The translations under genes and the position numbers were made by a program. Positions 1 to 47,025 of a stretch of DNA of 47,025 nucleotides are shown here, in pieces; the first letter of the stretch is position 1; each line of letters begins with the position of its first letter. Location of the stretch: assembly GCF_001194135.2 (NCBI RefSeq), contig NC_068981.1:179705500-179752524 (forward strand), given 5' to 3'. The DNA comes from Octopus bimaculoides (lineage: Eukaryota). The notes below the pieces were generated by a model. The model did not search any database. It was not told where the DNA came from and worked only from the letters and a program-made list of their open reading frames with translations.

Positions 1-350
1 AGAAGAAGAAGAAGAAGAAGAAGAAGAAGAAGAAGAAAAAGAAGAAGAAGAAGAAGAAAAAGAAGAAGAAGGAGGAGGAGGAGAAAAAGAAGAAGAAAAA
101 GAAGAAGAAAAAGAAGAAGAAAAAGAAGAAGAAGAAAAAGGAGGAGGAGAGAGAGAAGAAGAAGAAAAAGGAGGAGAAGAAAAAGATGAAGAAGAAGAAG
201 AAGAAGAAGAAGAAGAAGAAGAAGAAGAAGAAAGGTAATGATGAATGATGATGATGATGATGGTGGTGGTAGTGGTTTTGGTGGTGGTGATGGTAGTGGT
301 GGTGGTGGTGGTGGTGGTGGTGGTGTGATGACGATGATCATGGAGTTGGT
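1..350. repeat. (GAA)n/(GAG)n polypurine microsatellite followed by (GAT)n/(GGT)n
   Basis: Direct reading: 1-235 is almost pure GAA/GAG units; 238-350 is GAT/GGT units. Confidence 0.95.
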
Positions 351-754
351 GATGAGAAAGTGGTGGAGGCGCAGCGTTACAGAAGAGAAAAACGTAAAGA
401 AGCTGTTGATGTCGATGTGATGGTTTTGGTTTTTGTATCTTCTGAAGAACGGGAACAGAATAAAAAAAATAATATGATCGGAGAGTGATGGAACGAAGGG
501 GTCTGTTGAGTGAGAACAAGGCGAACATAAGAAGTGAGAAATGTTACGGATTGTGCTTCCGTATGCATCTACGTTATCTGTGTATAAGTGGCAGGGAAGG
601 GAAGTCAGACGCTAAACAATAGGCCCCGGATGGAATAAAAGATTTAGAGTCTGGATAACGAGATTAATATTGGAGTATTAGCATTGGATCAGCGTTATCG
701 CTAGAATGATTTGTATATCATCTTTAGCTGTCTTCGTCTCTAAACCATGTATGT

Positions 755-1380
755 ATGCGATGCGTGAGTTTGTGTGAGTGTGGGACGACGGGGTGTTTGT
801 GTTTGTGTGGGTGTGTGGGGGTGGATGGGAGGTGGACTGCAAGTGGGATGAGATTCTACATCATATGTAAGTATGCTAATATGTGTATGTGTGTGTGTGT
901 GTATGTGTTCGCGTGTTTCAATGTTTATGTGAGTATGTGTGCGTGTACGTGGGTGTGTGTGTGCGTGTATGCGTAGGTGTGTGTGAGTGAGTGAGCGAGT
1001 ATATGTCTGAGTGTGTGTGTGTGTGTGTATATATATACACACACACGAATGTTTAATTGATTATGTGCTTCTACATACATACATACACACACTAACTCAC
1101 TCACACACGCACACACACATTCTTCCTCTCTCACACACACACACACACGCATACGCACACGCACGCACAGATATATATATATATATATATCATATGTAAC
1201 TGCATGTGTATGAGCATTGAATGTGTATAAAATACATATATATATATACGTATGTATGCATACATATTTTTCTACATACGTATGCATTCTCTCTCTCTCT
1301 CTCTTTCTCTCCCTCTAACACACACACACACACATAGACACAATGAGGTCATACGAGCTAATCTACTAACTGACACAAGT

Positions 1381-1447
<67 letters not shown>
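755..1447. repeat. Degenerate (GT)n/(CA)n/(CT)n/(TA)n microsatellite cluster
   Basis: Direct reading; this explains the CV/HT/YI-repeat ORFs. Confidence 0.9.
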
Positions 1448-1450
<3 letters not shown>

Positions 1451-1880
1451 ACGTAATAATAATATTCAAAATACATACGGTACGAGTGCTAGCGAGGCAT
1501 TTGTTGGGTGGAAAATAAGCGTTTGTTTGAATATTTGTGTTTCCAGCGTAAGTAATTTATGCTCCTTTGACTTCATAGATTTGCATGTTAAGATGAAAGA
1601 ATTTATAACAACCAACCATTCTATGAGGATGTAACCGTGAAGCATGTTTAATACTATATGCATGCGAGAATACGTATAAGCATGTGGTAAAAGGAATGTG
1701 TATGAATGTACATATATATGCGTGTCAATATCGGTTTTATCACACGGTGTTCTCCTTTCTAAGTGCGTGTTACATATGTATGCATGCATTGCATGAATAT
1801 TTTTTTTTAAATATTTATGTATGTGTATATATATATATATATGCATATGTATAAGTATATATGTGTATATGTATGCATAT

Positions 1881-1914
<34 letters not shown>

Positions 1915-2631
1915 NNNNNNNNNNNNNNNNNNNNNNNNNNNNNNNNNNNNNNNNNNNNNNNNNNNNNNNNNNNNNNNNNNNNNNNNNNNNNNNNNNNNNN
2001 NNNNNNNNNNNNNNNNNNNNNNNNNNNNNNNNNNNNNNNNNNNNNNNNNNNNNNNNNNNNNNNNNNNNNNNNNNNNNNNNNNNNNNNNNNNNNNNNNNNN
2101 NNNNNNNNNNNNNNNNNNNNNNNNNNNNNNNNNNNNNNNNNNNNNNNNNNNNNNNNNNNNNNNNNNNNNNNNNNNNNNNNNNNNNNNNNNNNNNNNNNNN
2201 NNNNNNNNNNNNNNNNNNNNNNNNNNNNNNNNNNNNNNNNNNNNNNNNNNNNNNNNNNNNNNNNNNNNNNNNNNNNNNNNNNNNNNNNNNNNNNNNNNNN
2301 NNNNNNNNNNNNNNNNNNNNNNNNNNNNNNNNNNNNNNNNNNNNNNNNNNNNNNNNNNNNNNNNNNNNNNNNNNNNNNNNNNNNNNNNNNNNNNNNNNNN
2401 NNNNNNNNNNNNNNNNNNNNNNNNNNNNNNNNNNNNNNNNNNNNNNNNNNNNNNNNNNNNNNNNNNNNNNNNNNNNNNNNNNNNNNNNNNNNNNNNNNNN
2501 NNNNNNNNNNNNNNNNNNNNNNNNNNNNNNNNNNNNNNNNNNNNNNNNNNNNNNNNNNNNNNNNNNNNNNNNNNNNNNNNNNNNNNNNNNNNNNNNNNNN
2601 NNNNNNNNNNNNNNNNNNNNNNNNNNNNNNN
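1915..2631. other. Assembly gap (first of 14: 1915-2631, 3711-4239, 5136-5631, 20207-20287, 21854-22594, 23634-23643, 23867-23963, 24265-25236, 26201-26920, 29736-29853, 38981-39344, 43201-43210, 44109-44630, 45664-46096)
   Basis: N runs; nearly all are flanked on at least one side by (TA)n or (CA/TG)n tracts. Confidence 0.99.
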
Positions 2632-2842
2632 GTGTATAATGAACTTTCTCTTCCGTCGATTGGATAAAAGTCACGCAAACGAGCTACGTACGAATAAGAA
2701 TCAGTAAGCTGATCCCTGCTAGGGGTTACAAACCACTTTTGATGGAACGAGTGAGCGCCGTAAATTCCCGACGAATATACAGACCACACAGACAATCTGA
2801 TATTGACGTCAAATACACAAAGATTACAGCAAGATCAACAAA

Positions 2843-2845
<3 letters not shown>

Positions 2846-2903
<58 letters not shown>

Positions 2904-2917
2904 AGGAAGAGAGACTC

Positions 2918-2953
<36 letters not shown>

Positions 2954-2964
2954 TGTGTGTGTGT
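2846..2964. repeat. (GA)n/(GT)n microsatellite
   Basis: Direct reading. Confidence 0.95.
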
Positions 2965-3330
2965 AAATGAAAAGGCAGAAAGTGAGACAAGGATGCATGG
3001 AGACAATAAATAAAGAACAACTAGGCATATAATGGACAGGTTATGGAAAATCGATAAAGATGTTGTATAAAAAGGTCTGTTCTTCCTGTCAGATTTAAAA
3101 GGTTGTGGTCATAATTCAAAGACAATAACTATATTCAGTATAACAACGCATCAGAATGCTGCTATCATCTAAGGCACTGTCTGACCAGAAATGGATACGG
3201 TTCGTCATATATCGGTTGTCCGCTATGTTTGAAAACAAATATTGTTCATCTCTTCGAATAAACATCACGGCAGTAACATCTCATAATTTTATAACTTACC
3301 AGCACAGATAAATACATCGGATGACAGATG

Positions 3331-3378
<48 letters not shown>

Positions 3379-6300
3379 GAGGTTTGTGTATGAGGGATGC
3401 TGTGAAGTTCCTGGCAGTAAATGCATCGCACAAGGCCACTACAGCTGTTTCAGACGTGTTCATTATTGATATGAGCAAAAGCGTTACAAATAGAATTCAC
3501 AATTGGAACTTCTCACAGAACCGAACATAGTGACATGCTCTGTATTCAGTCAGTTACTTGTAAATGCGTGCATAACTGGAAGGACAAATTCATATTTGCT
3601 TTAGTAAGTACGCATATGTCAGTATATATTGACATTACAGAGGTGTATTATACTTGACTTTACCTTGGTGCTTTTACTGTTTGAATACCTGATTCTTTCG
3701 AATACTGAATNNNNNNNNNNNNNNNNNNNNNNNNNNNNNNNNNNNNNNNNNNNNNNNNNNNNNNNNNNNNNNNNNNNNNNNNNNNNNNNNNNNNNNNNNN
3801 NNNNNNNNNNNNNNNNNNNNNNNNNNNNNNNNNNNNNNNNNNNNNNNNNNNNNNNNNNNNNNNNNNNNNNNNNNNNNNNNNNNNNNNNNNNNNNNNNNNN
3901 NNNNNNNNNNNNNNNNNNNNNNNNNNNNNNNNNNNNNNNNNNNNNNNNNNNNNNNNNNNNNNNNNNNNNNNNNNNNNNNNNNNNNNNNNNNNNNNNNNNN
4001 NNNNNNNNNNNNNNNNNNNNNNNNNNNNNNNNNNNNNNNNNNNNNNNNNNNNNNNNNNNNNNNNNNNNNNNNNNNNNNNNNNNNNNNNNNNNNNNNNNNN
4101 NNNNNNNNNNNNNNNNNNNNNNNNNNNNNNNNNNNNNNNNNNNNNNNNNNNNNNNNNNNNNNNNNNNNNNNNNNNNNNNNNNNNNNNNNNNNNNNNNNNN
4201 NNNNNNNNNNNNNNNNNNNNNNNNNNNNNNNNNNNNNNNATATATATATATATATATAAATATGAATATATGCGAGTGAATGACTAATGTAAATGAAGTC
4301 TGCTGGTTTCCTAAGGTGAATATATTCCTGAAATTCCTGGGAACAGTTGCGTGCGCAAGAAATCGTTTAAAATGATCCTGAATTTGGTATGACAGAAAAA
4401 TGCAACGCGTATGAAATTCATTTGAGAGAATGGCAATAAAACCCAGCAAAAAACAAAACAAAACAAAATATAAATGTAATACGTCATGCTGTTTATAGGC
4501 ATATATTAGTTTGAAATGCTTCATTGATGATAAATTCAGTATTTTTAAGAATCTCTAATAGCGATATAACTTCAGTCAAATAAATCACAATATATGATAT
4601 TTTTTTTTTTTATTGATTACATGTAAGTTGTCAAAGCTTTGACCTTGCTCTGAGAAATTCGATATTTCAGTATGAAAAGAAAGCTGAGGTAGTTAATTAT
4701 TTTATATATCAATAGGTGAAAAATACCGTCGCTCGGTGAAGAGCATATATTCACATGTATAATTGTTGCCATAACTTGTCATATGACCCTATGAGTACGC
4801 AAGCGAAGCTCCAACATAGTAAGAGACTGACTAGACCCAGATAAAAATATTATTAAATTCTGTTATGATATTCATGACTCATTCAGCCCACAGTCAACTC
4901 AACACTAAATGGATATGTGTAAATGTGTGTGTGTGTGTGTGCGTATGTTGTGCTGTGTGTGTGAGAGAGAGTGGTGTGTGTGTGTGTGTGGAGATAGATG
5001 GTCTTGTGCTTAAAGTGTGCGGCTCATAATCACAACTACATAGGTTATATTCCTGGAACAGATGGTAAACTAAGACTTTGGTAAATGCACTTCGTCTAAA
5101 AATTCTGCAGTCAATATATTAAAATCTTTATATATNNNNNNNNNNNNNNNNNNNNNNNNNNNNNNNNNNNNNNNNNNNNNNNNNNNNNNNNNNNNNNNNN
5201 NNNNNNNNNNNNNNNNNNNNNNNNNNNNNNNNNNNNNNNNNNNNNNNNNNNNNNNNNNNNNNNNNNNNNNNNNNNNNNNNNNNNNNNNNNNNNNNNNNNN
5301 NNNNNNNNNNNNNNNNNNNNNNNNNNNNNNNNNNNNNNNNNNNNNNNNNNNNNNNNNNNNNNNNNNNNNNNNNNNNNNNNNNNNNNNNNNNNNNNNNNNN
5401 NNNNNNNNNNNNNNNNNNNNNNNNNNNNNNNNNNNNNNNNNNNNNNNNNNNNNNNNNNNNNNNNNNNNNNNNNNNNNNNNNNNNNNNNNNNNNNNNNNNN
5501 NNNNNNNNNNNNNNNNNNNNNNNNNNNNNNNNNNNNNNNNNNNNNNNNNNNNNNNNNNNNNNNNNNNNNNNNNNNNNNNNNNNNNNNNNNNNNNNNNNNN
5601 NNNNNNNNNNNNNNNNNNNNNNNNNNNNNNNATATATATATATATATAGACAGGTAGATAGATAGAGAGATGAAGAGACAGAGAGATAGATCGATAAATG
5701 ATATGGGTATAGTTATATACGTACTGTGAGAGATTTATATACGGTAAATAACTATGATCGCGTTACTTTCATTATGATAATCAAAATTGAATAAAGGATA
5801 CTGTGCATCCTCTCATAGGAGGATGCACAATCATTTCCTTCAATATATGTGTGTATGGTGTGTGCGCCTGCGTGTGCGTGTATATGTGGGTGTCTTGGTG
5901 TGTGTGTGTGTGTTTATATGTGTTGTTGCATATAATACAAAGTGGACATAATACAAAGCATAAAATAATTATTTAGATAGTGCTAGAATAGTTTGATATT
6001 CTACAGCCGTCTTCTCTTAGTTTAACGATTTCGATTCTACGAAACGAAATGATTATAAGATTTTTAGCTGAAAAATTTCTTATTCCCATTACCAAAAATG
6101 TACAGTTGGATCATTTATCCATCACATGTGGTACGAAACCAGTCTGAGTGCTGCACAATAATAATGTAATTTGATTTCTTCCTTATTTAGTTGGTGAGGT
6201 AAGTAGATGTTGTGATGTTATTACTTTTCCCTACAGTATTCCACTGTATCTCGACCTTTGTCATGATTAGGTAAAATAAAATAAAGCCTACTGTGCCAAC

Positions 6301-6852
6301 ATGGTTTGGCGAATAAACTGCTGGTATTCCGTGCACTGGGAGTTGCTTCAGTACAAATAAACATTGTTGAGTTGTATTCAATTCTCTGGTGTGTCTTCGA
6401 GATATATTACTTAAAAGAGAAGTAACACTAGTACAGTGTATTAATGACGCAAACCTCAACTCACTAAGCTTGCGCTGGCATTCCTTCAAAGATGTTTTAT
6501 AAAATTGTCCCAACTTTAAATAAACAAATTCAAATTATTTCATCATCAAACAAAAGCACCACACTGTTTCTCGGGATAAAAAGTAATGTAAAGTGTTTAA
6601 TAGAATACGTTCGCATATAAACTGCATAAAAATCTAAAATTTAATCAAACACACTTGTGTAGTGTATATGCCACTGTCTTTCTGAAATTTTATGCATGTA
6701 GTTGTGTTATATGTATCTGTCTTACATTTCTGTTCGTGCGTACAGTAAATACTTCTTCACATAAATAAATAAGCAAATCAAATCATACTCTGATAGTAAC
6801 CATAGAAATCCCCACTGCTATGTTGATTAGTCTAGCAACAAAACAAAACAAA

Positions 6853-6937
<85 letters not shown>

Positions 6938-6962
6938 GTGATGGTGATGATGATGGTGATGG

Positions 6963-7008
<46 letters not shown>

Positions 7009-7030
7009 AATGATGATGATGATGATAATG

Positions 7031-7075
<45 letters not shown>

Positions 7076-7117
7076 TTATTATTGTTATTGCTGTTGTTGT
7101 TGTCGTTGTTATTATTT
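6853..7117. repeat. Compound trinucleotide microsatellite (AAT)n-(GAT/GGT)n-(AAT)n-(GTT)n
   Basis: Direct reading; gives the poly-N/poly-D and poly-M/poly-I ORFs. Confidence 0.95.
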
Positions 7118-7984
7118 AATTTTTCTATTTTACTTCAGCAGAAAGCTTTGCCATATTCAGATAACTGATAAGGAAGATTGATGGCAAATGTGATGGAGGG
7201 TCATCATACACCAGTTGCTAGAATTATTTAATAAAACTATGAAAACTGTTAAACTTACTTTAGTTTCCAGTCACTCAGTGATTTAACATTCATGAAGCTA
7301 CTATGTCTGTTCCCTCCTCTCACCACTTTACAACATTTGTGAGGATTTTCTTTCATTGCTTTTTTTTTTTTATCATTATCATCTTCCTCGCTGTTCTTCT
7401 ATTTACTTTCTGTACTCATTCAACATTTTATTACCCACCCACCTAGTCCTTTCTCATTTTCAACGACACATCCTTTCATTTGATGTGGTTATTCTATTTC
7501 TTCATCTTGATTTTCCTTCTTGCAGAAGATGTCATTGTCGTACAATGAATTTGTATCAGCAAGCACAACCTTCCTTCGTCTATTTTGTATCTTGATTTGA
7601 TGAATAATGATAAAAAAAAGTACCCTTAGCCTGGAGACATTTTTCTGGGCCCAAAAATAAACTTCCGTAAATTCGTAATATCTGTTCAACAGTCATATGA
7701 ACAGATTATTGCAGCGGTTATGGTGGAGGTGCTAGTGTTTGTTTGCCTAGAGTCACAGAAAGAAGCATTGTCTATAAGTATTCATAGATTTAAAGGAAAC
7801 AAATCTATAATTTCTCATTCTGAAGCACGTTAAAATGTAAGTAAAAAAAATCAATTCTTTTCCTATCTTCAAGGAATTAAAGCCAAAATGTATGTATGTG
7901 TATATATATGTCGGAATGTAGGTGTATAGGAGCTTAAGAGAGAAAAAGATTTGAATATTCACCTGAACATATCTATATATATTT

Positions 7985-8002
7985 ATATTTATAAGTTTTC
8001 TC

Positions 8003-8062
<60 letters not shown>
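7985..8062. repeat. (TA)n(GT)n microsatellite
   Basis: Direct reading. Confidence 0.9.
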
Positions 8063-8064
<2 letters not shown>

Positions 8065-10462
8065 CTCTATGTATTATGTATGTTTTCATATGTTCATGTA
8101 TACATATGTTCATACACACATTCTAGCATATATTTGTGTATGCATGGTTTAAGGTTTTCTATGTATGCATGCGTATGTGTTAGTACAAGTATGCAGAAAT
8201 GTGTATATATGCATATGTTTGTCTGTACTTATGTGTTTAAGACTTAGTCTTTCATATACACGTGACTATGAATTTAAGAGTCTATACATAGTTAAGTATT
8301 TATTTACAAGCATACCTCTATGTACGTGTGTGCTTTCCCTTTAATCAATATGTTTCTGCATATATATATAAGTATGCGAGTGAGTTTGTATTTGTGTGCG
8401 AGTGTGCAAAATTGTGTACCTTTGAGAGTCAGTGTCTATGGCTATGAGAGTAATCTCTTACATTAAATCAAATGAAAATGTGAATATAGAGATAATGGAA
8501 CATAGAAAATAAATAGTTGGCAACTTGATTCAGAAATTTAGGGACGGAACATTTGGCTTCTTTTTCAGTGAAGAACTTAAGGAAGCCTTTAAGTTTGGGA
8601 CTATTAAAATTAGATAGCTGGTTAGTGTGAGTACATTTGAATAAAAAATGTATTATTGCTTGCGTATTCACAAGACCAAACAACACCGGAAGGGATAGAA
8701 TGTGGCATATTTCCATTCTTCGGTTAATATTTGCTAATAAAACGGGAGATGGCTCACATAAGCTTTCTTACTTTTGAGTACAATTTGATATGCTAGTGAA
8801 TGAAACGTTAACTTTGCAGACCGAAAAGATAAATAATTGCCCAAGATTTAAATATCTATTTGTTTTAAATTATCGATGAAGTTTTGATGAGATCTCTTGG
8901 ACGACGTATTGATCGGTTTGATTTATATAGTATTTATAACGTAACTTCTGAAAGGATAAGCAAACATCTTTAATCGATGGCTTGTGATTCAATTTCGCTA
9001 TACTGATGTACGCCATTAATAATGTAGAATAAATGCTAAATGGTGATAAGATTATCATAAGCTTTATTAACTTTATCGTAAACTTTGGAGAAATTCCGAG
9101 TATTTCTCATAAACTAGCAGCACTACAGATAACGTTGGTGTAGAGAATTATTGATTGCAATTACTAACAGCATTTGCCATTTTGTACTGTTAAATAACTT
9201 GTTGATAGTTAATAATTAATAAAAACCTTTATCTTACAATTAAAAAAGTAAAATGCCAATATCAGGGATTCACTTTATATGAACAAGAACGTTCATGGTA
9301 ATTATATCTGAATTCATGTATAATATACAGTGACTCCAAAATTGATTAATGGAGCATTTGGAAATGTAGATAAGTATAATTGATTCCATCTGTACTGTTA
9401 CGCGCATGCCTATCCAATTTTGGAAGGGCAATTCTGGATGTCTCAGACAAGAACAACCTTCATTATTTACTTTTCATATCTTTCTCTTACTAACTACCTG
9501 TCTCTCTCTCTCTCACTCTCACTCTCACTCACACTCTCACTCTGTATGACTGTCTCTGGCTCTCTGTCGCTCTGTCTCTGTATCTCTGTTTCTGTCTCTG
9601 TCTGTCTGTCTGTCTTCTCTTTCTCTTTCCATGTCTATTTTAATCTAAACCGATTTCCAGAGGAAAGAATAACACGTGGTATAAAGCATACGATTAGAAT
9701 TGCTTACAAAGGTTCTCACCAAACCATATTATGCAATATCTATAAAATATCAAATGATCACTTCTGTTAAATGATATTAATACTAATATTGATATTTTCG
9801 TTGTTTTCTCTAAAGCTTTCAACTTTCGTACACTGTATCCAGGAATAGAATGCGATCTCGTAAGTAGACATACTGGAAGACTTCAAAAGCTTTGACTAAA
9901 TTACTCTGGTCTTCTTCAATTGATAACAAATTCTATATTATAAGACGTACTAAAAGCCATCAAGTATAACGAAAATACTATAATGACTCAATGTCTTAGG
10001 AGCCGAGAATAAGGTTTGTTATGATATTCCTGTTTCTTTTATATATGCTGTCTAAGCTGAGCAAAATCAATTGAGCTGTATGCATGAACATACCATGTTG
10101 ATATTACAGATCTTCATCTACTCTTTAACAATGTCCATTACTGTAACTTTGGGATGAATACCAGTTGATAACTATTTAATCCAATATTTTCTCCTCAGAT
10201 CAAGAAGAACTCTTAGGAGTGTATTTGCACGGTTCAGTAGGTAACTTCAAAATGGTCGCCTGTATTTACAGGGTTTCCTGCCGTCAAAAATGATTTGGAT
10301 CCCACCAAAATGACATGTAACTTAAAAACAGCAAGATCATCTATGTTATCGAAAAGAGCCAACTTCGGGCTAAAAGCCAGCGCTTATGATCATTGGTCCA
10401 TCCCACTATAAACACACACACACAGACACGCACACACACACATAAGTATGTATGTATATTAT

Positions 10463-10603
10463 GGGTGCAGGAATAGCTGTGTGGATAAGAAGCTTATTTT
10501 GCAGCCAGGTATTTTCTGGAAGGCACCTTGGAAAATTGTCATCTACAATAGACCCGGGCACTGAAAGTTAATTTGTTAAGCGGAAAGTGTGTGGAAGCCC
10601 ATC

Positions 10604-10657
<54 letters not shown>

Positions 10658-11071
10658 TATACGTTGTTTATACACCTGTCTTCGTCTTTTGTTTTTCTGT
10701 AAATTTCAACTATATATATGTGTGTATGTGTGTGTATGTGCATTTATATATGTATATATACACACACACATATATATATATATATATGTATGTACATATG
10801 TTTATGTGTGTATGTATGTGCATATATTTATAAGGTATAATCTATAAACATGATATATATATATGTCTTCGTGTTTATGTTTTTGCACTACACTCCCGCT
10901 TGACAACATTTGTTGGTTTGTTTATGACCTGCAATCTAGTAGTTTGGTAAAAGAAACCGATAGAACGAGTACTAGCCTTATCAAAAATAAGCGCTTGGCT
11001 CGATGTGTTTGAATTAACACATTAAGGAGGTACTCCAGCATGGCCACAGTCCCGGTAAAAGAGATAAAAGA
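10463..11071 (+). mobile_element. SINE family A, old diverged copy with expanded internal (TA/TG)n linker
   Basis: Head 'gcaggaatagctgtgtggataagaagctt...ggcaccttggaaaattgtc...gaagcccatcg' and 3' half 'cgcttgacaac...ccgatagaacgagtactag...ggaggtactccagcatggccacagt...gataaaagata' align by eye to the 13635-14069 copy. Confidence 0.8.
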
Positions 11072-11464
11072 TATCGTTGAAGCTTATTTTACCCAGTACT
11101 TAGTGGTATAAACTATAAATGTTGAATCTTGTATTGAACGCAGTTACGCTAAGCATTTAATCTACCTCTTTCCTGCTCTGCTGATAATTCTAAACATTAT
11201 CAAAAAATCAATATGTATTGATTTCTTTCTTAACTAAACAAATGTCTAATTATATGTTAGAGTAAAGTCGATTCAATCATTCTTTACAATGGTGTTGTAT
11301 TAGTATATGTAATCAAAACCAGAAGGATAGAATATAAATAGGACGATAAGGACTAGGAAAACTATGAGAAGATTCAAAGCAGATATTGAAGTAGGCGGAA
11401 AATGTTGAATGTTTCGACTGTAACCGGTGGCATCAGAATTTAGTAACACTAATTCCTATTAACC

Positions 11465-11947
11465 CCGACAAAGTCCAATCCTTGTTGCGTTGAGAGAGCT
11501 TGTGAGCCTCAGTAAGCTCAATATCACCACGAGTTATGCGAACGGAGTGCATGCTCCTGGTAGGGATTTCCATTCTGGATGGGCTAAAACAGGGTTTCCC
11601 ATAGTGGGCGGTACTGACCCCTTGGGGGTGGGGTGAAAAGGTTTAGGGGGCGTTGAAGAAGAGTGGGGCGATAATGGATTGTAAACAGGAGAGTGGGTCG
11701 ATGACAAGAGCCAACAGGAGAGAAGCAAAAACCAACATCTGGCATTACACTTCAGACCCTGATCTGGAAGCCAGAAAGGCGGCAGAAGGGAGGACATCCT
11801 AAAATAGCAGAAGGCGAGTCACTTAGATGGATCTGAAGATGAGAACATCCAACTGAAGAGAAGCAGAAAAGACAGCCCAAAGTCAGAACAGGGGGGGATC
11901 GTTGATGGGCTATGTTCCATAGGGAGGGAAACGCTTAAGCAAGTAAG
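11465..11947 (+). mobile_element. Internally deleted RTE-clade non-LTR retrotransposon (5' UTR piece plus ORF C-terminus plus AAGT tail)
   Basis: 11726-11940 translates, with frameshifts, as QKPTSGITLQTLIWKPERRQKGGHPKI / DLKMRTSN*REAEKTAQ / IVDGLCSIGRETLK, matching the RTE C-terminal pattern (ALxWxPEGxRxRGRPK...W...AQDR..W...GLCS), and ends in 'taagcaagtaagtaa'. 11530-11583 'gagttatgcgaacggagtgcatgctcctggtaggg' resembles RTE 5' UTRs (recalled). Flanking 15 bp direct repeat with 12/15 identity. Confidence 0.75.
11590..11690 (+). mobile_element. Possible left end of a hAT-like non-autonomous DNA transposon
   Basis: Begins CAGGGTTTCCCA(t)AGTGGGCGGTAC, like Charlie/hAT termini (CAGGGGTTCCCAA); GC-rich; no right end found. 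Confidence 0.4.
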
Positions 11948-12242
11948 TAATTTCTGTTTACCATTACAAGGCTACATCAATGGCTACAGGACGATAAAGA
12001 CCAAATTTGACATTGGCAGTATTTGAATTAAAATCATTTAGGATGAAAGCAAAATACATAAATTAAGGAAATTAGTATATAACCTTGTGTTTCTGTAATA
12101 TGGTCGCCTGAGAATTGAAGACCATTAGGTAATCTTTATATCCAACTTAATATGGATGTCTTGTTAGAAATCAGAACACTAAATTATTAGCCATGAGAGA
12201 ACTTCTCACATAGATGCTTGGTGCATAAAAGCACACGCATGG

Positions 12243-12362
12243 ATCGTAGCAGACGAGAATCGTCTGTCAGGGCCGCCGGAATATCCATATCACGTAATTT
12301 CATTCTACTGGAAATCATCAGGGGGAAGCGTCCCCGTGCCAGTTAAATCTCGCTGCTACGAT
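12243..12362. other. 120 bp element bounded by 15/16 bp inverted repeats, with internal hairpins (MITE or structured RNA)
   Basis: ATCGTAGCAGACGAGA (12243-12258) versus TCTCGCTGCTACGAT (12348-12362), one indel. Internal stems CAGACGA/TCGTCTG, GGGGA/TCCCC, ACTGG/CCAGT. Confidence 0.6.
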
Positions 12363-12590
12363 ATATAGAATACCAGTACCTTTTGAGACACTGATGTCGC
12401 AAATAGTCATTGATTATTAGCAACGGAATCAGTATTAATACCAAAAGGTGATCTTTATATTCAAATTGACATGGGCATCATTCCGATCTGTGTGTGAACT
12501 TTTAGGCACCAAGCGTCTAGATGAGAGGAACTCTCAAGGTTAATAATGGAGTATTCGGTGTTCTAACAAGATACTTAAATGAAGTCGTTT

Positions 12591-12893
12591 CAATAATAGA
12601 ATAAAAGAACGCAAAGAGAGGCGAAATACCGATTAGCATTTCGCCCGGCGTGCTAACGTTTCTAATTTCTTTATTGCCCACAAAGTGCTAAACATAGATG
12701 GGACAAACAAGGACAGACAAAGAAATTAAGTCTATTATATCGACCCCAGTGCGTAACTGGTACTTAATTTATCGACCCCGAAAGGATGAAAGGCAAAGTC
12801 AACTTCGGCGGAATTTGGACTCAGAACGTAAAGAAAAACGAAATACCGCTAAGCATTTCGCCCGGCGTTCTAACGTTTCTGCCAGCTAACCGC
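12591..12893 (-). mobile_element. SINE family B, full copy plus a duplicated head, with a perfect 17 bp TSD
   Basis: tRNA-like head (GGCGGTTAGCTGGCAGAAACGTTAG...GAGTCCAAATTCC) and central GCCTTTCATCCTTTCGGGGTCGATAAATTAAGTACCAG. TSD CTTAAATGAAGTCGTTT at 12574-12590 and 12894-12910. Confidence 0.92.
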
Positions 12894-12910
12894 CTTAAAT
12901 GAAGTCGTTT

Positions 12911-13100
12911 TGTTGTTGTTGGTGGTGGTACTGATGACGCTGGTTTTGGTGGTTGTTGTGGTGGTGTTGATGGGAGGGAGTATCTGTATGGTGTTTGTTG
13001 TTTTTGTCGTTTTCTTGCTTTGTTGTTGGTGATGGTACCGATGAGGTTGGTGGCGGCAACGGCGGCGGTAGCGGCGGTGGTGGTGATGCTGTTGCTGCTG
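12911..13100. repeat. Low-complexity (GTT/GGT/GGC)n tract
   Basis: Direct reading; source of the poly-Q/T/P/H ORFs. Confidence 0.85.
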
Positions 13101-13634
13101 GAGACACCGGGGAATATATGGAATAAAGAGATAGGAGTTTCCAATTCCGGGGACTACTCTCAACCCGACAAACAACATACACAACTATAGTCATGGTGAA
13201 TATTTATCATTTTCTGCTATATAATCCGTAATAGACTTAGATCAGTTTAATATATGTTCTTGTACCAGTCTTGGATTTTCCTAATTTTGCTGATACAAGA
13301 AGGATTAACATTTGCAATGATTGAGTTATTTCGTTTTGTTTTCCTTTTATCTCTTAGTCAGCAGAGGAATAACAGCACCTACGACCATTTTCACAACACC
13401 CGAAACGCGCGGGAGGAAGAAAAATCTTATCTTCAGGTCAAAGACTTGGCGTGGAATCGACGCTGCACAAGTTTTCCTAAAACCAGGTGCTGCAGTTAAA
13501 CCAAAAGAGATTAAGTCTATCAACTAAGAACATGAATGTCCGAACAAATGGTTTCCTCACACTTCTTCTCTACCAAAATCTCGTTTACAAAGAATTGATC
13601 AAGCCAAGAATATGATACAAAAAAAAGTAATATA

Positions 13635-13813
13635 GGCGTAGGAGTGGCTGTGTGGTAAGTAGCTTGCTTATGAACCACATGGTTCCGGGATCAGTCCCAC
13701 TGCGTGGCACCTTGGGCAAGTGTCTTCTACTATAGCCTCGGGCCGACCAAAGCCTTTTGAGTGGATTTGCTAGACGAAAACTGAAAGAAGCCCGACGTAT
13801 ATATATGTATATG

Positions 13814-13850
<37 letters not shown>

Positions 13851-14069
13851 TTGTGTGTCTGTGTTTGTCCCCCCAACATCGCTTGACAACCGATGCTGGT
13901 GTGTTTACGTCCCCGTATCTTAACGGTTCAGCAAAAGAGACCGATCGAATAAGTACTAGGCTTCCAAAGAATAAGTCCTGGTGTCGATTTGCTCGACTAA
14001 AGGCGGTGCTCCAGCATGGCCGCAGTCAAATGACTGAAACAAGTAAAAGAGTAAAAGAGAGTAAAGAGT
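13635..14069 (+). mobile_element. SINE family A, near-intact reference copy
   Basis: Pol III A box-like TGGCTGTGTGG and B box-like GGATCAGTCCC; CORE-like CACCTTGGGCAAG; internal (TA)n(TG)n; 3' tail GGCGGTGCTCCAGCATGGCCGCAGTCAAATGACTGAAAC plus (GAGTAAAA)n. Confidence 0.93.
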
Positions 14070-15220
14070 AATAATAATAATAGTAATGTTCCAATACGCC
14101 ATCTAGTGGACTCGTACCCGTAACCACGAGTTGAGAAACTAAACGAACATTTTAACTGCGGGCAGGATTCTTGAAATAAAGAGTAACGAACAAGAGTTTT
14201 GTTAAATCTGAACCTTTCGTTAAAAAAAAATTGTTGGTATGATTATCCTTGCAAATGTCTTTACTCATTATTAAGAACGTTGGTCCGGTAGAAAATGACT
14301 AAGATTTCTCAGCAAAGCCGTAAATACGACATTAAACAATGCACTCTATTAGCTATACAATATATTATATAGTTAAGTATAGTACTTCAAATAAATAAAA
14401 ATGTCTAGTAGGTCTATTGGCTTGATAAGCATAAATGACATCTGGCAAGTGGAACAACGTCCTTTGCCGCACGCATACAAACGATAAAGTATTAATGAGT
14501 GGGCAAACGTATCTTTATTAACAGCACTTCAAAACTTAAAGTATGCAGTATTGCAGAGTAAGTGCAACACTTAATATCAATAAAACTGTCTATTATACAT
14601 GTCGACTTGATAAAAAGTTTTCAACGAGCAAGAGCCACGCCTCGGATGATTTCTGATTGGATTTCTTACCGTTTTAAAATAACACTTCGTGAATAATGCA
14701 ACGCCTCATTACTGCGATTACAAATCATACGGTGTCATCACTGTGAGAATAAGGAAACTGAATGGTTTTAAGAGAGGGTGGGAGTGTACTTTTAACATTT
14801 AGTCCAGAACAGGTGAAGTAAGAGTTAATGTTCAAGAGTGACGATGGGTGAGGGTGTAAGGAGGGAAATACCAATGGTTGCCTTCTGCCTAAAAGCAAAA
14901 CCAGTTAAGTAGAAACTAACGTAAGGTAGTGATGCAAGACTTTTAAACTGACTGAAATTATACCCGTGATCAGATAGAAAAATATTATTTCAATTATGTA
15001 TTCTAGCCAAGAAAGGGAAAGCAGCCAACCCCGAAATCTAATTAATCAAACCTTGATTGGAAACAAACAGTGGAGAGTGAGTCAGATATTCAGTAGTTAT
15101 ATAAAGGCAAAATGTTTGGAGTTGACACTGTACGTGTTAATGCTGAAATTCACTTTAACTGCACAGCAACCTCCCATTCAGGAAAGTAAGAACAGGGCAG
15201 TTGCAGTTGACAGAAGAAGT

Positions 15221-15349
<129 letters not shown>

Positions 15350-15624
15350 CAATAAATTACGCATACTGAAACTAAAACTGCATCAGGTAACATGCTAAAT
15401 GGCCGTAACCCTATGGAAATCACTTGGTTAAATAAATATAGAGAGGGATTAAATTATTTCTTTCCAAAATCACGTCACGACAATAATAAAACTCATTTCT
15501 AACAAAGGCACAATGCTCCGAATCGGAGAAGGTGCGTAAGACGACTAAATAGAGACAGTGCATATTTTTAAAGTCATCGTTTTCAAAATATCCTATTTTC
15601 AGGGCTTTCAAAACTACTTGGAGG

Positions 15625-16131
<507 letters not shown>

Positions 16132-16254
16132 TTTAGAGTGTCCCTCGGACCGGAGTAATAACCGAAATACTTACAATGAAGTGGGCTCCATTAAAGTGGG
16201 ACCCAAAGTGCCAGAAGATAGTGTCAATCCGCGCAACTGATTAAATGTACCGTC

Positions 16255-16378
16255 CAACGTTAGTATTTTATTTACGGCCCCCAGAATGGTCAAAATGTAA
16301 ATCGTTATCGGTGGGGTTTGAACATAGAAAGTACGTTGTTGTAACTAATACCACAACGTCATTCTGTTTATCGCTCTT
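16255..16378 (-). mobile_element. Highly degraded SINE family B fragment
   Basis: 'tagtattttatttacggcccccagaatggtcaaaatgtaaatcgttatcggtggggtttgaacatagaa' aligns loosely to the reverse complement of the family B body. Confidence 0.45.
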
Positions 16379-16384
16379 GGATGG

Positions 16385-16596
16385 TTGATTGTCTGAGGCG
16401 TTAGAACATCGGTAAAATACTCCACAGTATTGTGAGTTCGAATCTTTTTGAGGCTAACTTAGTCATTTATTTTCTTCTTTTCACTTTTCATCTGCAGGAG
16501 ATCGACAGAATGAGGCGCCAGTCAAGAACTAATGTCAGTTTAAACGAGTAACCACTACTCGTCAAAATTGGTGATCTTGTTTTTAAAATGGGAAAT
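16385..16596 (+). mobile_element. Degraded SINE family B copy
   Basis: 'gcgttagaacatcggtaaaatact...gagttcgaatc...gaggctaact...ttttcatc...gatcgacagaatgagg..ccagtcaag...aaaattggtgatcttg' follows the family B order. Confidence 0.55.
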
Positions 16597-16744
16597 AATT
16601 CAGAGAGGTAAATGAGACTGAGGATGTTGTATCAAAACAAACTTTGCTGCGGTTGTTAGCACGAGAAAAACTCTCGTATTGCCTTTTTGGTGTAAAATGC
16701 ACTCTTTTTATATTGCTAGCGGGGAGATAAATCTCTGTTACCTC

Positions 16745-16830
16745 CAACACTGAGACCACGAGATCACGTGATTTCGAACTTGTTTGGTCTTACTTGGACA
16801 GCGACTACTCTAAAAACACTCGGCCACTCT
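16745..16830 (-). mobile_element. Degraded tRNA-derived SINE head
   Basis: Minus strand GAGTGGCCGAGTGTTTTTAGAG (A box) ... AGTTCGAAATC (B box). Confidence 0.4.
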
Positions 16831-17897
16831 AAAGAAAGAAAAAGAATGCTGAGTGCTGCTCGTTTTAATTACCAATACGTGCCTATGAATTACTGTGAAG
16901 TAGCTTGAGCTGAAAATTAGCAGGACATATAATAGAATAACAATTAAACAAACGATGAATTATTAACTGTCATCTACAATTCCACTCTCATCGGCTGAAT
17001 CGTCTTTATTGCTTCTGATCGTTCAACCAACTTCCAGGACCAAAGTATTTAGTTGTTTCTCTTTGATGGAAAATATTTACAGGCAGATATTTATTTACTC
17101 ATCTATTTCTGTCTAACATCATGAAAAAACATCACTGCTACTTCTTTTTTTGTTTGTTTGTTTTGCTTCGTTTGCATTGTTTTGTTATTTTGCTTTCTCT
17201 TATTTGTCTTTCTAAAGAAAAATGTCTTTATTGTTGTTTTAATGTTTTGCTGCTATTGATTTGTATTTTCTTTCTGTCATGTAGTTCCTTTGTTCTTTTA
17301 ATTGTTACTATAAGTGTTAAGCGCTGTAAGAGCGTAAATACAAGAAGGCTATTTTTGTGTTAAACGTACCATAGCTAACAGTTTGTATAGATACTGACGA
17401 AATGTTTGCTAATACATCAAGACGTATACGAGAAAGCGTGTTAATGTTTTCTTTTTATTAAGTTAAGTTGGAGCATATCTAAATTCTAAATAACACCTTT
17501 ACTCATGCTACAAATGATACAACTATTAGGTGTAATTAATAGCAAATATGTTCAAGTGGTAAACAATTCATCTGTGAATCTGGTACACCATTCACATAAG
17601 ACAGCATTAATCTTATATAATTCATTAGTGTACAAGTTTTCTATTAATAAGTTATGTCTGCCTAATAAAGAGATAAGTGGCATATATTTCGCTACACTCA
17701 ATCAAGCAAAAGTTCGACACGTCATCTGCTGTCCAGTTTGAGTGGCTATTAAAATATTTCGCCATATTTAATCATGCAATTGATGACATTTTAAATTTTA
17801 AGTTCAATACAATTAAACTGTGGGTGTTATTTTAACTTTCAGTCTTTATAGGCTTAGTTCTATGGAAATTAAGCATTAACAGGTAAGTGTTTGTATT

Positions 17898-17951
17898 GGT
17901 GCACCAGCATGACCGCAGCCACTTGGCTGAAACACATAAATAAATAAATAA
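17898..17951 (+). mobile_element. Isolated LINE/SINE 3' tail (~40 bp) with (TAAA)n
   Basis: GGTGCACCAGCATGACCGCAGCCACTTGGCTGAAAC, homologous to the family A and LINE tails. Confidence 0.75.
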
Positions 17952-19023
17952 ATTATATACATGCATGCACACACGTACACACACACAAACAGAGTTCTCC
18001 AGGTAGCAGATTAAAGCTTACATCTTCTCTAAGGAATGGACAACCATCTCCGAATCATATAAGTCTTTTGGGGGTTTTTTCCTGTTTCTTTTCGACAAAA
18101 GTAGGATATTTTCACATCGTCGGCAATCTTCCTATTTGAGGCTTCCAAATGAATAACTTAAGATTTATCAACATTAAACATGTTCCAGGTACTACTTGAT
18201 CAAATCAATTCCACCTTGCAAATTCTGGATAAAAAGACTTCTACAACAGATGTGATTTTCTTTCATTGTCGTGGAAAGGTTATATTCTTGCACTGAAACT
18301 CACATTTGTGAATAATAATGCGCTTATATTCTCGGTAAAAACATTGTAAATTGATGTTTATTTGTTTCATTGGTGGCAGATTGGTGTGATATTGCATACA
18401 TTATTTTAGTACTTATTTCTGATTAACGAATGTATTTTACTTATATTACTGATGCTATTATTGCTTCAAGAAAGTTTTCATAGCACTGTGAGATCGTACT
18501 GCCCCTTAGAACCTTCGTATCTAGTTCCAAATATTTTAAGTTACCTGTATTGATGAATATGGAGGACTGAGAGATATTCGTATATTCCACATGAACACTA
18601 AGTTGTAACTTGTCCATGTAGGTTTCCTCTTACTTCAAGTAAAGTATAGTTCATGCTGTTTTATTTTAGCAGCGAAATACAATCGCTCTTCCCACGTTCT
18701 GTCATTTTTTCAAACAAACCTCTCTGCCTGTATGTGCTGTATTAACATGCCAACTATAAATGTTTGAAAACTTACCTGACCATCCGACACTTGACATTCT
18801 AAGTTTCGTACCTTATATCCAAACTCTTATACAGAAAGGTAAATAAAAAAAAAACATCTTTTTGGCAACGTCTACAAAAATATCAGGCATAGCTTTACAA
18901 CTTCCTTCACGGTGGATTATTATTTAATCCACAATTCATATTCAAATTTCCTTCACTTCCTTCTCAGTATTTAAAAACTTTATATCTGACTGTATCACCT
19001 CAAACAAAATTGCACCACAGTGA

Positions 19024-19259
19024 AGGCGCGTGGCTCGGTGGTCAGAGCGTCGAGGTTGTGAGTTCGAATCCCGGACCGGGCTGCGTGTTGTGTTCTTGAG
19101 CAAGACACTTTATTTCACGTTGCTCCAGTTAACTCAGCTGTAGAAATGAGTTGCGACGTCACAGATGCCAAGCTGCATGGGCTTTTGCCTTTCCCTTGGA
19201 TAACACTGGTGGCGAGGAGAGGGGAGGCCGGTATGCATGGGCAACTGCTGGTCTTCCAT
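19024..19259 (+). mobile_element. SINE family C (tRNA head plus TTCTTGAGCAAGACACTT core), 3' end lost in a (TA)n tract
   Basis: A box TGGCTCGGTGG, B box GAGTTCGAATCC; CORE/V-like TGTTGTGTTCTTGAGCAAGACACTT...CTCAGCTGTAGAAATG; anticodon arm deleted. Confidence 0.85.
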
Positions 19260-19394
19260 CACACAAATATACACATATATATATATATACATACACACAC
19301 ATATATATACATACATATATATATATGCATATACATATATATACATATTTACATATATACATATATATATATGCATATATATACATATATATAC

Positions 19395-19451
19395 ATGTAT
19401 AAATATATATGAAGTTACATATAGTACATGTAATATACATGTATATATATA

Positions 19452-19487
<36 letters not shown>

Positions 19488-19500
19488 CATGTATACATAC

Positions 19501-19550
<50 letters not shown>

Positions 19551-19590
19551 ATTACATGTACTATATGTAACTTCATATATATTTATACAT
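19395..19590. repeat. Perfect 67 bp inverted repeat inside a (TA/CA)n field
   Basis: 19395-19461 is the exact reverse complement of 19524-19590; 62 bp spacer. Confidence 0.92.
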
Positions 19591-20527
19591 ATATTTGTCA
19601 GAGTGATGACCAAACAGGAGAACAAATGTAGCTGAGACGGAACCTACAGAAAGATCTCAATATCTCAATGATGATTCCAGAATTTTTGAATATATTAAGC
19701 ATATGGTAATGGAAGCAGATCCGAAGGGAGGGAGAACGTTACGCTAGTCAGAAGATGAAATGAAAATGCACTCAGGGTCGTGCACAAAATGAAGAATAAA
19801 GGAAAAGTGCAAGAACACTCCTTTGAAAATATTTTAGAAAAAAAAGATTAAAACGTGTTTCTTATTTTAATATTCCGATGCAAGTGAATAAATTCTGAAA
19901 ACATAAAACTGCCTACGATTCATATGTTTCTCTCATTATTTGTATTGATTTTTATACGCCTCTGTAATGAATTTGAGAAAATTAGAATTTTACTATGCTT
20001 CAAAGTCTGGACATTCATCAGTCATGTCACATACATTCGAATAATGTTTGTTTCAAATGCCGAGTTGATCTTCCAACACTCGCTACCGTTGATGTACTGT
20101 CCCTGAATGTGTGAACGTGTCAGTACGCATGCATACACACACATAGTGTATGTATATATATATGTGTGTGTGTGAGTGTGTGTTGGTGTCTTTGGCCATA
20201 TATATANNNNNNNNNNNNNNNNNNNNNNNNNNNNNNNNNNNNNNNNNNNNNNNNNNNNNNNNNNNNNNNNNNNNNNNNNNNNNNNNNCACACAATTATTA
20301 TCAATTTATTCAAAAATCATAATGGATTAGCAAGTTTATCCCCGATAAAATGATTTAAAGTATTTATTCTATAGCAACTAAATTTCATTTGTTTTTCCGT
20401 CATGGCTAAAATAGGAACTGATCCGAAGCTTGTAAAGCTGTTTCGTCTCCTGTATAAAAAAAAAAACAAAAAAAAAAAACAAACAACAAATCGAACAAGT
20501 CTGTCAGTTGTCAACAAAAGAGTAATC

Positions 20528-20609
20528 CATGGCTGTGTGATAAGAAGCTTCCCCACTACATAGTTCCGCGTTCAGCGCCACTGCGTGGCACATTGGGCAA
20601 ATGTCTCCT
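20528..20609 (+). mobile_element. SINE family A head fragment
   Basis: 'atggctgtgtgataagaagctt...ccactgcgtggcacattgggcaaatgtct'. Confidence 0.75.
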
Positions 20610-21288
20610 GAGAAATGGGTTGACAGGAAAAAAAATGAAGAGGAAATGAAAATTAAAAACGGAGAGAAGAAAATACGTAGGGATTAGCATTCAACATGAT
20701 GATATATATATATAGTAAAGACTTTTGCAATAATATGTAACTTAGATTTTAAGTGTATATAAATTGGTATCTGTCGATACGTATGTATGTGTAAATATGC
20801 ATCATTTATATCTATAAGTTCTTAACTACTTCTATCGTAATTGTGTACTCACACACTTGTTCACATCTATACATGCTCGAGCAAGAATATGTATATGTAT
20901 GTGTGTATGTGAGTGTTAGTGTGTGAGCGTATGAACGGCGTGCGCGTGTGTTGTAAATCGTACACAAGATAAGAAATAAGAACCTGCATTAAAACGGCAG
21001 AAATATACACATGCTGGAAGGCATGTATATAGTCATATATATTTTATATCTTTTTCTCATGACTCGTGATTACTAAATCTCTTCAAAGAGAAGACCAAAA
21101 TCAGCAAACCTTAACTTGTTTGAATTTTCTCTCATATATTATGGAATTACTTATCACAGATCCACCCTTTGATAGAAAACCTTAAGTTTCCAAGGGCAAT
21201 TGTATTTGAAGCTATTTCCAGCTGCTCTTGCATTCGCCTTTGCAACGATTCTAGACGTAAAAAGTATTTCTTTCATCTCGATTTATGA

Positions 21289-21344
<56 letters not shown>

Positions 21345-21498
21345 TGTGTGTCTGTGTACATGGACGGAGAGAGAGAGAGAGCGATACAAATACAGATGTA
21401 CACATACTTATTCATGTGTATGTATGTGTTTGTGTGTGAATCTATATATGTATATATGCATTTACCTATACCAGCATAGGTATAGATGTAAAATAAAA

Positions 21499-21583
<85 letters not shown>

Positions 21584-21616
21584 ACTATGATTACTATTAT
21601 CATTATTATTAGTATT
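21499..21616. repeat. (TAC)n(TGC)n(TAT)n compound microsatellite
   Basis: Direct reading. Confidence 0.95.
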
Positions 21617-21620
21617 AGGA

Positions 21621-21853
21621 AGGCGGTAAGCTAGCAGAATTATTAGCACGCCGGACAATATACTTAGCGGTATTTCGTCCGTCTTTACGTCCTGAGTTCA
21701 CATTCTGACGAGATTTACTTTGCCTTTCATCCTTTCGGGGTCGATAAATCAAGTACCAGTGAAACACTGGGGTCGATATAATCCACTTGCCCCCCCCCCA
21801 CCCCACCCCATAAAATGTCACGCCTTGTGTCTTTAGTATAAAGGTTTATTGTT
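21621..21853 (+). mobile_element. SINE family B, tail variant 2
   Basis: Head AGGCGGTAAGCTAGCAGAA...; core TTGCCTTTCATCCTTTCGGGGTCGATAAATCAAGTACCAG; tail 'gccttgtgtctttagtataaaggtttatt'. Confidence 0.88.
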
Positions 21854-23046
21854 NNNNNNNNNNNNNNNNNNNNNNNNNNNNNNNNNNNNNNNNNNNNNNN
21901 NNNNNNNNNNNNNNNNNNNNNNNNNNNNNNNNNNNNNNNNNNNNNNNNNNNNNNNNNNNNNNNNNNNNNNNNNNNNNNNNNNNNNNNNNNNNNNNNNNNN
22001 NNNNNNNNNNNNNNNNNNNNNNNNNNNNNNNNNNNNNNNNNNNNNNNNNNNNNNNNNNNNNNNNNNNNNNNNNNNNNNNNNNNNNNNNNNNNNNNNNNNN
22101 NNNNNNNNNNNNNNNNNNNNNNNNNNNNNNNNNNNNNNNNNNNNNNNNNNNNNNNNNNNNNNNNNNNNNNNNNNNNNNNNNNNNNNNNNNNNNNNNNNNN
22201 NNNNNNNNNNNNNNNNNNNNNNNNNNNNNNNNNNNNNNNNNNNNNNNNNNNNNNNNNNNNNNNNNNNNNNNNNNNNNNNNNNNNNNNNNNNNNNNNNNNN
22301 NNNNNNNNNNNNNNNNNNNNNNNNNNNNNNNNNNNNNNNNNNNNNNNNNNNNNNNNNNNNNNNNNNNNNNNNNNNNNNNNNNNNNNNNNNNNNNNNNNNN
22401 NNNNNNNNNNNNNNNNNNNNNNNNNNNNNNNNNNNNNNNNNNNNNNNNNNNNNNNNNNNNNNNNNNNNNNNNNNNNNNNNNNNNNNNNNNNNNNNNNNNN
22501 NNNNNNNNNNNNNNNNNNNNNNNNNNNNNNNNNNNNNNNNNNNNNNNNNNNNNNNNNNNNNNNNNNNNNNNNNNNNNNNNNNNNNNNNNNNNNNTATATA
22601 TATATGGTTTTGCCAGTACGTGTTTCCATAAATTATATTGTCTGCAGCGTGTGGGAGATACAATTTGTAATGTTCATACGTTTCGCAAATTTGTCAACGA
22701 TTTTGCCTTACGATTCAGAATCCAGCGTTGTTTATAAAAATGATTCAGGGACAAGCTTTTAGTTATATTTCATTACTCCTTTATGCGTATAGTCATAGAG
22801 ATGAAGATATGACTAAAGATATTCGGCGCTGAAATATGATACTGGAAATATATAATTTGGTCATGTAAAGTTCTTAGAAATTTGCGTAAATTCTATAACC
22901 CTATTGATAGAGCTGCAGACGGATATGCACACGCATAATTACAGACTTGCAGAAACGCATATATGTGTATGTGTGTGTCTGTCTGTACGTCAGCGAGAAC
23001 GAGCGCATGTGTGTACAATCAGCAACAACGCGCTTATCTTCCTTGT

Positions 23047-23138
23047 CATCATGATCATCACCATCACCATCACCATCATCATCATCATCATCATCACCAT
23101 TATCATCATCATCATCATCATCATCATCACCATCATCA
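23047..23138. repeat. (CAT/CAC)n microsatellite
   Basis: Direct reading. Confidence 0.93.
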
Positions 23139-23233
23139 ACATTCTAAGCAGTATCAACTGGCTTTTATATCACTAATTTGTGTTCTGTCTTAGGGCTGAT
23201 GTCTATTAACTACGATATATTTATATATGTACG

Positions 23234-23281
<48 letters not shown>

Positions 23282-23643
23282 TGTGTGTGTGTGTGCGCGC
23301 GCGCGAGTGTGTGTCTGTGTGTTTGTATGTATATTTATATATATATATATATACAGAGAGAGAGAGAGAGAGAGACAGAGATACGTATATATACATACAT
23401 ATTTATATAAATATATGCACAAACATACACGTGCATATGTGTGTGCTGTGTGGCATGCTGATGTAAATGTTAAGAACCTAATTAGATATTCTTCGTGTAA
23501 TGTGGAACATAACCCATAATTGTAACGAAAACAGAAAATTACCACGTGCACATCACCCACACAAGCGTCTGGTGTTTGTACTTATACATACATGCATACA
23601 TACATATATACATACATACATATATATATATATNNNNNNNNNN

Positions 23644-23687
<44 letters not shown>

Positions 23688-23832
23688 CCCTGTGACAGAC
23701 TAGCCTGTCAATCAGAGGGAATGTTGACTTTCTTGCCTAACAAGAGAGGTGGCATCATTCGAAAGCTAAAATGTTGCAAAACACATGGTGACCAGCAATG
23801 TACAACACCATAGGAATGTCTGTTTAATACCA

Positions 23833-23866
<34 letters not shown>

Positions 23867-24101
23867 NNNNNNNNNNNNNNNNNNNNNNNNNNNNNNNNNN
23901 NNNNNNNNNNNNNNNNNNNNNNNNNNNNNNNNNNNNNNNNNNNNNNNNNNNNNNNNNNNNNNNCACACACACACACACACACGCACACAAACACACACAC
24001 GCATATATATATATATATATATACAGAGAGAGATAGAGATTGGATAAGTAAGAGAGAAAGAGATAGAGAGGAAGTAGGACAGAGAGAGTAGAGATTGTTT
24101 T

Positions 24102-25357
24102 ATTGCTTCCAAGCAACATGACCCCGGTTTTAGTCCCACTGCGTAGAACCTTGGGACAGTATCTTCTACTAAAGCCTCGGGCCAACTGAAGACTTGTGAG
24201 TGAGTTTGGTAGACGAAAGTGGAAGAAGCCCGTCGCCTATATATATATATATATATATATATATNNNNNNNNNNNNNNNNNNNNNNNNNNNNNNNNNNNN
24301 NNNNNNNNNNNNNNNNNNNNNNNNNNNNNNNNNNNNNNNNNNNNNNNNNNNNNNNNNNNNNNNNNNNNNNNNNNNNNNNNNNNNNNNNNNNNNNNNNNNN
24401 NNNNNNNNNNNNNNNNNNNNNNNNNNNNNNNNNNNNNNNNNNNNNNNNNNNNNNNNNNNNNNNNNNNNNNNNNNNNNNNNNNNNNNNNNNNNNNNNNNNN
24501 NNNNNNNNNNNNNNNNNNNNNNNNNNNNNNNNNNNNNNNNNNNNNNNNNNNNNNNNNNNNNNNNNNNNNNNNNNNNNNNNNNNNNNNNNNNNNNNNNNNN
24601 NNNNNNNNNNNNNNNNNNNNNNNNNNNNNNNNNNNNNNNNNNNNNNNNNNNNNNNNNNNNNNNNNNNNNNNNNNNNNNNNNNNNNNNNNNNNNNNNNNNN
24701 NNNNNNNNNNNNNNNNNNNNNNNNNNNNNNNNNNNNNNNNNNNNNNNNNNNNNNNNNNNNNNNNNNNNNNNNNNNNNNNNNNNNNNNNNNNNNNNNNNNN
24801 NNNNNNNNNNNNNNNNNNNNNNNNNNNNNNNNNNNNNNNNNNNNNNNNNNNNNNNNNNNNNNNNNNNNNNNNNNNNNNNNNNNNNNNNNNNNNNNNNNNN
24901 NNNNNNNNNNNNNNNNNNNNNNNNNNNNNNNNNNNNNNNNNNNNNNNNNNNNNNNNNNNNNNNNNNNNNNNNNNNNNNNNNNNNNNNNNNNNNNNNNNNN
25001 NNNNNNNNNNNNNNNNNNNNNNNNNNNNNNNNNNNNNNNNNNNNNNNNNNNNNNNNNNNNNNNNNNNNNNNNNNNNNNNNNNNNNNNNNNNNNNNNNNNN
25101 NNNNNNNNNNNNNNNNNNNNNNNNNNNNNNNNNNNNNNNNNNNNNNNNNNNNNNNNNNNNNNNNNNNNNNNNNNNNNNNNNNNNNNNNNNNNNNNNNNNN
25201 NNNNNNNNNNNNNNNNNNNNNNNNNNNNNNNNNNNNATAAGTACTAGGCTTACAAAGAATAAGCCCCGGGGTCGATTTGCTCGACTAAAGGCGGTGCTCC
25301 AGCATGGCCGCAGTCAAATTACTGAAACAAGTAAAAGAGTAAAAAAAAAAGAGTAAA

Positions 25358-25360
<3 letters not shown>
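24102..25360 (+). mobile_element. SINE family A copy spanning an assembly gap at its internal microsatellite
   Basis: 5' part 'tagtcccactgcgtagaaccttgggacagtatcttctactaaagcctcgggcc...gaagcccgtcg(TA)n' lies before the gap; 3' part 'ataagtactaggcttacaaag...gcagtcaaattactgaaac' lies after it. Could be two copies joined across the gap. Confidence 0.75.
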
Positions 25361-25401
<41 letters not shown>

Positions 25402-26140
25402 CATCTTACATATGCATATCCCTGTATAGGTACAAAAGTGTGTAGAGAACATTGTTAGCAATGTTGTTTAAACGCCTGCTGAAAAGACAATAGATTCTGA
25501 ACAAAGAGAGCAGGTTGATCTAATATGAACGCATATTTGAAATGAAATACTTTTAGCGCCATCAGTGTCGTTGGTTTGATGTCGAATTACGAAAGGAACA
25601 GATTGCAGTAAGTCGATTTACTAGGCGTCATCCGACGAATTTAGCAGACATCTGGAAATAATACAATCGGCAGGGGTTTTCGCTATCTAAAATATAACGT
25701 CGAAAGAACGCATATTCTTTAACATGTGGAATGGAAATGATTCGTCAGTTTAGTGGTTTTTCGTGAGTAGCAGTGGGGGTTTATAATTTACAGTCTACAA
25801 TTATGAAATGGTGCAGGAAAATGCATTGAAAATTGGAGATAAGTAAGTTCCCCATAGAGAGATGTGAATTAAATTAAGCCGTATGATTGAGAATCTCTTA
25901 TGTAATTATTGAATTGTTATTATGTCATAAAAAAAGAAATAAGTGAATGACCTTGGAAGTGTTCAAAAAGATTGAGCAGAAATATAAACTGCTTTCTAAA
26001 CGACATCTACCTGACATGAGTCGAGAAAATTGAGGTAAGATGAGGTGTGGAGGTTATTTGGATCTTAAAATGAGAAACAACTAAAATCTTATTTTATTAA
26101 AGCCTGCTACATACATGAATATGGAAATAGACAGACAGAC

Positions 26141-26173
<33 letters not shown>

Positions 26174-26946
26174 CATACATACATACATACATACATATAT
26201 NNNNNNNNNNNNNNNNNNNNNNNNNNNNNNNNNNNNNNNNNNNNNNNNNNNNNNNNNNNNNNNNNNNNNNNNNNNNNNNNNNNNNNNNNNNNNNNNNNNN
26301 NNNNNNNNNNNNNNNNNNNNNNNNNNNNNNNNNNNNNNNNNNNNNNNNNNNNNNNNNNNNNNNNNNNNNNNNNNNNNNNNNNNNNNNNNNNNNNNNNNNN
26401 NNNNNNNNNNNNNNNNNNNNNNNNNNNNNNNNNNNNNNNNNNNNNNNNNNNNNNNNNNNNNNNNNNNNNNNNNNNNNNNNNNNNNNNNNNNNNNNNNNNN
26501 NNNNNNNNNNNNNNNNNNNNNNNNNNNNNNNNNNNNNNNNNNNNNNNNNNNNNNNNNNNNNNNNNNNNNNNNNNNNNNNNNNNNNNNNNNNNNNNNNNNN
26601 NNNNNNNNNNNNNNNNNNNNNNNNNNNNNNNNNNNNNNNNNNNNNNNNNNNNNNNNNNNNNNNNNNNNNNNNNNNNNNNNNNNNNNNNNNNNNNNNNNNN
26701 NNNNNNNNNNNNNNNNNNNNNNNNNNNNNNNNNNNNNNNNNNNNNNNNNNNNNNNNNNNNNNNNNNNNNNNNNNNNNNNNNNNNNNNNNNNNNNNNNNNN
26801 NNNNNNNNNNNNNNNNNNNNNNNNNNNNNNNNNNNNNNNNNNNNNNNNNNNNNNNNNNNNNNNNNNNNNNNNNNNNNNNNNNNNNNNNNNNNNNNNNNNN
26901 NNNNNNNNNNNNNNNNNNNNATATGCATATAAATATATGTGTGTGT

Positions 26947-27062
26947 TTATCTTTTATCTTTTATTTTTCTCAGTTAATAGACTGCGGCCATACTGGGGCA
27001 TTGCCTTGAAGAATTTATAGTCGATCGACTTGGTACATTTTTTATGCTTGGTACTCATTTTA
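26947..27062 (-). mobile_element. SINE family A 3' fragment
   Basis: Minus strand 'gagtaccaagc...gtcgatcgact...ttcttcaaggcaatgccccagtatggccgcagtctattaactgag..aaaagataaaagata'. Confidence 0.8.
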
Positions 27063-27730
27063 TGCATCTCTCTATATAATTGCCTCCTCTTTTCAGATGG
27101 TATCCGTCTCAGAAACGATAGTGAGACATTTTTACGTCCTTGAATTGAGGTGAAAAAATCTTGTGCAACACATTTGCCACTCACACGGTCGCCTGCCAGC
27201 GAAAAGAATTACGAGATGACTGATACTATTTTGACTGTAAGTTTTATGTGAGAGTACTTTTCTCTTAGAAGAGCTTTCTCAACGGCTTTGTTAAAAGTAA
27301 GGGACCATCCTTTTCCACTGAAAAATCTGGTTAACCCATTGGTGGGACCCTTACATGTATTACCGTTCTGGGCTAGAACAGACCTGGGCCTTATATATAT
27401 ATTCGTGTGTTAATGTCTAATTTACATGTTAATGTGTAATTTACATGTTAATATCTAATTTCTTTTACTCAGAAAATAATTGATAAAAGGAATGTTTATT
27501 TCTAACATGAGATCAAGGTTACGCATTATGGACGTGGATTACTAACTTGTTCAGTACTGAGACCCCCTTTTATTTGTATAACTTTTCCCTCTGATCCCAG
27601 GTTTCAAACGTCTGTCTACAAGACAAGCCGATTTTAGTAACTCACAACAAACGTTCTTTTTTCACCTCATCTCTCTTTCTGTCCCTTTGTCTCTCAACGA
27701 AAAAATATGTAACTAAATATTTTATGAAAT

Positions 27731-28460
27731 CAGTGGTTCTCAACCGAGGTCTATATGACCTATAGGAATCCATATAAGATTTTGGGGTGTCCAGGGAAAC
27801 AATATAGTAAACTGAGAATCCACAGTAATATTTTAAGGATCCATAACAAATATAATTGATTTAGATGTATTGATTGTGGAGGCGCAATGGTCCAGTGGTT
27901 AGGGCAGCAGACTCGCGGTCATAGGATCGCGGTTTCGATTCCCAGAGTGTTTATTGAGCGAAAACACCTAAAGCTCCACGAGGCTCCGGCAGGGGATGGT
28001 GGCGAACCATGCTGTACTCTTTCACCAGAACTTTCTCTCACTCTTACTTCCTGTGTTTGTTGTGCCTGTAATTCAAAGGGTCAGCCTTGTCACACTCTGT
28101 GTCACGCTGAATATCCCCAAGAACTATGTTAAGGGTACACGTATCTGTGGAATGCTCAGCCACTTGCACGTTAATTTCACGAGCAGGCTGTTCCGTTGAT
28201 CGGATCAACTGGAATCCTCGACGTCGTAAGCGACGGAGTGCCAACAACAACAAACAGATGTATCGATTGCAAAATAAAGCGAGGTTTCCTTATCTAACTT
28301 TATACAGTGTTATACAAGTGAATGTGTGGACAACAAAACAGAAATCGTGAAAGGAGTATCTATAACACTAGCTTTTAAATATCAACGGCTACGAGGGGCC
28401 ACCAGAATAAAATAGTAACCAAAGGGGTCCATAAAAAGAAAAAGTGGTTTAAAAACACAG
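27731..28460. mobile_element. Degraded hAT-like MITE interrupted by a SINE
   Basis: Left end CAGTGGTTCTCAACC; right end reverse complement CTGTGTTTTTAAACC (11/15); candidate 8 bp TSD tatgaaat/cattaaac (5/8). Confidence 0.55.
27877..28255 (+). mobile_element. SINE family D, full length, with (CAA)n tail and 14 bp TSD
   Basis: tRNA head GGCGCAATGGTCCAGTGGTTAGGGCAG...GGTTTCGATTCC; tail GCCAACAACAAC; TSD AGATGTAT(T/C)GATTG at 27863-27876 and 28256-28269. Confidence 0.92.
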
Positions 28461-28754
28461 CATTAAACGAATAACATTAATCACAAGAAATTAGTTGTTT
28501 AATGATGTGACAGATGCTGCTTTGTTGACCAATGTTCTGAATTTCAGGTTGACTGGAGAGAATATTACATGTAGTTCATGTTTAAAATGTGGCTTAAATA
28601 TAAGGCTAACCCTGCAAATATGGAAACTATTCTAAAATTTAGAAAATTTACCTGCATTTTTATACTTCAGCGTCTTAAAATTTTGAACTAAGCTTGCAGA
28701 ACCACATCACTAACTTAACTGGTTTAGTTGATAAAATTGACAACGTTATTTGAT

Positions 28755-28858
28755 TGGCTGGCAAATTTGACCTCGGTGGAATTTGAACTCAAAATGTAAA
28801 GTTCAAATTCTGCTGCGCTCAGCTTTGCTTTTCATCCTTCCAAGGACGATAAAATTAC
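28755..28858. mobile_element. Two SINE family B body fragments fused head-to-head
   Basis: Minus-strand piece 'ggcaaatttgacctcggtggaatttgaactc' followed by plus-strand piece 'gttcaaattctgc...gcttttcatccttccaaggacgataaaat'. Confidence 0.65.
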
Positions 28859-29876
28859 GAATTTTCTATTTCCATTTTAAAAATAATTTTTAATGTGTTT
28901 TTTTTTTTTCTGAAATTTTTTTTTAGGCTTCACTGATCTATGCCTCTCTTGCACTTTTTCTGCTTTCTGCTAATGACAGCATCACACTTTATTGATCTTG
29001 GTTCAGGTTGATCGCGTGCCACGTTCACAAAGGACAAGAACGAAAAAAGGAAGGAAAGAGAGAAAGAAAGAGGTGAATAGAGAAATGGAGAGAGAGAGAA
29101 TGAGAAAAAAGAAAATGAGGTCCATTATTTCACTCTCATTAAAGCACACACAAACGCAAACGCACACACACAGAGTCACATGAACACACGCACGTAATCA
29201 AGGAGAAATATTTGTTTGCGTTTTATGTATATTGTCAAGACGATAGTGGACCACTCTTAGTATTTTTTCTGTCTCCATTCCTCTATAATACACTACCTTT
29301 ACTTTTTCTGTCTTTCTTCCTTTCTACCTTTCTCTCTCCCTTCTCTATTACAATTTTTCCATTCTTTTTCCTCATCACCTTCTCACTGCTCGAAGCCAGA
29401 CTTTGCGTGTGTGTGTGTGTGTGTGTGTGTGTGCACTTCTTAGCTTTCCTTCTTTGTGATTTTCTACTACTAACCCTAGTGTAAAGTCGGTTTGTAAATT
29501 TAGCTATTCGTGTCAATAACCCTCTACTCTGGAATAGTGAATGTTTTTATTCACTATATAGTCTATTCATGTCAGAGAAACGGCAACACAATGGAGAAAA
29601 TCCAAAGTAATAGGCTAATAGAACAACAAAAACTTTCGCTTCACTCAGATTCTCGAGTAAAGCAAAGTCTGTATGTATATATTGTATATATACATATATG
29701 TGTACGAACTGATACATGTGTGTGTGTATATATATNNNNNNNNNNNNNNNNNNNNNNNNNNNNNNNNNNNNNNNNNNNNNNNNNNNNNNNNNNNNNNNNN
29801 NNNNNNNNNNNNNNNNNNNNNNNNNNNNNNNNNNNNNNNNNNNNNNNNNNNNNATATATATATATATATATATACT

Positions 29877-29925
29877 GGCGGTGCCCTAGCATAGCCTCAC
29901 CCTTTGGACTGAAACGCGTAAAACT
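29877..29925 (+). mobile_element. Isolated LINE/SINE 3' tail fragment
   Basis: GGCGGTGCCCTAGCATAGCCTCACCCTTTGGACTGAAAC. Confidence 0.65.
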
Positions 29926-30003
29926 ATAAAAAATACATATATACATATGTAAATTATATATGAATATATAATATTTTTTTAAATTTCTACTGATTAACAT
30001 TAA

Positions 30004-30101
30004 CCGTAAACTAGCGGTTCAGCAAACTTCTCCGAGAGGAGTACCAGACTTAAAAAGGCGGTGCCCCAGCATGGCCGATACAAGTAAAAGATAAAAGATA
30101 T
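30004..30101 (+). mobile_element. SINE family A 3' fragment with internal deletions
   Basis: 'cgtaaactagcggttcagcaaa...gagtaccagactt...ggcggtgccccagcatggccg..acaagtaaaagataaaagata'. Confidence 0.75.
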
Positions 30102-31039
30102 ATTCAGGAAAGACTAATCAGGAGAAATAAATAAAATATTTTTAACGTTCATAGGAAGGACTTTCAAACAATTAAAGCAAGAATGCAGAGTGTTTAAACG
30201 ATTCTTTACTGCAATATTTGACGGATTATTGTTTGTATTATATAAATAATTGTCTTATTTTGATAATTGGGATTTTGATAGATTACTATAATCTTTTAGA
30301 TAACGGTTTTGTTCATTATCTAGACAATTGATCCTCCTAAGTGGACAGGTGAGACCTTTTCCATGATAATTGTGCATTTTTATGTACAAATTAGTAATCA
30401 TTAGTTAAATATCTGTAATCCTGGAAAAGATAATTGATTTCGGTGTTTAAGTGTTTAGTAACTGTGATAAATAATTGGGAAAAGGTAGTTATAATACATA
30501 GATAATTGGTTCATAATTTCAGGCCATGCAAGTCGAGGTTGTTTTACATATATAGCTAGGTAGATTTTATGGACAGACATATTCTAAAAATAAATAAATA
30601 AATAAATAATTTCGTTTTTTAATCGAAAGGAAATGTATAAAGCAGTGACAGAAATAAGTTGCAAGAAAAGAAAAAGCTTTCTGGGTGATTTTTGTTTTTG
30701 TTTTTTCGTAGCATATTTCTATAGTGTCACCTGAATACCAGTCTATGGAATGCCTAATTGTATCTACAGCTAAATAATAGTATTAGTAATATGGGGCATG
30801 CTCTGTATCATAGGGTACGGCACCTTTGCACCGCTCAGGCGACAACTCTTCAACCCATGAGTCTGCTTCGGAAGTCGTTGCTGGTGAGGGTTTTACGAAG
30901 TCCAAGTGCAAATTCTTACTCAACCTCTCTTAGTCACCATTTTACGACAAGCAGAGACAACCTTGGCTGTCTTCTTTGACATGTCAGTCCTCAAGCAGCA
31001 CCATAGCAACGGGAAATGAACACAACAGTCAAGAATACT

Positions 31040-31118
31040 CAAGAACGCAGGACACCACTCGATTCCGAAATCGAACTAACGATCTTGTGATCGCGAATGC
31101 AACACTCTAACCACTAAA
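31040..31118 (-). mobile_element. Degraded tRNA-derived SINE head (family C-like)
   Basis: Minus strand TAGTGGTTAGAGTGTTGCATTCGCGATCACAAGATCGTTAGTTCGATTTCGG...GCGTTCTTGAG. Confidence 0.6.
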
Positions 31119-31290
31119 GTTTTTTTTTTTTGTTTGTTTTGTTTTTAAGAACTGAATTACTCTAATCAACAGTGGCAAAAACAACACAAAAAAAACAGTC
31201 AGAGACTTCCTTACTTTCACGCGTCCAAAACAATAGATTCGTTTGAAGAAGAAACTTCCTCTGAACGATGGAAACTCGAACTGCTATTCA

Positions 31291-31790
31291 TAGGTAGCTG
31301 CAGAGTTACCAAGGATTCTTCCCCATTCCAGTTAAGAAGAAACCAAATATCATCATATGGTACGAGAAAAAAAAAAAGAAGTAAATCTGTTCGAGGAATG
31401 AGAAGACGAGGGTGGAAAGCAGAGCACTATCTGATCGAAGATGGATGAAAAATGTGTATTGAAAACAGTGTGAGGTTATTGCTGTTGTCGCTGGGCCTAA
31501 CTCATCGTAAAGCAAACACCATCATGAGTGATCTGCAGACTATAGTGGAAATGGCAAGCCAATGGATTTGGTTAAAAAGAGACGATGTGCAATGGCTAGA
31601 AGAATATTGAGTGAGGCCTAGTAACCAGTTGATCTAGCAAGCGGGTTTGCATCTCAGTGAAGGAGGCTGATGCGCAATAATGCCGTTGAGAGGAAGGATC
31701 CGAAACGGCACGCACTATCTCCTGGTGACCCCACAAGCCTGCTAGTGTCCGGTATGCGGAGCTTTCAATTGGTAACACTTGCATCTGCAA
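31291..31790 (+). mobile_element. Decayed 3' end of an RLE (restriction-like endonuclease) non-LTR retrotransposon, Hero-like
   Basis: Frameshifted translation: FPIPVKKKPNIIIWYEKKK-EVNLFE / E*EDE-GWKAEHYLIEDG*KMCIENSVRLLLLSLGLTHRKANTIMSDLQTIVEMASQWIWLKRDDVQWLEEY*. This matches the Hero RLE pattern (RPDIVxWS..ELTVP..GW..PVEVGCRGF..AE.ASQWLWxKR..W), recalled from memory. A probable 3' UTR follows. Confidence 0.78.
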
Positions 31791-32635
31791 GTTGATTACA
31801 AAGAATCGATTGTTATAATTTAATCGTTATCAAATTATATATTCATCACATTCTTTTTATATCTTATATATATGCATACCCACACATTCATACACGTACA
31901 AGTATATGCATTCATGTATGTATGTATGTATGTATGTATGTATGTATATATGTATATGTATGTGTATGCGTATGCATGTATATACACACACACACATATA
32001 TATACGTATAAGATGTATATTTTTATCAAAATTTAGCACAAGCAACAGAGTGACTCAAGCTGCAAGAGTTTCGTTCGTTGGCACTTATCAAACTTGTTGA
32101 TAAATGCCAACGCACGATACTGTCGGACCTTGAGTCACTCTGTGTCTGTGTGTCTGTGTGTGTGTGTGTATTCTTACATCTATATATATATATGTATATA
32201 TTATATAGAGAGCGAGAGTGAGTGAGAGCTAGAGAGAAAGGAGACAGACAGACAAATGTGTAGTTTGAGCTTGTGTATATGGCAGCACGCGTGTGTATGG
32301 ACGTGCATGGACGTGTGTATGGATGTGTATCGATAAATTTTACATTTCCTTTTATTTTTCTCTAAATATATTCTCCTTCAAGTTCCTGAGAGAAGTTTTC
32401 TAACTGCTATCTAATCAAAACATTCAAAGATTTTAAGAAATTACTCATCTTTATATAGCATGACACTTCCATAGTACACAGTCTAACACTTTTCCTATAG
32501 TTTGAAATTCTAAACAGCACCTGTGGAGAACAATGAGACCATCGTCATCGAAATAATCATGTTATTAATGTGGCAAGGTGGTTGACTCTTGAGCGGCGTT
32601 CAAAATGCGTTGGTATATTTCTTCCGACTTAGAAA

Positions 32636-33006
32636 GCGGCGAACTGGCGGAAACATTACCACGCCTAGCAAAATTCTCTGTGGCATTTCGTCCGTTCTTA
32701 TGTTCTGAGTTCAAATTCTGCCGAGATCGACTTTGCCTGTCATCCTTTCGGGGTCGATAAAATAAGTACCAGTGGCATTACTGGAGTCGATGTAATCGAC
32801 TAGCCCCATCGTCTAAAGTTTCAGGCCCTGTGCTTATAGTAGAAAGAATATTTCTTCCAATTTTTTACGTTTTGAATTAAATTCTCATCGAGGTCAACAT
32901 TGCTTTTCATTCGAATTCTATAAATTAAATTACCACACAGATCCTGAGGTCGATGATATCGACTTTCTCCTCTTAAAATATTTGGCCTTGAGCAAGTATC
33001 AGAAGC

Positions 33007-33037
<31 letters not shown>
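32636..33037 (+). mobile_element. Tandem SINE family B: one full copy (tail 2) and a second degraded body with (ATT)n tail
   Basis: 32636-32851 has head, core and 'ggccctgtgcttatagtagaaagaatatt'; 32888-33037 has 'gaggtcaacattgcttttcatt...gaggtcgatgatatcgact...ggccttgagc...gaagccattattatt'. Confidence 0.8.
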
Positions 33038-33472
33038 TCTTTTTCTCATGTCACCCGGCATTATGTATTGTGGTCAATATATTCGACATGATAAAAAATG
33101 ATTGCGTTCTCAAAATAAACCGAGACAAATTCTTGAAATAGTAATACAAAAAAAACAAAAAAGAGAAAAAGCATTTCTCTTTAGAACTCATAACATCGTC
33201 TGGTTGCTTGTAACTATAAATCCTAGCAAGACAATAAATAAACAAACTTTAAAAATATATAAATTATAGTACTCTGGAGGTGCATTTTTTTTTTTTTCGT
33301 TTTCTGTTTTCTGTTTCTATATCTTTTCGTTTTTTCTCCCACTTGTTAAAATAAAAGTGCATGATCAGAATGACAAAGATCTTTGGTGGCAGTTCCTCTG
33401 AAACAGGATATGCCATAAAGAATAACAATGATGAGAGAAACTAGTCTAAATGATTCTCATTTTTTAAGCTCC

Positions 33473-33473
33473 C

Positions 33474-33560
<87 letters not shown>

Positions 33561-33577
33561 CGCTCTCTCTCTCTCTC
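33473..33577. repeat. (CT)n microsatellite
   Basis: Direct reading. Confidence 0.95.
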
Positions 33578-34547
33578 CACCTATCGTTCACTCTCTCTTT
33601 GTGTAATAATAGGAAAAAAATATAAAATGAATAAAGAAAAACGTCTCACAATTCTGCTACGAGTAAGATTCCTGGAATTATTTTACAAGTTAGAGGCAAG
33701 AAGCTCTGGTAAGCAACTCTTGTAAGTTGGGCGACAATTCCTCTTTTATCGTACTTTTAATTAGAAAGGAGATAGAGAGAGGGGGGAGAGAGAGTGAGGG
33801 AGAGAGAGAGAGAAAAGAAAAGAAAAAGAACTATCTATTCAGTAGATCGGCAGCAGGTTAGGGAGTCGCACGTTATTTAGATTGTTCAATCACTTAATTA
33901 GAGAGCAAATGTGTTTCCAACTGAATGCTTTATTTTGATTTTGATTCAGTAACACGAGAAAGAAAGATGAATGAATTGGTTTAGTACTACCTACTGCTGC
34001 TGCCACTACTAATGGCTGCTGTTGATACTACAATAGCAAGAAAAACAACTACTACTACTACTGCTTTAACCACCACCACCACCACCACTACCACAACTAC
34101 TACTACTACAAGAAATAATTGTTGCTACTCTATGGACCCAGGTCTGTCCTTATTCAGTTAACTATCATTACCAAGCAGTTTTCTTTTTCAGCCATTTTGT
34201 ATCTATCCCGTTATCCATTATCCAGACTTAGAAATCTTCATTTATAAGAGGAAAAAAAAAGGGAAGAAAAAGAGAAAAGAAACAGATTGGGTTTGATTTA
34301 TCTACTATTTCTCGCAGGTGTAGCGAACACATGGCGTATTCGTTGTTATCTCGCACAGAAGAGACATTAGTTGTTAGAAGGTAACTTATGAACAATTTTG
34401 ATTTACGAGGGATCTACATCTTATAATTTTTCCTTTGATTATATTTTTGTGTAGTAAGTTGTAAATATTTAAAGGTAATTATTTTCAATGCCTGCACAGT
34501 AAATTAAGCCTTAACGAAAAGCAGTGAGTTGGTAGAAATTATAAAAC

Positions 34548-34777
34548 GGCGAGCTGGCAGAAACGTTAGCACGCCGGGCGAAATGCCTAGCGGTATTTCG
34601 TCTGCTGTTACGATCTGAGTTCAACTCCGCCGAGGTTGACTTTGCCTTTCATCCTTTCGGGGTCGATAAATTAAGTACCAGTTACGCATTGGGGTCGATG
34701 TGATCGACTTAATCCCTTTGTCTGTACTTGTTTGTCCTCTCTATGTTTAGCTCCTTGTGGGCAATAAAGAAATAATA
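34548..34777 (+). mobile_element. SINE family B, near-intact copy (tail variant 1)
   Basis: GGCGAGCTGGCAGAAACGTTAGCACGCCGGGCGAAATGCC...GAGTTCAACTCC...core...TTTGTCTGTACTTGTTTGTCC...GGGCAATAAAGAAATA. Confidence 0.93.
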
Positions 34778-34873
34778 ACACGGCGAAGTGAGTGCCATAC
34801 AACGGTTAAATCAGCACTTTTAGATTTTTAGAAATAAGTCATCATCATCATCATCATTAAATATTATTCGTCT

Positions 34874-35378
34874 GGCGCAGGCGTGGCTGTGTGCTAAGAA
34901 GCTTGTTCCCCAACCGCATGGTTCTGGGTTCAGTCCCACTACGTGGCATTTTGGGCAAGTATCTTCTAATATAGCCTCGGGCCAACCAAAGTCTTGGGAG
35001 TGGATTTGGTAGACGGAAACTGAAAGAATCCCAACTTGGTATTAGTATCTTCGGTCCATAACTGATGAAAAATTAGGGTCCTTGTGTCTGTCCTACGTAT
35101 ACGTTTTGTAGTATTTAATGCATTTTTCATTTATGAAATAAACTGAACAACATGCATCTCGACTTTGTGTGTCGTTGTTTCTATATTTGTTCCTCCATCA
35201 CCGCTTGACAACCAGTGCTGTTGTATTTATGTCCCCGTAACTTAGCGTTTCGGCAAAAGAGACCAACAGAATAAGCACTAAGCTTTAAAAAAGCCCTGCG
35301 TTCTATTTGTTCGACTAAAACCCTTCAGGGCGGTGCTCCAGCATGGCCGCAGTCAAATGACTGAAACAAGTAAAATAA
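34874..35378 (+). mobile_element. SINE family A copy with non-microsatellite internal segment
   Basis: Intact head and tail; linker replaced by ~135 bp of unique sequence (about 35031-35165). Confidence 0.9.
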
Positions 35379-35700
35379 TATCAATAGCTTCAGTACGATC
35401 TCGGCCTTTCTTCTATTGCCCTTTTACCTTCACTTTGTCTCAGGTCTGTGTAATTCTTGATATATCAATAGTGTAAATTCTTGGCTTCTCATTTCCTCTG
35501 TCTCCATTCATTTTGCCTACTATCAACAGTTCTTGTAATTCAATTTTTTCTAATTAAGTATCCTGAATATTTTAGCTTTTCATCATTGAAATCGTCTAAT
35601 AAAAATGTGTTTGTTATTCTTATTATTTCATTATTTATTTGATGTTCCGTAAATATTCTTAAAAATCGTCTAGATGCTCGCATCTAAAGGTACAACGTAC

Positions 35701-35920
35701 CAACAATGATTTCAAAATTTAACACAAGGCCAGCAATCTTAGGGATGAGGTAAGTCGATTAAATCAACACCCAATGTTCAACTGATATTCATTTCATCAA
35801 CCCCGAAAGGATGAAAGGCAAAGGCGAACTCGATGACAGTTGAAATCAGAATGTGAAGACTGATGAAGTGCCGCTAAGTATCTTATCCGGCGTACTAACA
35901 ATTCTGCCTGCTCACCACCG
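35701..35920 (-). mobile_element. SINE family B (tail variant 3)
   Basis: Plus strand 'caaccccgaaaggatgaaaggcaaag' is the reverse complement of the core; minus-strand tail GGCCTTGTGTTAAATTTTGAAATCATTG. Confidence 0.85.
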
Positions 35921-36577
35921 TAACTGCACACCAGTAATGAAGTGAATTCGATTCTCTTAAATGTTCTCAAAACAGTTATGTAGATTTTTCAAGTGTCCAA
36001 AATATTTTAGTTTTCTCCCTTTGTTGGTATCTAATAAAATTTTCTTGGTTTTTAAAATTTATAGTGCATCGTCATTGTTTGGGAGTTATGTCAATGATAT
36101 TCTAAAACGTCTCAAAGTATCTACTTCTCTAAAGGTTTAAATAACAAACAACAATTCAGGTCATTTCAATTTTACCAATCCTAAAAATTACTACAAAAAC
36201 CAGTCACTGTTGAGAGTCAAGGCCAACAGCAACTTCGGTTTTCTCCACTCTCCGCTGAAGGACTAGAACCCAAAATGTTAAATTTCCAATTTGGCATTAT
36301 AATTGAATCTTCTACATTCTATGAACTTAAATTTCTTCTTTTTTTTTTTCTAATTTAACGTAAACGGTGATATTTCACTTAAACTGTGCAAACGGTTAAA
36401 CTATAGTATTTACCCTAAACTATGAAAATGTTTAAAATAAAAACAATCTTGAATAATCTGAAATAGCGAAACAAAATACAATTGAAATCCCTACTTCTGT
36501 AAGAGGCGGCGTCATACTATTGGATAGAATGTTGGTTCCAGTGTTATTCTGGCTTTCTGCACAGTTTTCATCCTGAC

Positions 36578-36650
36578 CCTGTTCACTTTGATTTTAATCC
36601 TTTCAGATGTCGATAAATGAAGTACCAGACAAATAATGAAATCGATTCTT
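36578..36650 (+). mobile_element. SINE family B core fragment
   Basis: 'actttgattttaatcctttcagatgtcgataaatgaagtaccag'. Confidence 0.6.
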
Positions 36651-36769
36651 CTGATTTGTTCCTCTATGTGTCTTTTCCCTCCCCACTTCTTTTTCTCTCC
36701 ACTTCTCTGTCTATCTCTTTCTGTTTCCCACTCTCATTCTTCGAATCGGTTACATTGTGTTCTGAGGAG

Positions 36770-36875
36770 TGTCATCGGAGACCTCTCACAACGTCCCTTT
36801 CACCAAACATGGGGACGGGTTGAGAAATGGGCTAGTAACCATTTGTCACGGAAAACCTGATATGCTGCTGGAAAG
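36770..36875 (+). mobile_element. Possible RTE 5' UTR fragment
   Basis: 'gggttgagaaatgggctagtaaccatttgtcacggaaaac' resembles the RTE 5' UTR motif GGGTTGGGC..GGGCTA.CAACC....CCGTAAAA (recalled). Confidence 0.35.
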
Positions 36876-39344
36876 CAGACATATCTGGTGTATCTGATAA
36901 GAATACTTACACTACTTTCAAAAGCCATCGAGACAATCAACGCTTAAATCTAACCGATACGTAAGAATTAAACGGCAAAAATTCACACATCTATCATTAA
37001 TTTGAAATGCTCTTACAACAGACCCATAGAGATATAGGAAAGTAAATAATGTTTTAGCATAATAAATAAGAAAGCTTAGGCTAGAGTAAAACTTACTAAA
37101 TGATTATATAAATGCACATTTATGTGAGTACGCTTGAATACCACTCCATGAACTGACACGCACATACACATACGCACACACACACACACATACACACGTA
37201 TACGTTGAGAAATTCGACAAATAAAAGTAGAAGTAAATACGTGCAGATGCATAATATATTCGTGCTTAGTTACATAAATACAAACTTACATAACTGCCTA
37301 TACATATAACAGTTGTAGTATAAGATGTTGTATGAACATACTTTCATTTTAAGAGTATAAACATATTGTATATAAACGTTAAATCTTTATATAGGTAAAT
37401 GTATCTGTATGAAGTCGCTAATATAGAAATTGTATGTGCGTGTGTGTATGTGTGTGTGTGTGTGTGTTTCTCTATGACGTTTATATTTCATATATGAATC
37501 TATATACATACATACCAATGCATTCTTATATATAATATGCGTGTGAGTATGCATGTACATATGGAATACGTGTGCTTATGTATTTTTCATTGACATATAG
37601 ATACACTCGCACATGCACAGGCATACATATATAAAATACTAATAAATATATTCTCAAATGAAAAGCTCTTTCTACATCTGTAAAAAAGATGGATAATGAA
37701 TAATCCTGAATGATGTACAGCAACAATGTATATTGAATAATCAATTGTTATAGCAAGGAAACCTAGCAGGTGTCTGAAACAAGCTATGGGCTATGGGCAC
37801 TGTTTAGTCCAAGACATTTGTGAATGTGTCAACATTGAAGTAGAAGAGATAGCAAGTGTGGTGAGTAGAGAAAAATCATGCTGATATGTCTGATAATATC
37901 CGCTACAAGCAATTTTGTTTCCTTTATTCTCGTACAGCACGCTGCGCCTGACGGCTGCAATCATTTCAACTATATTAGATAGGGAACAAATCGATAAAGC
38001 AGTATATACTAATCTATACACAATTACAAGCTTCACTTGTATAACACTAGCTCATATCCGGGAGCGATCTAGACTCCTATTCTTCCGATTCTACATGCAG
38101 TCTGGCCTGTATGCAATATGCTTGATTGTCTTTTTACGTCGTTGCCCTTATGAAAAGAGAAAGAAAAATGTTCTCACAATACTAACAGAATCCTCCATTT
38201 CAATCCCATGCAGTGTTTTAAAAAGTGGTATTTCGTCAACTATATTATGAACATATTTCTTTGTATTTATAATTATTTGTATAAATGTATATGTACATAG
38301 TCTCAAGGGTATATATATTCATATGGTTGATCACGATAAACAGATTATACGCGCCTAATTCCACCTTGCAACTAGAATTTAGTGTTAGGCCCACATTTGT
38401 GTTGAAGGTTATTTGATATTATTGACATGTATAAATGTGAATCTTAGTGAATATATCAATACTTCTCAGTGTCAAGACATATTTCACAACTACTGCTTTA
38501 GAAATGATTGACAAGACGGAAGTTGTAAATGAGAAGCTCGACCGGAAATACTCTAGTCTATGAAGCGTTTCAATACACTAATTTAACACTCTCCATTTAT
38601 AGAATCCTCATATAGTTGCTTCTGTTTTTTCAGCCATATATTCTATCATCTTCAGTATAAATTCAAGGTAAATTTTGCCATTTATTATAACTCAGTAAAA
38701 CGAATAATATTTCCCTGTCTGAACTACAAGTAGTAAGAAACTCTCAAAGACAGCTGACCAGCAGAAGGACTCCAGAGAAGAAACACTTCTCAAGCAAGTG
38801 TTTCGGATTTAAACTTCTTACATTTTACGGAGGCCGAGCCGCATCCAGGTTATAACTCCTAGGTGCCCTTCTGATACATTTTATCCGCTTAGATATCCGA
38901 GCTACAACCATTTTACTTAGTTTCAAAAACTTCGCAATAAGAGCAATGCTTTCCGGCAACATTACATATATATATATATANNNNNNNNNNNNNNNNNNNN
39001 NNNNNNNNNNNNNNNNNNNNNNNNNNNNNNNNNNNNNNNNNNNNNNNNNNNNNNNNNNNNNNNNNNNNNNNNNNNNNNNNNNNNNNNNNNNNNNNNNNNN
39101 NNNNNNNNNNNNNNNNNNNNNNNNNNNNNNNNNNNNNNNNNNNNNNNNNNNNNNNNNNNNNNNNNNNNNNNNNNNNNNNNNNNNNNNNNNNNNNNNNNNN
39201 NNNNNNNNNNNNNNNNNNNNNNNNNNNNNNNNNNNNNNNNNNNNNNNNNNNNNNNNNNNNNNNNNNNNNNNNNNNNNNNNNNNNNNNNNNNNNNNNNNNN
39301 NNNNNNNNNNNNNNNNNNNNNNNNNNNNNNNNNNNNNNNNNNNN

Positions 39345-39375
<31 letters not shown>

Positions 39376-39376
39376 G

Positions 39377-39477
39377 TAATATTAAATAGCAGGAGATGGA
39401 TTTCGTATTAGAGCTTTATTAAGTAAAACATACAGTTCGAGTCATCAGTCTGAGTTTCTTCAGGTACATTGATAAAG
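39377..39477 (-). ncRNA. Degenerate minimal type I hammerhead ribozyme arm (copy 1)
   Basis: Minus strand CTTTATCAATGTAC-CTGAAGA-AACTCA GACTGA TGACTC-GAAC-TGTATGTTTTACTTAATAAAG. CUGANGA core intact (39457-39463); GAAA and stem II damaged. Confidence 0.7.
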
Positions 39478-39599
39478 ATGTCTAACAAGAGGTTTTTAGT
39501 GTCGGCTGGCTTGTTGCTTTGTGCCCATATCAAGTTAGGGAGTGAATAAAAGCAAATAATATTATAGAAACGCAAACAACTCAAATATGGACATGAAAG

Positions 39600-39700
39600 C
39601 TTTATCAATGTACCTAGAGACCCAGACCGATGGGTCGAAATATATATTGTACCTAATAAAGGTCTAATACGAAATCTGTCCCCTATTAATTAATACTATT
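39600..39700 (+). ncRNA. Degenerate minimal type I hammerhead ribozyme arm (copy 2)
   Basis: CTTTATCAATGTAC-CT(--)AGA-GACCCA GACCGA TGGGTC-GAA-ATATATAT-T-GTACCTAATAAAG. Perfect 6 bp stem II, GAAA, palindromic stem III and stem I GTAC/GTAC plus CTTTAT/ATAAAG; the core has lost 2 nt. Confidence 0.75.
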
Positions 39701-40557
39701 ACCCTAACTACCACTGAGGAGTTCCTGAAGATCCAACGGACTTGTACCACAACTGCGGAATACAACAGGTAGCCTAAACTATGCCGGTGCTCTACTCAAC
39801 ATTTAAGCACATTAATCGGCTTATACTTATTTGTTCAAAAATATTTCTTTATTTATTATTATTATTATCATACACGCACATATATATACATATGTCTATT
39901 CATTCGTGTATGAATGTGTCGCCTTTGTAGTGTATACTTTTACTTCGGTCGTATACTGTCTCTTGTTAACATATATGCTGCATATCTTGCTGTTTTAACA
40001 AAAGGATAGGTACATTGATTAACATAGTAAAAGTCACGATGCTCATCAATAAAAAAAATGGATAGTCATGGTCAAAACGTTTTGTTAAGGGCTAGCAAGG
40101 AATGCACTAACAATAGCGAGAGCTCAAGAACTTTTTCCAAAACATAGAAATTACTCATTGGCCACTGAGGCTTTATATATCAAACACTAAGCAGATATCA
40201 AACACTATTAAAATCAAATGTTCTCTCCCAGGATATTCTGATACAAGATGAGAATTGATTCAATTATAGAAATACAGATGAATGAGTCGAAAGAAAAAGG
40301 CATTTATCATAGATACAGAAAATATGTAGCTTTCTCCCTACAGGTATATGTACATGATAAAATAACATCAGAATTTCATTTTAACATATATAGTCTTAAA
40401 GAAGAGATAATAAGACCAGGTGTTTCCAAATTTGACCCTTTGAATAATTCATCCGAACAAACACAAATACATATAGGAAAACAGATAGAGAGAGAGAGAT
40501 AGAACATACATATGTATACATATATATATATTCACATATACATATGCATACATATAT

Positions 40558-40591
<34 letters not shown>

Positions 40592-40600
<9 letters not shown>

Positions 40601-41046
40601 TTTTTCTTAAGTTTCAGCTTAGAGCTGCGGCCATGCTGATGCACCACCGTGTTGCTACACTGTTATTACAGGGAGCCTCTTACAATATGTGGCACTTGGT
40701 GAAGAATGGAGTTTGATTTAGCAACCCTCATTTGCACCTCCTGCCGCGAGGTAGGTTCATCTGGGACTCTCGATAGGAAGAGGTCCAACTTTGATTTAAA
40801 AACTCCTACATCTACTTTGTGCAGATTCCTCAGGCTCTTTGGAAGAATATTAAAAAGCTGTGGGCCCCTGAATCCCAAGCTGTTGCAGTAACTGGTCCTG
40901 AAGCGTGATGGCATTGGTGGGATCTTTGGCACTATGCAGTGTCGTCCCGTTCTGGCATTGGTGTAGCTTTCAATGCCAAAATTTGGCACAATTCCTTCCA
41001 GGATCTTCCAGATGTATATTGCTGCATACCTCTCCCGCCTTCTCGA
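40592..41046 (-). mobile_element. 5'-truncated CR1/L2-group LINE: ORF2 C-terminus, ~60 nt 3' UTR and poly(A)
   Basis: Uninterrupted frame RRRERYAAIYIWKILEGIVPN...RTGRHC...SLGFRGPQLFNILPKSLRN....FKSKLDLFLSRVPDEP...SNSILHQV, the typical post-RT C-terminal region of CR1/L2-group LINEs. Stop at 40666-40668; A14 tail at 40592-40605. Confidence 0.9.
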
Positions 41047-41599
41047 ACGCAAAGCAAACATAGACACAGAGAGGAAGAAAGTTTTCATTTATAAATATTG
41101 ACGTTTACTGGCAGTATCATGAATTTTAATTAACGAGAGCGCGCGCTCAGACATGTTAGAATTCAATTTATTTGCATAGGAAATATTTTTTTCATAGACA
41201 CACGCATTTACACATAGGCATACATGTATTTTATACATACGCACACATATGTATGCGTGTGTATGTGTGTGTGCGTGTGCGTGCGTGCGTGTGTGTGTGT
41301 GAGTGTGTGTGTGTGTGTGAGTGTTTGTGTGTGTGTGTGTGTTTGTATGTGTGTGTGTGTGTGTGTGTGTTTTGTGTGTGTGTAAGGTGGCGAATTGATC
41401 AGGTATTTAAAGCTTCGAATAGATTGCTTTGTAGTATTCGTTCAAGCTCCCTATGCTCTGAGTTACATAACGCTTCAGTAAACTTTGTCTTTCATTGAGA
41501 TCTTCCAATAAAGCACCAGTCCCGTATTGTGGACTTGTTCTTTTCATTCTCTGCCAGTCTCTTTCTTTCTGGAAGAAATGGACTATGGTTAGACCAATA

Positions 41600-42400
41600 C
41601 GAGGGCTCCTCTGAGCGCAAAACATGTCCAGGATACACTGTATATTACGACAACTCAATGAAGAGCTGAAGATATAAGGCAAGGCACAATAGACATATAT
41701 AAATATCCATGAATAAAGGATTAGAGAATGAGGAATCCATCGATGTTGACCCACTTTACGGTTAGAAATGCAAACGGAGCTATGAGTAAGGTTCAAGAGA
41801 ACGTTCATGTGCCTTTGAAATGAAATTCTCAACTGAGTGTGCCATGAGGATCCACAGAACGGAAAGCAGGCTGTATAAAAACTTTGATAAATGAGCGGTA
41901 GCACATTACACTAAGAGGATATGACGTCGGGAACCAAAAGCCAAAACACCACAGTGCTTTGGACTGTTAATTCAAATGAAGAATTTGAACTGTCTTTTGG
42001 AGCCAAATACTATAAACTCAATTTGATTCCTAAAAGTACAGAAGAAGGTTGGGAGAGACTAGATGAGGAAATAATTCACAATATAGTTAGGTTGACTGGA
42101 AGGAGCAACGCGAAATACAAACATGCCACATTTGATGATACTGTTAAAACAACCTGTAGGAAACAGGTATTCAGTTAAAATCTTCAACAGGAAAACACCT
42201 TCTCAGAAACCCCAGATATCTACGAGAGATGGGTAACTTCCGAAGGTAGAAAAGGTATCTCAAGAAGCAGTAATATCAGCTTCATCCTCTCTTATGAGCA
42301 TGATTTGATTGGGGAAAACAAGAAAAACTTGCGTGCCGGCTCTTCTAGGACAAACAGAGAATGGAATATGTCCTAAGTTCATGCAAATCAGTGTTAACCC
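41600..42400 (+). mobile_element. Decayed N-terminal/pre-RT fragment of a Hero-like RLE retrotransposon
   Basis: KLNLIPKSTEEGWERLDEEII... / RNPRYLREMGNFRR*KRYLKKQ* / ALLGQTENGI resemble Hero pre-RT motifs (IKWP....W.QFDEDV; NRR...LRKELR.LKKQ; QLLG.KRSG.L), recalled from memory; the 5' boundary is uncertain. Confidence 0.5.
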
Positions 42401-42638
42401 AAGGAAGGTACACATACAGGTACAACCATGTGATTAAAAAGATCGTACATGTGATTTGAAAATCGAGAGGAGAGACCGCCGCTGCTTAGGGGGCGAGAAA
42501 TTATATATATATATATATATATATATTATATTATATTATATTATATTATATTATATTATATTATATATAAGTCTTATCTTAATAATTCTGATGCGCACTC
42601 TATACGATCTTTTTACGCTTTCGTTTTCTCTCTTATTC

Positions 42639-42695
42639 TCTCTCTTATTCTTTTACCTCCTCTTCTCTCTCTTATTCTTTTACCTCCTCTTCTCT
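42639..42695. repeat. 27 bp tandem duplication (two copies)
   Basis: TCTCTCTTATTCTTTTACCTCCTCTTC occurs twice. Confidence 0.85.
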
Positions 42696-43394
42696 CACTA
42701 TTCTATCCTATTACTCTGTCACTCTCTCTCCCTCACTCCTCTTCCCTAGCTCACGTGGATACCACGTGACCATCAGCCATCTTTCTTTCTCTCCGTTGTA
42801 GCTGGAACAAGGAAGACGTGTTCTTGTTTGTCTCCTGTCCTATCTTGATTTACGCGTTCGCCACCACAAGCTCGTTTAGGTTTAGCAGCCTTTCCTGTTT
42901 GTTTTCTCTGTCCAGTGTGTGTTACCAATTTTTACCCTACACAAAATCCCAAATTTTAATTAATTTGCTTTGCGGGACCAACTGTTTTATCGAAACCGCA
43001 TATTATTGTTAAATACTCGAAATACGAGAGTAGAAAAACAGCCAATAACTGATGAAGGGTCGTTCTTTACGTTGTTTGTTTTGTTTACCATTTGTGTTTT
43101 TCGTTGTTCGAAAGAATAGTTCATGTTCCATGCACTCGTGCTTCGTGCTTTTTGTTGTACACGTTTCATGACGTCCTGTGCCCATGTATGCATATATATA
43201 NNNNNNNNNNATCGTATAGATGTATGTACATATACGTATGTATATATGCACATATATATCATATTATATATATATATATATAATTTATATTATATTATAT
43301 ATATATACATATATATATATGCATATACATCTCGTCTTCTCACTCAGTTATAGACTTCCTCCCTTCCTTCTTTCTCGGTTCTCTCTGCCCCCTA

Positions 43395-43450
<56 letters not shown>

Positions 43451-44046
43451 CCCCACTCTCTCTTCCACCTTCCCCTCTGTCTACTACCCACGCGTGATCC
43501 GTGACTAATTTCCCCACCTTACTGCCTTTGACCAGTAATGCTTAGCTTGTCGGTCAACATCTATCTCCTCTCTTACTATTTCGCTTTCTATATCCATTCA
43601 GGATTTCTTCCAGGCGTTACCCATAATAGCGGAGTTTCCTTAATATCAGTATCAAAATGAGAATACATTAAAAATGCCCTCATAGTTGCTTTTGTGTGCA
43701 CGCGCGACTGAATGCGTCTTTGTGGATGCATGTTTAAGTCACTACGTAACAAACAATAACAGAAAGATAAGAAGCTGAGAGTGTGAGAGTGTGAGAGAGA
43801 GAGAGAGTGTGTGAGAGAGCGAGAAAGAGAGAGAGAGAGAGTCTTAGTTTTATGTCACAAACCACACAAACTATTAGGATAATTCATGTACACACATGTA
43901 TTTCCGATGTATATAAGCACATACTTTTGCGTGTATATGCAAATATTCTGACACTCAAAGAAACAGATATACACATGTATACATGTATATGTAAGCGCAT
44001 ACGTATGTATATAAGCAATTTATATGCGGATATATATGTATATATG

Positions 44047-44108
<62 letters not shown>

Positions 44109-44630
44109 NNNNNNNNNNNNNNNNNNNNNNNNNNNNNNNNNNNNNNNNNNNNNNNNNNNNNNNNNNNNNNNNNNNNNNNNNNNNNNNNNNNNNNNNNNNN
44201 NNNNNNNNNNNNNNNNNNNNNNNNNNNNNNNNNNNNNNNNNNNNNNNNNNNNNNNNNNNNNNNNNNNNNNNNNNNNNNNNNNNNNNNNNNNNNNNNNNNN
44301 NNNNNNNNNNNNNNNNNNNNNNNNNNNNNNNNNNNNNNNNNNNNNNNNNNNNNNNNNNNNNNNNNNNNNNNNNNNNNNNNNNNNNNNNNNNNNNNNNNNN
44401 NNNNNNNNNNNNNNNNNNNNNNNNNNNNNNNNNNNNNNNNNNNNNNNNNNNNNNNNNNNNNNNNNNNNNNNNNNNNNNNNNNNNNNNNNNNNNNNNNNNN
44501 NNNNNNNNNNNNNNNNNNNNNNNNNNNNNNNNNNNNNNNNNNNNNNNNNNNNNNNNNNNNNNNNNNNNNNNNNNNNNNNNNNNNNNNNNNNNNNNNNNNN
44601 NNNNNNNNNNNNNNNNNNNNNNNNNNNNNN

Positions 44631-44680
<50 letters not shown>

Positions 44681-44805
44681 ATGTAAGTATTTATATACAC
44701 AGACATATAACCATACATATATGCATATATGCATATATATGAATGTATATATGTCAGTATATAAACATATATATATTTGTAAATGTATGTATATAGATGT
44801 ATACG

Positions 44806-44888
<83 letters not shown>

Positions 44889-45426
44889 GTTTCTCAGATA
44901 TTGAAACTTAGATTAGTGTGTGTACTTATTTCTTCATGAATGAATGCGTGTTTTATTCTCAATCTCCTTCAGTTTATGAATAGGTGCCAAGTTGGGTGCG
45001 CAAAGAATCTATTGAACGGAGAAGTGGAGCTGTGAAAGTTCTGACGGCAAATTTCTCGGCGCCGTCTTTTAAGAATATCACGCAGAACTTGATTTACACT
45101 GAGTCGAAACAGACCTGTTATATATATATATATATATATTCATTCCTTGATTCAATAACCAATATACCTATGGATGTATAACTGAGTCGCTTTGGGGGAA
45201 GGGGTCTTGTACTGATATGCGATACTATCACATCGCATAGTAACTGCAACACAAATGTACAAGAGGCTATAATATTTAGATAGTGAAGACAGTGTACGTA
45301 TGCATGCGCATGCGTACACATACGTGCGTATATGTATGCGTGTGTGTGTGTGTGTATGTATGTAGATCTACATATATGTATACATACATACACGCAAATA
45401 TAGATATATGTATGTAAATATACGTG

Positions 45427-45462
<36 letters not shown>

Positions 45463-45476
45463 CATATATCCATATA

Positions 45477-45560
<84 letters not shown>

Positions 45561-46716
45561 TATAGTTGGAATTTTACAAAAAACGTATGTATATATATGT
45601 GCACACACATTTACAAAAGCATAGACATTTATTGCTGTGTATGCGCGCGAGTGCATATGTTTGNNNNNNNNNNNNNNNNNNNNNNNNNNNNNNNNNNNNN
45701 NNNNNNNNNNNNNNNNNNNNNNNNNNNNNNNNNNNNNNNNNNNNNNNNNNNNNNNNNNNNNNNNNNNNNNNNNNNNNNNNNNNNNNNNNNNNNNNNNNNN
45801 NNNNNNNNNNNNNNNNNNNNNNNNNNNNNNNNNNNNNNNNNNNNNNNNNNNNNNNNNNNNNNNNNNNNNNNNNNNNNNNNNNNNNNNNNNNNNNNNNNNN
45901 NNNNNNNNNNNNNNNNNNNNNNNNNNNNNNNNNNNNNNNNNNNNNNNNNNNNNNNNNNNNNNNNNNNNNNNNNNNNNNNNNNNNNNNNNNNNNNNNNNNN
46001 NNNNNNNNNNNNNNNNNNNNNNNNNNNNNNNNNNNNNNNNNNNNNNNNNNNNNNNNNNNNNNNNNNNNNNNNNNNNNNNNNNNNNNNNNNNNNNNNATAT
46101 ATATATATATATATATACATCTACGTATTATAGCGTATTATATAAGCTAAAATATCCAATTCATTTTTCTTAACTTATTTCATTCGAGTCTCGGAACTAC
46201 TCCTCAAAAATATTTATAACATATCATTCCATTGATTTTATATAGATATGTGTTATATACACCTCGCTCTGTTTCACGTACGCCAACGTCGCAAATACAA
46301 ATATATGCACGCACCATTTACATACAAATTCATGCACGTACTATTTAAATGACTATGTATCAACATAATTTTCCATTTACATTTTTGCGCTGACAATTCC
46401 ATTATAAATATACTTACAAACAATCCAGATATTTACAATAACATATTTTAGGATTAAATTACTTCTAAATTACTTGAAATTATTCTTACAGATATATAAC
46501 GAAACAACGTAAGAAAGAACCGTTATGCTTGTGCTAAATTGCGATGTATATAATGATTGTGTTTCGGGCTTGTCTTATCGAAGTTTTCTTAAATTTCATA
46601 TATGATAAGTAATATAGATTATGCTTTGTGCACAGAAGCAGACTGACGGATGTGCGAATGTGAATTAATGTGCGTGTATGTTGCGATTCCTGCCTTATTG
46701 CAAAGCATAGAAACGA

Positions 46717-47025
<309 letters not shown>

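What the first reader, a model, noticed from the sequence alone, without database searches (positions are those of the whole stretch)
40611..40648. The LINE 3' UTR and SINE family A share a 3' tail with a structure-conserving hairpin: a candidate partner LINE in the same window
Seen: the LINE tail (-) reads GGTGGTGCATCAGCATGGCCGCAG-CTCTAAG-CTGAAAC and the SINE A tail (14002-14040, 35329-35367) reads GGCGGTGCTCCAGCATGGCCGCAG-TCAAATGA-CTGAAAC, with 21/24 identity before the hairpin. The hairpin differs in sequence but keeps pairing: CAGCT-cta-AGCTG in the LINE, CAGTC-aaat-GACTG in the SINE, CAGCC-actt-GGCTG at 17916-17929. Established: stringent LINEs recognise a 3' stem-loop shared with their SINEs (eel UnaL2/UnaSINE1 precedent). 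Inference: SINE A is mobilised by this LINE clade, probably by a sister subfamily given the different stem and tail repeat.
Basis: partly seen in the sequence, partly recalled or inferred. Interest (0 to 1): 0.75.

Follow-up and report, generated by a model that had tools for sequence, protein, structure and literature searches.

The report
Octopus SINEs borrow a LINE tail
A short 38-45-base RNA module made of two small hairpins ends a family of octopus LINE retrotransposons. The abundant octopus SINEs end in the same module, so they very probably hitch-hike on that LINE's enzyme; this is a well-known mechanism, here seen in a pair I could not find described.

Summary
The window is octopus DNA. 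At 40611-40648 (-) a 5'-truncated LINE fragment (last about 133-140 aa of ORF2, stop codon, 17-nt spacer) ends in GGTGGTGCATCAGCATGGCCGCAG-CTCTAAG-CTGAAAC. SINE A ends in the same module: 21/24 identical in the first 24 nt, with a different but still paired stem.

The tail belongs to the LINE and is not an inserted SINE piece. Eight other LINE copies carry it 1-46 nt after the intact ORF2 stop, followed by 7-10-nt tandem repeats. They come from Octopus vulgaris, Argonauta hians, a Logan read assembly, an unnamed NCBI assembly and ENA metagenome contigs.

The "unstructured" 24 nt is itself a hairpin (HP1), so the module is two adjacent hairpins. Every intact copy folds this way on its own. Base pairs covary in both hairpins.

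Across LINE subfamilies the tail is 87% identical, while the adjacent coding DNA is 59% identical.

Sister subfamilies have a SINE-like HP1 (23/24) and (AATAAAAG)n-type repeats. No sampled LINE has the SINE's exact TC/GA stem.

The best reading is a stringent-type LINE/SINE partnership of a CR1-like LINE clade with an octopus CORE-SINE. The mechanism is known. I found no description of this pair in the searchable literature. Mobilisation itself is inferred.

The parts
40666..41088 (-). C-terminal part of LINE ORF2: a 140-aa open frame whose stop codon is at 40666-40668. The element is 5'-truncated at about 41085.
   Evidence: The ORF is listed. tblastn with octopod LINE proteins matches only 41082-40690, at 63-68% identity. 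Homologues are listed.
40649..40665 (-). 17-nt spacer between the stop codon and the tail (taacagtgtagcaacac). The same lead-in occurs in the second copy, L020.
40629..40648 (-). Hairpin 1 of the LINE tail: GGUGGUGC-AUCA-GCAUGGCC. It has a 7-bp stem with a conserved G/G mismatch and a G.U pair. Its sequence is nearly invariant across LINE subfamilies and SINEs.
40615..40627 (-). Hairpin 2 of the LINE tail: CAGCU-cua-AGCUG. The outer CAG/CUG is invariant. The inner pairs and the loop vary while pairing is kept.
40611..40614 (-). Conserved AAAC that follows hairpin 2 in nearly all copies.
40560..40610 (-). 3' terminal A-rich stretch (TTAAGAAAAAAA...) that has grown into an (AT)n microsatellite. 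It sits where other copies have 7-10-nt tandem repeats.
13635..14066 (+). SINE A copy 1. It has a tRNA-like head with A and B boxes, a CORE domain, an internal microsatellite, a 3' body, the two-hairpin tail at 14002-14040 and (AGTAAAAG)n. A possible target-site duplication is AGTAATA.
34874..35375 (+). SINE A copy 2, with its tail at 35329-35367.
24103..25355 (+). SINE A copy 3, interrupted by the assembly gap at 24265-25236. Its tail is at 25290-25328, and one stem base is mutated (GA to TA).
46827..47025 (+). SINE A copy 4: head and CORE only, cut off by the end of the window.
15625..16131 (+). Diverged relative of SINE A (64-77% identity) with a decayed copy of the tail at 16077-16115.
10522..11083 (+). 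Diverged relative of SINE A. In its tail at 11026-11083, hairpin 1 is recognisable, hairpin 2 is truncated, and (GATAAAAG)n follows.
26967..27005 (-). Tail of another SINE-like element. Only the tail and a few bases upstream match SINE A. It is followed by (GATAAAA)n.
17895..17952 (+). Orphan tail. It has LINE-type hairpins (GGUGCACCAGCAUGACC and CAGCC-acuu-GGCUG), then (AAAT)n, and unique DNA upstream. It is most simply an extremely 5'-truncated LINE copy.
29877..29915 (+). Decayed tail lying just after the assembly gap at 29736-29853, so its upstream context is unknown.
30057..30089 (+). SINE tail with hairpin 1 intact and hairpin 2 absent, followed directly by (ATAAAAG)n.

Best explanation
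The 38-45-nt segment is the native 3' end of an octopod LINE clade. The clade is of the APE + RT type and looks CR1-like. The octopus CORE-SINE family 'SINE A' and its diverged relatives have acquired this 3' end.

As RNA the segment forms two adjacent hairpins:
- HP1 is GGYGGUGC-NNCA-GCAUGRCC. Its sequence is almost invariant, with a conserved G/G mismatch and a G.U pair.
- HP2 is CAGNN-loop-NNCUG. Only its outer 3 bp are invariant; the inner pairs and the 3-8-nt loop vary freely as long as pairing holds.
- AAAC follows, then a 7-10-nt tandem repeat, usually of the RTAAAAG type.

Shown here:
- the shared sequence;
- its position 1-46 nt after the ORF2 stop in nine LINE copies of about seven subfamilies from two octopod genera;
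- its higher conservation than the coding sequence;
- the common fold and compensatory changes;
- its presence at the 3' end of SINEs that otherwise share nothing with the LINE.

Inferred by analogy with eel UnaL2/UnaSINE1 and other stringent LINEs:
- the LINE ORF2 protein recognises this module on its own transcript;
- it starts target-primed reverse transcription on the terminal repeats;
- Pol III transcripts of the SINE that end in the same module are used in trans.

The LINE copy in the window is a dead 5'-truncated insertion. The real driver of SINE A would be a sister subfamily.
For: - The tail occurs far above chance: 8 hits against 0.03 expected, and 11 covariance-model hits in the window.
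- Independent LINE copies carry the tail after ORF2. Their sources are O. vulgaris, ENA contigs, Argonauta hians (two subfamilies), an unnamed NCBI assembly, and a second copy of the window's own subfamily.
- The spacer between stop and tail is 1-46 nt in intact copies.
- The L024 tail was not used to build the model, yet scores 48.8 bits, E = 3e-12.
- Each of the seven LINE and SINE tails folded, and the L024 tail, folds alone into the same two hairpins. Z-scores are -2.1 to -4.4 in seven of the eight; the decayed O. vulgaris copy gives the same fold at z = -0.07.
- 90.8% of cells are paired, against 23-43% when the partners are slid.
- Covariation:
  - HP2 pair 4: CG 9, UA 5, UG 1.
  - HP2 pair 5: CG 10, UA 2, UG 2.
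  - HP2 pair 6: CG and GC.
  - HP1 pair 3-18: CG 9, UA 4, UG 2; a C-A combination is never seen.
- The first 24 nt of the tail are 87% identical between LINE subfamilies, while the last 300 coding nt are 59% identical.
- The Argonauta element has Exo_endo_phos_2, RVT_1 and a roughly 230-aa C-terminal domain, with no RNase H.
- Its RT is of the non-LTR type, with best PDB matches to LINE-1 ORF2p and R2.
- In Argonauta the LINE has this tail, but the CORE-SINE there has a different 3' end. This points to a transfer from LINE to SINE in the Octopus lineage.
Against: - No sampled LINE copy has the SINE A stem (TC/GA).
- No intact full-length LINE of this clade was seen in Octopus. I saw only truncated or decayed copies, and the Argonauta element has a frameshift.
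- The compensatory changes amount to only about 4-5 independent events. The more robust measures (pairs with a double change, further pair types) are reached by 118-222 of 500 shuffles.
- Two SINE tails in the window lack HP2 yet keep the repeats (30057-30089, 11026-11083), so HP2 may not be strictly required, or they were deleted after insertion.
- Activity periods were not compared.
Confidence: 0.8

Rival explanations
1. The tail on the window's LINE is a SINE fragment that inserted, or was joined by assembly, just after the stop codon. The LINE and the SINE would then be unrelated.
For: In the window there is only one LINE copy. It is short, and SINE tails outnumber it about 9 to 1. The assembly is a gapped draft.
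Against: Eight other LINE copies, from different assemblies, species and subfamilies, have the module at the same place. One of them is a second copy of the same subfamily with the same UTR lead-in. The LINE tails have their own diagnostic states (GGT.., a CT/AG or CC/GG stem) that differ from those of the SINE.
Confidence: 0.02
2. The transfer ran the other way. The LINE clade captured its 3' end from a pre-existing SINE, or both took it from a third source such as a host RNA.
For: Sequence sharing alone does not give direction. SINE copies are far more numerous.
Against: The tail is present in all sampled LINE subfamilies, which differ by 30-45% at protein level, and in both Octopus and Argonauta. 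The Argonauta CORE-SINE has a different 3' end. A distant marine relative of the LINE has an HP1-like sequence and a two-hairpin fold. No Rfam family matches the tail.
Confidence: 0.05
3. The tail is shared by descent, but SINE A is or was mobilised by another enzyme, for example the RTE elements reported as active in the octopus brain. The hairpins would then be a relic with no role in recognition.
For: RTE and Dong-R4 are abundant and recently active in octopus (PMC9115989, PMC13282606). Two SINE tails without HP2 still end in the repeats.
Against: The module is more conserved than the coding sequence and keeps its pairing through compensatory changes, which implies selection on the RNA. The SINE 3' end shows no other LINE-like segment. 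CR1 families are also among the recently active LINEs of O. vulgaris: 13 families, 787 insertions.
Confidence: 0.1
4. The apparent covariation in the hairpins is an artefact of a small, related sample, and the conserved element acts as primary sequence only.
For: The double changes trace to a few subfamily-level events. The counts of pairs and pair types do not exceed shuffles (118-222 of 500).
Against: HP2 loops vary from 3 to 8 nt, and the inner stem has four different sequences (CU/AG, CC/GG, UC/GA, UU/GG), all of them paired. No subfamily-level sequence breaks pairing. Pairing falls to 9-43% when partners are slid by 1-3 columns. Each intact sequence folds alone to the same structure at 73-97% ensemble frequency.
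Confidence: 0.1

Closest known systems
Eel UnaL2 / UnaSINE1 (Kajikawa and Okada 2002) and zebrafish ZfL2, the experimentally proven stringent LINE/SINE pairs. Cited from my own knowledge and through PMC4824008.
   Same: The SINE and the LINE share only a short 3' segment. That segment forms a stem-loop whose structure is kept. It is followed by short tandem repeats rather than poly(A).
   Different: The sequence is unrelated: the Rfam library gives no match to this tail at any family, even at E up to 10. This module has two adjacent hairpins rather than one. The first has a nearly invariant sequence. The LINE looks closer to CR1 than to L2. No experiment exists for this pair.
CR1 3' ends of amniotes (a hairpin plus an 8-nt microsatellite, ATTCTRTG) and tortoise Pol III/SINE with PsCR1 (Ohshima et al. 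1996). See the table in PMC3747384.
   Same: A very short 3' UTR, hairpin(s) directly followed by a 7-8-nt tandem repeat, and tRNA-derived SINEs that copy it.
   Different: The sequence and the repeat unit differ (RTAAAAG here). Two hairpins are present here. Membership of the CR1 clade is not proven by phylogeny.
Mollusc SINE/LINE pairs: oyster Vhc_1, BivaV-SINE2 and BivaCORE-SINE1 with CR1-1/CR1-14_CGi (PMC4758252, PMC4824008), and bivalve CORE-SINE with CR1 (PMC11481361).
   Same: The same phylum, the same kind of partnership (a CORE or V SINE with a CR1-type tail), and 'mosaic' tail swapping between SINEs that share a core domain.
   Different: Those pairs are from bivalves. I found no cephalopod pair in these papers or in the 2013 list of SINE/LINE pairs (PMC3747384). 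Tail sequences could not be compared because the figures are not held.
Octopus SINEs OR1/OR2/OK (Ohshima and Okada 1994) and the 'tRNA-Core' SINEs that dominate octopus repeat annotations (PMC8967140).
   Same: SINE A has a tRNA-like head and a CORE-like domain and is very abundant in Octopus. It is probably the same family as OR1 or OR2; the two papers I read disagree on which of them is the CORE-SINE.
   Different: Those papers, as cited, name no partner LINE.

Membership tests
Stringent-type LINE/SINE partnership (shared 3' tail) | The SINE 3' end is homologous to the 3' end of a LINE of the same genome, and the homology is confined to the tail. | tested here: met
   21-23 of 24 nt are identical, plus CAG..CUGAAAC. 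BLAST finds no similarity between the SINE A body and the LINE fragment upstream of the tail.
Stringent-type LINE/SINE partnership (shared 3' tail) | The tail is a native, conserved part of the LINE family rather than a secondary insertion. | tested here: met
   Nine LINE copies of about seven subfamilies, from Octopus and Argonauta, carry it 1-46 nt after the stop. The tail is 87% identical against 59% for coding DNA.
Stringent-type LINE/SINE partnership (shared 3' tail) | A conserved stem-loop supported by compensatory changes. | tested here: met
   Searches support it. The caveat is that there are few independent events, and the pair-count measures do not exceed shuffles.
Stringent-type LINE/SINE partnership (shared 3' tail) | The 3' terminus is a short tandem repeat, not poly(A). 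| tested here: met
   (AGTAAAAG)n, (AATAAAAG)n, (ATTAAAAC)n, (AAGATAC)n and (AAAT)n. The window LINE copy itself ends in an A-run plus (AT)n.
Stringent-type LINE/SINE partnership (shared 3' tail) | An intact LINE with the same tail was active at the same time as the SINE. | not testable with these tools
   No octopus genome could be searched by DNA. The metagenome, bacterial-genome and viral scans gave only chance hits or none. Only truncated or decayed Octopus copies were seen.
Stringent-type LINE/SINE partnership (shared 3' tail) | Trans-mobilisation of the SINE tail by the LINE protein. | not testable with these tools
   This needs a retrotransposition assay.
CR1 clade of LINEs | ORF2 with an N-terminal APE endonuclease, an RT and a long C-terminal domain, with no RNase H and no REL endonuclease. 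| tested here: met
   In Argonauta L016, Exo_endo_phos_2 lies at 8308-9522 and RVT_1 plus the C-terminal domain at 9830-11278. No other domains were found.
CR1 clade of LINEs | Placement of the RT domain within CR1 in a phylogeny with reference clades. | not tested
   No reference LINE library was available and the database names were uninformative.
CR1 clade of LINEs | A short 3' UTR with hairpin(s) followed by a microsatellite-like repeat. | tested here: met
UnaL2 LINE 3' element (the RNA family in Rfam, named from memory) | A match to the family's covariance model. | tested here: not met
   No Rfam family matches the tail at the gathering score or at E up to 10. The module works like this family but is not a member.
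CORE-SINE superfamily (SINE A) | A tRNA-derived head with Pol III A and B boxes. | tested here: inconclusive
   A-box-like TGGCTGTGTGG and B-box-like GGTTCAGTCCCAC are visible in four aligned copies. ARAGORN and the Rfam tRNA model call nothing.
CORE-SINE superfamily (SINE A) | A conserved central CORE domain shared between SINEs with different heads and tails. | tested here: met
   Only positions 70-159 of SINE A (CCTTGGGCAAGTG... and onward) are shared, at 84-89% identity, with an Argonauta SINE whose head and tail differ. The resemblance to the MIR core is recalled from memory. Octopus SINEs are annotated as tRNA-Core in PMC8967140.

The most novel reading that the evidence does not exclude
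A single octopod CR1-like LINE clade, recognised through a two-hairpin 3' module, supplied the machinery for the Octopus-specific SINE explosion. SINEs make up about 12% of the O. vulgaris genome and about 40% of its repeats. On this reading:
- HP1 is read as sequence and HP2 as shape.
- The key event was the capture of this tail by a CORE-SINE after the split from the Argonauta lineage.
- The module may be much older than octopods, because a marine relative with about 45% protein identity keeps an HP1-like sequence and the two-hairpin fold with a completely different HP2.
Probability: 0.4. Interest if true: 0.55.

Novelty: new member of a known kind. Interest (0 to 1): 0.38.

Why it matters
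Octopus genomes are unusual among molluscs for their huge SINE load, and papers on octopus repeats have concentrated on RTE elements. Naming the LINE clade whose tail the main SINE family carries turns "what drove the octopus SINE expansion" into a testable question. It can be addressed with age landscapes of the matching LINE subfamilies and with a retrotransposition assay using HP1 and HP2 mutants.

The two-hairpin module also gives a compact covariance model for annotating LINE and SINE 3' ends in cephalopods. One hairpin is constrained in sequence and the other only in shape.

The principle itself, that stringent LINEs share a structured tail with their SINEs, has been textbook knowledge since 1996-2002. 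This is therefore an incremental finding and not a surprising one.

Tried and rejected
- **Collection scans for the tail.** A scan of JGI metagenome contigs gave 12 hits, all GC-rich bacterial chance matches with no flanking similarity. The stricter pattern found nothing in bacterial/archaeal genomes or viral contigs. No octopus genome could be searched by DNA, so the sample of tails is limited to the window and to 12 contig look-ups.
- **Naming the LINE clade from database annotation.** Thousands of homologues exist, but their names are 'hypothetical protein' or absent. Pfam gives only RVT_1 and Exo_endo_phos_2. PDB has only L1, R2 and group II relatives.
- **tRNA origin of the SINE head.** ARAGORN and Rfam found nothing.
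- **Target-site duplication of the LINE fragment.** It cannot be resolved because the 3' flank is an (AT)n microsatellite.
- **More distant LINE relatives (45-51% protein identity: L021-L023, L025).** The model does not find the tail there. L021 nevertheless shows an HP1-like sequence and a two-hairpin fold.
- **L018.** The contig runs into bacterial-looking DNA and has no tail, so I set it aside as probably chimeric.
- **Albertin et al. 2015.** The paper could not be read.

Full report
**What the window is.** The 47-kb window is gapped draft assembly with 5,810 N in 14 runs. The best named relative of its LINE protein is from Octopus vulgaris, so this is an Octopus genome.

**Check of the observation.** On the minus strand, a 140-aa open frame (41088-40666) ends in a stop codon. 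A 17-nt spacer follows, then GGTGGTGCATCAGCATGGCCGCAGCTCTAAGCTGAAAC at 40648-40611, then an A-run and (AT)n.
- SINE A tails at 14002-14040, 25290-25328 and 35329-35367 read GGCGGTGCTCCAGCATGGCCGCAGTCAAATGACTGAAAC followed by (AGTAAAAG)n.
- Identity over the first 24 nt is 21/24.
- The 14-nt core with up to 2 mismatches occurs 8 times against 0.03 expected.

**The LINE in the window is only a stump.** tblastn with octopod LINE proteins of 232-776 aa matches only 41082-40690, the last roughly 133 residues. It is a roughly 0.48-kb, 5'-truncated, dead-on-arrival insertion. It represents a family; it cannot be a source of enzyme.

I searched the C-terminal protein and a profile of its relatives, then fetched the DNA encoding them.
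- Eight further LINE copies carry the same module right after ORF2:
  - L001, O. vulgaris chromosome OX597818;
  - L002, L003 and L017, ENA metagenome contigs;
  - L019, an unnamed NCBI assembly;
  - L016 and L024, two subfamilies in Argonauta hians;
  - L020, a Logan read assembly.
- L020 is the same subfamily as the window copy and shares the UTR lead-in aataacagKgtagcaa before the tail.
- In copies with an intact C-terminus, the distance from stop to tail is 1, 1, 13, 17, 27, 27 and 46 nt. The module is essentially the whole 3' UTR.
- The L024 tail was not used to build the covariance model, yet scores 48.8 bits, E = 3e-12.
- The 'inserted SINE fragment' reading is therefore refuted.

**Anatomy of the module.** MAFFT aligned 17 tails without difficulty.
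- RNAalifold predicted two hairpins, not one.
- Each of the seven tails folded, and the L024 tail, gives the same structure on its own: (((.((((....)))).))).(((((...))))).... Seven of the eight have ensemble frequency 0.73-0.97 and z-scores -2.1 to -4.4. The decayed O. vulgaris copy reaches the same fold at frequency 0.27 and z = -0.07.
- HP1 is GGYGGUGC-NNCA-GCAUGRCC. Its sequence is nearly invariant, including a G/G mismatch and a G.U pair. Its third pair changes C-G to U-A with U-G intermediates (CG 9, UA 4, UG 2), and a C-A combination is never seen.
- HP2 keeps CAG/CUG and varies inside. Pair 4 is CG 9, UA 5, UG 1. Pair 5 is CG 10, UA 2, UG 2. Pair 6 is CG or GC. Loops are 3-8 nt.
- 90.8% of cells pair, against 23-43% when partners are slid by 1-3 columns.
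- Percent paired, double-change cells and the covariation score were each reached by at most 1 of 500 shuffles. The sturdier counts of pairs and pair types were reached by 118-222 of 500. The events behind the covariation are few, about 4-5.
- AAAC follows HP2, then a 7-10-nt tandem repeat: (AGTAAAAG)n, (AATAAAAG)n, (ATTAAAAC)n, (AAGATAC)n or (AAAT)n.

**Constraint.** Between LINE subfamilies, the last 300 coding nt are on average 59% identical. The first 24 nt of the tail are 87% identical. The tail is the most conserved part of the 3' region.

**Which LINE matches SINE A?**
- In the first 24 nt, SINE A is 23/24 identical to L017, 22/24 to L019 and L024, and 21/24 to the window LINE.
- After HP2, SINE A reads AACAAGTAAAAGAGTAAAAG. 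The O. vulgaris LINE L001 reads AACAAGTAAAAGGATAAAAG and L019 reads AACCAGTAAAAGAATAAAAG.
- None of the nine LINE copies has the TC/GA inner stem. Because the inner stem of HP2 seems constrained only in shape, an exact match may not be needed. That last point is inference.

**What kind of LINE?**
- The Argonauta element L016 has Exo_endo_phos_2 at 8308-9522 and RVT_1 plus a roughly 230-aa C-terminal domain at 9830-11278, with a frameshift between them. No RNase H or REL endonuclease was found.
- The RT is of the non-LTR type, with best PDB matches to LINE-1 ORF2p and R2.
- Database names did not help.
- A short UTR with hairpin(s) plus a roughly 8-nt repeat also fits CR1-type ends.
- CR1 is listed among recently active LINEs in O. 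vulgaris, with 13 families (PMC13282606).
- I call it CR1-like, with clade membership unproven.

**The SINEs.**
- SINE A has a tRNA-like head (A-box-like TGGCTGTGTGG, B-box-like GGTTCAGTCCCAC), a CORE-like domain, an internal microsatellite, a 3' body, and the tail. ARAGORN and Rfam do not call a tRNA.
- Diverged relatives at 15625-16131 and 10522-11083, and other elements at 26967-27005, 29877-29915 and 30057-30089, carry the tail too.
- 17895-17952 is an orphan, LINE-type tail with unique DNA upstream.
- The window thus holds 11 tails: 1 on the LINE, 1 orphan, 1 with unknown context behind an assembly gap, and 8 on SINE-type elements (3 on SINE A itself).
- The 20-kb O. vulgaris locus holds 1 LINE and 2 SINE A tails.

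**Direction of transfer.** In 35 kb of Argonauta DNA, the LINE has this tail (two subfamilies plus one orphan copy). The local CORE-SINE shares only the CORE region with SINE A (84-89% identity, 6 copies) and ends in a different 3' sequence. This fits an old LINE tail captured by a CORE-SINE in the Octopus lineage. Such 'mosaic' tail swapping is described for CORE-SINEs and bivalve SINEs (PMC11481361).

**Depth of conservation.** LINE relatives with 45-51% protein identity (L021-L023, L025) are not hit by the model. One of them, L021 from a Tara Oceans sample, has GGCTGGTGCTTACTGCATGGGCC followed by TCTTAA..TTAAGA and AAAA. It folds into two adjacent hairpins with z = -3.8. This is a single-sequence lead suggesting that the architecture is older than octopods.

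**Mechanism.**
- Shown: the shared, conserved, structured 3' module on LINEs and on SINEs, with terminal repeats.
- Inferred by analogy with UnaL2/UnaSINE1 and other stringent LINEs (cited in PMC4824008 and PMC3747384): the ORF2 protein binds the module, primes reverse transcription on the repeats, and accepts SINE transcripts in trans.
- Rfam has no family matching this tail. It works like the UnaL2 element but is not a member of that RNA family.

**Known or new?** Tail sharing is textbook.
- The 2013 compilation of SINE/LINE pairs lists no cephalopod pair.
- Mollusc papers describe bivalve and gastropod pairs only.
- Octopus repeat papers do not discuss partners.
- Four full-text searches found nothing specific.
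- Repbase and Dfam could not be consulted, so the pair may already be recorded there.
- Verdict: a new member of a known kind, of modest interest.

Noticed in passing
L024:8676-8765, 9684-9773, 11049-11138, 11415-11504; L016:1533-1622, 16208-16297: Argonauta hians has an abundant SINE that shares only the CORE region with octopus SINE A (84-89% identity). Its head is different and its 3' end is different (..GGAGAGTCATTTACAKTTT). The LINE with the two-hairpin tail nevertheless lives in the same genome.
   Followed up: partly
window 30057-30089 and 11026-11083: Two SINE tails keep hairpin 1 and the terminal (ATAAAAG)n repeats but lack hairpin 2 or its 3' arm. They could be deletions after insertion, or a sign that hairpin 2 is dispensable for some SINE subfamilies.
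   Followed up: partly
L021:1287-1411 (Tara Oceans read assembly, Logan ERR1726525): A LINE relative with only about 45% protein identity has, about 90 nt after its stop, an HP1-like sequence (GGCTGGTGCTTACTGCATGGGCC) and an unrelated second hairpin. Together they fold as two adjacent hairpins (z = -3.8).
   Followed up: partly
protein P0007: A 94-aa protein filed in NCBI/UniRef as 'hypothetical protein, partial [Escherichia coli]' is 71% identical to the octopus LINE ORF2 C-terminus. It is probably cephalopod DNA contaminating a bacterial record.
   Followed up: no
window 13806-13860, 24240-24264, 47000-47025: [quoted passage not shown] Several assembly gaps in the window start at such repeats.
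   Followed up: no
L016:5207-7540: Just upstream of the Argonauta LINE lies a second, different reverse-transcriptase remnant (RVT_1 in two frames, with a weak zf-RVT match). It is another LINE type.
   Followed up: no
L018:942-1600: The ENA contig that encodes P0005, a LINE C-terminus, continues into GC-rich, bacterial-looking coding DNA and has no tail. It is probably a chimeric metagenome contig.
   Followed up: no
window 17895-17952: This is an orphan tail of only about 40 nt plus (AAAT)n, with unique DNA upstream. Its hairpin states are of the LINE type. If it is a LINE copy, it shows that the module alone is enough to be inserted.
   Followed up: partly
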